Program-made: the position numbers and the translations under genes | Assembly: GCA_038523925.1 (NCBI GenBank) | Contig: JBCBIY010000005.1 | Span: forward strand, 27,716-91,715 | DNA from: Pseudomonadota bacterium | Lineage (GTDB): Bacteria; Pseudomonadota; Alphaproteobacteria; Rhizobiales; Hyphomicrobiaceae | Reading direction: 5' to 3' | Length of the DNA: 64,000 nt | The notes under the pieces: generated by a model | The model's input: the letters and a program-made list of their open reading frames with translations, nothing else | Database searches by the model: none | What the model was told of the DNA's origin: nothing | Part shown: in pieces, positions 1 to 64,000 of the stretch | Numbering within the stretch: the first letter of the stretch is position 1 | Layout: each line of letters begins with the position of its first letter

Positions 1-1
1 C

Positions 2-421
2 TTCCACGATGCCGAGCCGCACGCGTTCTGGCCCTGGTATGCCAAGTTCTTCCGCGAGTATTTTACCGGCCGCGAAGTTTTCTACATCGCGGTCGTCGTC
101 TGGACCTACGTGCTCGTGTTCGGCGCGTCGTTCGCCAACATCCTGACGTTTTGGGCATTGCCGGCGCTGGTCTCGTCCGTGCAACTTTTCACGTTTGGAA
201 CCTACCTGCCGCACAAGCCTGACGCTCCAGCGTTCGCTGACCGCCACCGGTCGCGCTCGAACGACTATCCGTGGCTGGTCTCGCTGCTGACGTGCTTTCA
301 CTTCGGCTATCACCACGAACATCACGACCGGCCGGACGTGCCGTGGTGGCGGCTGCCGGACGCACGCGCGGATGCCCGGACCAGCGGGCAAGAGCAGGCC
401 GGACTGGTGACGGGCGCTTAA
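2..421 (+). CDS. crtW: carotenoid 4-ketolase (CrtW type), 3' partial; N-terminus outside window
   Basis: Frame 2 is open from the window edge (FHDAEPHAFWPWYAKFF...) to the TAA at 419-421. The C-terminus FGTYLPHKP...LLTCFHFGYHHEHHDRPDVPWWRLP matches the last His box and tail of CrtW-type ketolases. Confidence 0.85.
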   Translation, partial: FHDAEPHAFWPWYAKFFREYFTGREVFYIAVVVWTYVLVFGASFANILTFWALPALVSSVQLFTFGTYLPHKPDAPAFADRHRSRSNDYPWLVSLLTCFHFGYHHEHHDRPDVPWWRLPDARADARTSGQEQAGLVTGA

Positions 422-445
422 AGCGCCGATCCGGGTTGCATCGCT

Positions 446-1435
446 TTAACTAGCGGCTGCCTGCGTGGTGACGAGGCCGATGCTCTGGCGCGACGGTGAT
501 CCGAGGTCGTCGGCGGTCCAGAGACCGCGGCGAATCTCTGCGTCCGCGTTCGACGGCCGCATGATCTTGTGCTGGAGAACCTTCAACCCGCCGCCTGCAA
601 CGCCCAACAGCTTGCGCTGCTTCGAGACGACGGCGCGTTCGTCCCAGGCCTGCGGCCCGCGGGCGCGAATGACGTTGCCGATGTCGCGATAAACATTGCG
701 GGCAGCCGCAATGGCCCAGCCGGCGCGCATTGGCAGATCGGCGATCCCATGTTCGGCGCTCTCGTAATAGCGGTCGGCAACATCGAGCAGGCGTTCGGTG
801 ACGCCGAAAACGTCGGCCCGGTGGCGCACGTCGCCAACTTCGGAGATCGGGACGCCAGCCTCGACCAGCCAGTCTTCCGGCAGGTAGACGCGTCCGACGG
901 CGGCATCGCCGATCACGTCTCGCGCGATGTTCGTGAGCTGGAATGCGATGCCGAGGTCGGAGGCCCGGTTGAGCGTCTCGCGCTCGCGGACACCCATGAC
1001 GTAGGCCATCATCACACCAACGACGCCGGCGACGTGGTAGCTGTAGGTCAGTGTGTCATCGAGGGTGAGGAACGGTCGGCGTTCAACGTCGATGCGAAAC
1101 CCGTCGATCAGCTCAAGCGGATGCCGCTCCGGGATCTCGTGTTTTTGCGTCACCCGCGCAAGCGCCTCAAACACCGGCTCATCAGACCGGCCGGCCATCG
1201 CCTCGCGCGTCTGCCGGTCGATGCGGTACAGGCGTTCCGGCATTGCTGGCTCGGCTGCGGAGGCTGCCGGAAAGCCCAGCTCCTGACCGTCGATAACGTC
1301 GTCGCAATAGCGGCACCACGCATAGAGCATGTAGGCCGACGCGCGGGTATCGGGATCAAACAGGCGCGCGGCACCCGCGAAACTCTTGGAGCCGATCTCA
1401 ATCCGCTCACGGCTCAGCGCAACAATCGGGTCCAT
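446..1435 (-). CDS. crtB: phytoene synthase
   Basis: 329-aa ORF with squalene/phytoene synthase motifs YMLYAWCRYCDDVIDG and GIAFQLTNIARDV. It starts 3 nt after the crtY stop. Confidence 0.9.
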   Translation of the reverse strand: MDPIVALSRERIEIGSKSFAGAARLFDPDTRASAYMLYAWCRYCDDVIDGQELGFPAASAAEPAMPERLYRIDRQTREAMAGRSDEPVFEALARVTQKHEIPERHPLELIDGFRIDVERRPFLTLDDTLTYSYHVAGVVGVMMAYVMGVRERETLNRASDLGIAFQLTNIARDVIGDAAVGRVYLPEDWLVEAGVPISEVGDVRHRADVFGVTERLLDVADRYYESAEHGIADLPMRAGWAIAAARNVYRDIGNVIRARGPQAWDERAVVSKQRKLLGVAGGGLKVLQHKIMRPSNADAEIRRGLWTADDLGSPSRQSIGLVTTQAAAS

Positions 1436-1438
1436 CCC

Positions 1439-2635
1439 TCAGCCAAGCTCCGGCGTGAGGTGGCGGCGCGCCGCAACGAAGTCCCAGGCGCGTTCGGGCG
1501 CAATCACGCCGAGGCCGCGCACGATCGGGATCGGCGGCTTGCCTGACAGGATGCGGCCCTTGTCGTAGAGCGTACTGCGTCCGGCATAGAACCGTTCGAT
1601 CAACGGCCGGCGCAGGCGATAAAACCGCGCCATCACCGCGACGCGCTCATCGGGCCGGGCGCCCACAAACAACAGCCGGTTGATGAGCCGGTAGAACGCC
1701 TGATCCGCCCAGGTCTTGCGCGAGACGCGCTCGACGAGGTGGGCGATCGCCGGCGAGGTGAGCGTGCGTTCGCGCGCGATCAGATCGGCGAGACGCACGG
1801 CGCTTGGCAGGCTGTAGCCGGTGGTTGCGTGGAACAGCCAGGCACGGAGGCCGGCGCGCGGGATCTCGTTTCCGAGCATCTTCCAGTGCGCGTCGATGTC
1901 GCCTGCGAGCGTGATCGGCAGGACGCCGCGCTCGGTCCGAACGACCTTGTCGATCTCCCAGCCCTTCATCGCGATGTAGTCTCGCGTCCGCTGCTCAAGA
2001 ACCGGCACTGAAAGCGTCGGCTCTTCGCTGTAGTAGGTGTCTTCGACCAGCAGCCGCGTCTCGCTCATCGGAAGCGTGTAGACGAAGCGGTAGCCATCAT
2101 GTTGCGCCACCGTCGCGTCCATGATGATCGGCGTGGTTTGGCCGTGCGGCCGCGCGGTCTCGATCTCAATTCCAAAAAACTTTTGATAGGCGAGGGCGAG
2201 CGGCTGCTTGTTGAGCGCACCGCGGGCGTCGATGACAAGCGGGGCCGTGAGCGTTCGCCCGTCTTCCAGGGTGACCGTTGTCGGCGTGACGTCTGCTGCG
2301 GCAACCTCGCAGAGCGCATCGACGCTCGGTAGGGCCAACACCGCGTCGGCGAGAACGGTCGATTCCATCGAGCGGTAGCCGGTCAAAAGCTGGCGTTCCG
2401 GCTGGCCTGGAAACCGGACGATCTGGTCATCCCAGGTGTAGCTTACGAGCGGCTTCAGCCAGCGCGCTTCGGACGGCGACACGTCGGTTTCGTGAAACGA
2501 CCATGTGTGATTGCCGCCGAGCACGTCGCCGCGCTCGACAATTGCAACGCGCGTTTCGGGCCGTAACGCTGCGAGCCGTAGCGCGATCAGCTGGCTCGCA
2601 AGCCCCCCGCCGACGAGAATGCAATCGTATGTCAA
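1439..2635 (-). CDS. crtY: lycopene beta-cyclase
   Basis: 398-aa ORF with an N-terminal dinucleotide-binding fold (DCILVGGGLASQLIALRL). Its length and its context next to crtB are typical of CrtY. Confidence 0.8.
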   Translation of the reverse strand: MTYDCILVGGGLASQLIALRLAALRPETRVAIVERGDVLGGNHTWSFHETDVSPSEARWLKPLVSYTWDDQIVRFPGQPERQLLTGYRSMESTVLADAVLALPSVDALCEVAAADVTPTTVTLEDGRTLTAPLVIDARGALNKQPLALAYQKFFGIEIETARPHGQTTPIIMDATVAQHDGYRFVYTLPMSETRLLVEDTYYSEEPTLSVPVLEQRTRDYIAMKGWEIDKVVRTERGVLPITLAGDIDAHWKMLGNEIPRAGLRAWLFHATTGYSLPSAVRLADLIARERTLTSPAIAHLVERVSRKTWADQAFYRLINRLLFVGARPDERVAVMARFYRLRRPLIERFYAGRSTLYDKGRILSGKPPIPIVRGLGVIAPERAWDFVAARRHLTPELG

Positions 2636-2801
2636 AGGCGCGCGCCCCGGATTTCCTCGCCGCGCAGGCGGACACTCAGAGGAATGTCGCTGTCGCGGCC
2701 ACGCTTCTCATAACGGTTCAGCGCTCAAAGTCGATCCCTCACACCCCCGAGAGCCACAGCCGCCGGGTCCGAAAAACATCAGAATTCAGGCGCTTCAGAG
2801 G

Positions 2802-3899
2802 TCAGCCGGACTGAGGTTCAAAGGCCGTGATCGGCGGGACCGGCGTCCAGACGACATCGTTAACGCCGCGCGCGCCGGTCGCGAGCATGACAAGCCGGTC
2901 AAATCCAAGCGCACATCCGACGGCTGGCGGCATTTCGGCCACCGCCGCCAGAAAATCGGGATCGATCGGATACCGCTCGCCATACCGGCGCGCTTTCTCG
3001 TCCATGTCGGCTGAAAAGCGGCGGGCCTGCTCTTCCGGATCGGTGAGTTCGTTGTAGCCGTTGGCGAGTTCGACGCCGGCGACGTACAGCTCGAACCGGT
3101 CCGCAAAGCGCGGGTCGTCGGCTGAGACGGTCGCGAGCGCGGCTTCTGAGGTTGGATATCGGTAGAGCAGCGTCGGCCGGCCGTTGCCGAGTTCGGGTTC
3201 GATGCGTTCGGTCAGCACGCGGGAGAAGAGGTCGGACCAGGTGTCGTCGGCGGCATGGCGCACGTCAATGCGATCCAATGCTTCGCGGAAGGCGTCTCGG
3301 TCGCGGTCAGCGTCGCCGGTGAGCATCGGCTCAAGCGCGAACCCGGCGTAGCGGGCGAACGCGTCAGCGACGGCCAAACGTTCCGGTTCAGCGCCCATAT
3401 CGCAGCTTCGCCCCGCGAAGGTTGCGCGCGCCAGGCCGGTCACATCAAACGCCGCGTTCAAGACGGCGATCGTGTCGTCGAACAATTGGCCTTCAAACGT
3501 CCCGCCCGCCCGATACCACTCGAGCATCGTGAACTCCGGCGCGTGCAGGGCCGTCCGCTCGCCGTTCCGAAACGCGGGCGCGAACGTGAAGATCTTCTCC
3601 TCGCCGGCCGCCAGCAGCTTCTTGCAGGCAAACTCCGGCGAGGTGTGCAGGTAGGCGTTCGCCGGAGCGGCACCGGGCTCATGCAGCGTCGTGCGGAAGG
3701 CATGAAGGTGGGTCTCGTTGCTCGGAGAGACCTGCAGGCTGGCGGTTTCGACCTCGATGAAGCCCTCAGCCGCGAAGTAAGCGCGGATCGCTGACTTGAT
3801 CCGGTTCCGGGCGAGTAGCAAGGGCCGGCGATCGCTATGCTTGGTGCGGTCCCACCAGGGTGTTTGAGCCGGCGCGGACATCAGGGCCGCCGACGCCAC
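2802..3899 (-). CDS. epmA: EF-P-(R)-beta-lysine ligase (truncated class II LysRS paralogue, PoxA/GenX)
   Basis: 365-aa ORF with a class II aaRS catalytic-core-like sequence ([32 protein letters not shown]) and no anticodon-binding domain. It is divergent from efp. An alternative start is M7 at 3881. Confidence 0.8.
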
Positions 3900-3998
3900 T
3901 CGGAGAACCTGCTTTGGTTGAACCGGCCATCACCTGTCAGTACAAGGCCTCCAACACGCAGGGTCAGCGCGCCCGCCCGAACCCGCAAGGAGTCCTCA

Positions 3999-4568
3999 TT
4001 GGTCAAGGTCATCGCCAGCTCGATCCGCAAGGGCAACGTTCTCGATCTCGACGGCAAGCTGTGCGTCGTCCTCAAGGCTGAAAACATCCATCCGGGTAAA
4101 GGCACTCCGGTGACCCACCTCGAGATGCGCCGCATCGCAGACGGCATCAAGGTGTCCGAGCGCTATCGCACGACGGAGCAGGTCGAGAAAGCGTTCATGG
4201 AAGAGCGCGACATGAACTATCTCTATGAGGACGATGCCGCTTACGTCTTCATGCATCCAGAAACGTTCGACCAGCTCGAAGTGCCAAAAGACATCCTCGG
4301 CGATCAGTCCGTCTACCTGCAGGAGAACATGTCCTGCATGCTGCTGCTGCACGAAGGCGTGCCGGTCTCAATTGAACTGCCGGCCCGGGTCACAGTCGAG
4401 ATCGTGGAGGCCGACCCGGTGGTGAAGGGCCAGACGGCATCGTCGTCCTATAAGCCTGCTGTGGCCGACAACGGCGTACGCGTCATGGTTCCGCCTTACA
4501 TTGAGGCTGGAACGCGCGTGGTGATATCGACAGCAGACGGTGAATTCGTAGAGCGCGCAAAGGATTAG
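3999..4568 (+). CDS. efp: elongation factor P
   Basis: TTG start at 3999 gives [21 protein letters not shown]..., a typical alphaproteobacterial EF-P N-terminus. AAGGAG lies at 3987-3992. The loop HPGKGTPV is present. The listed ORF start at 3837 is an upstream in-frame extension. Confidence 0.9.
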
Positions 4569-4594
4569 CGCGGCCAACATTGCAGAGGTGCGGG

Positions 4595-5305
4595 ATGCGG
4601 CGACTAATATTGACCTTGGGTTTGGCCGCATCGTTTGCGGCGCCGGCACTGGCTGAGAGCGCGGACGTCCGGATCGCAGGGACTGCGATCAAGCTGCCGG
4701 ATCGCAACCAGATGTGCGTCATCGATGAGACGACATCGAGCGCATCGCAGTACTTTTCGTCGATGGCGGCCGCGCAGTCGCGCATGCGCAACGTACTCAA
4801 GGTCATCTTCGTGCCCTGCGCCGAGAAGGCGATCGTCGAGGGTAAGCAAGCCGGCGTCTTGAGCCGCTGGACGATGGTCTTCTACAACGCGACCGCCCAC
4901 AAGACGCCGAAGCCGCATGCGGAATTCAGCACCGCGTTCTGCAACACCCTTCCAGGCGTCCTGAAAGATCAGGGCCAAGCAATTCAGAAGCGGCTCGACA
5001 GCATCGGGGATGAGATCCTCAATCGCGACATGTCGGTCGACTTCAAAAGTCCGTTCGTCTTGAAGGGAAACTGCGTGATCCCGATTGAGACGAAGGCTGC
5101 GCCGATCGTCTACGGGGCGGCCGCGACGATCGCGACGGCCGGCGTGTGGTTTGTCATTGCGAACTACACGACGAACAAAGAGCGCCAGCCTGAGATCATC
5201 AAGAACCTGATCGCCTACCTGGATCAGACACGCGATGCTAACGATGCAACGCCTTCCGGTGGCGGCAACGCGACCGGCGATGCGCAATCGGAAGCGGCGC
5301 AGTAG
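4595..5305 (+). CDS. hypothetical secreted protein
   Basis: The ORF has a signal-peptide-like N-terminus (MRRLILTLGLAASFAAPALAES) and no recognisable catalytic motif. The start was chosen at the second in-frame ATG, behind GAGGTG. Confidence 0.5.
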   Translation: MRRLILTLGLAASFAAPALAESADVRIAGTAIKLPDRNQMCVIDETTSSASQYFSSMAAAQSRMRNVLKVIFVPCAEKAIVEGKQAGVLSRWTMVFYNATAHKTPKPHAEFSTAFCNTLPGVLKDQGQAIQKRLDSIGDEILNRDMSVDFKSPFVLKGNCVIPIETKAAPIVYGAAATIATAGVWFVIANYTTNKERQPEIIKNLIAYLDQTRDANDATPSGGGNATGDAQSEAAQ

Positions 5306-5314
5306 CCGAGGCGG

Positions 5315-6295
5315 CTAGTTCGCGATCGAGGCGGGCTTCGTCGTCGTCGCGAACGAGCCGATTGGCTCATCCGGCCAAAGCTGTTTGATCACAGCCCGGC
5401 AGAGCGCTGCGCGGTGGGTCTTCACAAAGTCACGGGCCGCCGATGGTACCGGGTGATACGGGTCGCGCACCTTGCCTGACGGATGGCGGTAGAACCGCTT
5501 TGCCTTGCCCTGGAACGCTGCAACCGTCTCGCTCGTCAAACCGCGCACGAACGCACAGCGCTTGCCCGTCGCCTTCACCGCCGCCTCGATCTTCGGCTGC
5601 GCCTTAAGCCGCGGCCGGTTGATGTCGGCGCGGTAGCCGGGCGCAGTCGTCATGACGATGCATCCCGTCTTCGGCGGCAGAGTCGCGAGCACCTTCTTCA
5701 TGTCGCGCTCTGCGTTGCCGGGCTTCAGCCAGTGGTAAGCCGACAGCCCCATAAAGTGCAGGATCATCAGCTTCGGGCGGAAACGTTGCGTTGCCAACAG
5801 CGCAGCCATTGGCGACGTGCCGCGCTTGCAGAAATTATGATTGCGGCTCTCGCCAATCTGGACCCAGCGCGGGCCCGTGCGCGCCGCACCGAGCACGCGC
5901 GCATTGACGAGGCCGGTCGGGTCTTTGACGCAGACCATGCGCTTGCCCTTTGCCGTCGTCGAAAGCCAGTTTTGCAAGCCCGTTGCACGAACGCCGATAA
6001 TGCCGGTTGCCATGTTGGTCACAGCCGCGCGCTTGTCGGCCGGCAGCATCAAGCCGTCGCAGCGCTCCGCGAAGTTGTTGAAAAAAGACAGGAACGCCGG
6101 ACCGCCGCCAAACGACAACTGGCTGTCGCCAAGCATGAGGATTTCTGCCCGCGCGGGTGCCTTTGATTTCGCCAGCGCCGCACTCGGGCTGAAGGCGGAA
6201 ACGAGCGCGCCTGCCGCAACGATGGCAGCAATCGGGGCGCGTGCCGTTCGGGTTCCGAAAATCGATCTTGCACTCACAGGCATCTCCAATCGCAT
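5315..6295 (-). CDS. SGNH/GDSL-like hydrolase family protein, secreted
   Basis: Contains a block I-like LMLGDSQLSF and a block V-like DPYHP, with a hydrophobic signal-like segment before them. The start is uncertain (6295, 6283 or 6388). Confidence 0.5.
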   Translation of the reverse strand: MRLEMPVSARSIFGTRTARAPIAAIVAAGALVSAFSPSAALAKSKAPARAEILMLGDSQLSFGGGPAFLSFFNNFAERCDGLMLPADKRAAVTNMATGIIGVRATGLQNWLSTTAKGKRMVCVKDPTGLVNARVLGAARTGPRWVQIGESRNHNFCKRGTSPMAALLATQRFRPKLMILHFMGLSAYHWLKPGNAERDMKKVLATLPPKTGCIVMTTAPGYRADINRPRLKAQPKIEAAVKATGKRCAFVRGLTSETVAAFQGKAKRFYRHPSGKVRDPYHPVPSAARDFVKTHRAALCRAVIKQLWPDEPIGSFATTTKPASIAN

Positions 6296-6411
6296 GCGGG
6301 CAACCGTAGGCCTGGATTCGTTTCTGATCAGTAGGAGGTAACCGGAACAGATGGCCGAAGTTGCCGATTGGCGATAACGTCCGGTCACAAAACGATGAGG
6401 AGGGCGCCTGC

Positions 6412-7101
6412 ATGCTGAAAGATCCGCCAGTTCTGGAGATTAAGCGGACCTGGTCACGGCCCAACCTCGATCTGCTCACACGGTTCGATGGCGCGCAGTC
6501 GGGGCATCTGGTGGACGCGATGTCAGGGCGCGGCGGGCTTTCGGCTGCCATCAAACCGCTGCTGCCTGAGGCGGCCCACTTTATCGGGACCGCGCTTCCC
6601 GTCGCGACGGGGCCGAACGACAACCTTGCGATCCTGGCAGGCGTCGCGAAAGCAAGTCCTGGCGATGTGATTGTCGCTGCTTCCGATAGCTTTGAAGGCT
6701 CGGCTGTTTGCGGGGACATCGTTGCGATGCTGGCCAAGAACGCCGGATGCGCCGGCATCGTTATCGACGGCATGGCCCGCGATCTCATCGGCATCGAAGG
6801 TGTCGGCCTGCCAGTTTTTGCGCGCGGCGTAACGCCGAACTCTTGCGTCAAAAGCGGACCCGGGCGCGTCGGGTTCCCAATCGCGATTGGCGATGTGCCG
6901 GTTGCCCCTGGTGACATCGTGATGGGCGACCGCGACGGGGTGGTCATCGTCCCGCAGGCCCGCCTCGATGAAGTGATTGCATCGGTTGAAGCGATCCGAG
7001 CCGCCGAAAGCAAAGTCATCGCCGAAGTCGAGCAGGGCCTGACGGCGTTCGCGGCGATCGAGGAGCTGCTGAACTCGGACCGGGTGACCTACGTCGACTG
7101 A
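6412..7101 (+). CDS. RraA family protein (HMG/CHA aldolase-like)
   Basis: RraA-fold signatures GDIVAMLAKNAGCAGIVIDGMARD and GDIVMGDRDGVVIVP. ATG at 6412 is preceded by GAGGAG. Confidence 0.75.
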   Translation: MLKDPPVLEIKRTWSRPNLDLLTRFDGAQSGHLVDAMSGRGGLSAAIKPLLPEAAHFIGTALPVATGPNDNLAILAGVAKASPGDVIVAASDSFEGSAVCGDIVAMLAKNAGCAGIVIDGMARDLIGIEGVGLPVFARGVTPNSCVKSGPGRVGFPIAIGDVPVAPGDIVMGDRDGVVIVPQARLDEVIASVEAIRAAESKVIAEVEQGLTAFAAIEELLNSDRVTYVD

Positions 7102-8966
7102 TCAGGTGCGGTTGGCGGCAGAGCCGCGCCTAAGCCCGCGACGTCGGTGATGCGTCTCACCTCCACGGGGGCTGCAAACCCTTTGAGCGTCGCGCTCTCT
7201 GTGGTCGCCGCGGCGCCGGCCAACATGTCTGCGACGCCGGGAGCTGCACACATCGCATCCGAAATCACGATCTCGCCCGGGTCGGCATAGTCGCAGAGCC
7301 GCGCCGCGAGGTTGACCGCCGTTCCGTAGTAGTCGAGCTGCCGGTTGAGCGTGACGGCGATCGTCCGCCCGACATGAATGCCGGTCTTGCACTCGGTGCG
7401 TGGCGTATCATCGGGGAGCGCCGCGTTGTGCGCGGCAAACGCGATGTGGATCGCGCGGGCACAGCGAAGGGCCATCGCCGGCCGCACGAACGAGAGGTTG
7501 ACCGCGTCTCCAATCGTCTTGATGACCGCGCCTTCGTGAGCGCGCGCGGCAGCAGCAATCTCGGCGAAGAACTCGCGGACCAGACGGTAGGCCGCGGCGT
7601 CGCCTACGTCTTCGTAGAGCTGCGTTGACCCCTTGAGGTCCACGAACATGATCGTTGCCTGGTCGATGTTCAGATGATCGCCCGGGCGGAGCAGCGCATC
7701 GTCGAAGACGTCGCGGAACGACTGCATGGCCAGCACGCGATCGGCGGTCAGCGCGTTGCGGCTCCAGACCGGCCCGTCGAGAACGAGCGTGACGTCCCGC
7801 GGCCTGGTGTTCGAAATCGACAGCGTCGCGCCGTCGCCTGCCCCCGGAGCCATCGCTTCAGCCCGGATCATATCGGGGGTGACTGTGATGACCTGCGCGA
7901 CGGCCGCCCGCGGATCGAACTCACCCTCAGGGCCGGGCTCAAGCGTCCGCATGCGCAACCGCTTTGCAGGCAGCGTGGCACTCGCGATTGTGCGGGTTTC
8001 GCCCGGCGCGAGGGTCACCTGAGCGTAAACGTGCGGCGTCGTCATCGGGCCGTAAAGGCAGAACTCACCGTCCGGCAAGTCGCGCACCTGCCGGCTCGGG
8101 TAAAACGACAGCTCAACGTTTTTCGCAAAGTCGCGGCCGTAGGTGATGTTGCAGCTTCCGCAGTGGGCTTCGCGCGGCAGCTCATCGAGTGCGGCAACCG
8201 AGACCTTCGCGCCCTGGCACCTCGGGCAGAGCAGATCCCACGTCGTACCAAGCAGACCGGACCGGGCCGCCTCGAAGGCCGTGGCGATTGTTTCTGTCTC
8301 GTCGGTTTGCCAGACCTCCGCGAGCGCGAGCGGCCGGATGCGGCGGGCATCGACATCGCCTGTTTCGCGCAAGTGGCGGATGAGGCGGTCGCGCACGCCG
8401 TGTAAGTGACTAGCCTGCGAGGGCCAGGCCTGCCTCGCACGTTCAAACAACGTTGCCGCGTCAGGGCCGAGCGAAACTGGCGGCACTTCAAACGGGACGT
8501 TGGCCGCACCCGTCGCAAAGGCGTCGGCGTCGCGTGCGAGCTTCGTGAAGTTCGTCTTGGTTGCCGAGAAGAACGACAGGTACATCATCGCATGGCCAAA
8601 CCACGTGCGGGGTTCGGCGGTCAGCGTGTAGTCGCCGGCGCACCCGGTCTCGGTCGGCCAAAGCTCCAGGCGTGCGGTGAGTGACTTGAGCGGGCCTTTT
8701 GAGAACCGGCGGCCATGCTCAAACCAGGCGTTGTGCACCCAATTCGTCGGGATCTCTTCCCACGCAAGATCGATCCCGCCGACCTTTGCGCGCGCGTGGA
8801 ACGTGACGTGGCCGTCCGCGTCCGTGTCCTCGGTGATGGCATAGACCGGAAGCTTGGCGGCCTCGTTGAACCGTTCGGTGTCGGCAAGCGCCATCCACAC
8901 GCGCTCAAGCGGGCCCTCAAAGGTCCAGTGGAATGTCTCGCTGTAGGTCGCACCGACCCGCTGCAT
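7089..8966 (-). CDS. class III adenylate/guanylate cyclase with an N-terminal SRPBCC-like region and a Cys4 ribbon
   Basis: The C-terminal CHD has IMFVDLKGST...IKTIGDAV...KTGIHVGRTIAV. The middle region has CPRCQG...CGSC. The start was taken at MQRVGATYSE (8966); the listed ORF start at 9122 overlaps the upstream gene. Confidence 0.8.
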   Translation of the reverse strand: MQRVGATYSETFHWTFEGPLERVWMALADTERFNEAAKLPVYAITEDTDADGHVTFHARAKVGGIDLAWEEIPTNWVHNAWFEHGRRFSKGPLKSLTARLELWPTETGCAGDYTLTAEPRTWFGHAMMYLSFFSATKTNFTKLARDADAFATGAANVPFEVPPVSLGPDAATLFERARQAWPSQASHLHGVRDRLIRHLRETGDVDARRIRPLALAEVWQTDETETIATAFEAARSGLLGTTWDLLCPRCQGAKVSVAALDELPREAHCGSCNITYGRDFAKNVELSFYPSRQVRDLPDGEFCLYGPMTTPHVYAQVTLAPGETRTIASATLPAKRLRMRTLEPGPEGEFDPRAAVAQVITVTPDMIRAEAMAPGAGDGATLSISNTRPRDVTLVLDGPVWSRNALTADRVLAMQSFRDVFDDALLRPGDHLNIDQATIMFVDLKGSTQLYEDVGDAAAYRLVREFFAEIAAAARAHEGAVIKTIGDAVNLSFVRPAMALRCARAIHIAFAAHNAALPDDTPRTECKTGIHVGRTIAVTLNRQLDYYGTAVNLAARLCDYADPGEIVISDAMCAAPGVADMLAGAAATTESATLKGFAAPVEVRRITDVAGLGAALPPTAPDQST

Positions 8967-8986
8967 GGTTCCGGCTCTCAGGCTCT

Positions 8987-9370
8987 TCAGCCGGACGATC
9001 CTTGCACCGGCATGATCTCTCTGAGCCGTGCAAACGCGGTCTGCAAGACAATCTGCAGGATCGGATCGGCCTCGGCGACGCGCTGTTCGATTTCGTCGCG
9101 CGAGAGGGCAACGAGGATACACGCGGTCCGCGCCTGGGCCGTCGCCGAGCGGAGTTCGCGCGAGGCAAGCGCCATTTCGCCGATCAATTCACCGGGACCG
9201 CGAAACGCAATCGCTGCCTCCTGCCCGCGCGCATCGCGATGCAGAATTGCGACCTGGCCCTTGCGGATAATAAAGGCGTCATGGCCGGCCTCGCCCTGGC
9301 GGAAGATGTCTTCGCCGGCGCCGACGTTGATCGTGCTCATCGCCATGGCTGCGTCCTTGACCCCACACAT
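8987..9370 (-). CDS. stand-alone cyclic-nucleotide-binding domain protein
   Basis: 127 aa or fewer. It shows a CAP-effector beta-barrel pattern (FRQGEAGHDAFIIRKGQVAI) and a phosphate-binding cassette (GELIGEMALASRELRSAT). There is no HTH or other output domain. Alternative starts are at 9346 and 9340. Confidence 0.7.
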   Translation of the reverse strand: MCGVKDAAMAMSTINVGAGEDIFRQGEAGHDAFIIRKGQVAILHRDARGQEAAIAFRGPGELIGEMALASRELRSATAQARTACILVALSRDEIEQRVAEADPILQIVLQTAFARLREIMPVQGSSG

Positions 9371-9475
9371 GTCCGGCCTGCCGGACTACGGGCCGCAATT
9401 GTCGCTCTCAGCGGTTTAGATTTATTGAATGTTGACGAATGCCGCGGCCAACGGCGGCGGGAGGAGGCAAATCAC

Positions 9476-10681
9476 ATGAAAATCGAGCGCATCGAGACGG
9501 TCCGCACGACCGAATTCCCGAACATTCTCTGGGTGGAGCTGCACACCGATGAGGGTCTCGTCGGCCTTGGCGAGACGTTCTACGGGCTCGATGCTGCGGA
9601 GGGGCACATCCACAGCCTCATCGCGCCAAAACTCATCGGCAAGGACCCCCGCCAGATCGCGCGGCATCAGTCGGAGCTGACCGGCTATGTGGGCTTTGTT
9701 GGGTCGAGCGCGGAAATGCGGGGCCGCTCTGCAATCGACATTGCGCTTTGGGACATCCTCGGTCAGGCCGCCGGGCTGCCGCTCTGCGATCTCCTCGGCG
9801 GCCGCGTCCGCGACGACATTCGCGTCTACAACACCTGCGCCGGCTACTCCTACGTCCAGACCAAGATCACGCAGGGCACCGACAACTTCGGGCTCGACGC
9901 GACGACCGGCCAATACGAAGACCTCGATGCATTTCTGAACCGCGCTGATGAACTCGCCCAGTCGCTCCTGGAGATGGACATCACGGCCATGAAGATCTGG
10001 CCGTTTGACTACGCGGCGGAAGCCTCGGGCGGGCAATGGATTGGCTCGGACGACCTGAGGCGCGGGCTCGAGCCGTTTGAGAAGATCAGAGCCGCGGTGG
10101 GCGACCGCATGGAGATCGCAGCAGAACTACACGCGCTCTGGTCGCGTCCGATGGCCATCAAGATTGCGCGCGCGCTCGAAGACATTGGGCCAATGTGGGT
10201 CGAAGACCCGGTTGTCATGGACCACTTGCACGCGGTCGGCGAGGTCGCCGACGGCACGCTCTGCCCGGTCGCGGTTGGCGAGACGCGTGGCGGCGGCGGC
10301 GACTTCCGCCAGCTCTTCGAGCTTGGCAATCTCGCGATGGTCATCATGGACGTCACTTGGTGTGGCGGTATCAGCCAGGCCAAAAAGGCCGCGACGTTCG
10401 GGGAGCCGTACCAGGTCCCCGTCGCCTTTCACGATTGCACCGGGCCGATCGCGCTGCTCGCCTCGACCCACCTCGCGCTCAACACGCCGAACTGCTGGAC
10501 GCAGGAGGTCGTCCGCGCGTTCTACTACGGCTGGTATCACCGCTTCGTCACGGAGCTGCCACCGATCACGAAAGGCCAGATCACGGTGCCGCCAGGACCG
10601 GGCTTGGGGACGCGCCTTCAGCCAGACGTCAAGACGCGCGACGGCGTCACGGTTCGGATAACCGACGCATCTGATATTTAG
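9476..10681 (+). CDS. enolase-superfamily enzyme (mandelate racemase/muconate lactonizing family; sugar-acid dehydratase-like)
   Basis: MKIERIETVRTTEFPNILWVELHTDEGLVGLGETFYG is a typical N-terminal capping domain, and the length (401 aa) fits. GGAGGAGG lies upstream of the ATG at 9476. Confidence 0.8.
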   Translation: MKIERIETVRTTEFPNILWVELHTDEGLVGLGETFYGLDAAEGHIHSLIAPKLIGKDPRQIARHQSELTGYVGFVGSSAEMRGRSAIDIALWDILGQAAGLPLCDLLGGRVRDDIRVYNTCAGYSYVQTKITQGTDNFGLDATTGQYEDLDAFLNRADELAQSLLEMDITAMKIWPFDYAAEASGGQWIGSDDLRRGLEPFEKIRAAVGDRMEIAAELHALWSRPMAIKIARALEDIGPMWVEDPVVMDHLHAVGEVADGTLCPVAVGETRGGGGDFRQLFELGNLAMVIMDVTWCGGISQAKKAATFGEPYQVPVAFHDCTGPIALLASTHLALNTPNCWTQEVVRAFYYGWYHRFVTELPPITKGQITVPPGPGLGTRLQPDVKTRDGVTVRITDASDI

Positions 10682-10724
10682 CGCGACATGAGTGCGCGCC
10701 GCCGCTGGCGCGCAGGGGACAACC

Positions 10725-11420
10725 ATGACACCGCTGACACCACGCGCGGAAGCCATCAGCGCCGCCCGCGATATCCTGCCGCTCGCGTTCGGCGTCGCCG
10801 TCTACGGCGCGGCCTTCGGGCTGCTGGCAGCGCAGGCCGCCATGACCGAACTCGAGGTGGGCGTCATGGGCGCACTTGTCTTTGCAGGGTCATCGCAGAT
10901 CGTTGCGGTCGAACGCATGATCGCCGGCGCCGGTGCCGCCGCTGCGATTGTCGCCGGCGTCGCGCTCAACCTGCGTCTTCTGCTCATCACAGCGTCGGTT
11001 CGCGACATCTACCGGGACCGGCCGTGGTGGCAGATCGCGCTCGGCGCGCACTTGGCGACGGACGAGAATTGGGCACTGATGCTCGCCAAGCGCGGCGAGG
11101 GCGCCCAGGCCGGATACTGGTATCTGGTGGGCGGCGGACTGCTCATCGGGGTCACGTGGCTGGTCGCGACGACGGCCGGCGTGGCGTTCGCGCGGATGAT
11201 CCCTGAGCCGCGCGCGATCGGAATGGACTTCGCGTTTACCGCAGCCTTCATCGCGATCCTGCGCTCGCTGTTCCGCGGCCGCGCCGATGTCGTGCCCTGG
11301 GCGGTCGCAATCGGTGTCGTCGCGCTCGGTCAGGGAACAGGCCTTATCCCGCCGGCGTGGACGCTGATCGCAGGTGGCCTTGCCGGAACGGTTGTCGCGG
11401 GGCTCACCGCCGATGACTGA
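10725..11420 (+). CDS. azlC: AzlC-family branched-chain amino acid exporter subunit
   Basis: A polytopic membrane ORF with AzlC-like sequence (FAGSSQIVAV, LNLRLLL). It is followed by a small hydrophobic AzlD partner with an ATGA overlap. Confidence 0.7.
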   Translation: MTPLTPRAEAISAARDILPLAFGVAVYGAAFGLLAAQAAMTELEVGVMGALVFAGSSQIVAVERMIAGAGAAAAIVAGVALNLRLLLITASVRDIYRDRPWWQIALGAHLATDENWALMLAKRGEGAQAGYWYLVGGGLLIGVTWLVATTAGVAFARMIPEPRAIGMDFAFTAAFIAILRSLFRGRADVVPWAVAIGVVALGQGTGLIPPAWTLIAGGLAGTVVAGLTADD

Positions 11421-11709
11421 ACCGTGGATCGTGATCCTCTACCTGGCAGCCGCGACGTTCGCGATCCGGCTGACGGGCGTCTACGTCGGCCAGAGCCTTC
11501 CGCAGCAGGGCCGCATCGCTCGTGCGCTCAACGCGCTTCCCGGGTGTCTGATCGCGGCGCTCGTGGCACAATCGCTTTCAACCGGTGGGCCGGCTGAATG
11601 GACTGCCGCCACTGTGGCGGCCGCAACCGCGATTGCGACCCGTAGCCTGCCGCTTACCATGGCCGCCGGGATCGCCGCCGTCCTTGTGGCCCGCGCAGCC
11701 TTGGGGTGA
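11413..11709 (+). CDS. azlD: AzlD-family small membrane protein
   Basis: 98-aa hydrophobic ORF (MTEPWIVILYLAAATFAIRLTGV...) whose ATG overlaps the azlC stop. Confidence 0.65.
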   Translation: MTEPWIVILYLAAATFAIRLTGVYVGQSLPQQGRIARALNALPGCLIAALVAQSLSTGGPAEWTAATVAAATAIATRSLPLTMAAGIAAVLVARAALG

Positions 11710-11835
11710 GGGCGGGTGCTAGGCACCGCCGAGGTCGGTGTGCGTTGCCGGCGTGAACAACTGCTGGATGGCCGCCCTTTCTTTGGGCCCGCAAGCGAGC
11801 GCCCAGCGCCCGCGATCGGCATCGCCGCGGCTTAA

Positions 11836-13062
<1,227 letters not shown>

Positions 13063-13088
13063 CGGCCCCAAATGGACCGATCGTACAA

Positions 13089-13115
13089 GGCCCGCTCGCG
13101 TCGAGCGGGCCTTTT
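13089..13115 (+). terminator. rho-independent terminator downstream of ilvC
   Basis: GGCCCGCTCG-CGT-CGAGCGGGCC is a perfect 10-bp stem, followed by TTTT. It lies between convergent genes. Confidence 0.7.
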
Positions 13116-13136
13116 GCGTTGCGAGCCTCGTCAGCG

Positions 13137-13493
13137 TCACAGCTTGTCGCGCAGGACGTCGCCGATCTCGTCGGGGCTCACTGCATCGACGCGGTTCTCA
13201 GATGTCGCGAGGATTGAATCCGTCGCAGCCACACCATCGCCGTCGGCCTCAAGGTTGATCAGCGCGTCATTAATCCGCTGTAGCAGAACGTCCATGTCAT
13301 TGCCGAAGTCACCCGCGTCGCGGACTTCGAGGTCGGATTGGAGCTCCTGCAGTTGCTGGCGTCGCGTCTCGAGCGGCGCACCGGAAATTACGATCGCATC
13401 GATATCGGCAACCGTGATCGGCTGCGCAATGCCGCCAATGTCGCCATCGCCGCCGACGGCTGCGTCCATCGCTATGGGATCTTGTTCTGGCAT
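13137..13493 (-). CDS. hypothetical highly acidic protein
   Basis: 118-aa ORF with GC-rich third codon positions by eye, rich in D and E, and with no recognised motif. The competing + strand ORF is Arg/Ser-rich junk. Confidence 0.45.
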   Translation of the reverse strand: MPEQDPIAMDAAVGGDGDIGGIAQPITVADIDAIVISGAPLETRRQQLQELQSDLEVRDAGDFGNDMDVLLQRINDALINLEADGDGVAATDSILATSENRVDAVSPDEIGDVLRDKL

Positions 13494-13580
13494 GACAGCC
13501 TCCGCTCAGCGCCAAGCCTGATGCTTGCCGCATTCAGAGGCCGAACGCCTGAAGTCGCAAGCTGTTCCCAGCAACGGCGT

Positions 13581-14819
13581 TCAGTGCGCAGTGCCATCAA
13601 ACCAGGCGCGGATTGCGGCCCGCTCGGACGGCTCCATGTAGGACACGTTGCCGGGCGGCATGGCGTGCGAGCGGGCGGATTGGAGATAGATCGCGCGAGC
13701 ATGCGCTGCGATCTGGTCCGGCGTCTCGAGAGCCACGCCCTTCGGTGGACCGGCAAGGCCCGCCCAGCCGGGTTCGGCGGCATGGCACATGGCACATCGG
13801 CTCATGACGATGCCGCTAACGTTCTCAAAGTCCGGCGATGCCATCAGCGCGGCGACGCGCGTCGGCGGTTTGGCGGATGCCGCCGCGGTCTGTGACTCGT
13901 CGGCTTCCGACGGCGGAAACGTCGAGAGAAAGACCGCGAACGCAAAGAGTGCGGCCGTCGCAGCCCACGTCCAATACGGGCGCCCGCCGCCCGCGTGCAT
14001 CGTGTTGAAAAAGTGCCGGATCGTAAAACCCATCAGCAGGACGAGCGCTGCGATGATCACGCTGTACTCGGTCGCGTACGACAGCGGGTAGTGGTTCGAC
14101 AGCATGAAAAACAGAACCGGCAGCGTCAGGTAGTTGTTGTGCGTCGAGCGCTGCTTGGCGATCTGGCCGTATTTGGCGTCAGGCGTGCGGCCGGCCTTCA
14201 GGTCGGCGACGACGATCTTCTGGTTTGGGATGATGATCAGGAAGACGTTGGCCGACATCCACGTGGCGACGACTGCGCCGAGGTGGAGGAAGGCTGCACG
14301 GTCAGAGAAGACCTGCATGAAACCCCAGCAGAGCGCGACGAGGACGGCGAACAGGAACAGCATCAAGCGCACGTTGTCCTGGCCGAACGGGCTCTTGCAG
14401 ATGAGGTCGTAGGCGAACCACCCGAGCACGAGCGACGCGACGGAGATCAGCACGGCGCCCCAAACCGGCAGATCGATCTTGGTGGCATCGACGAGATAGA
14501 GTTCGGCGCCGAAGTAGTAGGTCAGCACCAGCAGGATGAAGCCCGAGACCCAGGTCCAGTAGCTTTCCCATTTGAACCAGGTCAGGTGGTCCGGCAGCCG
14601 CTCAGGCGCCACGAGATACTTCTGGATGTGGTAGAACCCGCCGCCGTGGACCTGCCACTCCTCGCCATGCGCTCCGGCCGGCAGATCCGCGCTTTTGCGC
14701 AGCCCCAGATCAAGCGCGATGAAGTAGAATGAAGAACCGATCCACGCGATCGCGGTGATCACGTGCAGCCAGCGCGCCGCGAACTGCAGCCACTCCATAA
14801 TGACGGGGTCGATGGTCAT
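13581..14819 (-). CDS. puuD: membrane-bound urate hydroxylase with a C-terminal cytochrome c domain (PuuD family)
   Basis: N-terminus EWLQFAARWLHVITAIAWIGSSFYFIALD, a polytopic membrane region, and a C-terminal CAMCH heme-c motif. It is linked to xdhABC. Confidence 0.7.
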   Translation of the reverse strand: MTIDPVIMEWLQFAARWLHVITAIAWIGSSFYFIALDLGLRKSADLPAGAHGEEWQVHGGGFYHIQKYLVAPERLPDHLTWFKWESYWTWVSGFILLVLTYYFGAELYLVDATKIDLPVWGAVLISVASLVLGWFAYDLICKSPFGQDNVRLMLFLFAVLVALCWGFMQVFSDRAAFLHLGAVVATWMSANVFLIIIPNQKIVVADLKAGRTPDAKYGQIAKQRSTHNNYLTLPVLFFMLSNHYPLSYATEYSVIIAALVLLMGFTIRHFFNTMHAGGGRPYWTWAATAALFAFAVFLSTFPPSEADESQTAAASAKPPTRVAALMASPDFENVSGIVMSRCAMCHAAEPGWAGLAGPPKGVALETPDQIAAHARAIYLQSARSHAMPPGNVSYMEPSERAAIRAWFDGTAH

Positions 14820-14859
14820 TGCGGATCAGCGCCTGCGGTGGTGAGAGGGGTTGAAACGA

Positions 14860-15633
14860 TCAGGACGTCGGCTCGCGGTCGGCCCAGCCGACGAAGACTT
14901 TTTCTAGCGCGACGACGATGTAGTAGAGCAGGATTCCGAGCGCTGCGAGCGCGATCAGCACCGCAAACATGAGCGGATAGTCGGAGCTGATCTTGCCGCT
15001 ATCGAACAGGTGGCCGAGGCCTTTCCCGTGCGGCTCGACGATTTCCATCAGGTTGGTGCCGATGAAGGCAAGCGTGACGGCCACCTTTAGCGCGCCGAAA
15101 AACTCTGGAAGCGTTTTCGGCAGCGCGATCTTTGTGAAGATCGTCATCTGACTTGCGCCGAGCGAGCGGAGGATGTCGCGGTACTCAGGCTCCAGTGTCG
15201 ACAGGCCGATTGAGATTGAGACTGCGATTGGAAAGAACGAGATCATGAACGCGATCAGGATCGTGTTCATGTCGTGCTGGCCAACGAACATCAGCGCGAT
15301 GACCGGCACGACGGTCGCTTTCGGGATCGCGTTAAAGCCGATCAGCAGCGGGTAGAGCGCATCGCGCATGGTCCGCGAGAAACCCATAATCGCGCCAAGC
15401 GCAATCCCGACCACAACGGCGAGCAACAGGCCTGCGACCGTGCGCCAGAGCGTGTCCCAACTGTATTCAAGAAACAGCCAGCGATACTTCCAGAAGGCGG
15501 GGCCGATGTCGGACGGCGAGGCCATCTTGTAGTTCGGCCAGCCGTTCACCCAGACCAGCCACTCCCAGAAGAGAAGAAAGATCAGGGTCGCGAAAATGGG
15601 GATTGCGACGCCGCGCAGGGCTGCTTGCGACAT
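14860..15633 (-). CDS. ABC transporter permease (NitT/TauT family)
   Basis: 257-aa polytopic ORF with a binding-protein-dependent permease pattern. Its start shares one nt with the stop of the ATPase gene. Confidence 0.8.
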   Translation of the reverse strand: MSQAALRGVAIPIFATLIFLLFWEWLVWVNGWPNYKMASPSDIGPAFWKYRWLFLEYSWDTLWRTVAGLLLAVVVGIALGAIMGFSRTMRDALYPLLIGFNAIPKATVVPVIALMFVGQHDMNTILIAFMISFFPIAVSISIGLSTLEPEYRDILRSLGASQMTIFTKIALPKTLPEFFGALKVAVTLAFIGTNLMEIVEPHGKGLGHLFDSGKISSDYPLMFAVLIALAALGILLYYIVVALEKVFVGWADREPTS

Positions 15634-16487
15634 CAGGCGACCTCGGCCTGTTTGGCGACGCCTTCAGGCGGCGCCGACTGAGCCGCAGCAGCTGCTATGT
15701 CGAGCCCGGTGGTCGTCTTGGCGACTTCGATTTCAGCGCGAAGCTCGGCGAGGATCTCCGTCGTGCTTGCCGAATAGAGATCGTCCAACGTGCGGTCCGG
15801 CCCAAGCGGCACATCGAAGATGCGTTGGGCGGCCGTCGGGCGGCCGCTCAGCACGATGATCTGATCGGCGAGGAAGACGCTTTCGCGAAGGTCATGCGTG
15901 ATGAGCAGGCCAGTGAAGGCCTCCTCGTGGCGCAGCCGCCGCATGGTTTGCCACAGATCCTCGCGCGTAAAGGCGTCGAGCGCACCGAAGGGCTCGTCGA
16001 GGATGAGGACTTCGGGCGAGTGCACGAGCGCGCGACAGAGGGAGGCGCGCTGGCGCATGCCGCCCGACAGCTCCGAGGGCCGTTTGTCCTCAAAGCCCGA
16101 GAGACCAACAAGCGCGAGGAGTTCCTTTGCCCGCGCTGTCTGCTCCGCGCGGCTGAGTTTGGTCGGCACAATCTCAAGCGGCAGCAGGATGTTTTTGAGG
16201 ATCGTCCGCCACTCGAGCAGGACAGGGTTTTGAAAGGCCATGCCGACGGTGGGCCGCGGCGAGCGGACAAGCGTTCCGCCAAGTTCGACCTCGCCCTCGT
16301 CGGGCATCAGCAGCCCTGCAATCAGCCGCGTCAGCGTGGACTTCCCGCACCCAGATGGCCCGACGACGGCGGTGAACCCGCCCTTCGGAACCGTCATCGA
16401 AAGATCGTGCACGACGGGCAACGGGCCCGAGCCCGTCCGATAAGTGTGCGTCACGCCGCGAATTGCGATGTGTGCCTGGTCCGTCAT
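15633..16487 (-). CDS. ABC transporter ATP-binding protein
   Basis: Walker A GPSGCGKST, signature LSGGMRQR and Walker B ILILDEPFGALD. Confidence 0.9.
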   Translation of the reverse strand: MTDQAHIAIRGVTHTYRTGSGPLPVVHDLSMTVPKGGFTAVVGPSGCGKSTLTRLIAGLLMPDEGEVELGGTLVRSPRPTVGMAFQNPVLLEWRTILKNILLPLEIVPTKLSRAEQTARAKELLALVGLSGFEDKRPSELSGGMRQRASLCRALVHSPEVLILDEPFGALDAFTREDLWQTMRRLRHEEAFTGLLITHDLRESVFLADQIIVLSGRPTAAQRIFDVPLGPDRTLDDLYSASTTEILAELRAEIEVAKTTTGLDIAAAAAQSAPPEGVAKQAEVA

Positions 16488-16550
16488 GCACGTCCCCGCG
16501 TCAGGTGCCGGGCTGCGCGCCGCTGAGGCAACGCGCAGCCGGCTGCCCGA

Positions 16551-17558
16551 TCAGTTGAGTTTGAGGCTGCCGTCCGTCGGCAGGTAGGCGTCAGTAAAGA
16601 TCTTCGCCGGATCAGGCTTGGTCTTGTACTCGTAGTTCTCGCCGATCTGGTCGAGCGAGGCCTTAAAGCGGTCCATGTCGATGCCGCCCATGCCGTTCGC
16701 CTTCGTGTAGTCAGTGACGACGTTGGCATCGATTGCGAGTTTCAGGCGGCGGGCCTCGAGTGCCACGTCAGCCGCCGGGTTTCGCTTGGCGACCATCTCG
16801 GCACCCTTCGTCGGATCCGCAATCACGTCCTTCCAGCCCATCGCAACTGCGCGGAGGAAGCCCGTCACCTTCTCCTTGTTCTTCTCGGCCCACTCGGTGT
16901 TCACGATGATCGCGTTGCCGTAGAGCTTGAGCCCGTGGTCGGCCATCAGGATCACTTTGATATCGTCTTCCTTCACGCCGAGGCGGACGAGGTTGAGGTA
17001 GCTCGAGAACGAGAAGCCGGTAATCGCATCGACCTTGCCTTCCGCAAGCATGGGCTCTCGCGTCGGGAAGCCGACCGGTTCGACTTTCACTTTGCTCGTG
17101 TCGATCTTGTTGGCGGAGGCAAACGCTGGAAACTGTGCCCAGGCGCCATCCGGTGGCGGAGCGCCAAGCGTCTTACCTTCGAGATCACCAGGCGCCGAGA
17201 CACCCTGCGACGCGCGGCCGATGACGGCGAACGGCGGCTTGTCATAGACCATCATGACGGCCTTGACGGGCGCCTCCGGGTTCTGGTCCAGAAATTTGAC
17301 CAGCGAGTTGATGTCGGCAAAGCCGATCGGAAAAGCGCCGGTTGCGACTTTCGGAATGGCATCGAGCGAGCCCTTGCCCGGCGAGATGGCGACGTCGAGG
17401 CCTTCTTTCTTGAAGTGCCCATTGTCGACGGCTGCGAAGTAAGCGGCGGCCGGGCCTTCAAACTTCCAGTCGAGCGCCATCTGCACTTTGGTTTGGCTTA
17501 AGGCGGGAGTCGCTAGCACCGCGACGGCCGCCGCGGAGAGAATAAGCTTGCGCAACAT
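16551..17558 (-). CDS. ABC transporter substrate-binding protein (NMT1/THI5-like)
   Basis: Signal peptide MLRKLILSAAAVAVLATPALSQ and the length and pattern of an NMT1-like periplasmic binding protein. It is the first gene of the transporter operon. Confidence 0.75.
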   Translation of the reverse strand: MLRKLILSAAAVAVLATPALSQTKVQMALDWKFEGPAAAYFAAVDNGHFKKEGLDVAISPGKGSLDAIPKVATGAFPIGFADINSLVKFLDQNPEAPVKAVMMVYDKPPFAVIGRASQGVSAPGDLEGKTLGAPPPDGAWAQFPAFASANKIDTSKVKVEPVGFPTREPMLAEGKVDAITGFSFSSYLNLVRLGVKEDDIKVILMADHGLKLYGNAIIVNTEWAEKNKEKVTGFLRAVAMGWKDVIADPTKGAEMVAKRNPAADVALEARRLKLAIDANVVTDYTKANGMGGIDMDRFKASLDQIGENYEYKTKPDPAKIFTDAYLPTDGSLKLN

Positions 17559-17866
17559 GATCGGTCCTTCTCGTCACTTCGAACGGGGCGGCGGCAAGCG
17601 GGTGCGAGGTCCACGGACCGCCAAGCGCACCAAAGTGAGCCCCGATTGCTTAGGCGCTCAAGCAAAAACGCTCAATTGCACGGCAAGAATGCCATTTGAG
17701 ATGGTGAAAATCGCGATCGACCTTTGCCCTTTGTCGCGTTTGGTTAGAGCTTGAGCAGCCGCCTCACCAACCTGCCGAAGCGATGTGCAGGGCGCGTGAA
17801 CTGGCGCGCTTGTCAGCCCGCGCCCCGGGGGGCACCCTTGCGGCGGGCAGACACGCGAAGGATCGC

Positions 17867-19354
17867 ATGACGTCACCACTTTCATTTGTGCTCAACGGCC
17901 GCCGCGAAGTGCCGGATGGTGCCGGGCCGACAGACACGTTGCTCGGCTACCTGAGGGCCGGCCGCACGCGGCGCCTGACGGGGACGAAGGAAGGCTGCGC
18001 TGAAGGTGACTGCGGCTCCTGTACGGTCCTCCTGGGCGCGCGCGACGATGATGCGCCGCACGGGATCCGCTACCGCCTCGCGAACGCCTGCATCCTGCTG
18101 ATGCCGATGGTGCACGGCCGCGCGATCGTAACGGTCGAAGCGCTGAAGGGGCCGGCTGGCGAACTGCATCCCTGCCAACAGTCGATTGTCGACACACATG
18201 GCTCGCAGTGTGGATTTTGCACGCCCGGGTTCGTGATGGCGCTCCGCGCGCTGCAATCAGGTGACCATGGCGCCGGGCCTGCTGCGACGGCGACCGATGC
18301 GCTTGCTGGCAACCTCTGCCGGTGCACGGGATATGGCCCGCTGATCGATGCGGCCGATGCGGTTCGCGATGCGCCGCTGCCAGACTGGGACATCGCACGG
18401 CAGGCTGAGGAGCGCGCGCTGCTGGACGTGATCGCCGCTGAGGGCGCCGACACGATCGAAGTCGCAGCAGGGGATCGCCGCGCGTTGGTTCCACAAACAG
18501 CCGATGCGTTTGCAGCCGCCGTCACAGCCAACCCGGATGCGCGCATCGTCGCCGGTGCAACCGATGTCGGGCTTTGGGTGACCAAGCAGGATCGCGATCT
18601 GCCGACGACAATTTACCTCGGCCATGTCGCCGCGTTTGGCGAGACGACAGCGCGTGACGGCAAATTAAGGATAGGTGCATCCGTCACCTACGCCGATATC
18701 CATGCGCGACTTGCTGACCTCTGGCCGGACCTTGGCGAACTCATCCGCCGGATTGGCGGGCCGCAGGTGCGCGCAAGCGGGACGATCTGTGGGAACATCG
18801 CGAACGGCTCACCGATCGGAGATATGCCGCCGGCACTGATCGCGCTTGGTGCGGAGCTGATCCTGCGCATGGGCGACGCGCGCCGCCGGATGCCGCTCGA
18901 AGATTTCTTCCTTCAGTACGGCAAGCAGGATCTCGCAGCGGGCGAGTTCGTCGAGGCGGTCGAGATCCCGCTTGAGACGCCGCCGGGTCAGCTTGCCTGC
19001 TACAAGATCTCGAAGCGGTTTGAGAGCGACATCTCCGCTGTTCTGGCCGCCGTCAACGTCACCGCTGAAGGCAAGCGCATCACTGGCGCGCGCATTGCGT
19101 TTGGCGGAATGGCCGGCGTGCCGAAGCGGGCCCGCGCCGTGGAAAGAGCGCTCCGCGGCGAGCCATTCACGGTCGCAACGTTTGTGGGCGCCGCGCGCCA
19201 TATCGCCGACGACTTCGCGCCACTCGACGATCTGCGTGGTTCCGCCGGCTACCGGCTCGCGACCGCGCGCAACCTTCTGATCAAGTACGGCCTTGAGCGC
19301 ACCGGCGACACGTCCGCGACGCGGCTGACCGGCTTGGATGCGGCGGTCGCATGA
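17867..19354 (+). CDS. xdhA: xanthine dehydrogenase small subunit ([2Fe-2S] + FAD)
   Basis: Fe-S Cys clusters CAEGDCGSC and CGFCTPG...CRCTGY, followed by an FAD-binding domain. The start is taken at MTSPLSFVLNG (17867). Confidence 0.9.
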   Translation: MTSPLSFVLNGRREVPDGAGPTDTLLGYLRAGRTRRLTGTKEGCAEGDCGSCTVLLGARDDDAPHGIRYRLANACILLMPMVHGRAIVTVEALKGPAGELHPCQQSIVDTHGSQCGFCTPGFVMALRALQSGDHGAGPAATATDALAGNLCRCTGYGPLIDAADAVRDAPLPDWDIARQAEERALLDVIAAEGADTIEVAAGDRRALVPQTADAFAAAVTANPDARIVAGATDVGLWVTKQDRDLPTTIYLGHVAAFGETTARDGKLRIGASVTYADIHARLADLWPDLGELIRRIGGPQVRASGTICGNIANGSPIGDMPPALIALGAELILRMGDARRRMPLEDFFLQYGKQDLAAGEFVEAVEIPLETPPGQLACYKISKRFESDISAVLAAVNVTAEGKRITGARIAFGGMAGVPKRARAVERALRGEPFTVATFVGAARHIADDFAPLDDLRGSAGYRLATARNLLIKYGLERTGDTSATRLTGLDAAVA

Positions 19355-21726
19355 ACGCTCAGCGCAACCGGCATGTGGCGCCGGCGCCAAGGGCCGATGG
19401 CGGCGTCGGTACGGCGAAAGCGCACGACAGCGCGCCGCTGCACGTCACCGGCGAGGCGGTCTACGTCGACGACATCGCCGTGCCCTCCGATACGCTGCAT
19501 GCCCACATCGCATTGAGTGACGTGGCGCACGGCAGGCTTACGTCGCTTGATATTGCAGCGGTGCGTGCGGCGCCCGGCGTCGTCGACGTCATCACGGCGG
19601 CAGATGTGCCGGGCGTGAACGACGTGAGCCCCATCGCCGGTGATGATCCGATGCTCGCGGCCGACACAATCTCATACAACGGCCAGGCGCTTTTCGCGGT
19701 TGCCGCCGAGACGCAACTTCAGGCGCGGCGGGCGGCGAAACACGCGGTCGTCGATATCGATGCCGGGTCCCCAATCGTCACCATCGACCAGGCGATGGAC
19801 GCCGGCTCCCTTCTCGGGCCCCCGGAGGTGATGGAAAGCGGCGACCTTGATGATGCGCTGGCACGCACGCCGCATCGGCTGCAAGGCCGACTCTATATTG
19901 GCGGGCAGGAACACCTCTACCTTGAAGGACAGGCAGCGCTCGCGATCCCCGGCGAAGGGCGCGACGTGACCGTGCATGCCTCGACCCAGCACCCGACTGA
20001 GATCCAGCACAAGGTCGCGCATGTGCTCGGGCTCGCCTCGCATGACGTGACGGTCGAAGTCCGGCGGATGGGCGGTGCGTTCGGGGGTAAGGAGAGCCAG
20101 GGAAACCTGCCGGCGTGCATTGCCGCGCTGCTGGCCGTGAGAACACGGCGACCGGTCAAAGTCGTCTACGATCGCGACGACGATATGCGGGTGACCGGCA
20201 AGCGCCACGACTTCCGCATCGACTACGACGTCGGCTTCGATGACCACGGCCGCATCACTGCGCTCGACGTGACCCACGCGATCCGCTGCGGCATGTCGTG
20301 GGACTTGTCCGAGCCGATCGGCGACCGGGCGATGTTCCACGCAGACAACTGCTACTTCCTCGAGCACGCGCGGATCACGTCCTACCGGTGCAAAACGCAT
20401 ACGGCGTCGAACACAGCCTTCCGCGGGTTTGGCGGCCCCCAAGGCATGATCGGCATGGAGCGGATCATCGATCATGTCGCGTACGCGCTTGGCCGCGATG
20501 CACTCGCCGTGCGCCGGGCGAACTTCTATGATCACCGCGACGCCCCCGCGCCCAAGCGGCGGACAACGCCCTACAACATGGCGGTTGAAGACTGCATCAT
20601 CCAAGACCTCGCCGACGGCGTCGCGCGAACATCGCATTACGCCGCGCGCTGCGAAGAGATCGCCGCCTGGAACGCCGCCAATCCCGTGCTCAAGAAGGGC
20701 ATCGCGCTGACGCCGGTCCGCTTCGGGATCTCGTTCACCAAGACGTTCCTCAATCAGGCCGGCGCGCTCGTCCACGTCTACAACGACGGCTCGATCGGGC
20801 TTAATCATGGCGGGACCGAAATGGGGCAGGGGCTCTTCACGAAGGTTGCGCAAGTGGTCGCCGAAGAGTTCCAGGTCGATGCGGACCGCGTGAAGATCAC
20901 GGCGACGACGACGGGCAAGGTGCCGAACACGTCGGCGACGGCAGCATCGTCCGGGGCCGACCTCAATGGCATGGCGGCCGCCAACGCCGCCCGCAAAATT
21001 AAGACGCGAATCGCAGCGCATCTGGCCGAACAGCATCAGGCCGCGCCGGAAGACGTCCGCTTCCTGCCGGGCCGCATCGCTGTTGGCGGGCAGGAAATGA
21101 GCTTCGATGACGCGGTGATGTCGGCCTATATGGCGCGCGTTCCGCTGTCGGCGACCGGCTTCTACGCGACGCCAAAGATCGGGTGGAATAAGCAGGAGCG
21201 GACAGGCCGACCGTTTTTCTACTTTGCCTACGGCGCCGCGGTGACTGAGGCCGTGATTGATACGCTGACTGGCGAGAACCGTCTGCTCCGCGCTGATATC
21301 CTGCACGACGTCGGCCGCTCGCTGAACCCTGCGATTGATCGCGGCCAGATCGAGGGCGGCTACGTCCAAGGTGCCGGCTGGCTGACGACGGAAGAGCTCG
21401 TCTGGGACGCGGCGGGGGCGCTGAAGACACATGCGCCGTCGACCTACAAGATCCCAACCAGCGCGGACCGCCCGCCGGAATTGAACATCGCGATTTACGA
21501 TCGCGGCGCGAACGCGGAGGAGACCGTCTATCGTTCGAAGGCGGTTGGCGAGCCGCCGTTTATGCTCGCGATCTCAGCCTTCTTTGCGATCTCGGATGCG
21601 ATCGCGCGGGCGGGCGGCGGGCAATATCCCGATTTGCAGGCGCCGGCGACACCTGAGCGCGTGCTCGCCGCGCTCAAAGCCTCGGGCCTCGCAGATGCAG
21701 CCGAGCGGTTTGGAGCGGGCCAATGA
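19351..21726 (+). CDS. xdhB: xanthine dehydrogenase molybdopterin-binding subunit
   Basis: 791 aa with aldehyde oxidase/XDH patterns (GGAFGGKE, GTEMGQG, AVGEPP). Its ATG overlaps the xdhA stop (ATGA). Confidence 0.9.
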   Translation: MNAQRNRHVAPAPRADGGVGTAKAHDSAPLHVTGEAVYVDDIAVPSDTLHAHIALSDVAHGRLTSLDIAAVRAAPGVVDVITAADVPGVNDVSPIAGDDPMLAADTISYNGQALFAVAAETQLQARRAAKHAVVDIDAGSPIVTIDQAMDAGSLLGPPEVMESGDLDDALARTPHRLQGRLYIGGQEHLYLEGQAALAIPGEGRDVTVHASTQHPTEIQHKVAHVLGLASHDVTVEVRRMGGAFGGKESQGNLPACIAALLAVRTRRPVKVVYDRDDDMRVTGKRHDFRIDYDVGFDDHGRITALDVTHAIRCGMSWDLSEPIGDRAMFHADNCYFLEHARITSYRCKTHTASNTAFRGFGGPQGMIGMERIIDHVAYALGRDALAVRRANFYDHRDAPAPKRRTTPYNMAVEDCIIQDLADGVARTSHYAARCEEIAAWNAANPVLKKGIALTPVRFGISFTKTFLNQAGALVHVYNDGSIGLNHGGTEMGQGLFTKVAQVVAEEFQVDADRVKITATTTGKVPNTSATAASSGADLNGMAAANAARKIKTRIAAHLAEQHQAAPEDVRFLPGRIAVGGQEMSFDDAVMSAYMARVPLSATGFYATPKIGWNKQERTGRPFFYFAYGAAVTEAVIDTLTGENRLLRADILHDVGRSLNPAIDRGQIEGGYVQGAGWLTTEELVWDAAGALKTHAPSTYKIPTSADRPPELNIAIYDRGANAEETVYRSKAVGEPPFMLAISAFFAISDAIARAGGGQYPDLQAPATPERVLAALKASGLADAAERFGAGQ

Positions 21727-22745
21727 CCGCCACACGCCGTCCGCTCGAGCCGAGCTTTCAGGCGCTGATCGACGGGACGTTCCCTGGATGCGAACCGGGC
21801 TCGGAACAGCGTGTGGTCCGCGTCGTCATTGCCGAAGTGCGAGGATCGGCACCGCGTGAGCCGGGCGCTGCCATGCTCGTCAGCGGTGACGCACAGTTCG
21901 GCACCATCGGCGGCGGGCGGTTGGAGTTCGAGGCCGTGCGCTTGGCCCGGCTGATGCTTGCAGAGCAACCGCGCGGCGACTGGCAGCGGCGGATGGAGAG
22001 CTGGCCGCTCGGGCCTAACCTCGGCCAGTGCTGCGGCGGGCATGTCGGCGTGTTGTTCGAGATCTTTGGAGCGCGGGAACGCGACGGTCTCCGCAGTCTC
22101 CGCAATGGCGATGCAATCACACGTCCCGTGACGTCAGGTGCCCCGCTCGCGGCGGCCCAGTCACACGCGCGCGCGGCCCTCGACGGCGCACGCTTCATAG
22201 AACCGCTTGGCCCAGCGCTCACGCCGGTTTTCATCTATGGCGCTGGCCACACGGGCCGCGCGATCGTCAAAGCGTTAGAGCCGCTTGACTTTGCAGTCAC
22301 CTGGATCGACACGGCGGCTGACCGCTTTCCGGGCGCGCTGTCAGAGCCCGCGTCTGGTCGCTTGACCAAGGTCGTTACAGCCAATCCAGCGCGGTCAACA
22401 CGCCTCGCCGCTGACACAACGTGCCATGTGGTGCTGACGTACGCGCACGCGATGGACCTCGACATCTGCGATGCCGTGCTCCGTCGCCAAAAATTCCGCT
22501 TCCTGGGCCTCATTGGTTCGGCGACCAAGCGCGCGCGGTTCGTATCTCAGTTGCGCAAACGCGGGATTGATGACGTGGCGCTCTCACGCATGACGTGCCC
22601 CATCGGGTTGCCCGATTTGAACTCTAAGCATCCGGCTGTGCTTGCGCTCGGTGTTGCCGCGCAATTGCAGATGGTCCGGGAGGCGGACGGCGACGCTCAC
22701 CTCGGTGGAACCAACACGTGCTTGCAGGCTTTACCGGAAGGGTAG
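21723..22745 (+). CDS. xdhC: xanthine dehydrogenase accessory/maturation protein
   Basis: 340 aa with XdhC/CoxI-like patterns (GSAPREPGA, GGG..E, IYGAGHTGRA Rossmann-like). It overlaps the xdhB stop. Confidence 0.8.
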   Translation: MTATRRPLEPSFQALIDGTFPGCEPGSEQRVVRVVIAEVRGSAPREPGAAMLVSGDAQFGTIGGGRLEFEAVRLARLMLAEQPRGDWQRRMESWPLGPNLGQCCGGHVGVLFEIFGARERDGLRSLRNGDAITRPVTSGAPLAAAQSHARAALDGARFIEPLGPALTPVFIYGAGHTGRAIVKALEPLDFAVTWIDTAADRFPGALSEPASGRLTKVVTANPARSTRLAADTTCHVVLTYAHAMDLDICDAVLRRQKFRFLGLIGSATKRARFVSQLRKRGIDDVALSRMTCPIGLPDLNSKHPAVLALGVAAQLQMVREADGDAHLGGTNTCLQALPEG

Positions 22746-22805
22746 CCCTGCAGGCGATTGCTAACGGCCGCGCGCCACTTGCCTACCTAACCCAAGGACG
22801 AAGAC

Positions 22806-24584
22806 ATGTGTGGCATCTGCGGCGAGATCAGATTTGATGGCAGTCCCGCATCCGCGGGTGCGATCGAACGCATGACCACCGCCATGGCGTCCCGCGGGCC
22901 GGATGGCGCGGGCGCCATTGTCCGCGGCGCCGTTGCGTTCGGCCATTGCCGTCTGAAAATCATCGACCTCAGTGAAGCCTCCGCGCAGCCCTTCACTGAC
23001 ACCGAACTCGGCCTGACGATCGCATTCAACGGCTGCATCTATAACTATCAGGCGCTCCGCGAAGAGCTGATCGCGCGAGGCTATCGGTTCGCATCGACCG
23101 GCGACACGGAAGTGATCCTGAAGGCGTGGCACGCCTGGGGGTTCGATGCCGTCTCAAAGCTGCACGGCATGTTCGCCTTCGCCATCCACGACCGCGAGAG
23201 CGGCCGCACGGCACTTGTGCGCGACCGCTTCGGAATCAAGCCGCTTTACACCGCCGAGATCGACAAGGGGCTGCGGTTTGCCTCAACGCTGCCGGCCCTG
23301 CTCGCGAGCGGCGGCGTTGATACCGAGATCGACCGCGTCGCGCTCCACCACTACATGACGTGGCATGCCGTCGTGCCGCCACCGCGCACGATCTATCGCG
23401 GTGTCCGCAAGCTGCCACCGGCGACGATCCGCATTATCGATGCTGAAGGTGCGACGGTTAGCGAGACGGTCTACTGGCAACCTGACTTTGCGCGCACGCC
23501 CGAGGAGGCCGAACGCCCGTTCGCGGCCTGGCGCGATGACGTGCTCGAAGCGCTCCGCCTGGCCGTGCGCCGCCGCATGGTCGCGGACGTGCCGGTCGGC
23601 GTGCTGCTGTCGGGCGGCGTCGACAGCTCGATGATCGTCGGGCTTCTTGCCGAGGAGGGCCAGAGCGGGCTTGCCACGTACTCGATCGGGTTTGAGGAGG
23701 CGCACGGCGAGAAGGGCGACGAGTTTGTCTACTCGGACCTCATCGCAAAGCACTACGGCACCGACCACCACAAGATCTTCATTCCCTCGTCGGAGATGCT
23801 CGAGAACCTCCCGCATGCGATTGCCGCGATGTCAGAACCGATGGTCTCCTACGACAACATCGGCTTCTTCCTGCTCTCGCGTGAGGTCTCAAAGACGATA
23901 AAAGTCGTCCAGTCCGGGCAGGGCGCTGATGAGGTCTTTGGCGGCTATCACTGGTATCCGCCGTTGCTCGATTCACACGATGCGGTCGGCGACTACGCAG
24001 CCCACTTCTTTGACCGCACACATGCTGAACTGAGCCAGCATCTCGCGCCTGACTACCTTGCCGGCCGCGACGAGAGCCTCGCGTTTGTCGAAGAGCAGTT
24101 TTCGCGCGCCGGTGCACCGACGGCTGTCGATAAAGCGCTCCGACTCGACACCAACGTCATGCTTGTCGATGACCCGGTCAAACGGGTCGACAACATGACC
24201 ATGGCCTGGGGCCTCGAAGCGCGCGTCCCGTTCCTCGATCACGAACTCGTCGAACTTGCAGGCCGCATCCCGGCCCGGCACAAGCTGGCCCACGGCGGCA
24301 AGGGCGTCCTCAAGGAGGCAGCCCGCAAGGTCGTCCCCGCCGATGTGATCGACCGGCCGAAGGGGTACTTCCCGGTGCCGGCGCTCAAGTACCTGCAGGG
24401 CCCTTATCTCACCATGGTCCGCGACGCGCTGACGAACGACAAGGCGCGGGCCCGCGGCCTGTTTCGCCAGGACTATCTCGAACGCCTATTTGCCGCGCCC
24501 GAGGAGCACATCACCAAGCTCCGCGGATCGGAACTTTGGCAAGTCGCACTGCTTGAAATGTGGTTGCAGACCCAGGAGGGCTGA
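22806..24584 (+). CDS. asnO: N-acetylglutaminylglutamine amidotransferase (asparagine synthase-like, glutamine-hydrolysing)
   Basis: MCGICGE Ntn-amidotransferase start and an SGGVDSS PP-loop. It is the first gene of the asnO-ngg-M42 trio. Confidence 0.8.
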   Translation: MCGICGEIRFDGSPASAGAIERMTTAMASRGPDGAGAIVRGAVAFGHCRLKIIDLSEASAQPFTDTELGLTIAFNGCIYNYQALREELIARGYRFASTGDTEVILKAWHAWGFDAVSKLHGMFAFAIHDRESGRTALVRDRFGIKPLYTAEIDKGLRFASTLPALLASGGVDTEIDRVALHHYMTWHAVVPPPRTIYRGVRKLPPATIRIIDAEGATVSETVYWQPDFARTPEEAERPFAAWRDDVLEALRLAVRRRMVADVPVGVLLSGGVDSSMIVGLLAEEGQSGLATYSIGFEEAHGEKGDEFVYSDLIAKHYGTDHHKIFIPSSEMLENLPHAIAAMSEPMVSYDNIGFFLLSREVSKTIKVVQSGQGADEVFGGYHWYPPLLDSHDAVGDYAAHFFDRTHAELSQHLAPDYLAGRDESLAFVEEQFSRAGAPTAVDKALRLDTNVMLVDDPVKRVDNMTMAWGLEARVPFLDHELVELAGRIPARHKLAHGGKGVLKEAARKVVPADVIDRPKGYFPVPALKYLQGPYLTMVRDALTNDKARARGLFRQDYLERLFAAPEEHITKLRGSELWQVALLEMWLQTQEG

Positions 24585-24586
24585 AT

Positions 24587-26365
24587 ATGCCCGCGTCCCA
24601 GAAGACGAAGTCGCGCGCGCAGGCCCATCGCATCAAGCGGGCGCGCTCTGAAAGCAACGTCGCCTCGACCGGCGTCGATCGCGATACCGTGGTCCGCAAT
24701 GCGAGCATCGACTGCGGCTGGGGCCGATTGTTGTTCGCAAACACATTCGACACGCCGCAGCTTCTCGCCGAGACACTGCGCGCGGAAGGCCCCGATCGGC
24801 GCGACATCGCGTTTTACGCGCTCGACCCGCACGTGGCGCTTGCCGAGGCGCCGCAGGAACTCTTCCTCGACCCCTCCCACACCTATCGGCTCGACCTCTC
24901 GACCTACCGGCCGTCGAAGAAGCGACCAACGGCCTTCTTTATTCGTCGGCTCACGACCGGTGCGGACGCGGAAGCGGTCAACGCGATCTATTCAAGCCGC
25001 GGAATGGTGCAGGTGCCTCAAGACTTCTTCTGGTCGCATCGCGATGACCGGAAGCTGACGGTCCTTGTCGCAGAAGATGCCGACACAGGCGCGATCCTCG
25101 GCACGGTCATGGGTGTCGACCATGCCCGCGCGTTCCGCGATCCGGAGAAGGGGTCTTCCCTCTGGTGTCTCGCCGTCGGCCCGCAGGCGCCGCATCCGGG
25201 GCTCGGCGAAGCGCTGGTCCGCCGGCTCTCGGAACACTTCCAGGCGCGCGGCGCGGCCTACATGGACCTCTCCGTCATCCACGACAACAGCCAGGCAATC
25301 GCACTCTACGAGAAGATCGGGTTTCGCCGCGCGCCGGTCTTCGCGATCAAGCGCAAGAACGTCATCAACGAGAAGCTGTACGTCGGCAACAGCGACGATG
25401 ATGCGTTCAATCCCTATGCGCGGCTGATCATTGACGAAGCGCGCCGCCGCGGGATCGACGTTGAGACGATTGATGCAGAAGGCGGGTTCTTCCGGTTGTC
25501 GTTTGGCGGGCGCGCGATCGTCTGCCGGGAATCGTTGAGCGAGTTCACATCCGCCGTCGCCATGTCGATTTGTGACGACAAGCGCGTCACCCGCCGGATC
25601 GTGGAGGCAGCCGGCGTCGCCGTCCCGCCGCAACTGACCGATCATGACGCAAAGGCGCGCGCCGACTTCCTCGCCGAACACGGCCAAGTCGTCGTCAAGC
25701 CAGCCCGCGGCGAACAGGGCCGCGGCGTCGCAGTCGGGCTCTCCACCGCGGATGAGGTCGAAGTGGCGATCGCCGCTGCCCGAGAGATCTGCCCGGATGT
25801 TGTGATCGAGGCCTGCTTTGAGGGCGAGGATTTGCGCATCATCGTCATTGATGAGCGCGTGGTCGCCACCGCGATCCGCCGTCCGGCCCGCATCGTCGGC
25901 GACGGGCAGAGCCGCGTGCTCGACCTTATCAAAGCGCAGAGCCGGCGGCGGTCAGCGGCGACCGGCGGTGAAAGTGCAATCCCGCTCGATGATGAAACCG
26001 AGCGCTGCGTACGCGAAGCGGGGTTCGCGTTAGATCAGGTTGTGCCCTGCAACACGGAGATCAGCGTCCGGCGGACGGCCAACCTGCACACTGGCGGCAC
26101 CATCCATGATGCCACCGGTGAAACGCACCCGGCGCTGATTGAAGCTGCGATCCGTGCGGCACGGGCAATCGAGATTCCGGTCACCGGTATTGATCTGATG
26201 GTCAAAAGCCCGCGCGAGTCGGAGTATGTATTTATCGAGGCCAACGAGCGGCCGGGCCTTGCCAATCACGAGCCGCAACCGACGGCTGAACGCTTTGTCG
26301 ACCTCTTGTTCCCGCTCACAGTCCCGCATAGCGTTCGCCAGCAGAAGAGGAAACCGCAGACGTGA
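24587..26365 (+). CDS. ngg: N-acetylglutaminylglutamine synthetase (GNAT + ATP-grasp fusion)
   Basis: N-terminal GNAT region (QARGAAYMDLSVIHDNSQAIALYEKIGF) and a C-terminal ATP-grasp region (VVKPARGEQGRGV). AGGAGG lies before the ATG at 24587. Confidence 0.8.
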   Translation: MPASQKTKSRAQAHRIKRARSESNVASTGVDRDTVVRNASIDCGWGRLLFANTFDTPQLLAETLRAEGPDRRDIAFYALDPHVALAEAPQELFLDPSHTYRLDLSTYRPSKKRPTAFFIRRLTTGADAEAVNAIYSSRGMVQVPQDFFWSHRDDRKLTVLVAEDADTGAILGTVMGVDHARAFRDPEKGSSLWCLAVGPQAPHPGLGEALVRRLSEHFQARGAAYMDLSVIHDNSQAIALYEKIGFRRAPVFAIKRKNVINEKLYVGNSDDDAFNPYARLIIDEARRRGIDVETIDAEGGFFRLSFGGRAIVCRESLSEFTSAVAMSICDDKRVTRRIVEAAGVAVPPQLTDHDAKARADFLAEHGQVVVKPARGEQGRGVAVGLSTADEVEVAIAAAREICPDVVIEACFEGEDLRIIVIDERVVATAIRRPARIVGDGQSRVLDLIKAQSRRRSAATGGESAIPLDDETERCVREAGFALDQVVPCNTEISVRRTANLHTGGTIHDATGETHPALIEAAIRAARAIEIPVTGIDLMVKSPRESEYVFIEANERPGLANHEPQPTAERFVDLLFPLTVPHSVRQQKRKPQT

Positions 26366-27522
26366 CGTCAGCCCGCAACCGGCTTGAGATCGATACGTAC
26401 GACCTGCGCGCGCAACTCGAAGCGCTGCTGTCGATCCCGAGCCCGACCGGCTACACCGACAACATCGTCCGCTACGTCTGCGGCGTTCTCGAAGACATCG
26501 GCATTGAATATGACCTGACGCGGCGCGGTGCGATCCGCGGTGTTCTGCCGGGCGTGGCGAGTGCCGGGGCGCGCGCGATCGTCAGCCACGTCGACACGCT
26601 CGGCGCGCAGGTTAAGTCGATCAAAAATACCGGGCGGTTGGAGCTTGTGCCCGTCGGCACCTGGTCGGCGCGCTTTGCCGAGGGCGCACGCGTCACGATC
26701 CATACCGAGCGCGGCACATTCCGCGGGACGATCCTGCCGCTTAAGGCGTCGGGCCATACCTACGGCGATGACATCGACGCAGCACCCGTCGGCTGGCCGT
26801 ACGTTGAGCTTAGGGTCGATGCTCTTGGGACATCGGTTGACGAGATCCGCCGCCATGGCATCGACGTCGGCGACATCGTCGCCATCGATCCCGCGCCTGA
26901 GTTCATGGAAAACGGCTTCATTGTCTCGCGCCATCTCGATAACAAGGCGGGGGTCGCCGTCATGTTGGCGGCGCTGCGCGCGCTGGCGCAGTCAGACAAG
27001 AAACCGCCGGTCGACATCTTCTGGCTGTTTACGATCGCAGAAGAAGTCGGCCATGGCGCTGCGTCCATCCTGCTGCCGGACATCGCCTCGATGGTGGCCG
27101 TCGACAATGGAACATCAGCGCCGGGGCAGAACTCGTCTGAGTTCGGTGTGACCGTCTCGATGGCCGACCAAACCGGCCCGTTCGACTTCCACCTGACGCG
27201 CAAGCTCGTCGAACTCTGTGAGGCCAACGACATCCGCTATCAGAAGGATGTGTTCCGCTACTACCGCTCCGACAGCGCGTCTGCGATCGAGGCCGGCGCC
27301 GATGTGCGCACAGCACTTGTCACGTTCGGCGTCGACGCGAGCCACGGCTACGAACGCATCCATATGCATGCGCTCCGGTCGCTTGCCGAATTGCTGACCT
27401 GCTACAGTCTGAGCGATGTTGAGATCCCGCGCGACAAGAAGGCGGTCGCGGACCTGTCAGGCTTTACGCGTCAACCGTCCGAGCCGGCCGACCAAACGTC
27501 CGAGGACATCACACACGACTAG
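26362..27522 (+). CDS. M42-family peptidase of the NAGGN system
   Basis: 386 aa, M42 glutamyl-aminopeptidase-like (HVDTLG, SRHLDNKAG, EEVGHGA). The GTG start overlaps the ngg stop (GTGA). Confidence 0.75.
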   Translation: MTSARNRLEIDTYDLRAQLEALLSIPSPTGYTDNIVRYVCGVLEDIGIEYDLTRRGAIRGVLPGVASAGARAIVSHVDTLGAQVKSIKNTGRLELVPVGTWSARFAEGARVTIHTERGTFRGTILPLKASGHTYGDDIDAAPVGWPYVELRVDALGTSVDEIRRHGIDVGDIVAIDPAPEFMENGFIVSRHLDNKAGVAVMLAALRALAQSDKKPPVDIFWLFTIAEEVGHGAASILLPDIASMVAVDNGTSAPGQNSSEFGVTVSMADQTGPFDFHLTRKLVELCEANDIRYQKDVFRYYRSDSASAIEAGADVRTALVTFGVDASHGYERIHMHALRSLAELLTCYSLSDVEIPRDKKAVADLSGFTRQPSEPADQTSEDITHD

Positions 27523-27540
27523 ACACCCGTTGGGGCTGGC

Positions 27541-28980
27541 ATGGCGCAACCGTACACCGAACCCTGCGCCAAACAGGTCATCGCGGCCGGTCCTCATGCC
27601 CCAAGCGCCGTTCTGCCGGAAGCGCAGCGGCGCTGGGTTCTGGCGGCCTGCGTGCTCGCATCGTCAATGGCGTTCATCGACGGATCGGCGCTCACTGTTG
27701 CGCTCCCCGCGCTAAAGTCCGACTTCGGCGCTGATCTCGCGGCCGTCCAATGGGTGATCAACGGCTATGCGCTGGCGCTCGCCGCCCTGACGCTGATCGG
27801 CGGTGCGCTTGCTGATCAGTACGGCAAGGCGCGCATGCTGCAGCTTGGCGCAGCGTTGTTCGGCGCCTCCTCAGTGGCGTGCGCCATCGCGCCGACGGTG
27901 GAATGGCTGATTGCCGCGCGCGTCCTGCAGGGCGTCTCGGCAGCCCTACTGGTGCCGGCCAGTCTTGCGCTCATTGGTGCATCCTATCCGCAGTCTGAGC
28001 GCAATCGCGCCATCGGCGTCTGGGCGGCTGCTTCTGCGCTGACGACCGCGGGCGGACCGGTCATCGGCGGCTGGCTCACCGAGGTGTTCGGATGGGAGGG
28101 TGTGTTCTGGATCAACCCACCGCTCGCAGCCGCGGTCATCATCATCCTAAGCAGGCTTGCGGCGCAGTGTGTCCGCGAGGTGCGACGCTTCGATGTTGTT
28201 GGAGCAGCGCTGATCGCCTCTGCACTGTTCGCTCTCGCATGGGGGCTGAGCGCGATCGGGCCGGGCGAAGGCGAGGCGGCGGCGTCAGCGCTCAGCGTCT
28301 CGATGAATGCGGAGGTGTTTCTGTGGTTGGCGGCCAGCCTCGCCGGGCTTGTCGCCTTCGTTCTTTGGGAGCAACAGACCGCGGCCCCCATGGTCCCAAT
28401 GCGCCTCTTCGCACGCCGCGACTTTGCAGGACTCAACGCGGTGACGCTTGGTGTTTATGGCGCACTCTCCGTGATGTTCTTTCTTGTGCCTTTCGAGCTC
28501 GTGGAGCGGCGCGGGCTGTCTGCCGCGATGGCCGGCGCCTCGCTCCTGCCGTTCACGCTTGGCGTGGGTTTGCTGTCGCGCGTTTTTGGCGGCATCGCGG
28601 ACACGATCGGCGCGAAGGCGATGATTGTTGCCGGATCACTCGGCGCAGCATTTGCCTTCGCCCTCTTCGCCGCTCTTGCCACGCAGTCGTTGATCGTCGG
28701 CATCCTCGTGCCAATGGCCGTGCTTGGCGTGTCCTTCGCGGTCATCGTCGCCCCACTAACCGCCGCGGTCATGTCGAGTGCGTCGGAGGCAGAGGAGGGT
28801 CTTGCGTCGGGCATCAACAACACGGCAAGCCGTATCGCGCAGATGATCGGCGTCGCAGCCGCTGCTGGCATCGGGAGCGTCACAGGCGGCTACACGCTCG
28901 GCATGTGGCTCGCAGCGGCGTTGGCGCTGGTTGCCGCTGGCATCGCGCTGACGATCGGCACGCCGCGGCAGTCGGCGTAG
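27541..28980 (+). CDS. MFS transporter, DHA2 (14-TMS drug:H+ antiporter)-like
   Basis: 479-aa hydrophobic ORF with an MFS motif-A-like GGALADQYGKARM and a DHA2-like length. Confidence 0.75.
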   Translation: MAQPYTEPCAKQVIAAGPHAPSAVLPEAQRRWVLAACVLASSMAFIDGSALTVALPALKSDFGADLAAVQWVINGYALALAALTLIGGALADQYGKARMLQLGAALFGASSVACAIAPTVEWLIAARVLQGVSAALLVPASLALIGASYPQSERNRAIGVWAAASALTTAGGPVIGGWLTEVFGWEGVFWINPPLAAAVIIILSRLAAQCVREVRRFDVVGAALIASALFALAWGLSAIGPGEGEAAASALSVSMNAEVFLWLAASLAGLVAFVLWEQQTAAPMVPMRLFARRDFAGLNAVTLGVYGALSVMFFLVPFELVERRGLSAAMAGASLLPFTLGVGLLSRVFGGIADTIGAKAMIVAGSLGAAFAFALFAALATQSLIVGILVPMAVLGVSFAVIVAPLTAAVMSSASEAEEGLASGINNTASRIAQMIGVAAAAGIGSVTGGYTLGMWLAAALALVAAGIALTIGTPRQSA

Positions 28981-29054
28981 GCGGCCTGCTGCGTCTTCGC
29001 GGCGGCACCGCCTGATCAATCGGGCCGAGTGGCCTTCCTCCGTCGCCTCTGATA

Positions 29055-29078
29055 TGCATAATTTCCGGAAATTATGCA
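29055..29078. promoter_or_regulatory. perfect 24-bp palindrome; candidate operator upstream of tupB
   Basis: TGCATAATTTCCGGAAATTATGCA is its own reverse complement. It sits in a locally AT-rich stretch 21 nt upstream of the ATG at 29099. A further ATGCA half-site overlaps that start codon. Confidence 0.55.
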
Positions 29079-29098
29079 GCATTGTGCAATCTAAAGCT

Positions 29099-29806
29099 AT
29101 GCAAGACATCTCTTCGGCCTTTGAGCTGGCGCTCTCGATGGTGCTGGGTGGCGATGCGGATCTGGTTGAGATCGTCGCGCTGTCGCTGCGCGTCAGCCTC
29201 TCAGCACTGCTCATCGCGGTCGTCATCGGACTCGCCGTTAGCGCGACGCTGGCCGTAACGCGGTTTCCCGGCCGTGGCGCGATCCTCGTGCTTTTAAATG
29301 CGCTCATGGGGCTGCCGCCGGTTGTCGTCGGCCTGATCGTCTACCTGCATTTGTCGCGCGCGGGCCCGCTCGGGTTCCTCGGCCTGCTCTACACGCCGAC
29401 CGCGATGATTATCGCGCAGGCGATCCTGATCACGCCGATCATTGCTGCACTGTCGCGTCAGATCCTTGAGGACCTGCACGATGAGTACGCCGAGCAATTC
29501 CGTTCTTGGTCGCTTTCGTGGCGCGCGAAGGTCGGCGCCCTCCTTTGGGATGGACGGTACGCGCTGATCACCGTCGGGCTCGCGGGCTTCGGGCGCGCGA
29601 TTGCCGAAGTCGGCGCGGTGATGATCGTCGGCGGCAACATTGATCACCTAACGCGCGTCATGACGACCGCGATTGCGCTCGAGACCTCAAAGGGCGATCT
29701 CGCGCTCGCACTCGCACTTGGCATTGTCCTGCTGCTTTTGGCGCTGGTCATCAATGGGCTCGCGATGACTTTGCGCATGACCGCCGGGCGGCTTGCCTAT
29801 GCTTAA
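29099..29806 (+). CDS. tupB: tungstate-type ABC transporter permease (TupB-like)
   Basis: MQDISSAFELALSMVLGGDADLVEIV... N-terminus, a polytopic region, and linkage to TupC- and TupA-like genes. The listed ATG at 29054 lies inside the palindrome and is unlikely to be used. Confidence 0.65.
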   Translation: MQDISSAFELALSMVLGGDADLVEIVALSLRVSLSALLIAVVIGLAVSATLAVTRFPGRGAILVLLNALMGLPPVVVGLIVYLHLSRAGPLGFLGLLYTPTAMIIAQAILITPIIAALSRQILEDLHDEYAEQFRSWSLSWRAKVGALLWDGRYALITVGLAGFGRAIAEVGAVMIVGGNIDHLTRVMTTAIALETSKGDLALALALGIVLLLLALVINGLAMTLRMTAGRLAYA

Positions 29807-30545
29807 GCGCGTGGCAGACCTGGCAACTGACGCCGTCCCTGGCCGTGTTGCGATCACCGCGCGCGCCCTCACGTACCTCCAAGGCGACAGGACCTTGTTG
29901 GGGCCGGTTGATCTTGATCTCCAAGGCGCCGGTCGCGTCTTGATCCTCGGGCCCAACGGCGCCGGCAAAAGCCTGCTGCTCCGGCTGATGCACGGGCTCA
30001 TTGCGCCAACGTCGGGCACAGTTTCGTGCGCCACGCCCTCCGCGAACGGGCCGGGCCGCGCGACGCAAGCCATGGTGTTCCAGAGGCCGGTGCTGCTGCG
30101 CCGATCTGTGGCGGCCAACGTCGACTTTGTCCTGAAGCAAGGAGGCCGTCGCCGTTCTGCGGAGCGAGACGCGCTGCTCGCGCGCGTCGGCCTCGACGGG
30201 TTTCAGCGCCAGCCCGCGCGCAAGCTCTCCGGCGGCGAACAGCAGCGGCTTGCGATTGCCCGCGCGCTCGCCGTCGCACCCGATGTCCTGTTCCTCGACG
30301 AGCCGACGGCGAACCTCGACCCGGCCGCGACCGCGCAGATCGAAACGATCGTCCGCGATGTTTCGGAGGCAGGCACCAAGATCGTGTTTATCACGCACGA
30401 TATCGGCCAGGCCCGCCGGCTCGCTGACGAGGTCCTCATTATGGCCGGCGGACGGATTGCCGAACACGGGCCGGCGTCGCAGGTGCTGGGGGCGCCGCAA
30501 ACCGACGCCGCGCGCGCCTTTCTCGATGGTCGCCTGGTCTTTTGA
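29793..30545 (+). CDS. tupC: ABC transporter ATP-binding protein (TupC-like)
   Basis: Walker A GPNGAGKS, signature LSGGEQQR and Walker [12 protein letters not shown]. It overlaps the end of tupB by 14 nt. The start is not certain. Confidence 0.7.
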   Translation: MPMLKRVADLATDAVPGRVAITARALTYLQGDRTLLGPVDLDLQGAGRVLILGPNGAGKSLLLRLMHGLIAPTSGTVSCATPSANGPGRATQAMVFQRPVLLRRSVAANVDFVLKQGGRRRSAERDALLARVGLDGFQRQPARKLSGGEQQRLAIARALAVAPDVLFLDEPTANLDPAATAQIETIVRDVSEAGTKIVFITHDIGQARRLADEVLIMAGGRIAEHGPASQVLGAPQTDAARAFLDGRLVF

Positions 30546-30584
30546 CGCTTGCCGATTGACCTTCAACCAAGACGGAGACGCCTG

Positions 30585-31421
30585 ATGTCACGCACACTCC
30601 GACTGGCAGCCATGGCACTGATGACTGCGGCAACTGGGATGGCAGCCGCGCCAGCCAGCGCCCAAGACACTGCGATCATTGTGCAGTCCACCACGTCGAC
30701 GAAGAACGCAGGCCTCTACGACCATTTGCTGCCGTTGATCCGGAAGGCGACGGGTGTGCAGGTCAACGTCGTCGCGGTCGGAACAGGCCAGGCGATCCGC
30801 AACGCGCGCAACTGCGACGGCGATGTGCTGCTGGTCCACGCGAAGGCTGCGGAAGAGACGTTCGTCGCCGATGGCTTCGGGGTCCGGCGGAATGACCTGA
30901 TGTACAACGACTTCGTCATCGTCGGGCCGAAGGCCGATCCGGTGGGCATTAGGGCCATGACCGATGCACCGGCGGCGCTTGCGAAGATTTCCGAAGCCAA
31001 AGCGCCGTTCGCATCGCGCGGTGACGACAGCGGCACTCACAAGAAAGAGATGTCGCTTTGGGCGGCCGCAGGTGCGGACCCTTCGGGCGCGTCGGGCACG
31101 TGGTATCGCGAGACCGGCTCCGGTATGGGCGCGACCCTGAACGTCGGCCGCGGCATGGGCGCTTACGTGATGACCGATCGGGCGACGTGGCTTGCGTTCA
31201 AGAACAAGGGCGACTTCGAGATCCTGGTCGAGGGCGACGACGACCTCTTCAATCAGTACGGCGTGATCCGCGTCGCCGAAGACAAGTGTCCGTCAGTCAA
31301 GACCAAGCCGGCGCAGGCCGTTATCGATTGGCTGGTGTCGGAGGCAGGTCAGGCGGCGATCGCTGCTTTCAAGCTGGACGGCAAGCAACTCTTCTTCCCG
31401 AATGCCAAGGCTCAGAGTTGA
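30585..31421 (+). CDS. tupA: tungstate-type substrate-binding protein (TupA-like)
   Basis: Signal peptide MSRTLRLAAMALMTAATGMAAAPASAQD. TupA-like anion-binding motifs STTSTKNAGLYDHLLP, GTGQAI and RGDDSGTHKKE. Confidence 0.75.
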   Translation: MSRTLRLAAMALMTAATGMAAAPASAQDTAIIVQSTTSTKNAGLYDHLLPLIRKATGVQVNVVAVGTGQAIRNARNCDGDVLLVHAKAAEETFVADGFGVRRNDLMYNDFVIVGPKADPVGIRAMTDAPAALAKISEAKAPFASRGDDSGTHKKEMSLWAAAGADPSGASGTWYRETGSGMGATLNVGRGMGAYVMTDRATWLAFKNKGDFEILVEGDDDLFNQYGVIRVAEDKCPSVKTKPAQAVIDWLVSEAGQAAIAAFKLDGKQLFFPNAKAQS

Positions 31422-31424
31422 GGC

Positions 31425-32576
31425 TCATCCGGACGAGGCGTCCCGCGCGTGCCACCGCTCAAGATAGCCCTCGGTCGGCGTCACGCCGTGGCCTGGCGTG
31501 TCCGCGTCAATGCGAATGCAGCCGTCATGGACATGGGTCTCAAGCGGCCAAAGTTCGGACCGGAGCGGGTTGTCGGTGACGTCGACTTCCATGAAGGCTG
31601 CGTCTTCTGCTACCGCCAGCGCGGCCGTCGCAGCTGAGCCGACCGCGCCGCAGAGGCAGTGTGGCGCGAAGTGCGTCCCGGCGGACCGCGCATTTGCGAC
31701 CGACCGCCAGCCGGTGAGCCCGCCCCACTTGATCGGGTCCGGCTGCAGCACGGCTACGCCGGCCGCTTCGGTTGCCTTAAAGGCTGCAGCACCGCGGAGG
31801 TTCTCTCCGGCCGCAATCGGGATCGGTGACGCCGCGCAGACCGCCTTCCAATCATCGCCCGACGCCAGCGCGCTGATCGGTTCTTCCAGCCATGTCAGAT
31901 CGTAGTCCGCGAGCCACGCGAGGTTTGCAATCGCGTCGTCACGCGACCAGGCTTGGTTCGCATCGACCATCACCGCCGCATTCGGTCCGACGTGCCCGCG
32001 CAAACGGTCAAGCGCGCGGCGATCCGCATCGGCACCGAACCCGACCTTCAGCTTGAAGGCCGTCCAGCCGGCATCGCAAAGCGGCGGCACAAGCCGGTCC
32101 AACGTGCCCGCGGTCACGCCGCTCGCGTAGGCCCGCACGCGCGATTGCGAAGCGCCGCCGATGTAACGCCACAGCGGCACGCCGACCCGCCGCGCAAGTG
32201 CGTCCTGCACCGCGATCTCAAGCCCGCCGATTGCCTGCGCAAATGGCCCTGGTTCGGCACACTGGATCGCCAGCACCTCGGTCGCGTCGGTCAACGTCTG
32301 CCAGAACTCGGCGGCGGTCTCGAAACCGCGGGCCGTAGCGTGCGGCGACAGGCAGTCCGTCACAATGCGCGCCCGGTGCGCCGCGCCAAACGCGGGCCAG
32401 TTCGCAAAGATCTCGCCCCAACCCGTCGTGCCGCAATCGAGTGTCGCCGAGACCAGCAAGCCCGGGCGTTCCGTCATCGCCCCAAACGCGTTACGCCGCG
32501 GCGTCGCGAGCGGCGCCGCAAGCCGGTGCACATCAATGCGCACGACCCTGAACGGGCGGTCTGCCTCAACGCTCAT
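31425..32576 (-). CDS. enolase-superfamily enzyme (mandelate racemase/muconate lactonizing family)
   Basis: Starts at MSVEADRPFRVVRIDVHRLAAPL, with a metal-ligand context (VDANQAW, LEEP, AAGE). The ATG overlaps the stop of the Crp-like gene (ATGA). The listed start at 32828 is an extension into the upstream gene. Confidence 0.75.
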   Translation of the reverse strand: MSVEADRPFRVVRIDVHRLAAPLATPRRNAFGAMTERPGLLVSATLDCGTTGWGEIFANWPAFGAAHRARIVTDCLSPHATARGFETAAEFWQTLTDATEVLAIQCAEPGPFAQAIGGLEIAVQDALARRVGVPLWRYIGGASQSRVRAYASGVTAGTLDRLVPPLCDAGWTAFKLKVGFGADADRRALDRLRGHVGPNAAVMVDANQAWSRDDAIANLAWLADYDLTWLEEPISALASGDDWKAVCAASPIPIAAGENLRGAAAFKATEAAGVAVLQPDPIKWGGLTGWRSVANARSAGTHFAPHCLCGAVGSAATAALAVAEDAAFMEVDVTDNPLRSELWPLETHVHDGCIRIDADTPGHGVTPTEGYLERWHARDASSG

Positions 32577-33133
32577 GCCCGGCGCCCCACACCGCGCCGC
32601 GCGAGCTCTCGGTAAAGCGCTTCCGGCGTCACACCCAGTTCCGCGGCGAGGTCGCGCCATCGGCCGCGCTCCGGGAGCGCTGACGGCTGCGACAGCAACA
32701 GCCAAGCGTCGAGCCGCGCGCGTACGGTTTTGAGCGTCATCAGCTCCGCGCGCGTGCGCGCCGCCTGCACCTGTGACGCCAGAAAGGCAGCCCAGCGCGC
32801 GGCGAGCGCGGCATCGCCCTCGAGCCACCGGCGCACCGATCTTCGCGGCACGGCATGAACGGCGCAGTCGGTCAGCGCAACGCCGTCACAGTGGTATGCG
32901 GCCGCGTAGAGCGAGGCTTCGGCGACCACGGCAGGGCCCGTGTGGCGATGCAGAATGAGCGGTTCGCCACCGGTGCCATCGCGCGAGAGCCCGACATCGC
33001 CCTCGGCGAGAAAAAAGATGCGGCTGACGGACTGGCCCCTCCGGAACAGGCTTGCGCCTGCGCGATAGCGCGCTGGCCGATGGCCGGCTGCGGCCGCGCG
33101 CTGCATAAAGTGATCGAACATGATCGCGATCAT
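32573..33133 (-). CDS. Crp/Fnr-family transcriptional regulator
   Basis: cNMP-binding-like barrel (LFRRGQSVSRIFFLAEGDV) and a C-terminal HTH (WRDLAAELGVTPEALYRELARR). The start is at 33133 or 33121. Confidence 0.7.
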   Translation of the reverse strand: MIAIMFDHFMQRAAAAGHRPARYRAGASLFRRGQSVSRIFFLAEGDVGLSRDGTGGEPLILHRHTGPAVVAEASLYAAAYHCDGVALTDCAVHAVPRRSVRRWLEGDAALAARWAAFLASQVQAARTRAELMTLKTVRARLDAWLLLSQPSALPERGRWRDLAAELGVTPEALYRELARRGVGRRA

Positions 33134-33189
33134 GTCCGCTACACCGCCAATCTGACAAGCCTCCCCCACACCTTTTGCCGGAGCCCAGA

Positions 33190-33810
33190 ATGCCGTCACG
33201 TCCAATCCAAGCCGGAGCCCCGGCGCTGACCCTTGCCGTCGTCGCAATCGCAATCGTCGCTGCCGCGCCCTCTAAAGCGCAGCATAAGGGCCACGCTCAG
33301 CCTTACGCCGGCCAGCAGACGCGCGCGATCAAAAGCCTCTCCGCGGGCGACGTCAAAGCGTTGCAGCGCGGCGCCGGATGGGGCTTTGCAAAAGCCGCGG
33401 AGCTAAACGGTGTCCCAGGTCCGCTGCACGTCCTTGAGCTCGCTGACAAACTCTCGCTGACGCCCGGCCAGCGCGACCGCGTTCAAGCGGTGTTCCAGAA
33501 AGTGAACGCAGCGGCCAAAAAACTGGGCACGGCGTTCATAGCCGCGGAGCGTGCGCTCGATCGCTTCTTTCAAGAGCAGCGGACTGCGGCAGCGGAGTTG
33601 GAGCGGCTGGTTGCGACGTCGGCGCGGTTGCGTGGTGAACTGCGCGGGGTGCATCTGGCAGCGCATCTCGAGACGCTGCCGATTCTGACGGGCGATCAAC
33701 GCGCCCGCTACAGTTCGCTGCGCGGTTACGGATCCGATCCCTGCGCGGCCGTCCCTGACGGCCACGACGCGGCGATGTGGCGAAAGCACAATGGCTGCAA
33801 CGACGGCTGA
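33190..33810 (+). CDS. periplasmic LTXXQ-motif protein (Spy/CpxP/ZraP-like)
   Basis: Signal peptide ending AAPSKAQ, an LTXXQ motif (LSLTPGQRDRV) and helical repeats. The C-terminal tail DPCAAVPDGHDAAMWRKHNGCNDG contains Cys, His and Met. Confidence 0.6.
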   Translation: MPSRPIQAGAPALTLAVVAIAIVAAAPSKAQHKGHAQPYAGQQTRAIKSLSAGDVKALQRGAGWGFAKAAELNGVPGPLHVLELADKLSLTPGQRDRVQAVFQKVNAAAKKLGTAFIAAERALDRFFQEQRTAAAELERLVATSARLRGELRGVHLAAHLETLPILTGDQRARYSSLRGYGSDPCAAVPDGHDAAMWRKHNGCNDG

Positions 33811-35232
33811 TCAGCTCGTCACTTCAAACCACGTCCCCATACCGCCCTCGTGATGCTCCAGCATATGACAATGCAGCATCCACTTCCCCGGATTGTCGGC
33901 AACAAACGCAACCGTCTTCTTCTGCTGCCGGAACAGCATGATCGTGTCGCGCCACCAGGGTTCTGAGGCCGCGTCACCCACTTCTTTGAAGTGGTGTCCG
34001 TGGACGTGCATGGCGTGCGGCCACATCGAGTTGTTCTGGAACGTCAGCCTCACCGTTTGCCCGCGCTTCACGGCGAACAGCGGCGTCTTTGGCATCCCTG
34101 CTTGGCCTGCAAGCGCCCAGACATACCCCATCTCGCGGACCAGCTCGCGCATGCTCATGTAGTCGCCATTGATGCTGGCGCCGCGCATCCGGCCCATTGC
34201 GCCACCGTCCATGGGGATCGCGACGTCAACCGCGTTTGCGAGATCGAGCCGCTCGTCAATCGGATTGGCCTTGAGCGCGATCGGCGCGTCGGACGGCGCC
34301 TCCCGCAGCGGCGCGTCTTTGCTGTAGGCGAGGCTGCCAACGGTGACGACGTCGCGCGCGAGCACCATTTGGATGTCAGCGCGCGTGCCGGGTGCGGACA
34401 TGGCATCGACAATGACGTCTGCGCGTTGGCCGGGTCCAAGCAGCACGAGCCCGTCCGTCGCCGGACGCGGCGTCACGGGCTGTCCATCGACCGCGATGAT
34501 TGTCGGCTTATGGTCTGCGATGCGAACGGCAAAGACGTTTGCGTTTGCGACATTTATGAGTCGCAGGCGGAGGCGCGCGCCTGACCGGGTCGGGATCGCG
34601 TGCGCTGTCGTGCCGTTCAGTGTGAAAGTATTGCCAAGCCGGCCGCCATGGGCGCGATCGTGGATCGCGCCGAAGCTCGCGCCATGGACCTGGCCATCGG
34701 CATCCAGGCGCCAGTCGTCGAACATCAGCACATGATCGGCATCGACCGCGATCGGCTCGCGCTCTTCGATCACCAATGCACCGTAGAGCCCGCGCGCGAC
34801 CTGCTCTGACGACATTTTGTGCGGGTGAAACCAGAACGTGCCGGCGTCAGGGCAGCGGAAGCGATAGTCGAACGTCTCGCCCGTCGCGACCGGCTTTTGC
34901 GTCAGGCCGGGCACACCGTCCATCGCGTTGGCAATTCGGATCCCGTGCCAGTGCACCGTCGACGCGTGGGGAATGTCGTTGCGAAATCGGACGCGGAGGT
35001 CGTCGCCCTGGCGCACGCGCAGGACCGGTCCCGGCACGATGCCGCCGTAGCCCCAGACGGCTGTTTTCTGTCCGGCGATCAGCTCGGCTTCGCCCGCTTT
35101 CGCTGCGAGGTCGGCCGGCGCGCCGGCCCATAATTCACGCGGGAGTGCGAGGCTGCCGGTTAGCGCCGCTGCGCCGCCAACGACGGTTCGCCGGCTCATC
35201 ATGATCGTGGAGGCTGTGTGTGCGTCTGTCAT
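33811..35232 (-). CDS. multicopper oxidase (Tat-exported, CopA/CueO-like)
   Basis: Twin-arginine leader (MSRRTVVGGAAALTG). Copper-site motifs HWHG, HPH, HVHGHHF and HCHMLEHHEGGM. The ATG overlaps the cueR stop (ATGA). Confidence 0.85.
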   Translation of the reverse strand: MTDAHTASTIMMSRRTVVGGAAALTGSLALPRELWAGAPADLAAKAGEAELIAGQKTAVWGYGGIVPGPVLRVRQGDDLRVRFRNDIPHASTVHWHGIRIANAMDGVPGLTQKPVATGETFDYRFRCPDAGTFWFHPHKMSSEQVARGLYGALVIEEREPIAVDADHVLMFDDWRLDADGQVHGASFGAIHDRAHGGRLGNTFTLNGTTAHAIPTRSGARLRLRLINVANANVFAVRIADHKPTIIAVDGQPVTPRPATDGLVLLGPGQRADVIVDAMSAPGTRADIQMVLARDVVTVGSLAYSKDAPLREAPSDAPIALKANPIDERLDLANAVDVAIPMDGGAMGRMRGASINGDYMSMRELVREMGYVWALAGQAGMPKTPLFAVKRGQTVRLTFQNNSMWPHAMHVHGHHFKEVGDAASEPWWRDTIMLFRQQKKTVAFVADNPGKWMLHCHMLEHHEGGMGTWFEVTS

Positions 35233-35648
35233 GGTCGTTTCGTCGTCCTGTCGTCGCCTGCTGCGGCGTTGGCGAGATCGTCGATGATCGGGCAGTCCGG
35301 ACGGTTGTCGCCGCGGCAGTTATCGACGAGGTGGCGCAGTGTGGTTGCCATACCCTCAAGCGTGCGCATCTTGAGCTCGATGTCTTCGAGATGTTGACGG
35401 GCGACGCGCTTGACGTCGGCGCTTGCCCGCGCCCGGTCGGTGTAAAGGTCAAGCAGCTTTCGGCAGCTTTCGATGCCGAAGCCAAGATCGCGGGCGCGGT
35501 GAATGAAGGCCAGCCGGTGGACATCCGCATCCGAATAATCGCGATAGCCGTTCATGCGCCGCGCCGGCACAACCAGCGCGATGTCTTCGTAATAACGGAT
35601 TGTCTTGGCCGGCAGACCTGACCGTTCTGCCGCTTCGCCGATGTTCAT
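35229..35648 (-). CDS. cueR: Cu(I)-responsive MerR-family regulator
   Basis: MNIGEAAERSGLPAKTIRYYEDIALV HTH and a C-terminal metal loop CRGDNRPDC (C-x7-C), as in CueR/HmrR. An alternative start is at 35654. Confidence 0.85.
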   Translation of the reverse strand: MNIGEAAERSGLPAKTIRYYEDIALVVPARRMNGYRDYSDADVHRLAFIHRARDLGFGIESCRKLLDLYTDRARASADVKRVARQHLEDIELKMRTLEGMATTLRHLVDNCRGDNRPDCPIIDDLANAAAGDDRTTKRP

Positions 35649-35680
35649 CAGCACGCTCTCTCACTCGCAACGGGCACAGG

Positions 35681-36421
35681 CTAGACGATTAGGCCCGTCA
35701 GCATCCAGAGCCCCATACCGGCCATCATAACGTTCTCGGCCAGCGACACCGGACCAAGCGGCACATTGCTGTCGCCACCAACGCACGCGCATTTGAGTTC
35801 GCGCTTTTCGATATAGACGGCTTTGAAGACCGAGACCGCGCCGATTGTCCCGATGAACAACGCGACGGGCGCGGCGAGCCAGATGAGCGCGCCGGCGAGC
35901 ATCAGGACACCCGCGAGACCCTCCGCGTAGGGGTAGACGTAGCTGTAAGGCACCCACCGCTGCGCGAGCAGGTCGTAGTTTAGAAACATCGTCGAGAAGC
36001 TTTCGACATCCTTCAACTTCTGCAGCGCAAGAAGGCACATCGCGATTGCGATGAACCACTGGAAGGTTTGGCCCGCGAACAGCGTGCCCAGCGAAAGCCA
36101 CGTGACGGCGAGCGCCATCAGCGCGGCCATAGCAAACAGCATGAGGACCGGTTGATAGCTGGTCTCGCCCTTTGCGCGGACATGCCCGCCGAAGTGTTCG
36201 ACCAGGGCGTCATAGCCGCCGATGCGTTTGCCATTGATCCAGACCTGCGGCGTGGTCTTGACGTCGTGCGCGTCCTTGAACGCGTCGGTTTCAGCGCGCG
36301 TCGTCAGGTGCTGGTCGTCCACCTCAAAACCTTTGGTCTCGAGAAGGTGCTTCGCCTTCAATCCGTACGGGCAGGTGTGCTGATCCATCACCATACGGTG
36401 CAGCGTTGCGGCGTTCGACAT
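35681..36421 (-). CDS. glutaredoxin-domain / MauE-DoxX-type membrane protein fusion
   Basis: N-terminal Grx-like region (CPYGLKAKHLL...TTPQVWINGKRIGGYDAL) followed by four or more TM helices. A MauE-like CACVGG motif lies near the C-terminus. AGGAG lies 10 nt before the ATG. Confidence 0.7.
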   Translation of the reverse strand: MSNAATLHRMVMDQHTCPYGLKAKHLLETKGFEVDDQHLTTRAETDAFKDAHDVKTTPQVWINGKRIGGYDALVEHFGGHVRAKGETSYQPVLMLFAMAALMALAVTWLSLGTLFAGQTFQWFIAIAMCLLALQKLKDVESFSTMFLNYDLLAQRWVPYSYVYPYAEGLAGVLMLAGALIWLAAPVALFIGTIGAVSVFKAVYIEKRELKCACVGGDSNVPLGPVSLAENVMMAGMGLWMLTGLIV

Positions 36422-36471
36422 CGCAAGCGTGCTCCTATTGCGTCTTGTTCGTCGTTAAACGCACAAATCGC

Positions 36472-36494
36472 TCTTCCAGTTGCTGGAAGGTCAA
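36472..36494 (-). promoter_or_regulatory. CueR-type operator overlapping a -35 element
   Basis: The minus strand reads CTTGACCTTCCAGCAACTGGAAGAG. This contains TTGACC followed by a CCTTCC-N7-GGAAGA dyad with a perfect 7-bp core (CTTCCAG/CTGGAAG). It lies about 50-70 nt upstream of the grx-mauE ATG. No convincing -10 element was seen. Confidence 0.6.
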
Positions 36495-36542
36495 GGGGAC
36501 GGAGAAGCGCAGTGGTGCGCGCCGTGAGCACAGGAGGTCAAA

Positions 36543-36661
36543 CCGCCAGATGGGGTGGGATTCGAACCACCGCAGATCGCGTGTTCGCGATCTGCGCAAC
36601 AAAGAATCGTGGGTTCGGGCGCTACCGGCTGTGAGGCGCGAGGACGAAACCACCAACGAAA
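36543..36661 (-). repeat. tRNA-Ser 3'-end-derived tandem unit U1 (tail subtype A, degenerate core)
   Basis: 119 bp. The core is CGCCAGATGGGGTGGGATTCGAACC, 22/25 identical to the tRNA 3' end. The hairpin GCAGATCGCG-TGTT-CGCGATCTGC is intact. Confidence 0.85.
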
Positions 36662-36780
36662 CTGGCAGAGGGGGTGGGATTCGAACCACCGCAGATTGCG
36701 TGTTCGCGATCTGCGCAGCGAAGAATCGTGGGTTCGTGCGATACCGTCAGTGTTGGGCGAAGCAAGAACCACAAACGGAA
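36662..36780 (-). repeat. tandem unit U2 (tail subtype B)
   Basis: 119 bp with a 25/25 core including the CCA. The hairpin has one C-to-T change (GCAGATTGCG). Confidence 0.9.
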
Positions 36781-36899
36781 CTGGCAGAGGGGGTGGGATT
36801 CGAACCACCGCAGATCGCGTGTTCGCGATCTGCGCAACAAAGAATCGTGGGTTCGTGCGCTGCCGGCTGTGAGGCGCCAGGCAAAAACCACAAACGAAA
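36781..36899 (-). repeat. tandem unit U3 (tail subtype A)
   Basis: 119 bp, a 25/25 core and a perfect hairpin. Confidence 0.9.
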
Positions 36900-37018
36900 C
36901 TCGCAGAGGGGGTGGGATTCGAACCACCGCAGATCGCGTGTTCGCGATCTGCGCAACAAAGAATCGTGGGTTCGTGCGCTGCCGGCTGTGAGGCGCGAGG
37001 ACGAAACCACAAATGAAA
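36900..37018 (-). repeat. tandem unit U4 (tail subtype A)
   Basis: 119 bp, a 24/25 core (CCA becomes CGA) and a perfect hairpin. Confidence 0.9.
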
Positions 37019-37138
37019 CTGGCAGAGGGGGTGGGATTCGAACCACCGCAGATCGCGTGTTCGCGATCTGCGCCGCGAAGAATCGTGGGTTCGTCCGAGA
37101 CCGTCAGTGTTGGGCGAAGCAAGAACCACAAATGAAAC
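37019..37138 (-). repeat. tandem unit U5 (tail subtype B), abutting the tRNA
   Basis: 120 bp, a 25/25 core and a perfect hairpin at 37047-37070. Its tail is the sequence that directly follows the genuine tRNA. Confidence 0.9.
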
Positions 37139-37228
37139 TGGCAGAGGGGGTGGGATTCGAACCCACGAGACGCGTGAACGCCTGCCGGTTTTCAAGACCG
37201 GTGCCTTCAACCACTCGGCCACCCCTCC
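37139..37228 (-). tRNA. tRNA-Ser (anticodon UGA), class II with long variable arm, CCA encoded
   Basis: The reverse complement reads GGAGGGGTGGCCGAGTGGTTGAAGGCACCGGTCTTGAAAACCGGCAGGCGTTCACGCGTCTCGTGGGTTCGAATCCCACCCCCTCTGCCA. It folds with a 7-bp acceptor stem (G1:U72), anticodon loop CTTGAAA, and T arm GTGGG-TTCGAAT-CCCAC. Confidence 0.9.
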
Positions 37229-37358
37229 AGAGCGCTTGCATCTAGCGGTGCCGCATGTCGCCCGCAAGCCCCGCGACGCAATGATCTTTACGCGGAGCTA
37301 ACCAACCACGTGCTGTGTTAGCTTGGTGTTTCCGAATCGGGCGGGGGCTCGGGCTTCG

Positions 37359-38006
37359 ATGCAGATCAGATTGGCGTTGGCAGCGCTGCTGTCAGGTTGC
37401 GTAATCGCGGCCGGTTGCTCGCGGAGCGCCTCGGTGCCGCGCGCGCCGGATCATGGTTGGACGCCACAGCAGCGGTCTTTGCCACCGGTCGCGCAGACAC
37501 CGTTTTCCGCGCGCCAATTCCCGACCGATGGGCTGTTGGCGGCACCCGGTCCGCGCATCCCGAAGGGCGGCGGCCATGCAAAAGTCGGCCGGCCGTACGA
37601 AGTCAGGGGCCGATGGTACACACCGCGTCCGGATCCGGACTACGACGAGGTCGGCATCGCGTCGTTCTATGCCGGCGACTTCCACAACAAGAAGACCGCC
37701 AACGGCGAGTGGTTCGACATGAACGCGCTGACGGCCGCGCACAAAACGCTGCCGCTGCCGAGCTACGTGATCGTCCAGAACCTGCAGAACGGGCGGCGGC
37801 TCAAGGTGCGCGTCAATGATCGCGGGCCGTTTGTGGACGGGCGGATTATCGACCTGTCGCGGCGCGTCGCGCAGCTCCTCGGGATGGAGCAGCAGGGGCT
37901 CGCGCGCGTGCGGGTGACGTATGCAGGCAAAGCGCCGCTGAATGGCTCTGATGCGACTGAACGGGCCTACCTTGCGAAACAGTCATGGGCGCGGCGCATA
38001 CGCTGA
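37359..38006 (+). CDS. rlpA: septal ring lytic transglycosylase RlpA-family lipoprotein
   Basis: Lipobox (LLSGC) and a DPBB domain (ASFYAGDFHNKKTANGEWFD...VRVNDRGPFVDGRIIDLS). Confidence 0.8.
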   Translation: MQIRLALAALLSGCVIAAGCSRSASVPRAPDHGWTPQQRSLPPVAQTPFSARQFPTDGLLAAPGPRIPKGGGHAKVGRPYEVRGRWYTPRPDPDYDEVGIASFYAGDFHNKKTANGEWFDMNALTAAHKTLPLPSYVIVQNLQNGRRLKVRVNDRGPFVDGRIIDLSRRVAQLLGMEQQGLARVRVTYAGKAPLNGSDATERAYLAKQSWARRIR

Positions 38007-38106
38007 CGTCGGTCGCCTCGGCAATCACAGCGCCGGGGTTTCGGTTGACCCTTATGCTGGCGCACGGGATAGTGCGCCGACCAATCACCAATCGAAGAGT
38101 GGACCC

Positions 38107-39300
38107 ATGATCCGTCAGGCTTCGCTTCCGCGCGTGCCGATGAAGGCGCTGGTTTTCGCTCTGTCCGCCGTTGCGCTCATGGTGTCGGGGACGGCGAGCG
38201 TCGCGCAGAAGTCCGGGTTCACGACCAAGGCGAAGCAGGCGATTCTCATCGATGCAACGTCGAACGCGGTGCTATTTGCAAAGAACGCCGATGAGCGGAT
38301 GTCGCCTGCGAGCATGAGCAAGCTGATGACGCTTGCCGTGATCTTCCGTGGGCTTAAGGCTGGGCAGCTTAAGCCGGACGACAAGTTCGAGATGAGCGTG
38401 AACGCCTGGCGGACCGGCGGCGCGCCGTCCGGCACTTCGGCGATGATGGTCCCGGTCAATACCGAGGAGACACTCGAGGAACTCGTCAAAGGGATCGTCA
38501 TTCAGTCCGGCAACGACGCATCGATTGCGATCGCCGAGGGGCTGGCTGGCAGCGAAGCCGAGTTCGCGAAGATCATGACCGAACAGGGCCGCAAGATCGG
38601 CCTCAAGAATTCGACGTTTAAGAACGCGACCGGTCTCTACGATCCGGAACACCTGACGACGGCGCGTGATCTCGCGATCCTCGCGCAGCACATCATCGAG
38701 ACCTATCCCGAGCGCTACAAAATGTTTGCGGTCAAGGAGTTCCCATACCGCAAGCACAAGTTCCGCAACCGTAATCCGCTGCTCTATCTCGACATCGGCG
38801 CAGATGGTTTGAAGACGGGCTACATTTCGCAGGCGGGCTACGGGCTGGTCGCAAGTGCCGTACAGGACGGCCGGCGGCTGATTGCCGTCGTCAATGGGCT
38901 GAAGACGCGCGCTGAACGCAAGCGCGAGAGCCGGCGGCTTCTCGAATGGGGGTTCCGCGGGTTTACGCAGTTCAAGCTCTTCAACGAGGGCGCGGTCATT
39001 GGCCAGGCGCGGGTTTGGGGCGGCAGTCAGTTCTTTGTCGAACTGACGGGTAAAGGTCCGCTGACGGTGGTGCTGCCGCGGTTTCCGGCAAACCAGAAGC
39101 TGCGCGCCGAAATTGTCTATGACGGCCCTCTGAAGCCACCGATCGCGCAGGGGGCCAAAGTGGCGCGGCTTCGCGTCAGGAGTTCTGCGGGCGCCGTCAA
39201 CGAAGTCCCTCTTTATGCCGCGACCGACATTGAAACCGCGGGCGTGGTGTGGCGCGGGCTCGATTCCGTGTTTCATCTCGCGTTTAGCTGGATTCCGTGA
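38107..39300 (+). CDS. D-alanyl-D-alanine carboxypeptidase (low-MW PBP, PBP5/6 family)
   Basis: Signal peptide and motifs SMSKLMT (SxxK), SGND (SxN) and LKTGY (KTG). Confidence 0.85.
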   Translation: MIRQASLPRVPMKALVFALSAVALMVSGTASVAQKSGFTTKAKQAILIDATSNAVLFAKNADERMSPASMSKLMTLAVIFRGLKAGQLKPDDKFEMSVNAWRTGGAPSGTSAMMVPVNTEETLEELVKGIVIQSGNDASIAIAEGLAGSEAEFAKIMTEQGRKIGLKNSTFKNATGLYDPEHLTTARDLAILAQHIIETYPERYKMFAVKEFPYRKHKFRNRNPLLYLDIGADGLKTGYISQAGYGLVASAVQDGRRLIAVVNGLKTRAERKRESRRLLEWGFRGFTQFKLFNEGAVIGQARVWGGSQFFVELTGKGPLTVVLPRFPANQKLRAEIVYDGPLKPPIAQGAKVARLRVRSSAGAVNEVPLYAATDIETAGVVWRGLDSVFHLAFSWIP

Positions 39301-39312
39301 CACAGAGCGCGA

Positions 39313-39954
39313 ATGGACGCGCGGCGGTTCATAACGTTCGAAGGCGGCGAAGGCGCCGGCAAGTCGACCCAGGTCGGCCTGTTGCGCGCGCGCTTGGCTG
39401 AGCTTGGACACGAGGTCGTCGTAACGCGCGAACCAGGCGGCGCGCCGTTTGCAGAACGTATCCGCAAGGCGCTGCTGACGCCGTCGGACAGTGCGCCATC
39501 TGCGCTGGCAGAAGCGCTGGCCTTCTACGCAGCCCGCGCCGAACATCTCTCGGCGACAATCCGACCGGCGCTCCAGCGCGGAGCAGTCGTCGTCTGCGAC
39601 CGATTTAATGACTCCACGCGCGCCTACCAGGGTGCGGCCGGTGGTGTCGCAGCAAACGTGCTCGACACGCTCGACCGGATCGTCGTCGGCGACACCGGTC
39701 CGGCTCTGACGTTCATCCTTGATCTCGCCCCGAAGGTCGGTCTGCAACGCGCCGACGACCGTCGTGCAGCCGACGTCGCCGACATGTTCGAGGGCCGCGA
39801 ACTTGCGTTTCACGAACGCCTGCGTGAGGCCTATCGTGCGCTCGCCGAGGCCGAGCCCGACCGATGCCGGCTGATCGCGGCGGACCGCGCGCCTGACGCG
39901 ATTGCCGATGACATCTGGGCTTTGGTTTCAGCGCACTTGGACATCGCAAAGTAA
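39313..39954 (+). CDS. tmk: thymidylate kinase
   Basis: P-loop FITFEGGEGAGKSTQ and DRF..ST.AYQG. Confidence 0.9.
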   Translation: MDARRFITFEGGEGAGKSTQVGLLRARLAELGHEVVVTREPGGAPFAERIRKALLTPSDSAPSALAEALAFYAARAEHLSATIRPALQRGAVVVCDRFNDSTRAYQGAAGGVAANVLDTLDRIVVGDTGPALTFILDLAPKVGLQRADDRRAADVADMFEGRELAFHERLREAYRALAEAEPDRCRLIAADRAPDAIADDIWALVSAHLDIAK

Positions 39955-41045
39955 TGGCGCGGCGCGCGCAGGTGCTCGAGGTCGATGCGGCGCCGGAAAG
40001 CGACCGTCTGGCGCCGTTTCCGCACCCACGACATACGACGCGGCTGTTTGGGCACGAGGTGGCCGCGCGCGAACTGGCCGACGCCATCGCCAGCGGCCGG
40101 TGTCATCACGCGTGGTTGCTTTCGGGGCCTGAAGGCATCGGCAAGGCAACGCTCGCATGGGCCGCAGCGACCTTCGCAGTTTGCGGTGGCGCGGCCGAAG
40201 GCGAGGCTGGCGGTCCGCTCGCGACCGCACGTGACGCGCCGGCCGCCGCACAAGTCCGCGCGCTGTCGTACCCGGGCCTGCTCCTCATTCGCATCCCCTA
40301 CGATCTGAAGGACAAGCGCTTCCGCACGGTGATCACCGTCGACGAAGTGCGCCGGCTGAAGGGGTTCCTCTCGCACACGGTCGGCGATGGCGGTTGGCGC
40401 GTGGTCATCGTCGATACCGCTGACGACATGAATATCGCGGCCGCCAATGCGCTTCTGAAATCCTTGGAAGAGCCGCCGCCGCGCACGCTGTTCTTTTTGA
40501 TCTCAGCCTCGCCCGGACGGCTGCTGCCGACGATCCGGTCGCGCTGCCGGACGCTGCAACTGGGCGCGCTCGGTGAGGCGGACCTGAAGGGGGCCGCTCT
40601 GGCGGCGATTTCTGCAAGCGAGGACGCGGTCGCAGCCGACGGTGCCGCGCTCGATGGCCTCATCGTCGAGGCAGGCGGCAGCGTGCGACGGTTATTGACC
40701 CTTGCCGCTGGCGCCGGTGCCGGGCTCGGGCCGGCCGTCTCGGGTCTGTTCGATCGCCTGCCAAACGTCGACTGGACGCAGGTTCACCGGCTGGCCGACG
40801 ACCTCGCGGCGCCCGCAAATGCTGCGCGTTATGATATGTTCTTCGCGCTGCTCCTTGATCGCCTGGCAGGCGACGTGCGCGGCGCCGTCGCAGGCGGCAG
40901 CCAACCCCCGGGCGCGCTTGCCACCCGCGCGGAGCTATGGGAAACCCTCGTCCGCGAAAAGGCGTCGGCTGACGCGCTCAATCTGGACCGCAAAACCCTT
41001 GTGATCGACGCCGTTGCCCGGCTGCAGGCCGCGACGGCGCGCTGA
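39954..41045 (+). CDS. holB: DNA polymerase III subunit delta'
   Basis: [17 protein letters not shown], a clamp-loader AAA+-like pattern ([15 protein letters not shown] motif IRSRCR). The start overlaps the tmk stop by 1 nt. Confidence 0.8.
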
Positions 41046-41089
41046 TGCGTCAGCACAGGCCACAGGGGCCGACAACGCCACCGGTGACC

Positions 41090-42655
41090 ATGTCCACCCG
41101 CGAGAAATTCTACATCACGACGGCGATCTCGTATCCGAACGGGCCGCCGCACATCGGCCACGCCTATGAGGCGATCACGTCCGACGTCATAGCGCGGTTC
41201 GCCCGCTGCGACGGCCGGGATGTGTTCTTTTTGACCGGCACAGACGAGCACGGGCTGAAGATGGTCCAGACCGCGGCGCGTGAAGGCCTCGATGTGCGCG
41301 CGCTTGCCGATCGTAATGCCGCGCGGTTTGAGGAGATGGTGCGAGCGCTTGGCGTATCGAACGACGCGTTTATCCGCACATCAGAGCCGCGCCACCACGA
41401 GAGTTCGCGCGCGATCTGGGAGCGCATGAACGCAACCGGCGACATCTACTCCGACCGCTATACTGGCTGGTACTCGGTCCGCGATGAAGCCTACTACGCT
41501 GAAAGCGAGACGACGGTTGGCGATGACGGCGTGCGCGTTGGGCCGCAAGGCACGCCGGTGGAGTGGACGGAGGAGGAGACGTTCTTCTTCAGGCTGTCGG
41601 CTTATGAGGATCGTCTCCTCGCGCTCTACGACGCGCAACCGAATTTCATCCTGCCAAAGGAGCGGCGCAACGAAGTCGTGAGCTTCGTCAAAGGCGGGCT
41701 CAATGATCTCTCGATTTCGCGGTCAACATTCGACTGGGGCATCAAAGTGCCGGGCCACGATGATCACGTGATGTACGTGTGGGTCGATGCGCTGACGAAC
41801 TACATCACCGGCGTCGGCTTTCCGGACGAACGGGCCGAGACCTGGCGGTACTGGCCGGCCGACGTACATGTGATCGGCAAAGACATTGTCCGCTTCCACG
41901 CAGTCTACTGGCCGGCGTTTCTAATGTCGGCCGGGCTCGAACTGCCAAAGCGCGTTTTTGCCCACGGCATGCTTCTCAGCCGCGGTGAGAAGATGTCGAA
42001 GTCCGTCGGCAATGTGGTCGATCCGTTCGATCTCATCGAAGCCTACGGCGTCGATCAGCTCCGCTATTTCATCTCGCGCGCGGTCGGGTTTGGCCAGGAC
42101 GGAAACTATACGCCCGAGGCCATCGGCGAGCGCATCAACGCTGATCTCGCAAACGACCTCGGCAATCTCGCCCAACGCTCGCTATCGATGATTGCAAAGA
42201 ACTGCGACGGCGCGTTGCCGGTGCCGGGCGCGCTGACGGCGGAGGACGAGGCGATCCTCGCAGCCGCCGACGCGCTGGCTGCAAAGGCGCGCACGGCGAT
42301 GGAGACGCAGGCGATAAAGGTCTACCTCGATGCCGTCTGGGATGTCGTCGCGGAGGCCAATCGATACTTTGCGGGCGAAGAGCCATGGGCAAAGAAGAAG
42401 ACCGATCCGGACCGCATGGGCACGATCCTGTACGTGACGGCGGAAGTTGTGCGGCAGGTCGCAATCCTCGCGCAGCCCGTCACGCCAACGGGAGCGGCAA
42501 AGCTCCTCGACCTGCTCGCCCAGCCGGAGGACCAGCGGACGTTTGCGCGTCTGGGTGCCGAGCATCGGCTGGCGTCGGGTCTCGCGTTGCCGAAACCAAC
42601 GGGCGTGTTCCCGCGTTACGTGCCGCCTGACGACGGGGATGGGGCGGCTGCTTGA
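41090..42655 (+). CDS. metG: methionine-tRNA ligase
   Basis: HIGH motif (PHIGHAY) and KMSKS (EKMSKSVGN). The start is at [18 protein letters not shown]. Confidence 0.9.
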
Positions 42656-43470
42656 CGCTGATCGACCACCATTGTCACCTCGACTTTCCGGAGCTTGAGG
42701 CTGATCGCGCGGGCATCTTGGAGCGCGCGGCGGCGGCGGGCGTTTGCGCGATGATCACGATCTCGACGCGGGTCAAACAGTTCGATCGGCTGCGCGCGAT
42801 CGTCGAAGCGCATGACAACATCTTCTGTTCGGTCGGCACGCATCCGCATTATGCAGACGAAGAGCTGGACGTGACGGCAGACCATCTCATCCGGATGTCA
42901 GAGCATCCGAAGGTTGTCGCAATCGGTGAAGCGGGCCTCGACTATCACTACCAGCGGTCCAGCCCCGAGGGTCAGGCAGCAGGTTTCCGCACGCACATTG
43001 AGGCGGCCCGCGCCACCGGTCTGCCGCTTGAGATCCACGCGCGCGATGCCGACGCCGACACGATCGCGATCCTGGAAGACGAATACGCAAAGGGCGCGTT
43101 CCCGGCGATCCTGCATTGCTTTACCGGCGGCGCCGAACTCGCCCGCCGCGCCGTCGCCCTCGGCCTCTATGTGTCGTTCACCGGTGTCGTAACGTTCAAG
43201 CGCAGCGACGCGCTGCGCGCGATCGCAAACGATGTTCCGCTCGAGCGCATCCTTATTGAAACTGATGCGCCATATCTCGCGCCTGTGCCGTATCGCGGCA
43301 AGCGCAACGAACCCTCCTATGTTGCGGAGACGGCGAAGGTACTCGCTGAAGCCCGGGGTTTGACAGCCGACGCGTTTGCGCAGGCGACGACCGACAACGT
43401 GATGCGGTTGTTTGCCAAACTGCCGCGCGATCTCGTCCCGGCCCAAGCCAGCGCAGAGGCCGGCGCATGA
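42652..43470 (+). CDS. tatD: TatD-family metal-dependent hydrolase
   Basis: [24 protein letters not shown] and ETDAPYL. The alternative (TTG) start overlaps the metG stop. Confidence 0.85.
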
Positions 43471-44279
43471 GCCGCGCGCGCTTTACGATCCTCGGCTGCG
43501 GCTCGTCCGGCGGCGTCCCGCGCATCGGCAACCAATGGGGCGCGTGCGACCCTGAGAACCCGAAGAACCGGCGCCGGCGCTGCGCCGCTCTCGTCGAACG
43601 GTTTGATGATCGCAGTCGCACAACCCGCGTCCTGGTCGATACCGGCCCAGACATCCGCGAGCAGCTCTTGGCAGCCCGCATCAAGGAACTCGACGCCGTC
43701 CTCTACACGCACGATCACGCAGACCACACCCACGGCATCGATGACCTGCGCGTGCTGGTCTACCTGATGAAGCGCAAGATCGATGCGTGGTTTGATGTTG
43801 AAACCGGCCAGAGCCTGCGCGACCGCTTCGGCTATTGCTTTGAGACGCCGGAGGGGCGGAGCTACCCGTCGATCCTGACCGGCAACGTGCTGCGCCCTGG
43901 CGAGCCGATCCCGGTTGAAGGGGCGGGCGGTGCAATCACTGCACTGCCGGTCGAGCAGGAACACGGCAATCAGCCCTCGATTGGCTATCGCTTCGGGTCG
44001 CTTGCCTACTCACCCGACATTTCGGGGCTGAGCGATGAGTCAGTAGCGGCACTTGAAGGGCTCGATGTCTGGATCGTCGACTCGCTGCGCTACACGCCCC
44101 ATCCGAGCCACTTCACGGTAAAGCAGGCGCTCGAGTGGATCGATCGCCTCAAGCCGAAGCGCGCGATCCTGACCCATTTGCACGTCGATCTCGACTACGA
44201 GGCGTTGCGCCGCGAACTGCCATCGCATGTGGAACCGGCCTACGACGGCATGGAGATCGCATTCGATCCAGATCGGTGA
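43467..44279 (+). CDS. MBL-fold metallo-hydrolase (PhnP/GPP-like)
   Basis: ILGCGSSGGVP and the HxHxDH motif (THDHADHTHG). It overlaps the tatD stop. Confidence 0.75.
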   Translation: MSRARFTILGCGSSGGVPRIGNQWGACDPENPKNRRRRCAALVERFDDRSRTTRVLVDTGPDIREQLLAARIKELDAVLYTHDHADHTHGIDDLRVLVYLMKRKIDAWFDVETGQSLRDRFGYCFETPEGRSYPSILTGNVLRPGEPIPVEGAGGAITALPVEQEHGNQPSIGYRFGSLAYSPDISGLSDESVAALEGLDVWIVDSLRYTPHPSHFTVKQALEWIDRLKPKRAILTHLHVDLDYEALRRELPSHVEPAYDGMEIAFDPDR

Positions 44280-44332
44280 TGGTGAGGGCAGCCGGGCCGT
44301 CGGTCATGTGATCCGCCGAGCCCGGACAAGCC

Positions 44333-45268
44333 TTAACGGCGCACGGTGCGCTGTCGCTTCCCGCGTCGGGTCCGCAGTTGCCTCTTCTTGAGCGCCAGCC
44401 ATCGCCGGCAGCTTGGCCGGGCGAGGTTACAACGCACGCGGATGCGCGGCCGGGCGGGCCGGCGTTTGCCGGCGCGGCGAACGCGCTGTCCCTTTGGCAG
44501 CAACCCCGGCTTGATCTTGGTCTTTAAGTCCGGCGCGACCCGGATGTCGCGCGCAGCCCGCGCGATCAATTGCTTTGCCGTCAGCCGCGCCATGAACGGA
44601 TTGGCGCGAATGACCGCCCGCCCGAGCACCGGGGCGACGGGATCGTCCAAGCGCATGGCGAGCACCCGGGACGCAGCGCCTGCGCCGAGCAAATATGCGA
44701 GGCGGAGGTTCGGAAACGTCGGCGCGTGACCGTCGGCTGCGAGGATCGCTGCGTTCTCCTTGGTGTAAGCTTCCGCAGCCTTCCGCGAGATCGCCCGGTC
44801 GGTGCGCAGCGCCAGCACTTCCGCCGTCGTCTTCCCCTCGATGTCTTTGGGGTAGTAGCGCTGCATCACGTCGATAAACGTCGACTCGATGAATTGGAAC
44901 GGTCCGGTCGCCGTCGACAACGGGTTCTTGGCGTTGTTGCGCCCGCCGCTTTCGGCAATCATCAAGCGGTCGAGGAAGACAGCCATCGTGATTGTCTTGC
45001 CGTCGCTTTCCTTTGACGGCGGGGGCTTTGGCTTGGAGGCCTCGGGCTTAGCCTTATCCGATGCTGCAGGCTGCGCGTCGGAGCCACCGGGGGCGACGCG
45101 CCCGGTTTTGACGGGACGCGTTTCAAGCGTCTTCGATTTCTGGACGGGCGTTGCGGGCTCTTGCGCTGCAGCCGCGTGCGCCGCAGCTCCAATGCTGATC
45201 GCGATCGCCAATACGGCTGTCGAATACCACACGGCTGAAAATACTCTTCCGACGCTCGCCAGCACCAT
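44333..45268 (-). CDS. secreted lysozyme-like (SLT-type) domain protein with a basic C-terminal tail
   Basis: Signal-anchor N-terminus, a Pro/Lys-rich linker, an SLT-like core (IAESGGRNNAKNPLSTATGPFQFIESTF) and an Arg-rich tail. Confidence 0.5.
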   Translation of the reverse strand: MVLASVGRVFSAVWYSTAVLAIAISIGAAAHAAAAQEPATPVQKSKTLETRPVKTGRVAPGGSDAQPAASDKAKPEASKPKPPPSKESDGKTITMAVFLDRLMIAESGGRNNAKNPLSTATGPFQFIESTFIDVMQRYYPKDIEGKTTAEVLALRTDRAISRKAAEAYTKENAAILAADGHAPTFPNLRLAYLLGAGAASRVLAMRLDDPVAPVLGRAVIRANPFMARLTAKQLIARAARDIRVAPDLKTKIKPGLLPKGQRVRRAGKRRPARPRIRVRCNLARPSCRRWLALKKRQLRTRRGKRQRTVRR

Positions 45269-45468
45269 CCGCTAGCCCAGTGCCGCGGACGTTGCCTGCC
45301 GGGCGGTGTCGGGTCAACGGCTGACGGGCGTCTACGTTTAATCGGGTCTGGCGATATGCAGTCCGGCCTCTGAATGCCCAATCGTTTCGCGGCTGTTTCC
45401 CTGCGCTTGCCGATGCGCGCCGGACCCGTTAAGCCGCGTCGATCACAAGGTTAAACCGGAGCGCGGGC

Positions 45469-45756
45469 ATGCAGATCGACCAGGCGACCGTCAAGCGCAT
45501 CGCGCGTCTCGCGCGGATCGAGATCAGCGAAGCCCAGGCCCAAAGCCTCGAGGGCGAGCTCAGCAATATTCTCGATTGGGTCGAGCAACTCGACGAGGTC
45601 GACACATCTGAGGTCGAGCCGATGACGCAGGTCGTGCCGATGGAGATGAAAAAGCGCGCCGACGGCGTCACCGACGGCGAGATCCCGGACCGCATCGTCG
45701 CCAACGCGCCCATGACCGATGACGACTTTTTTGTCGTCCCAAAGATCGTGGAATAG
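45469..45756 (+). CDS. gatC: Asp/Glu-tRNA amidotransferase subunit C
   Basis: 95 aa, [23 protein letters not shown]...PMTQV. Confidence 0.9.
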
Positions 45757-45825
45757 CGCGCGGCGCTACTCCGCCGACGCCCGCCCGAAACCTCGCCTCT
45801 GCCTTTCAACGGACCGAACGAGACC

Positions 45826-47328
45826 GTGACAGATCTGACCAAGCTGACCCTGGCCGACGCGCGCGATGGCTTGCGCGACAAGTCGTTTTCCGCGCGCGAA
45901 CTTTGCGATGCGCACCTTGCAGCCGTCGAAGCGGCAAACCCGGCGCTCAATGCCTTCATCGAGGTTACTTCTGAGACGGCGCGGGCCGAGGCTGACGCGA
46001 GTGACAAGAAGATCGCAGCCGGCGACGCCGGGCGGCTTGAGGGCCTGCCGATTGGCATCAAGGATCTGTTCGCGACACAGGGTGTGCACACGCAGGCGTG
46101 CAGCCACATCCTCGATGGGTTCAAGCCGGAGTATGAATCGTTCGTCACATCGCAGTTGCGCGGTGCCGGCGCGGTCATGCTTGGCAAGCTCAACATGGAT
46201 GAGTTTGCCATGGGCTCGTCGAATGAGACGAGCTACTACGGGCCGGTGACCAGCCCATGGCGGCGGACAACGGCCGATGGCGCAACTGATGATGCACCGC
46301 TGGTGCCGGGAGGGTCCTCCGGCGGGTCCGCCGCCGCGGTCGCAGCCAACCTTTGCCTCGCGGCAACCGCAACCGATACCGGCGGCTCGATCCGCCAACC
46401 GGCAGCGCTCACTGGCACGGTCGGCATCAAGCCAACCTACGGCCGCTGCTCGCGCTGGGGCATCGTGGCCTTCGCCTCGTCGCTGGATCAGGCCGGCCCG
46501 ATCACGCGGACCGTCCGCGATAGCGCGATCCTGCTGCGCGATATGGCGGGCCACGATGCGCGGGACACAACGAGCGTTGATACGCCCGTGCCGGACTATG
46601 AGGCGGCGATTGGCGGCTCGGTGAAGGGGCTGCGCGTTGGCATCCCCAAACAATACCGCATCGACGGCATGAGCGCGGAGGCGGAAGCGCTGTGGCAGCA
46701 GGGCATCGCGTGGCTCGAAGCCGCCGGCATGACGACCCGCGAAATCGATCTGCCCCACACGAAGTACGCCCTGCCCGCCTACTACATCGTTGCGCCGGCT
46801 GAGGCCTCGTCGAACCTCGCGCGCTACGACGGCATGCGCTACGGCCTGCGCGTGGCAGGCGACGATCTCGTCAGCACCTACGAGAAGACCCGCGGCGCGG
46901 GCTTTGGTGCTGAGGTGAAACGGCGCGTCCTGATCGGGACGTACGTTCTCTCTGCCGGCTACTACGACGCCTATTACCTGAAGGCACAAAAGGTGCGCTC
47001 GCTTATCAAGCGCGACTTTGATCAGGCGTGGGCGGACGTGGATGTCGTGTTGACGCCAACAACACCTTCGGCGGCGTTCGCTCACGGAGAGAAAGCCGGT
47101 GACCCCATCGCGATGTACCTCGAGGACATCTTCACGGTGACGGCCAACATGGCCGGGCTACCAGGCATCTCGGTCCCAGGTGGGCTCTCGTCGAACGGGC
47201 TGCCCATGGGTCTGCAGGTCATTGGCAAGCCGTTCGATGAAGAGACGCTCTTTAAGGTCGGCGCGGTAATCGAGACCGAAGCGGGTCGGTTCGCGCCGTC
47301 CGAAGCCTGGTGGACACGCGGCAACTAA
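45826..47328 (+). CDS. gatA: Asp/Glu-tRNA amidotransferase subunit A
   Basis: Amidase signature [13 protein letters not shown]...[11 protein letters not shown]. It follows gatC. Confidence 0.9.
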
Positions 47329-47343
47329 AGCGTTGGGTTTCTC

Positions 47344-47655
47344 TTTTTTGGTCCAACCGCGCTGCAGCGCGTTGGCACACGGGTCCGCCAGGACATCCGC
47401 TGCGGCGCGCGGCGCTAGCCGAAGGCCCGCTCCGTGCGCCTCGCTCACTTTTTTGGTCCAACCGCGCTGCAGCGCGTTGGCACACGAGTCCGGCCGCCAT
47501 CCGCTGCGGCGCGCTACGCTGGCCGAAGGCCCGCTCCGTGCACCTCGCTCACTTTTTTGGTCCAACCGCGCTGCCGCGCGTTGGCACACGAGTCCGCCAG
47601 GACATCCGCTGCGGCGCGCTGCGCTGGCCGAAGGCCCGCTCCGTGCGCCTCGCTC
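47344..47655. repeat. three tandem intergenic repeat units of about 104 bp (REP/RIME-like)
   Basis: Units start with TTTTTTGGTCCAACCGCGCTGCAGCGCGTTGGCACACG at 47344, 47449 and 47553. Each contains two hairpins: CCAAC(C)GCGC-TGCA-GCGCGTTGG and GGCC-GAA-GGCC. Confidence 0.85.
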
Positions 47656-47802
47656 TTTTCTTTGTGGGGTTAGGGGCGGGGGCGGCCGGAGTACCTGTGA
47701 CAAAGGCGGCGAGGGTCGCGTGACGGGGGCTTGGCGGACATGGTACGTGCTCACACAACGCGCAGGAGCGCGGCTCGATTGACGCAAGCGACGGGACGGC
47801 GA

Positions 47803-48147
47803 ATGGCCAAAGCACCGGCAGACTGTAAGGACATGGGTGACGTGCGCGTCGAGATCGACCGCCTCGATAAAGCGCTGGTCGCGCTCATCGCAGAGCGCTT
47901 CGGCTACGTCGAGCGCGCCTGGCAGATCAAGTCACAGGAAAATGCGGCTGCAAACGTACCATGGCGCAATCAACAAGTGATCGATCGGGTCCGCGCCCAG
48001 GCTGAGGCCGACGGTGTGTCACCGGACCTCTGCGAGGCCCTGTGGCGGCAGATGATCGGCTGGTTCATCCAATACGAAGAACAGAAGATGCTTGCTGAGA
48101 ACGAGGACGGGACCGACACGACGACCGGGACCGACAAGGGGGCCTGA
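47803..48147 (+). CDS. chorismate mutase (AroQ class)
   Basis: An RVEIDRLDKALVALIAERFGYVERAWQIK helix typical of AroQ. The start is at MAKAPADC; the listed 47731 start is an extension. Confidence 0.65.
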   Translation: MAKAPADCKDMGDVRVEIDRLDKALVALIAERFGYVERAWQIKSQENAAANVPWRNQQVIDRVRAQAEADGVSPDLCEALWRQMIGWFIQYEEQKMLAENEDGTDTTTGTDKGA

Positions 48148-48440
48148 TGCTTGAGCTGACGCCGTTCGCGCCTATGAACGTTGTGCTGCTGGCCGTGCTC
48201 AATCCGGTCGTCGCGATCGTTGGCTTTATGATGGGCCGGACCGCCGATCAGTGGGGCAAGTGTATTATTGCGGGCTTTGCAGCAGCCCTCGCCGGCAGCG
48301 TCCTGCTGTGGTTCGCGGTGTTCTTTGGCCTGGTGCCGGCACGCGGGATCGGGGGCGAAGCCGGCGTGTTCGTCGTCTCGATCGTGGCCGGCACGATTTG
48401 GGCAACGCTGGCCTACGCGTTTCGCCGGCGGACTGAGTAA
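48147..48440 (+). CDS. small hydrophobic membrane protein, unknown function
   Basis: 97 aa with three predicted TM stretches. The ATG overlaps the stop of the chorismate mutase gene by 1 nt. Confidence 0.45.
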   Translation: MLELTPFAPMNVVLLAVLNPVVAIVGFMMGRTADQWGKCIIAGFAAALAGSVLLWFAVFFGLVPARGIGGEAGVFVVSIVAGTIWATLAYAFRRRTE

Positions 48441-48479
48441 GCCGCCGGCACGCGCTTCAGGCCGAACGCCGTCGCAACG

Positions 48480-49106
48480 TCAGTTCGTTGTCGCGATGTT
48501 CGCAGCCGCCGTCGTCGTCGACGCCCGCACGGCCGGATCAAGCGCCATCCAAACCTGCGCGTTGAGGTACGACTGCCGCATCAGGTACCGGTAAGGCGTC
48601 TCGTGCCAGACGCGGACCTCATCGACCTTGTTGTCGAGGATGAAATCGCCTTGTGCGGTGCGCACGGTGAGCACCGCATGTCCGTCGCCGACTTCATCGC
48701 GCACAACCGTGATCAGCAGCGCATTGGCTGGCCAGCCCCGGCGGATGAGCACCTGCCGCTTCAGAAGCACATAGTCTTCGCAGTCGCCACGCGTGCGCGG
48801 CATCGTCCAGTATTCTTTAACGCCGAAAATCTCTTCGTCCGTCGCCGGTTCAATCGTGCGGTTGATCTGGCGGTTCACGCGGTCGAGTTCGGCGAGGCGA
48901 TCGGGTGTGGCTGAAAACCGGCGTGCGGCTGGGCGCCCGGGACGACATGCCGACTGGTTCGACCGGCAGTATTCAACATAGCCATAAGGAGGCGGCGCGG
49001 TCCCATAGATCCGCATGAAAGCCGACCCCGGACGATCATCGGCCAGTGCCGAACCGGAATACCAGACAAGCGTCGCCGCAAACGCAATCGCAACCCGAAA
49101 CGCCAT
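48480..49106 (-). CDS. periplasmic transglutaminase-like cysteine peptidase (BTLCP/LapG-like)
   Basis: Signal peptide and Cys-His-Asp triad context (RGDCEDYVLLKR, DGHAVLTV, FILDN). Confidence 0.75.
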   Translation of the reverse strand: MAFRVAIAFAATLVWYSGSALADDRPGSAFMRIYGTAPPPYGYVEYCRSNQSACRPGRPAARRFSATPDRLAELDRVNRQINRTIEPATDEEIFGVKEYWTMPRTRGDCEDYVLLKRQVLIRRGWPANALLITVVRDEVGDGHAVLTVRTAQGDFILDNKVDEVRVWHETPYRYLMRQSYLNAQVWMALDPAVRASTTTAAANIATTN

Positions 49107-49285
49107 GACTCAACCCCACTGATACTTACGCCAGTCATCCCCAATACCCTCTGGGAGACGACCGAGAACTCGACAGACCTTTAGAAGGCCACAGAATTGG
49201 TTCGAAGGAGAGTGTGCCTTCGGTTTTGTGCACAGCCGCTGCACATGCGTGTCATTGACGCCAACACCATGTGGCGTGTTCGCCA

Positions 49286-49918
49286 TTAGCCGCGAAAGCC
49301 CGACCGCAATCCGGTTGGACGCTGAACGTCTACAAATTCGATCGCAAAACCGTCGGCATGATGGCGGACAACGCGGCCGCGAATGGTGCCAAGACGGATA
49401 ATGTCGCCGCGCGCCGGGCGGGCGTGACACGTCACCGACGCGCCTGAGATGGAGATGTCGAGGACGGTGCAGGCAGCGACTTCGCCGTTCGCGAGTGTGA
49501 CCTGACTTGGTTCTGCGTCGAGCACAAGGCGGTCGTGGCCGGGCCGGCGCTCTTCGATGCCCTCGAGGCTGTCGCGATTGATGAGCCACGTAAGCTGGGC
49601 CGCCAGCTTTTCGCGCCGGCGCGGGCTCGCGTTGATCGTCATCGCAAAGCCGTCGCTGAACTTGCGGAACACGGGCCCTTCAATCCGGCCGATGTGCTCG
49701 AAGTAGGCAATGATGTGCTCGCCGGGCGTCAGCTCGACCGGCGCGAACATGGCAGCGCCACCTACCGAGATGTCATTGAGACGGCAATTGAACTCAGACC
49801 GGTCAGCGCGCATGAAGCGGCCGATCAGATCAATCTTCACGCGGCGGTGAATGCGCCGATCCAGGGAAACGCGCGGTGCCAAAGGGTCGGACGGCGCGAC
49901 ATGGGCTGCGTGAGACAT
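49286..49918 (-). CDS. tandem PilZ-domain protein
   Basis: Two RxxxR...D/NxSxxG motifs: RRVKID...NDISVGGAA and RRPGHDR...LDISISGAS. The start is taken at MSHAAHV. Confidence 0.7.
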   Translation of the reverse strand: MSHAAHVAPSDPLAPRVSLDRRIHRRVKIDLIGRFMRADRSEFNCRLNDISVGGAAMFAPVELTPGEHIIAYFEHIGRIEGPVFRKFSDGFAMTINASPRRREKLAAQLTWLINRDSLEGIEERRPGHDRLVLDAEPSQVTLANGEVAACTVLDISISGASVTCHARPARGDIIRLGTIRGRVVRHHADGFAIEFVDVQRPTGLRSGFRG

Positions 49919-50110
49919 TGAAAACTCGCTCCAACACTGCGCGAAACCGCGCCTTAACCCTAAGTATCCGGGCCAAGTCTTAACGTTGTGCAAAGTCACG
50001 ATCCGAAATCGGGACAGTGCAGGACGTGTGCTGTGGAGTTGAGGCGAGAAGTGTGAAGGCCGGGTAACGGGTCAGCTAAAGGGTGCAGCCGGCCGGCACC
50101 GATCCGCGCG

Positions 50111-50749
50111 CTAGTCGCTCAATCCGCCATCGTAGACACGGAACTGGCGACGGTCGGAGCGGACGATGCGCGCGCTCCTGATGTCGGCGGTGAACGGCGC
50201 CGGGGCCTGTGGGCCTTGCGGCTCGGTCGGCGTCACGTACTGCTCAAGGTTGGCGTCAGGCGTGATCATGCGGCTGGAGAGCAACCGGTGGTTGGTCAGC
50301 GGCTCGCTGTTGAACCGGGTCTCGCTATAGGCCGCGCTGATCGCACCGAGGCAGCGGTCGACTTGATCGTTCGTGTGGACGAGCGGCATCAGCAGCATCT
50401 CGCAGGTGATGGTCTCACCGGACGGCGCCTCGCCTGCGAACTCAAACACGCCAAGCCGGCAATGCCGCGTAATCGCCGACAGCGCCTTCTCAAACGAGAT
50501 GCGGTCGCCTTCCTCGTCCCAAAGCGGAAAGAATTCTTCACCGCGCAGTTCGTACCCAAAGATATCGCAGACATCGGTGCCCGCGAGGCGGAACCGGTAG
50601 GTCTCGAAATCCAGCCGCTCAAGGATAAGGGTCGAAGACAGGATATGGGAAATGCGCGCGGGCTCGATGTCGAACCGGCGGGGCGCAGGGCGGCCATCTC
50701 TGACCTCGTTCCAATAGGAATAGAGGGTCTGACTGGTGGTATGTTTCAT
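50111..50749 (-). CDS. PAS_5-type PAS domain protein
   Basis: LYSYWNEVRDGRPAPRRFDIEPARISHIL...YRFRLAGTDVCDIFG resembles the alphaproteobacterial stand-alone PAS_5 family. The start is at MKHTTSQ (50749). Confidence 0.6.
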   Translation of the reverse strand: MKHTTSQTLYSYWNEVRDGRPAPRRFDIEPARISHILSSTLILERLDFETYRFRLAGTDVCDIFGYELRGEEFFPLWDEEGDRISFEKALSAITRHCRLGVFEFAGEAPSGETITCEMLLMPLVHTNDQVDRCLGAISAAYSETRFNSEPLTNHRLLSSRMITPDANLEQYVTPTEPQGPQAPAPFTADIRSARIVRSDRRQFRVYDGGLSD

Positions 50750-50991
50750 GGTCCTGAGAGCCCCAGCGCGGCCGGTTGCTCCGGCTCGTCGGCTTTTGAG
50801 TGCGGGCGCGGGGTCGGTCCTCGCAGGATCGGGCCGCGCACGGTATAGCGGGGGGTCAGCACGTTCCATGCCATCGCGCCGACGCGCCGTTGCGACGCGC
50901 GCTGGCGAATGCGAGGGGGCCTTGAGCAAATCCCCGGAAGCGCAGATATCAGACGGGCGCCGGGCGATCTGGCACGTATCAGGACCTGCCA

Positions 50992-51732
50992 ATGACGACC
51001 GACGCTCAGCACCAGCCGGTATTTAACGCCCCCGCGATCGTTATCCTTACCGCGGGCGGCCTGCTGCTCATCCACCTCGGCCTGACGCTGCTGACGGAGG
51101 ACGACCGGTATTGGCTGCAGCTCGCGCTCGGTGTCATCCCGGCGCGCTACGCAGATGTCGCGGTCGCATTGCCCGGCGGCGCGTGGTCGGCCTACGTCGC
51201 GCCGCTGACGCACATGGCAGTGCACGCGGACTGGACGCACGTCATCTTCAACGTCGCCTGGTTCGTCGCCTTCGGGACGATCATCGCCCGCCGTCTGAGC
51301 ACGCTACGTTTCGTTTTGTTCTTCGTCATTACCGGCCTGTTCGGCGCGCTCGCGTTCGTCGCCAACAACTTCGGGCTCGCCTATCCGATGATCGGCGCGT
51401 CAGGCGCCATTGCGGGGCTGATGGGCGGCCTGCTCAGGCTCTTTCCGCTGATCGGGGCGTCGCCGCCGGGCGAGGACCGGACGTACGGCATGGTGCACTA
51501 CCCCATGCCGCCGCTCAGCTATGCGCTGCGCTTCCGTCCTGTGATCGGTGTCATCGTCGCCTTCCTCGTGATCAACCTCGTGTTCGCAACCGGCATCGCG
51601 TCTGAGTTCGCTGGCGAGATTGCCTGGGAGGCGCATCTTGGCGGGTTCGCAGCCGGCGTCTTCCTGTTCGGCCTCTTCGACCGCCCGCAGCCGGCGCCCG
51701 AGCCCTACGGCTACGAAGACGCAGACATGTGA
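50992..51732 (+). CDS. rhomboid-family intramembrane serine protease
   Basis: Six TM stretches, catalytic GASGAIAGLMGG and downstream AHLGGFAAG. Confidence 0.75.
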   Translation: MTTDAQHQPVFNAPAIVILTAGGLLLIHLGLTLLTEDDRYWLQLALGVIPARYADVAVALPGGAWSAYVAPLTHMAVHADWTHVIFNVAWFVAFGTIIARRLSTLRFVLFFVITGLFGALAFVANNFGLAYPMIGASGAIAGLMGGLLRLFPLIGASPPGEDRTYGMVHYPMPPLSYALRFRPVIGVIVAFLVINLVFATGIASEFAGEIAWEAHLGGFAAGVFLFGLFDRPQPAPEPYGYEDADM

Positions 51733-51772
51733 GCCGGCGGCGAGGGGCGGGCAGGCACCTTCAGCGCGGCAA

Positions 51773-52534
51773 TCAGACCTTCAAGCGGTAGCCGGTTTTA
51801 AAGACCCACCAGATCGCCACGATGCAAGCGGTCGTGAACGCGAACGTCATGGCGAGGCTGATCCAGATGTTCACGTCCGCCTGCCCGGTGAACGACCAAC
51901 GGAAGCCGGAGATCAGATAGACGACAGGATTGAAGAGGCTGATCCGCTGCCAGAACTCCGGCAGCATCGAGATCGAGTAGAACGTGCCGCCAAGAAACGC
52001 GAGCGGCGTGATCACGAGCAACGGCACCACCTGCAACTGCTCGAAGTTTTCGGCCCAGAGCCCGATGATAAAACCGAACAGCGAGAACGTCACAGCCGTC
52101 AGCACGAGGAACAGCAGCATCATGAACGGATACTCTATCCTGAGCGGCACGATAAACGAGGCCGTGATGAGGATGATGATTCCGAGAATGATCGATTTGG
52201 TCGCCGCCGCACCGACGTATCCGATGACGATCTCAAGCGCCGAGATGGGCGCCGACAGGATCTCATACACGGTGCCTGTGAACCGCGGGAAATAGATGCC
52301 GAACGATGCATTCGACACGCTCTGCGTCAGCAGTGAGAGCATGATCAGGCCCGGCACAATGAACGCGCCGTAGCTGACGCCCTCAATGTCGGTGATGCGC
52401 GACCCAATCGCCGCGCCGAAAACGACGAAGTACAGGCAGGTCGTAATCACCGGCGAGATAATGGACTGCATGATCGTGCGCCACATGCGGTTCATTTCGA
52501 ATTGGTAGATCGCACGGATCGCATGGACATTCAT
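51773..52534 (-). CDS. ABC-2 type exporter permease
   Basis: 253 aa with six TM stretches and an ABC-2 pattern. It lies 5 nt downstream of the ATPase gene. Confidence 0.8.
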
Positions 52535-52539
52535 GGCGC

Positions 52540-53490
52540 TCAGTCCTTCGCGCTGACGAGTTTGACGAAGATATCTTCAAGCGAGTTCTGCTCTGTCTGC
52601 AGGTCGCGAAAGCGGATGCCGGCGTCAGAGAGCGCATTGAGGAGGCGCGTGATGCCCGTGCGCGTCTCCGCGCTATCGTAAGTGTAGACGAGCTCGCAGC
52701 CGTTGCTTTGCAGCCGAAGGTTAAAGTCCGCCAGCGCGGCCGGCAGCTCCGTCACGGGGTCAGTGAGCAGCAGCGTCAGCTTCTTCTCGCCGAGCTTCTG
52801 CATCAGCGATGCCTTGTCTTCGACAAGCACAATGCGCCCCTGATTGATGACGCCGACCCGGTCCGCCATCTCTTCGGCTTCCTCGATGTAGTGCGTCGTC
52901 AGGATGATCGTGACGCCCTGTTCGCGCAGACGATTGACCGACGCCCACATGTCGCGGCGGAGCGCAACATCGACGCCTGCCGTCGGCTCATCGAGGAACA
53001 GGATTTTCGGCTCGTGGCTCAGCGCCTTCGCGATCAAAACCCGCCGCTTCATGCCGCCGGAGAGCGTCATGATGCGGTTGTCCTTCTTGTCCCAGAGCGA
53101 CAGATCGCGAAGGACAGCTTCGATGTGCTCCGGTTTCGCCGGCAACCCAAACAGCCCGCGCGAAAAGCTCACCGTGTTCCAGACGGTCTCGAACGCATCC
53201 GTCGTCAGCTCCTGCGGGACGAGCCCGATCAGCGAACGGGCATCGCGAAAGTGCTTGATGATGTCATGACCGGCGACCGTGATGCGGCCGTCGGTTGGAT
53301 TGACGATGCCGCAGATTGTCGAAATGAGCGTCGTCTTGCCCGCACCATTGGGCCCGAGCAGCGCGAAGATCTCGCCCTGCATGATTTCGAGATTGATATC
53401 CTTCAGCGCTTCGAAGCCGCCGGGATAGGTCTTTTGCAGGCCGGCGATCTCAATGATCGTCTCCTGGGTCGGCAGGGGATCATCACGCAT
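52540..53490 (-). CDS. ABC exporter ATP-binding protein
   Basis: Walker [10 protein letters not shown], signature LSGGMKRR and Walker [12 protein letters not shown]. The ATG at 53490 shares one nt with the upstream stop (TGATG). The listed start at 53763 is an extension. Confidence 0.85.
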
Positions 53491-54530
53491 CAGACTGTGG
53501 CCACGGGCGTTGCCGGCGAGCCGACGGCGCCTGGCAGGCGGAGCGGGGGCGCGGTCAGGAGGAAGCGGCTGCGGCCGGCGGCTGCGAGATGTTCGGCAAG
53601 TGGGGTCAGGTGCCAGATTTCGCCGAGGTGGATGCCAAGCTTGAACAGGCAAAGCTCGTGCAGCGGCAGCATCGCGCGCGGCCCGCTGCCGGTCTTGTTT
53701 GGCACGCGCTCGACAGCATAGTTGTCGGAGATCAAAACCGACAGGCCGCTGTCCCGGATCCAATCGTGGAGTTCCGTGTCGCGACCGTCGAGGGCGGTGC
53801 AGATGTTTTGCGCCGCTCCTGGCTCCGGCGCCCCGTTCATGGCGAGTAGGCGATCGGCGAAGCCCGTGTGCAGGCAGACCATGTCGCCCGGCTCGATCGT
53901 GATGGACTGGTCGCGCATGACACCGCTCAGTTCAGCGTAAGTGACGTTGCGCGCTTCGTCGCCAAACGCGCGGCGCAGATCAATCATCACCGCGCGGCCC
54001 TGAATGCAGCGCTCGGCCATGTTCTCGATGCCAAGCTTCGCGGCATCGGCTCCTGCCATCCCGCCGCATTCGTCGCAATCCTTCGCGAGCGTCACATCAG
54101 TGCCGCCGCGCCAGCCGTTGTAGAAGACGGGCTCCGCCTCGCCGTCGCCATCGGCATCGAAGTGCTGGCCGACGTGGCTGAGCGCGTCCCACTGCGTTGA
54201 ATACTGCGTATGGAGGAGGACGCGGTCGTCGTTGACGACGTCGGTCAGGTCCGGGTCGCCCTGCGCGTCGCGCGCGGCAACGAGCGAGCGCGGCACACCC
54301 TGCGGGGTCATCGTCGCATAGCGCACCGGTGGGTGGCGCGCTGGGTTGAGGACGTTACCGCCCGGGCAATCGAGCGGCAGCGAAAGGCAGAACGTGCGCC
54401 CCTCCTGGACTTCAGCGATCCCCTGCTTGACCTTCTCCGGCGTGATCAGGTTCAGACGACCGCATTGATCGTCGTCGCCAAAGTCGCCCCAGTTCGACCC
54501 CTCAGGCCGGTTCGTCCAACGCTCTGTCAC
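53490..54530 (-). CDS. putative cyclase-family (arylformamidase-like) protein
   Basis: 346 aa with N-terminal [11 protein letters not shown] and a variant of the HxGTHxDxxxH region ([12 protein letters not shown]). The family assignment is from memory only. Confidence 0.55.
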
Positions 54531-54609
54531 AGCAACCTCGGTGTCAGCCCCAAATCCGCGATGCGGTTAGCACATCATCCACCAAGGCATAAGCGCGCTG
54601 ACGCCGCTG

Positions 54610-55599
54610 CTACTTTTTCTGCGCTGCGGTCTGCGGTGCAAACGGGGGCTGTTCCGGCGAAAGGGCGACGACCGGCGGCGAGGCCGGGGTGGTCACGGGC
54701 CGCAGCGTTGGCCGAAGCGCGACCTCGGACTTGAGCCCCTTGGCGAGCGCCGCGGTAAACATCGAGCGAAAGGCGGGGTCCGGCGTAACAGGCGTTTTGG
54801 CGCGGATATGAACCACCTTGAAGCCGCGCGCCTTGAGCTCGGCCAGGATGATCGGCAGGGCATCGACGGTGCGCCGCTTGATGTCATGGAACAGCATGAC
54901 GCCTGCGCCGTATTTCTTGATCCGCGCAAAGACCGTGTCGACGATCGCCTCAGTGCTTTTCGCGTAGCTATCATCTGAGACGACATCGACGCTGAAGGTC
55001 GCAAGGCGGCGGAGCTGGGTGTAGGCGAGCATCTCGGCGCTGTCGCTCAAGCCCGGGAAGCGAAAGAACGGCGCGATGGGTTTGCCGGCTGCGAGGGCGA
55101 CGGCTGCAAACCCGCGCTCGATCTGCTTGCGCGCATCGGCGGGCGAAAGCTTCGCGAGCGAGCGCGGATGAGACCACGTGTGTGCGCCGAGCGTATGCCC
55201 CGCGGCTTGGATCGCGCGCAGCGTCCGCGGGTATTTGAGCGCGCGCTTGCCGATGGGGAAGAAGGTCGCAAGCGTGCAGTGTTTCGCAAGCGTCTTCAGG
55301 ATCGGCAGCGTCACATCCGGGGTCGGCCCGTCGTCGAACGTGAGCACGACTTCATCCGGCTTCAGGAACGGCGGCTGCTTCCTAAACTGCGTGATCTTGC
55401 CGAACAGTGGCCCCTGGCTGGTATCGATCTCGACGATCCGGGCGACGCCAATGGCGTTTTCAGGGTCCGCGCATGCAAGCGACGGCGCTGCCAAGCCCGT
55501 GACACCAATTGCCAGCGCGGCGCACGCGACTAAGCCGCGCCGCACGGAGGCTAGCCAAACCCAATCCGTCGTATCCCGCACCTGCAACTCCCCGTCCAC
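54610..55599 (-). CDS. polysaccharide deacetylase (NodB homology domain), secreted
   Basis: VVLTFDDGP, HTWSHP and LFHD motifs, with a signal-like N-terminus. Confidence 0.75.
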   Translation of the reverse strand: MDGELQVRDTTDWVWLASVRRGLVACAALAIGVTGLAAPSLACADPENAIGVARIVEIDTSQGPLFGKITQFRKQPPFLKPDEVVLTFDDGPTPDVTLPILKTLAKHCTLATFFPIGKRALKYPRTLRAIQAAGHTLGAHTWSHPRSLAKLSPADARKQIERGFAAVALAAGKPIAPFFRFPGLSDSAEMLAYTQLRRLATFSVDVVSDDSYAKSTEAIVDTVFARIKKYGAGVMLFHDIKRRTVDALPIILAELKARGFKVVHIRAKTPVTPDPAFRSMFTAALAKGLKSEVALRPTLRPVTTPASPPVVALSPEQPPFAPQTAAQKK

Positions 55600-55692
55600 G
55601 ACGCGCCGAGCGGTCGCATCGGCGCGCCTCTGCCCGGCAAACCCGGCATGCGCGCAGCAAACGCGGACGCCAATCCCGGAGCGGCGGATTGG

Positions 55693-56838
55693 TTAATCGC
55701 TGAAGACAGAGGTCCGCCAATCGGGGACCTTGCGCAGGATCGGGGCAGGCTTCGGGCGCGGCTTCTGCCGGACCGGCCTTGGGCGCCGCGGCTCGACGGT
55801 CGTCGAGGCCCGCGTCCGGCGGACGCGTTCGACACCCGGCACGCTGTCGGGCGTCGCAGATACCTGCTGCACCGCAGGCTTGTTCTTCTTGCCGCCGGCA
55901 GGGACTTTGCCGGAGAACCGAAATGCCGTCTTCAGCGGGCGCGCACGATGGCGGTAAGCCCTCTTATCCAACAGGCGTCCGGCGACGGTGTTATACTCAG
56001 GCAGTGTTTCAGCCGTGTGCTTTGGCACCATATGGACGATCCGGAAGCCGCCGGCCTTGATCTCATTGAGCAGGGGCCCAAGCGCGTTCGCCGTTGCCGA
56101 CTGAATGTCGTGGAACAGCAGGATGCCTTTACGCTTGGCTCTAAGCTTCCGCATGATCGTCTTTCGCACGCGCGAGGCGGATTTCGACCGCCAGTCGAAA
56201 CTGTCGATGTCGATTGAGAAGACACCGAAATTCCGCTCGCCGAGGTAGGCCCGCATCTGGCGCGTGTGCGCGAGATAGGGGAAGCGGAAGAACGGCGCCG
56301 ACGGACGGCCTATTGCAGCTTCGATCGCGCTCAGCCCAAGTTCCATTTCCGCAATTGCGCGCGGCAGGCTGCGAGATTGCTGGTTTTTGTGCGACCACGT
56401 GTGATGGCCGATCGTGTGGCCGGCATCCGCGACCTCACGCAACGTTTTGGGGTCGACGACCGCCATCCGCCCGACCGCGAAAAAGATCGCCTTGGTGCAG
56501 TGCTCGGCAAGCGCGCGGAGCACCTTGCGGGTGTTTCGGCGGAGCGGGCCGTCATCAAATGTCAGCACAACCTCGCCGTCGCGGAGTGGGTCGGCCTGAT
56601 GCTTGTATTGCTGCTGCCCGTATTCAATACCGCCGGTCGTGTCGACTTCGATGACGCGGGAGACGCCAAGTGCGTTCGGATTGGTGCAGGTCGCGACAGT
56701 GTCCTGCTCGGCTCCAACAGCCGGCGCGGCAAGCAACGCGAGGGCGGCCGCGCATGCGCCTGTGGCGGCTGCGAGACGCGAAGCCCGCGCTGAGTTGGGC
56801 GCAGATATACGACCCAGTTTCGTTGCCATCCGCGGCAT
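55693..56838 (-). CDS. polysaccharide deacetylase (NodB homology domain), secreted, with a basic C-terminal extension
   Basis: VVLTFDDGP, HHTWSH and LFHD motifs. It is a paralogue of the preceding gene, with an Arg/Pro/Lys-rich tail. Confidence 0.75.
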   Translation of the reverse strand: MPRMATKLGRISAPNSARASRLAAATGACAAALALLAAPAVGAEQDTVATCTNPNALGVSRVIEVDTTGGIEYGQQQYKHQADPLRDGEVVLTFDDGPLRRNTRKVLRALAEHCTKAIFFAVGRMAVVDPKTLREVADAGHTIGHHTWSHKNQQSRSLPRAIAEMELGLSAIEAAIGRPSAPFFRFPYLAHTRQMRAYLGERNFGVFSIDIDSFDWRSKSASRVRKTIMRKLRAKRKGILLFHDIQSATANALGPLLNEIKAGGFRIVHMVPKHTAETLPEYNTVAGRLLDKRAYRHRARPLKTAFRFSGKVPAGGKKNKPAVQQVSATPDSVPGVERVRRTRASTTVEPRRPRPVRQKPRPKPAPILRKVPDWRTSVFSD

Positions 56839-57098
56839 CCCTCCACTCGTGGTCCGTCGCGGGCGCGCTGCCCGGAACCAACCCCCCGACGCACCATTCT
56901 ATCAGGTTGTGGGGGTAGCGCGCGAGCTTTGCAGCGCCACGACCGCCGACAACCTCGTGAACTTGCAGCTATGCTAACCGCGTGTGGCCCGGCCGCCGCA
57001 TGTGGCTTGCCCTCACGAGGTGTGTTAGCGGCGTGCGACCGCGGGCCCGTTGGGCTGCGCTTCCCGCATTGATGATTGGATCGGATGGGAGCTGTCTG

Positions 57099-58478
57099 AT
57101 GTCAGACACCGCTGATGCACCGCGCGCTGTGGATAAGCCCGAGATCATCAGCGGCGATCTCGTCCGCGCCGTTCAAGAAGCGCTTGAGCGGGACGACAAG
57201 GCGGCAGCGAAGGCGCTGGCCGAAGAGCTGCGCGCGCCGGACCTCGCCGACCTTCTAGAGGCGTTAAATCAAGACGAACGCGCGCCTTTCATCATGGCGC
57301 TCGGCAACGACTTTGAGTTCGACGCATTCTCTGAACTCGACGAAGCGGTCCGCGACCAGCTTTCAGAAGAGCTGCCGAACTCCTATCTCGCGAAGGCCGT
57401 CGCCGAACTTGAATCGGATGATGCCGCGTACGTTCTCGACGGCCTCGAGGACGAGGACCGCGAAGACGTCCTCCAGCAGATGCCGCTCGCGGACCGGACC
57501 GCACTCAGGCGTAACCTCGAATATGAAGACGAGACCGCCGGCCGCATCATGCAGGCCGACTTCGTCACCGTTGCGCCGTTCTGGAACGTCGGCCAGGTGA
57601 TCGATCATCTGCGCTCAGCCAAAGACCTGCCGGAGACGTTTTCCGAGATCTTCGTGGTCGATCCCACCTATCACGTGCTCGGATCCATAGGGCTGTCACA
57701 ACTCGTCCGCACCCAGCGCGACATCGTCGTCTCGGACATCATGACCTCTGACATTGAGGTCGTGCGGGCGACGGAGGACCAGGAAGAGGTCGCCCGCCAG
57801 TTCAACCGCTATGACCTGCTGTCAGCGCCGGTCGTCGACGAGAACGAGCGGATGGTCGGTGTCGTCACCGTCGACGACATGGTCGAGGTCATTCAGGATG
57901 AGGCGGACGAAGACATTAAGCGTCTTGGCGGTGTCGGTGACGAGAGCCTGCTCGACAATGTCATCGACGCGACCAAGAGCCGGTTTGTCTGGCTGCTCAT
58001 TAACCTCGCCACCGCGATCCTGGCCTCGCTCGTCATCAAGCAGTTCGACGCGTCGATCTCGGAGCTCGTGGCGCTTGCGGTGCTGATGCCGATCGTCGCC
58101 TCCATGGGTGGCAACGCCGGCACGCAGACCATGACCGTGGCCGTGGTCGCGCTCGGCACCAAGGACCTCGGGCCGCGCAACGCGCTTAAAGTCGTCATGC
58201 GCGAGGCAGCGATCGGCCTCCTCAACGGGTTTATCTTTGCCGTCATTCTTGGCGCCATCACCGTTGTCTGGTTCGGCAGCGGGCCGTTGGGCTTCGTCAT
58301 TGCGGCTGCCATGATCTTCAACCACTTCGCCGCCGCGCTTGCCGGCATCGCAATCCCGCTGGCGCTCGACAAACTTGGCTACGACCCGGCGATCGCTTCC
58401 GGTGTGTTCCTCACAACCGTGACGGACGTCGTCGGTTTCTTTGCGTTTCTCGGCCTCGCCACGTACTTTTTGTTTTGA
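57099..58478 (+). CDS. mgtE: magnesium transporter
   Basis: N-domain, tandem CBS region (VAPFWNVGQVIDHLR; LLSAPVVDENERMVGVVTVDDM) and a five-TM C-terminus with GGNAGTQ. Confidence 0.9.
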   Translation: MSDTADAPRAVDKPEIISGDLVRAVQEALERDDKAAAKALAEELRAPDLADLLEALNQDERAPFIMALGNDFEFDAFSELDEAVRDQLSEELPNSYLAKAVAELESDDAAYVLDGLEDEDREDVLQQMPLADRTALRRNLEYEDETAGRIMQADFVTVAPFWNVGQVIDHLRSAKDLPETFSEIFVVDPTYHVLGSIGLSQLVRTQRDIVVSDIMTSDIEVVRATEDQEEVARQFNRYDLLSAPVVDENERMVGVVTVDDMVEVIQDEADEDIKRLGGVGDESLLDNVIDATKSRFVWLLINLATAILASLVIKQFDASISELVALAVLMPIVASMGGNAGTQTMTVAVVALGTKDLGPRNALKVVMREAAIGLLNGFIFAVILGAITVVWFGSGPLGFVIAAAMIFNHFAAALAGIAIPLALDKLGYDPAIASGVFLTTVTDVVGFFAFLGLATYFLF

Positions 58479-58502
58479 GGACGCGAGTGAAGGAGCGCTG
58501 AG

Positions 58503-58952
58503 ATGACAGGCGTCGTCACGATCCGGCACGTCGCTGAAAGTGACCGCGCGCAATGGCAACGGCTGTTTGCGGCCTACATTGCGTTCTACGAAGCGCAGAT
58601 TGCCGATGACGTCTTTGGAGTGACGTTTGCGCGGCTGCTCTCAGATGAGCCGCACACGCACAGCGGCTTTGTCGCCGAGCGCGATGACGGCACCCTCGTT
58701 GGCCTCGCCCACGTACTGTTCCACCGCTCGACATGGTCGGCGACCGGCTACCTCTATCTTGAAGACGTGTTCGTTGACCCGGATGCCCGGGGTGGTGGCG
58801 TTGGCCGTGCGCTGATTGAGGCTGTGTACGCACACGCCGATGCGCTCGGCGCGACGCGGACCTACTGGGCGACCCAGTCCTTCAACGAGACCGCCCGGCG
58901 GCTCTATGACCGGCTCGCGACGCTGAGCCCCTTCGTGCAGTACCGGCGCTAG
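58503..58952 (+). CDS. GNAT-family N-acetyltransferase
   Basis: 149 aa with acetyl-CoA motif A (VFVDPDARGGGVGRALIE). Confidence 0.75.
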   Translation: MTGVVTIRHVAESDRAQWQRLFAAYIAFYEAQIADDVFGVTFARLLSDEPHTHSGFVAERDDGTLVGLAHVLFHRSTWSATGYLYLEDVFVDPDARGGGVGRALIEAVYAHADALGATRTYWATQSFNETARRLYDRLATLSPFVQYRR

Positions 58953-59147
58953 ATCTGTTCCGGGTCGCAGTCACGCCCGCCCAAGTCTCGCTTATGTGTG
59001 TGACGCTGCATCTTCCGCGTCCGCCGCTGCTGCCGGATCGGTGCGAGGTCGCGGGCGGCACTGTATTTCCCAATTGGCGAAACGAACCTTAACGAGCCGT
59101 TAACTATACCGACGCATCGTCCCGCCATCAGCGTCGGGAGTGAGAGC

Positions 59148-59861
59148 GTGCGTGTCATCCGGTCAGTCTTGCTAAGTGCGGGCCTCATAGCCGGTGTGTT
59201 TGTTGCGCCGGGTCACGCAGTCGCGGAAGCGGCGCAGTGTTCGTCGGTGCCGCCGGAGTTCGCAGAGATCCTGTCGCGGCGCTGGGATGCGGCTTTAAAC
59301 GACGGCCGGGCGCGAGACCTATCCGAACTTTATGCCTTTGACGCGGTGCTCATCACGCCCGCAAGTGAGGCGACGCTGGCGTCACCGCCGGCGGTCTCAG
59401 CACATCTCGGCAAGCTCGCCTCGCACTTCCGCGCAGCGCCGATCACCGTGCGGACCCTGCGCAGCGGCTGCAACACGATCCTCGACTTCGGCGACATCAC
59501 ACTCATCGCGCGCCGCAACCCGCAGCAGCAGTTCACGATGCGGTACTCGCGGCTTTATGAGCGCCGCGGCCAGCACTGGCAGGTGACGGTCGATCATCTG
59601 ACGTGGCGGGACGGCATGCCAACGCGGCATCGCGATCTGCCGCTTGGTGACGATCGCGCGAAACTGACGGCGATGATTTCAGGCCTCGGCCAGGGCAAGC
59701 AGCCGGCCGTTGCCGGTATGCTCATTCGGCCGCCGGCCCTTGCTGCGCGTCCACTTGCAGCGCGCGCCCCAAGCGTGCGGCCAAAGCCGCGCAGGTCGCG
59801 GCGCGCCCGCGTCATCCGCAATCGCGACTGGGCCCGCAAAGCGCTCGGCCTCGACGACTGA
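59148..59861 (+). CDS. hypothetical secreted protein with an NTF2/SnoaL-like (DUF4440-like) domain and a basic tail
   Basis: Signal peptide and WDAALNDGRARDLSELYAFDAVLITP, typical of the NTF2-like fold. The C-terminus is Arg/Pro-rich. Confidence 0.45.
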   Translation: MRVIRSVLLSAGLIAGVFVAPGHAVAEAAQCSSVPPEFAEILSRRWDAALNDGRARDLSELYAFDAVLITPASEATLASPPAVSAHLGKLASHFRAAPITVRTLRSGCNTILDFGDITLIARRNPQQQFTMRYSRLYERRGQHWQVTVDHLTWRDGMPTRHRDLPLGDDRAKLTAMISGLGQGKQPAVAGMLIRPPALAARPLAARAPSVRPKPRRSRRARVIRNRDWARKALGLDD

Positions 59862-59867
59862 CCTCGA

Positions 59868-61121
59868 TCAGGCAGCGACGCGGCGCTCGGCTGGCGTCCA
59901 GCGGACGGGCAGCGACGCAAACCCACGAATGCCGGGCGATGGGTTCCAGTTGAGATCATCACCCGCGGTCTCAATCGTCCACTGCCGCGTGCCGTCGAAC
60001 AGGGCCGAGAAGGCCGTGATGGCCTCCATACGCGCGAGCTGTGCGCCGAGGCAGACATGGGGCCCGAAGCCAAAGCCGAGGTGCGGGTTTTCCGAGCGCG
60101 CCAGGTCGGCGGCGTGCGGGTTCTCAAACATCGATGGGTCGCGGTTGGCGCCGGAAAGATACGCCGAGATCACGTTGCCGCGCCGCAGCTCGTGACCTGC
60201 GATCGTCACATCGCGTCGCGCATAGCGCGCCTCCGTCATCTCAACGGGGGAGAGGTAGCGCAGCAGCTCATCAACCGCCTGCACGGCGCGCCGCCGGTCG
60301 AGGTTGGCGAATGCCGCCGTCTGGCCCTGCGTGATAAGGTGATGCGCTGAGAGCGAGATCAGGTGGACGGTTGTCTCATGGCCTGCAAACAGCAGCAGGA
60401 AGGCCATCGCCAGCATCTCGTCTTCGTCCAGGACCTCGCCCTCATCATCGGGCTTTACGAGCTCTGACAGCAGGCCCTCGCGCGGGTGCGCCCGGCACGC
60501 GGCAAGCTCCTCGCGCATCAGCTTTGCAAGCTTCGAGACGTTCCAAAGTGCGGTCAACGTGCTGAACGGCCCGTTCGTCATCTCCATGACGGTCGAGGCC
60601 AGGTGTTCGTATTCATCTGCGCGGCGCACATCGATGCCGAGCAGTTCGGAGATGACGCGCAAGGGAAACGGGCGCGCAAAGTCTGTCACAAGATCAAACG
60701 GCGTGCCGGCTGGATGCTTGCTCAGAAGCTCCGCCGCGATGGCCTCGATGCGCGGGCCCATGGAGACAATGCCGCGGCGATTGAAAGCGTGATTGACGAG
60801 CCGGCGGAGCCGTTTGTGGTCCGGCGCGTCCCGGCCCAGCATGTTGTCGGACAAAACGCGGATCGTCTTTGGTATCCACCACGAGATGCCAAGGCGGCCC
60901 GACTTGCCGGCGCTGCGCGGATCGTTTGCGAAGGTGTCCGTGTCGCGCAGCACGCGCAGGGCGTCTTCATGGCGGTAGGCCGCCGGGACGGCCCCAAGGA
61001 TCGGGACTTTAAGCCAGAGCGGACAGCCGCGCGCATGAAGTTCGGCAATGGGCGCGGCCGTGTTCGCCCGATAGTCATTGTCGCCGAGCGAAACCATGAA
61101 CCCGTTGCGGTACTGATCCAT
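59868..61121 (-). CDS. cytochrome P450
   Basis: Heme-ligand loop FGFGPHVCLGAQLA, an ExxR motif (EELRY-like ELLRYLSP) and an I-helix (LLLFAGHETT). Confidence 0.85.
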   Translation of the reverse strand: MDQYRNGFMVSLGDNDYRANTAAPIAELHARGCPLWLKVPILGAVPAAYRHEDALRVLRDTDTFANDPRSAGKSGRLGISWWIPKTIRVLSDNMLGRDAPDHKRLRRLVNHAFNRRGIVSMGPRIEAIAAELLSKHPAGTPFDLVTDFARPFPLRVISELLGIDVRRADEYEHLASTVMEMTNGPFSTLTALWNVSKLAKLMREELAACRAHPREGLLSELVKPDDEGEVLDEDEMLAMAFLLLFAGHETTVHLISLSAHHLITQGQTAAFANLDRRRAVQAVDELLRYLSPVEMTEARYARRDVTIAGHELRRGNVISAYLSGANRDPSMFENPHAADLARSENPHLGFGFGPHVCLGAQLARMEAITAFSALFDGTRQWTIETAGDDLNWNPSPGIRGFASLPVRWTPAERRVAA

Positions 61122-61198
61122 GACGCACTCCTGTTCCGCGTTGCGAGGTTCAGTGCCGTCGTCATCTGGAGCGCGACACGCCGCGTCGCGCCCGGCTA

Positions 61199-62509
61199 TC
61201 AGCTCGTCGGCACCTCAAGCTTCTTCGTCAGGTTCTCGAATTCGCGGCGGAGTTCTTCGTTGCGGAAGATCTCTTCGAACGTCGGCGCTTCGAGCTGCTG
61301 CAGCGCCTCAAACGTGCGTGCGGCTTCCTTCATGAGGGCGCGGAGCTGGAAGCTTGCTTCCACCGTCTCGTAGGTGTTGTCCGCAATTTCGAGGTCATGC
61401 GCGGCTTTCGAGCGCGCCTTGGCGATCTGTTCGCGCTGCTGCAACAGGTATTTGCGATAGCCCCGCGCGGCGTCTTCGGCGAGCCGCTGGCTCTCGAGGT
61501 TCGCCTCCAGCACACGGCGCTGATCGGACCGGTTGCGCCGGCGCAGCAGCTCTTTCGTCTTCTTGCGCGCCGCGCGGATGTCGCGGCTGATTGCAGACAG
61601 CTTTGGCAGATACTGCTTATCGATCCGGCCGATGATCGTGTCCTGTGCGTGGACGAGCATCGCAAAGAGCGCCGCGTGCATCGCAAAATACTTGCGCGCC
61701 GACTTCGTGTTCTCACCCGTCGCCGTCATCCGACGCGCGAGCTGCTGATCGATCAGCTTGGCGGAGTTAAACACTGCGACGAGCCGCACAAGATCGCCCG
61801 ACAGCACGCTGTCGAGCAGCAGATCCACCTGGTCCGGCGCCATCTTCAGGCCGGACTTGGCGAGTGCCGCGCCGACCTTGTCTTTCGTCTTCTCGATCTC
61901 TTCGCGGTTCAGCGCGATGCGCGCCTCGGCCTCTTTGATGGCCGTATCGAGGCTCGCGACGGTGTCTGACAGCACGCCTGGAAGCAGCCCGCTCTCGGGC
62001 GCGTCCAACCGCTTCTCCTTCATCGCGACGATCTGGTCTTCGAGCTTCTGGATCGACTTCCGACGCTGCTCGATCTCTTTCTGGAACTTGACGACAGGCA
62101 CGTCGGTGACAATGCCGAGCGCGGCATCGAGCAACTCGCGCACGCGGTCCTGCCGGTCCTCTTTTGTCTCGCTCCAGATGGGCGGGACGATGAAGTCGTT
62201 CTTGGAGGGAAGCTTGCTCGCCTTGCCGCGGTTGTCAGCGGTGTCCTTCAGAATGCGATCGATCGCCTGCATCAGGCGCTTGGCCTGCTCATAGGTCTTG
62301 TCGCCAGCGCGCGGGTCGGTGTCCGCGCGCGCGCCCGGACGCACGTCCGCCGACGGGGCCTTCTCCGCCGTCTCCCGCTCAATGAGATCTGTGATGCCGT
62401 CCGCCCAACGGTTCTGAGCATCGGCGGGACCGGCCACAAGCAAGCCGCCAGCCATCAGCGCGATCGCGCACGATGGCGCCACCATCGACCGCCGGTTCAA
62501 GTTCGACAT
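61199..62509 (-). CDS. hypothetical secreted, predominantly alpha-helical/coiled-coil protein
   Basis: 436 aa with signal peptide ...LLVAGPADAQ and a long charged heptad-like sequence. No catalytic motif was recognised. Confidence 0.5.
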   Translation of the reverse strand: MSNLNRRSMVAPSCAIALMAGGLLVAGPADAQNRWADGITDLIERETAEKAPSADVRPGARADTDPRAGDKTYEQAKRLMQAIDRILKDTADNRGKASKLPSKNDFIVPPIWSETKEDRQDRVRELLDAALGIVTDVPVVKFQKEIEQRRKSIQKLEDQIVAMKEKRLDAPESGLLPGVLSDTVASLDTAIKEAEARIALNREEIEKTKDKVGAALAKSGLKMAPDQVDLLLDSVLSGDLVRLVAVFNSAKLIDQQLARRMTATGENTKSARKYFAMHAALFAMLVHAQDTIIGRIDKQYLPKLSAISRDIRAARKKTKELLRRRNRSDQRRVLEANLESQRLAEDAARGYRKYLLQQREQIAKARSKAAHDLEIADNTYETVEASFQLRALMKEAARTFEALQQLEAPTFEEIFRNEELRREFENLTKKLEVPTS

Positions 62510-62595
62510 TCCAAGCCCTCCTGGTGCGTTAAGAGAAGGGGAATGAAAGATGTCATTTCAATGGGCCGAAGGGGCGGAACAGGCTGTGTTTGCGG

Positions 62596-63078
62596 TTAAA
62601 TCCACCGCCGCGAGCGCTCGAAATAGGCCTCATATTCGACGCCGAATCGCCGCCTGAGGTGCGCTTCTTCTGGCAGAATCGCAAACCACGTGACGAGCGG
62701 CACGAAGAGGACTGCCGCGATCCCGAACCAGATGTTTTGGGTCACCTCCGCAAAACCGAGCAGGATCATGGTGTCGGCGAGGTAAATCGGGTTGCGGAAG
62801 CGGCGGAACGGCCCGTGCGTGATCAGCATGTCCGCGCCGCGATCCGGTCTGATGTTGGTTCGCGCCCGCAGCATCGTCCAGACAGCCCATGCCATCAGCA
62901 CTAGCCCTCCGACCCCGATCGTGCGGCCAATCACCTTGGCAATCAGGTCGTTCGTCCCCGGCCACGGCAGCGGCGCGACCTGGCCGAGTACAAACGATCC
63001 GCCAAGGGCCCCCATCAGCAGCAGCGGCGGCCACGGGATCCGTGACGGTGCGTCGGCTTCAGTTTTCGCGTCGGTCAT
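62596..63078 (-). CDS. isoprenylcysteine carboxyl methyltransferase (ICMT)/phospholipid methyltransferase-family membrane protein
   Basis: 160 aa with four TM stretches and a C-terminal [14 protein letters not shown]...[16 protein letters not shown] signature. Confidence 0.7.
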
Positions 63079-63127
63079 GCTGTGTTCCTGTCAAAGTCCA
63101 CATAGCCGCGTGATGAGAGAGCGATCA

Positions 63128-64000
63128 ATGATCCCGAACGCAGCCCCAAGCTTCAACTTCGACTTGGATGAGACGGCGAATCAATTGCGCGACAGCGTGC
63201 AGTCGTTCGCCTCCGACAAGATTGCGCCGCTCGCCGAGGAGATCGATCGCACCGATGAGTTCCCGCGCCACCTCTGGCCGCAAATGGGCGAGTTGGGCCT
63301 TCACGGGATCACCGTCGCGGAAGAGGACGGCGGAACCGGCCTCGGCTACCTCGACCATTGCATCGCCATGGAGGAGGTGAGCCGCGCATCCGCATCAGTC
63401 GGCCTCTCATACGGCGCCCACTCCAACCTGTGCATCAACCAGATCTTCCGCAACGGCAACGCGGACCAGAAGAGCCGTTACCTTGAAAAGTTGATCTCGG
63501 GCGAGCACGTCGGCGCGCTTGCGATGTCCGAGCCGGGCGCTGGCTCAGACGTCGTGTCGATGAAGCTGCGGGCGGAGAAGAAGGGCGACCGTTACGTCCT
63601 CAACGGCTCGAAATTTTGGATCACAAACGGGCCCGGCGGCGACGTCCTTGTCGTCTACGCGAAGACGGATCCGGAGGCCGGCCCGCGCGGCATCACGGCT
63701 TTCATCGTCGAGAAAGACTTTCCGGGCTTCAGCGTCGCACAAAAGCTCGACAAGCTCGGCATGCGCGGCTCCAACACCGGCGAGCTCGTATTCGAGAACT
63801 GCGAGGTGCCGGAAGAAAACGTGCTCGGCGAGGTTGGCCGCGGGGTCAATGTCCTCATGAGCGGGCTCGATTACGAGCGCGCTGTGCTGGCGGCGGGCCC
63901 GCTCGGCATCATGCAGGCGGCCTTCGATGTGGTGATGCCGTACATCCATGACCGTAAGCAGTTCGGCAAATCGATCGGCGAGTTTCAGCTCGTGCAGGGC
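63128..64000 (+). CDS. ivd: isovaleryl-CoA dehydrogenase (acyl-CoA dehydrogenase family), 5' partial; continues past window end
   Basis: This ORF is not in the supplied track because it has no stop in the window. My translation from the ATG at 63128 is [63 protein letters not shown]...[17 protein letters not shown]...FWITNGP...[17 protein letters not shown]. It stays open for 291 codons to the edge. Confidence 0.85.

Follow-up and report, generated by a model that had tools for sequence, protein, structure and literature searches.

The five 119-bp units that directly follow the tRNA-Ser(UGA) gene on the minus strand of the analysed window, a 64-kb (64,000-nucleotide) stretch from an uncultured alphaproteobacterium, are an alphaproteobacterial example of the tRNA-linked repeats (TLRs), an arrangement that has already been described. 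On the evidence of their sequences, this array and its relatives at other loci appear to form a distinct TLR family, and we consider it rather probable that the units were amplified head to tail, are co-transcribed and are processed to rtT-like RNAs. By the definition given in PMC8144298 after Egan & Landy 1978 and Rudd 1999, a TLR belongs to a tRNA or rRNA operon and repeats, in its last 18-19 bp, the 3' end of the gene directly before it; E. coli K-12 is credited there with 22 TLRs at ten loci, 1-5 per locus. The same source understands the E. coli TLRs as a co-transcribed array of tRNA-like 3' modules, with co-transcription and processing to discrete RNAs demonstrated for rtT and RrA/B/F only, and a function known for three 5S-linked members only (PMC8144298). 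A comparison of the window array with this class showed that: 1) the units lie on the same strand as tRNA-Ser(UGA) and immediately downstream of it. 2) They end in copies of its 3' end, with identities of 25/25, 24/25, 25/25, 25/25 and 22/25 over 25 nt from U5 to U1. 3) They stand head to tail in 5.2 copies with a period of 119, against one to five copies per locus in the class. The first-pass annotation did not recognize this arrangement as a described element, whereas TLRs have been described in E. coli since 1978 (PMC8144298); of the three explanations that it offered, co-transcribed tRNA-like 3' modules fit best, and what speaks for an integrase scar or a landing pad is of a background kind.

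Architecture of the array and its locus

ARAGORN recognized one tRNA in the whole 64 kb, the tRNA-Ser(UGA) that the first-pass annotation had read on the minus strand, and the Rfam tRNA model gave it 61.3 bits; as had been expected, it is the only intact tRNA-Ser, with no pseudo-tRNA in the units. From the base adjoining its 3' end (37138), five same-strand units of 119 bp extend to 36544 (Table 1), and Tandem Repeats Finder delimits the repeat as 36540..37163 (period 119, 5.2 copies, 88% matches, score 951). Every start-to-start spacing is exactly 119, so that four of the periods read earlier stand while a fifth of 120 does not. A minus-strand search with the 25-mer GGTTCGAATCCCACCCCCTCTGCCA gave 37139, which is the tRNA itself, and 37020, 36901, 36782, 36663 and 36544, with 0, 0, 1, 0, 0 and 3 mismatches in this order, the same counts as in the earlier reading (25/25 in three units, 24/25 in U4, 22/25 in U1), and no match in any of 100 shuffles. 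Likewise, in a search for recurrences of the last 19 nt downstream of tRNAs, run on about 220 loci with an E. coli control that behaved alike, these nucleotides recur at +119, +238, +357 and +476, each time with no more than 2 mismatches. All units have CGGTGG where the tRNA has CGTGGG and therefore share one ancestor, as had been proposed. They differ by 6-22 substitutions in the pattern A-B-B-A-B, with U5/U2 identical at 113/119 positions, U4/U1 at 111/119 and the two subtypes at about 100/119. For about 30 nt, the array-distal flank bears a weak likeness to a unit start (64-73% in a 59-nt register with the core included; 18-23/40 positions for the flank alone), and the array therefore comprises about 5.2-5.3 copies. 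The array had been called non-coding on account of its changing frames; the frame does shift in every unit, but long ORFs of 258 aa (minus strand) and 279 aa (plus strand) traverse it. Because both include the tRNA and change frame in every unit, we treat them as spurious.

Table 1. Positions of the tRNA gene, the repeat units, their parts and the neighboring signals within the window
Feature	Position	Strand	Description	Basis
Candidate tRNA-Ser promoter	37240..37268	-	CTTGCG, 17 nt, CTAGAT; ends ~11 nt before tRNA 5' end	by eye
tRNA-Ser(UGA)	37139..37228	-	90 nt; CCA encoded; G1-U72 wobble tops acceptor stem	ARAGORN, Rfam
U5, subtype A	37020..37138	-	119 nt, nearest tRNA; 25/25 to tRNA 3' end; 113/119 = U2	
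U4, subtype B	36901..37019	-	119 nt; 24/25, ends GCGA; 113/119 = U3, 111/119 = U1	
U3, subtype B	36782..36900	-	119 nt; 25/25	
U2, subtype A	36663..36781	-	119 nt; 25/25; one G-to-A breaks one hairpin pair	
U1, subtype B	36544..36662	-	119 nt, most distal; 22/25; 3' end decayed to CCCATCTGGCG	
Degenerate sixth-unit start	36510..36543	-	extra ~0.2-0.3 copy	repeat search
U-rich linker	37126..37138	-	GUUUCAUUUGUGG, directly after CCA; other units: subtract 119 each	
T-arm-derived segment	37084..37093	-	CGAACCCACG; also 36965-36974, 36846-36855, 36727-36736, 36608-36617	
Hairpin H2	37047..37073	-	11-bp perfect stem CGCAGATCGCG/CGCGATCTGCG, loop AACA	
H2 in other units	36928-36954, 36809-36835, 36690-36716, 36571-36597	-		
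Altered T-arm	37030..37047	-	GGTGGTTCGAATCCCACC; also 36911-36928, 36792-36809, 36673-36690, 36554-36571	
Acceptor 3' strand, discriminator G, CCA	37020..37029	-	CCCTCTGCCA; identical to local tRNA	
Boundary feature, outside array	36463..36494	-	TTGACC + dyad CCTTCC-N7-GGAAG	sequence

The U-rich linker that opens each unit (8-9 T in the first 15 nt in the window, 6-9 in related units) is unpaired in all predicted folds. In the T-arm-derived segment, CGAACCCACG is the exact reverse complement of the tRNA's CGTGGGTTCG, and each unit holds 9-11 nt exactly antisense to the 5' strand of the tRNA T-arm. The motif CGAACCCAC, located 31-37 nt upstream of the T-arm mimic, is invariant in 12/12 aligned units from five lineages; its partners in the predicted folds are GUGGUU(C) near the 5' end of the unit, the T-arm mimic or the T-arm of the real tRNA. 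Hairpin H2 abuts the mimic at the place where tRNA-Ser has its variable arm, and the tip of the unit hairpin (CGCGAACACGCG) resembles by eye the tRNA's GGCGTTCACGCG, so that the likeness to the tRNA plausibly reaches beyond the 5' side of the 25-nt core, as far as the position of the variable arm. In the altered T-arm GTGGG of the tRNA has become GGTGG, with the 5-bp stem shifted by one and a loop of 8 nt; the 18-mer GGTGGTTCGAATCCCACC is present in five exact copies in the window, and the tRNA is two mismatches away from it. The two alternative predicted conformations of the window units lie within 0.7-9 kcal/mol of each other, and the unit folds exceed shuffled sequences in stability, with z from -1.8 to -4.2 in the window and from -5.4 to -6.3 in three related units (L020, L009 and L022). 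The idea that the units are minimal aminoacylatable tRNAs was rejected because there is no closed acceptor-like helix: neither the window nor L020 has a 5' acceptor strand, and L009 and L022 have only part of one.

Upstream of the tRNA gene lies a candidate promoter for the tRNA-Ser transcription unit, which looks similar to the alphaproteobacterial sigma-70 consensus CTTGAC-N17-CTATAT and is kept in a 98% relative (L160). A scan around the array with an E. coli-type consensus called no promoter, this candidate included, and no terminator-like site was found anywhere in 36300-37450. Beyond the array, on the same strand, is an operon of a MauE/glutaredoxin-like gene, a MerR regulator and a multicopper oxidase; six of the genes that flank the array belong to housekeeping or copper-resistance families by Pfam, and the others were judged by eye from ORF translations. 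The boundary feature in front of this operon is a MerR/CueR-type promoter look-alike that resembles E. coli PcopA. Insulation of the copper operon from tRNA read-through is no general explanation of the array, because the downstream context differs in L020, where the gene is convergent, and in L022.

Related loci and comparison with known trailers

A genome scan with the 18-mer recovered 38 matches, mostly unrelated singles, with four relevant ones. Units of the same anatomy follow tRNA-Ser(UGA) at L020 (107 bp, 4.3 copies), L009 (one copy), L037 (1.3 copies) and L022 (one copy), all with the 18-mer; three of the four carriers are MAG chromosomes of Parvibaculaceae, with 1, 1.3 and 4.3 copies, and the fourth is another alphaproteobacterial MAG. 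Common to these loci are the U-rich linker, CGAACCCAC, a perfect hairpin, GGTGGTTCGAATCCCACC, and the acceptor 3' strand of the local tRNA with CCA, a strand that tracks each tRNA as CCCTCCGCCA or CCATCCGCCA. The two motifs are invariant across lineages in which H2 and the linkers have wholly diverged. H2 itself has perfect stems of 7-11 bp in three unrelated sequence versions, with decay in L037 and in U2; that its pairing is kept while its sequence is replaced between lineages suggests a constraint on the folded strand rather than on protein-binding DNA. A profile built from the units outside the window matched the window units with E 1e-7 to 1e-5 and the tRNA itself with 2e-5; as it barely separates the two, it is the short shared motifs that speak for a common origin of the non-tRNA part. 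Among 3-5 independent lineages no covariation was found in the invariant helices, and the RNAalifold consensus on a MAFFT alignment is uninformative because the hairpin is misaligned between lineages. An apparent compensatory pair, GGCAG/CUGCC versus GGUGG/CCGCC, was discarded as inconsistent across the unit subtypes.

The 18-mer occurs at one locus in each of the three Parvibaculaceae chromosome records, always adjoining tRNA-Ser(UGA), and within the window the unit motifs are confined to the array; a dispersed repeat of the REP/MITE type, raised by the first-pass annotation as a REP-type family, is contradicted by this distribution. The module is sporadic among relatives. In a synteny walk based on RlpA the contig of a close relative stops at the array, and no extra copies were gained; three further relatives (L162, L165 and L168), closer than the carriers of the related units and more distant than this one, keep the tRNA-Ser/rlpA synteny and have no unit, and the module is therefore dispensable. 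A metagenome scan for a tRNA-Ser anticodon arm with two T-loops 99-129 nt apart gave at least 120 matches. Among the matches listed about 105 are tandem tRNA-Ser genes, and no new member of the window's family was found there, only other cases of partial copies. A second, unrelated repeat family follows the same tRNA in other metagenomic lineages (L062, L072 and L143), and similar partial copies follow tRNA-Arg in a halophilic archaeon (L034).

The closest parallel is the E. coli tyrT/tyrV TLR (178-bp x3.14; rtT RNA). Its units likewise follow the tRNA directly on the same strand, head to tail, and the last of them is incomplete. Every unit closes with an exact repeat of the tRNA 3' end, CCA included, and no integrase or cargo is present; in our E. 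coli control tyrV is followed by a 178-bp repeat of 3.1 copies, annotated rttR, with units that end in AATCCTTCCCCCACCACCA. The two differ in the tRNA (tRNA-Tyr versus tRNA-Ser(UGA)), in the unit length (178 versus 119 nt) and in the extent of the copy, which is 18-19 nt in E. coli and 25 nt with the whole T-loop here. The first unit of the E. coli repeat is predicted to pair GGGGAAGGAU with AUCCUUCCCC, and comparable predicted folds of L020, L009 and L022 also pair the tRNA-derived 3' strand with an upstream complement and leave the acceptor tail free. The RtT model (RF00391, threshold 45 bits) had no match in 35500-38500 even at E<=10, whereas the positive control, E. coli L222, matched it four times at 133-137 bits, and the parallel with rtT is thus one of arrangement, not of demonstrated homology. 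The E. coli tRNA-Ser(UGA) gene, serT, ends in a plain intrinsic terminator and has no TLR.

Three other systems bear on the units. The 5S-linked RrA, RrB and RrF are single-copy repeats that lie after 5S rRNA, flanked by two terminators, and their GGA motifs bind Hfq and CsrA; for them read-through transcription and processing were shown and the RNAs detected, and the repeated 3' end was proposed as an RNase E signal (PMC8144298), which makes them the model for the processing step that we propose. In the Xanthomonas sX4 model (RF02223) a tRNA-Ser is followed by a trailer in which a hairpin precedes a G-rich, T-arm-like start. It matches the tRNA plus U5 (37038-37242, minus strand) with 53.0 bits and E 2e-9, below its 70-bit gathering threshold, and L009 and L022 with 32-33 bits, ending within the first ~40 nt of the trailer, before H2 and the T-arm mimic. 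As sX4 was seen at 280-300 nt on Northern blots (PMC3300014), at least one proteobacterium expresses a trailer of this kind. Low-scoring Rfam matches to snoZ206, Plastid-psbl-rps4, NLPC-P60 and sR23 were set aside as noise. Finally, 3'ETS-leuZ, the 3' external transcribed spacer of glyW-cysT-leuZ, is an sRNA sponge in E. coli (PMC8144298); it too is a functional RNA freed from a tRNA precursor trailer by normal tRNA processing, but is single-copy and base-pairs with specific sRNAs through Hfq.

Proposed processing, alternatives and implications

We propose that a ~94-nt trailer and a 25-nt copy of the tRNA-Ser(UGA) 3' end multiplied as one unit, head to tail, through unequal recombination or slippage between these recurring 3' ends, the latest step probably being the duplication of a three-unit, 357-bp block. 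The tRNA promoter would drive the array as a single precursor, since no terminator separates the tRNA from the units. In this precursor each unit is predicted to fold into the T-arm-derived segment, a long perfect hairpin in the variable-arm position and the altered T-arm, and to close with the acceptor 3' strand of the tRNA, G73 and CCA, followed by the single-stranded U-rich linker. The tRNA 3'-maturation enzymes could then act after every unit, with an RNase E-type cut in the linker and exonucleolytic trimming back to the structured end; RNase E is reported to prefer single-stranded U-rich sites (PMC5222698). The products would be the tRNA and about five ~119-nt RNAs comparable to E. coli rtT RNA.

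A less probable alternative, to which we nevertheless give some weight, is that the array is neutral: the tRNA 3' region, or entire tRNA-Ser genes, would have been duplicated in tandem and be decaying, maintained by nothing but repeat dynamics and gene conversion and without function as RNA or DNA. The unit periods (103-119 nt) fall within the T-loop spacing of tandem tRNA-Ser genes (99-129 nt at about 105 metagenome loci among the matches listed), the two conserved motifs could both be derived from a T-arm, decay is visible in U1 (22/25) and in H2 of L037 and U2, close syntenic relatives do without the module, and no function is known for most E. coli TLRs (PMC8144298). However, the altered 18-mer and CGAACCCAC stay invariant beside fully diverged H2 and linkers, and neutral decay should destroy H2, which is still a perfect hairpin of 9-11 bp in its three unrelated versions. 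Further, ARAGORN recognized no pseudo-tRNA in the units, and the Rfam tRNA model had no second match in the array at E<=10.

It is unlikely that the units arose or act at the DNA level, as att-type scars, as miniature CIME-type elements without integrase that accumulated in tandem at the tRNA-Ser attB, or as an amplified pad of secondary attB sites that integrases encoded elsewhere use in trans. Like attL/attR and CIME-type remnants they are direct repeats of a tRNA 3' segment of 20-50 nt, and the core that they repeat does serve as an integration target: 53 viral-contig stretches in IMG/VR contain the 25-mer, and truncated att-like copies in four of them (L178, L206, L218 and L189) begin their identity near the same position as the units. 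Of the ORFs beside such copies, three scanned ones are tyrosine integrases (PF00589), while a fourth (L206) matched no Pfam family. The units also keep the whole T-loop and 3' strand, so that a unit could serve as a secondary attB, and the sporadic occurrence of the module would suit a mobile element. Against this, no integrase, excisionase or cargo lies beside the repeats, which have a short fixed spacing and ~94 nt of non-tRNA sequence per unit, and no further copy of the core exists elsewhere within the 64-kb window. The earlier statement that no integrase is recognizable in the 64 kb agrees with a tblastn search of the window with 24 ORFs of 300-520 aa that adjoin tRNA-Ser 3'-end copies on viral contigs (three of them confirmed integrases), which found no homologue (best E 0.024). 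It had also been suggested that plasmids or phages might carry the core next to an integrase, but in BLAST searches the unit is absent from 72,556 plasmids, which gave no match at all, and from 50,697 phage records, in which the matches cover only phage tRNA-Ser genes; the 25-mer is used as an att core by integrase-bearing viral contigs. Moreover, the perfect pairing of H2 despite a sequence that turns over wholly between lineages is unlike arm-type protein-binding sites, and the same class of repeat follows E. coli 5S rRNA genes, where integration is not the usual explanation. The evidence against the integrase-scar and landing-pad readings is thus stronger than that in their favor.

More doubtful still is a role of the units as functional mimics of the 3' half of tRNA-Ser. 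Seryl-tRNA synthetase and the enzymes of the T-loop or 3' end contact the variable arm, the T-arm and the acceptor end, and the long variable arm is identity-defining for tRNA-Ser; a unit combines a long hairpin in the variable-arm position with a T-arm, the acceptor 3' strand, G73 and CCA. Released or precursor units could titrate SerRS, CCA-adding or TruB/TrmA-type enzymes or tRNA-targeting toxins, or, alternatively, could gate the folding of tRNA-Ser through a two-state switch. The whole TLR class would, in that case, regulate tRNA metabolism or act in it as decoys and would not consist of inert trailers.

That a single trailer was wrongly expanded to five copies during assembly is very improbable: the contigs of close relatives in two independent short-read assemblies (L001 and L160) do not span the region and end at the two edges of the array, which leaves copy number in such data uncertain but is also what a real repeat produces, and because the five units are told apart by substitutions that follow an ordered A-B-B-A-B pattern and the relatives' assemblies break at the edges, while a related 4.3-copy array lies inside a record titled as a complete MAG chromosome (L020), the array is probably no artefact.

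For annotation, TLR arrays of this kind matter because short-read assemblies break at them and because they may be taken for integration scars at tRNA genes. The TLR arrangement is not confined to enterobacteria, and the Alphaproteobacteria appear to have a distinct tRNA-Ser(UGA) family of their own, in which a hairpin conserved in structure and variable in sequence, together with two invariant T-arm-derived motifs, gives a first hint of constraint.

The repeat array downstream of tRNA-Ser(UGA)

An ARAGORN scan of the 64 kb recovered a single tRNA, a tRNA-Ser(UGA) that scores 61.3 bits against the Rfam tRNA model, and Tandem Repeats Finder detected at its 3' end an array with a period of 119, 5.2 copies and 88% matches. 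Copies of the final 25 nt of the tRNA lie at 37020, 36901, 36782, 36663 and 36544 with 0, 1, 0, 0 and 3 mismatches, respectively, confirming the five units that repeat the tRNA 3' end in the first-pass annotation; no match to this 25-mer was seen in 100 shuffles. The spacing from core to core is exactly 119 throughout, and the single 120-bp period reported earlier is the sole numerical slip of that account. No tRNA or pseudo-tRNA was found in any unit with ARAGORN or the Rfam tRNA model, so that the tRNA-finder check proposed earlier yields one intact tRNA-Ser and nothing in the units. Long ORFs run through the array on both strands, include the tRNA and shift frame in every unit; they are therefore regarded as spurious, in agreement with the original view of the array as non-coding on account of ORFs that switch frame from unit to unit.

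Read in the sense of the tRNA (minus strand), each unit consists of five parts: 1) a U-rich linker, GUUUCAUUUGUGG, directly after the preceding CCA. 2) A T-arm derivative, CGAACCCACG, which is the exact reverse complement of CGTGGGTTCG in the tRNA, and which in the window units pairs with GUGGUU(C) to form a stem enclosing a variable insert of ~30 nt that defines the subtypes A and B. 3) A perfect 11-bp hairpin, H2 (CGCAGATCGCG-AACA-CGCGATCTGCG), exactly at the position of the long variable arm of tRNA-Ser. 4) An altered T-arm, the 18-mer GGTGGTTCGAATCCCACC. 5) The acceptor 3' strand with G73 and CCA, which forms the 3' end of the unit.

All units display CGGTGG where the tRNA has CGTGGG, and are thus, as first proposed, descendants of a single amplified ancestor. 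From the tRNA outward (U5 to U1) the subtypes follow the order A-B-B-A-B. U5 and U2 are identical at 113/119 positions and U4 and U1 at 111/119, as against ~100/119 between subtypes, which points to the copying of a three-unit, 357-bp block as the latest amplification step; a repeat family (D1, 95%) agrees with such a block duplication. About 30 nt past the last unit retain a weak residual likeness to the unit start. The window tRNA has a G1-U72 wobble (GGAGGGG / CCCCTCT), as opposed to C72 in the related loci, and the unusual U72 (T in the DNA) is common to the tRNA and all five units, which suggests either gene conversion between units and tRNA or an amplification that took place once the change was present.

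Features of the tRNA-Ser(UGA) region and of the wider window
Feature	Position	Strand	Particulars
rlpA, D-Ala-D-Ala carboxypeptidase gene, tmk			upstream of array; ORF translations and Pfam labels on related loci
holB, metG (putative)			upstream, beyond tmk; assigned from gene order
CTTGCG-N17-CTAGAT	37268-37240		candidate tRNA promoter; by eye
tRNA-Ser(UGA)	37139..37228	-	ARAGORN
Tandem array	36540..37163	-	Tandem Repeats Finder
TTGACC, then dyad CCTTCC-N7-GGAAG	36463-36494	-	between array and MauE/glutaredoxin-like operon; by eye
MauE/glutaredoxin-like gene	35681-36421	-	downstream of array; Pfam
MerR regulator	35229-35654	-	downstream; Pfam
Multicopper oxidase	33811-35232	-	downstream; Pfam
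LTXXQ protein		-	downstream; Pfam
500-aa ORF	45826-47328		may be gatA; named by eye
Second tandem array, non-coding	47343-47655		105 bp x3.0, 92% identity
138-aa ORF	47731-48147		may be chorismate mutase; named by eye

Related units and their predicted folds

The unit-specific 18-mer, searched for in a single genome of each GTDB species, gave mostly unrelated single matches; directly after a tRNA-Ser(UGA) it was recovered at four alphaproteobacterial loci. Three are Parvibaculaceae chromosomes, with a 107-bp unit in 4.3 copies at 98% identity (L020), one unit (L009), and one unit and the beginning of another (L037); the fourth is another alphaproteobacterial MAG with one unit (L022). By eye, the region upstream of the tRNA in L037 matches that of L020, and on this basis the two loci look orthologous. 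The unit plan of the window is common to all four: CGAACCCAC and the 18-mer, 31-37 nt apart, do not vary in the unit alignment; H2 is a perfect hairpin that abuts the altered T-arm or overlaps it by one base; and the acceptor strand is that of the unit's own local tRNA (CCCCTCTGCCA, CCCCTCCGCCA or CCCATCCGCCA). The sequence of H2 is unrelated among the three lineage groups, with the pairing kept, the 11-bp window hairpin having as counterparts GGCAATGCGC/GCGCATTGCC in Parvibaculaceae (of which L037 retains 7 bp after decay) and CCGCGATGC/GCATCGCGG in L022. A profile built solely from the non-window units matches each of the five in the window (E 1e-7 to 1e-5) and scores the tRNA nearly equally (2e-5); hence the common descent of the non-tRNA portion, which is probable, rests on short shared derived motifs. 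The differing gene neighbours of these loci suggest that the module accompanies the tRNA rather than its neighbourhood. The unit is absent from three relatives in which the tRNA-Ser/rlpA synteny is preserved (L162, L165 and L168), so the module is sporadic and dispensable. In four Actinomycetota MAGs (L002, L011, L016, L029) we observed by eye that GGTGGTTCGAATCCCACC ends a tRNA-Ser(CGA)-like sequence with an oversized variable region.

The units of L020, L009 and L022 give folds far more stable than shuffles (z -5.4 to -6.3), predicted as a single long hairpin formed by pairing of GGUGGGAU..CGAACCCAC(C) with GGUGGUUCGAAUCCCACC, which encloses H2 and leaves the acceptor strand as a largely free 3' tail. 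The predicted folds of the window units favour three local hairpins (z -1.8 to -4.2), and forcing the long-range pairing on these units costs only 0.7-9 kcal/mol. In a purely thermodynamic prediction for the tRNA with two units, CGAACCCACG pairs with the 5' strand of the T-arm of the real tRNA. RNAalifold on a MAFFT alignment gave an uninformative consensus because H2 is misaligned between lineages.

tRNA-linked repeats and competing explanations

The feature is real, and very probably constitutes an array of tRNA-linked repeats (TLRs), a described class (PMC8144298), which overturns the earlier statement that the arrangement is not a described element. The first report of TLRs was that of Egan & Landy in 1978, and Rudd compiled a catalogue in 1999 (Stenum et al. 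2021, PMC8144298). In E. coli K-12, ten loci carry 22 of them, 1-5 at each; the repeated 3' end of TLRs is a proposed RNase E signal, and the 5S-linked RrA/B/F are exceptional in being transcribed and processed and in binding Hfq and CsrA (PMC8144298). The window array displays every defining positional feature of a TLR. In our analysis of E. coli K-12 a 178-bp repeat (x3.1, 95% identity) comes after tyrV, and each of its units ends in AATCCTTCCCCCACCACCA; the locus is annotated rttR and tpr. In the predicted fold of the first unit GGGGAAGGAU pairs with AUCCUUCCCC and the acceptor tail is free, which makes it comparable in design to the related units from Alphaproteobacteria. The Rfam RtT model gives four matches of 133-137 bits on this type locus and none on the window array, and the own tRNA-Ser(UGA) gene of E. 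coli differs in having an ordinary terminator and no TLR. The only Rfam family to align beyond the tRNA is the Xanthomonas sRNA sX4, whose model itself starts with tRNA-Ser; its 53 bits fall short of the threshold of 70, and the scores for L009 and L022 are only 32-33 bits, with alignments that end before the H2 hairpin and the T-arm mimic. sX4, which measures 280-300 nt on Northern blots, makes a useful lead.

In the ~220 loci under study we looked for a further copy of the final 19 nt of a tRNA, no more than 700 nt downstream of it and outside other tRNA genes. This recovered the window, the four related loci and the E. coli control, together with isolated cases (L053, L080, L093, L014) and a second, unrelated tRNA-Ser(UGA) family from other metagenomic lineages, with 1-2 units of 101-109 nt (L062, with two of 101 nt, L072 and L143). 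Its units carry a hairpin GCGGGC...GCCCGC followed by CTCAAGTTCGAATCCCTCCCTCTCCGCCA, the T-loop and 3' strand without the T-stem 5' strand. In the halophilic archaeon J07HX64 (L034 1504-1830) three partial copies of the 3' end of a tRNA-Arg(UCU) lie downstream of it, at +100, +145 and +249, a TLR-like arrangement in an archaeon. No downstream 3'-end repeat was found in ~40 viral-contig tRNA-Ser(UGA) genes chosen only by the 25-mer. Hence, TLR-like trailers are recurrent but uncommon. Among the matches listed, ~105 of 120 metagenome loci (L040-L159) have tRNA-Ser(UGA) followed by a second complete tRNA gene, mostly another tRNA-Ser by its 3'-end sequence, with T-loops 99-129 nt apart. This spacing covers the TLR unit lengths seen (103-119 nt), and is compatible with units that arose by decay of tandem tRNA copies.

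The array might alternatively be a mobile-element (integrase att) feature. The 25-mer is indeed a genuine att core: it is present in 53 IMG/VR viral-contig stretches, 40 of which pass a simple motif test for a complete tRNA-Ser(UGA) gene (the others comprise further tRNA-Ser genes and a small number of truncated, att-like copies), and Pfam labels three of four scanned ORFs adjoining its copies as PF00589 integrases. However, nothing else fits: tblastn of 24 such adjacent ORFs revealed no integrase homologue in the window (best E 0.024), bearing out the first-pass annotation on this point; the core is found nowhere else in the 64 kb; the units, sought as it had advised in plasmid and phage collections, are in neither; the spacing is fixed, with no cargo; and H2 shows complete sequence replacement with pairing retained. 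An assembly artefact is unlikely, since the copies are distinguishable from one another and contigs from two independent short-read assemblies, both from near-identical relatives (L160 1-8 and L001 1-160; MAG GCA_039820105.1 and Logan SRR22824296), end exactly at opposite array edges, the L160 contig ending 8 nt after the CCA. TLR arrays are assembly breakpoints beside tRNA genes.

Genomic setting and proposed expression

The best database matches of RlpA are a MAG protein at 98% identity and then one at 71%, with more distant ones labelled Hyphomicrobiaceae or Methyloligellaceae, suggesting that the host is an alphaproteobacterium that is uncultured and has few relatives among sequenced genomes. 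Directly 3' of the array comes a copper operon of the same orientation, and no terminator can be recognised between the two. By eye, the TTGACC and dyad preceding the operon look like a CueR/MerR-type copper-responsive promoter-operator, with a likeness to E. coli PcopA. No E. coli-type promoter or intrinsic terminator was detected in 36300-37450; by eye, the candidate tRNA promoter fits the alphaproteobacterial consensus. The second array lies in the spacer between the 500-aa and 138-aa ORFs, each of its units having a T-run and then the palindrome CCAACCGCGCTGCAGCGCGTTGG.

We propose that the tRNA-linked repeats would be co-transcribed with the tRNA, and that unit-sized RNAs would be freed by the tRNA 3'-end processing machinery; as a whole, this mechanism is moderately likely, judging from the unit anatomy and the E. 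coli precedents. A role as a tRNA-Ser mimic or folding switch is a long shot for the structure-conserving hairpin at the variable-arm position and the invariant anti-T-arm motif, which are the most interesting point of the array. As a TLR array, it would represent a new non-enterobacterial member of a class reported since 1978.
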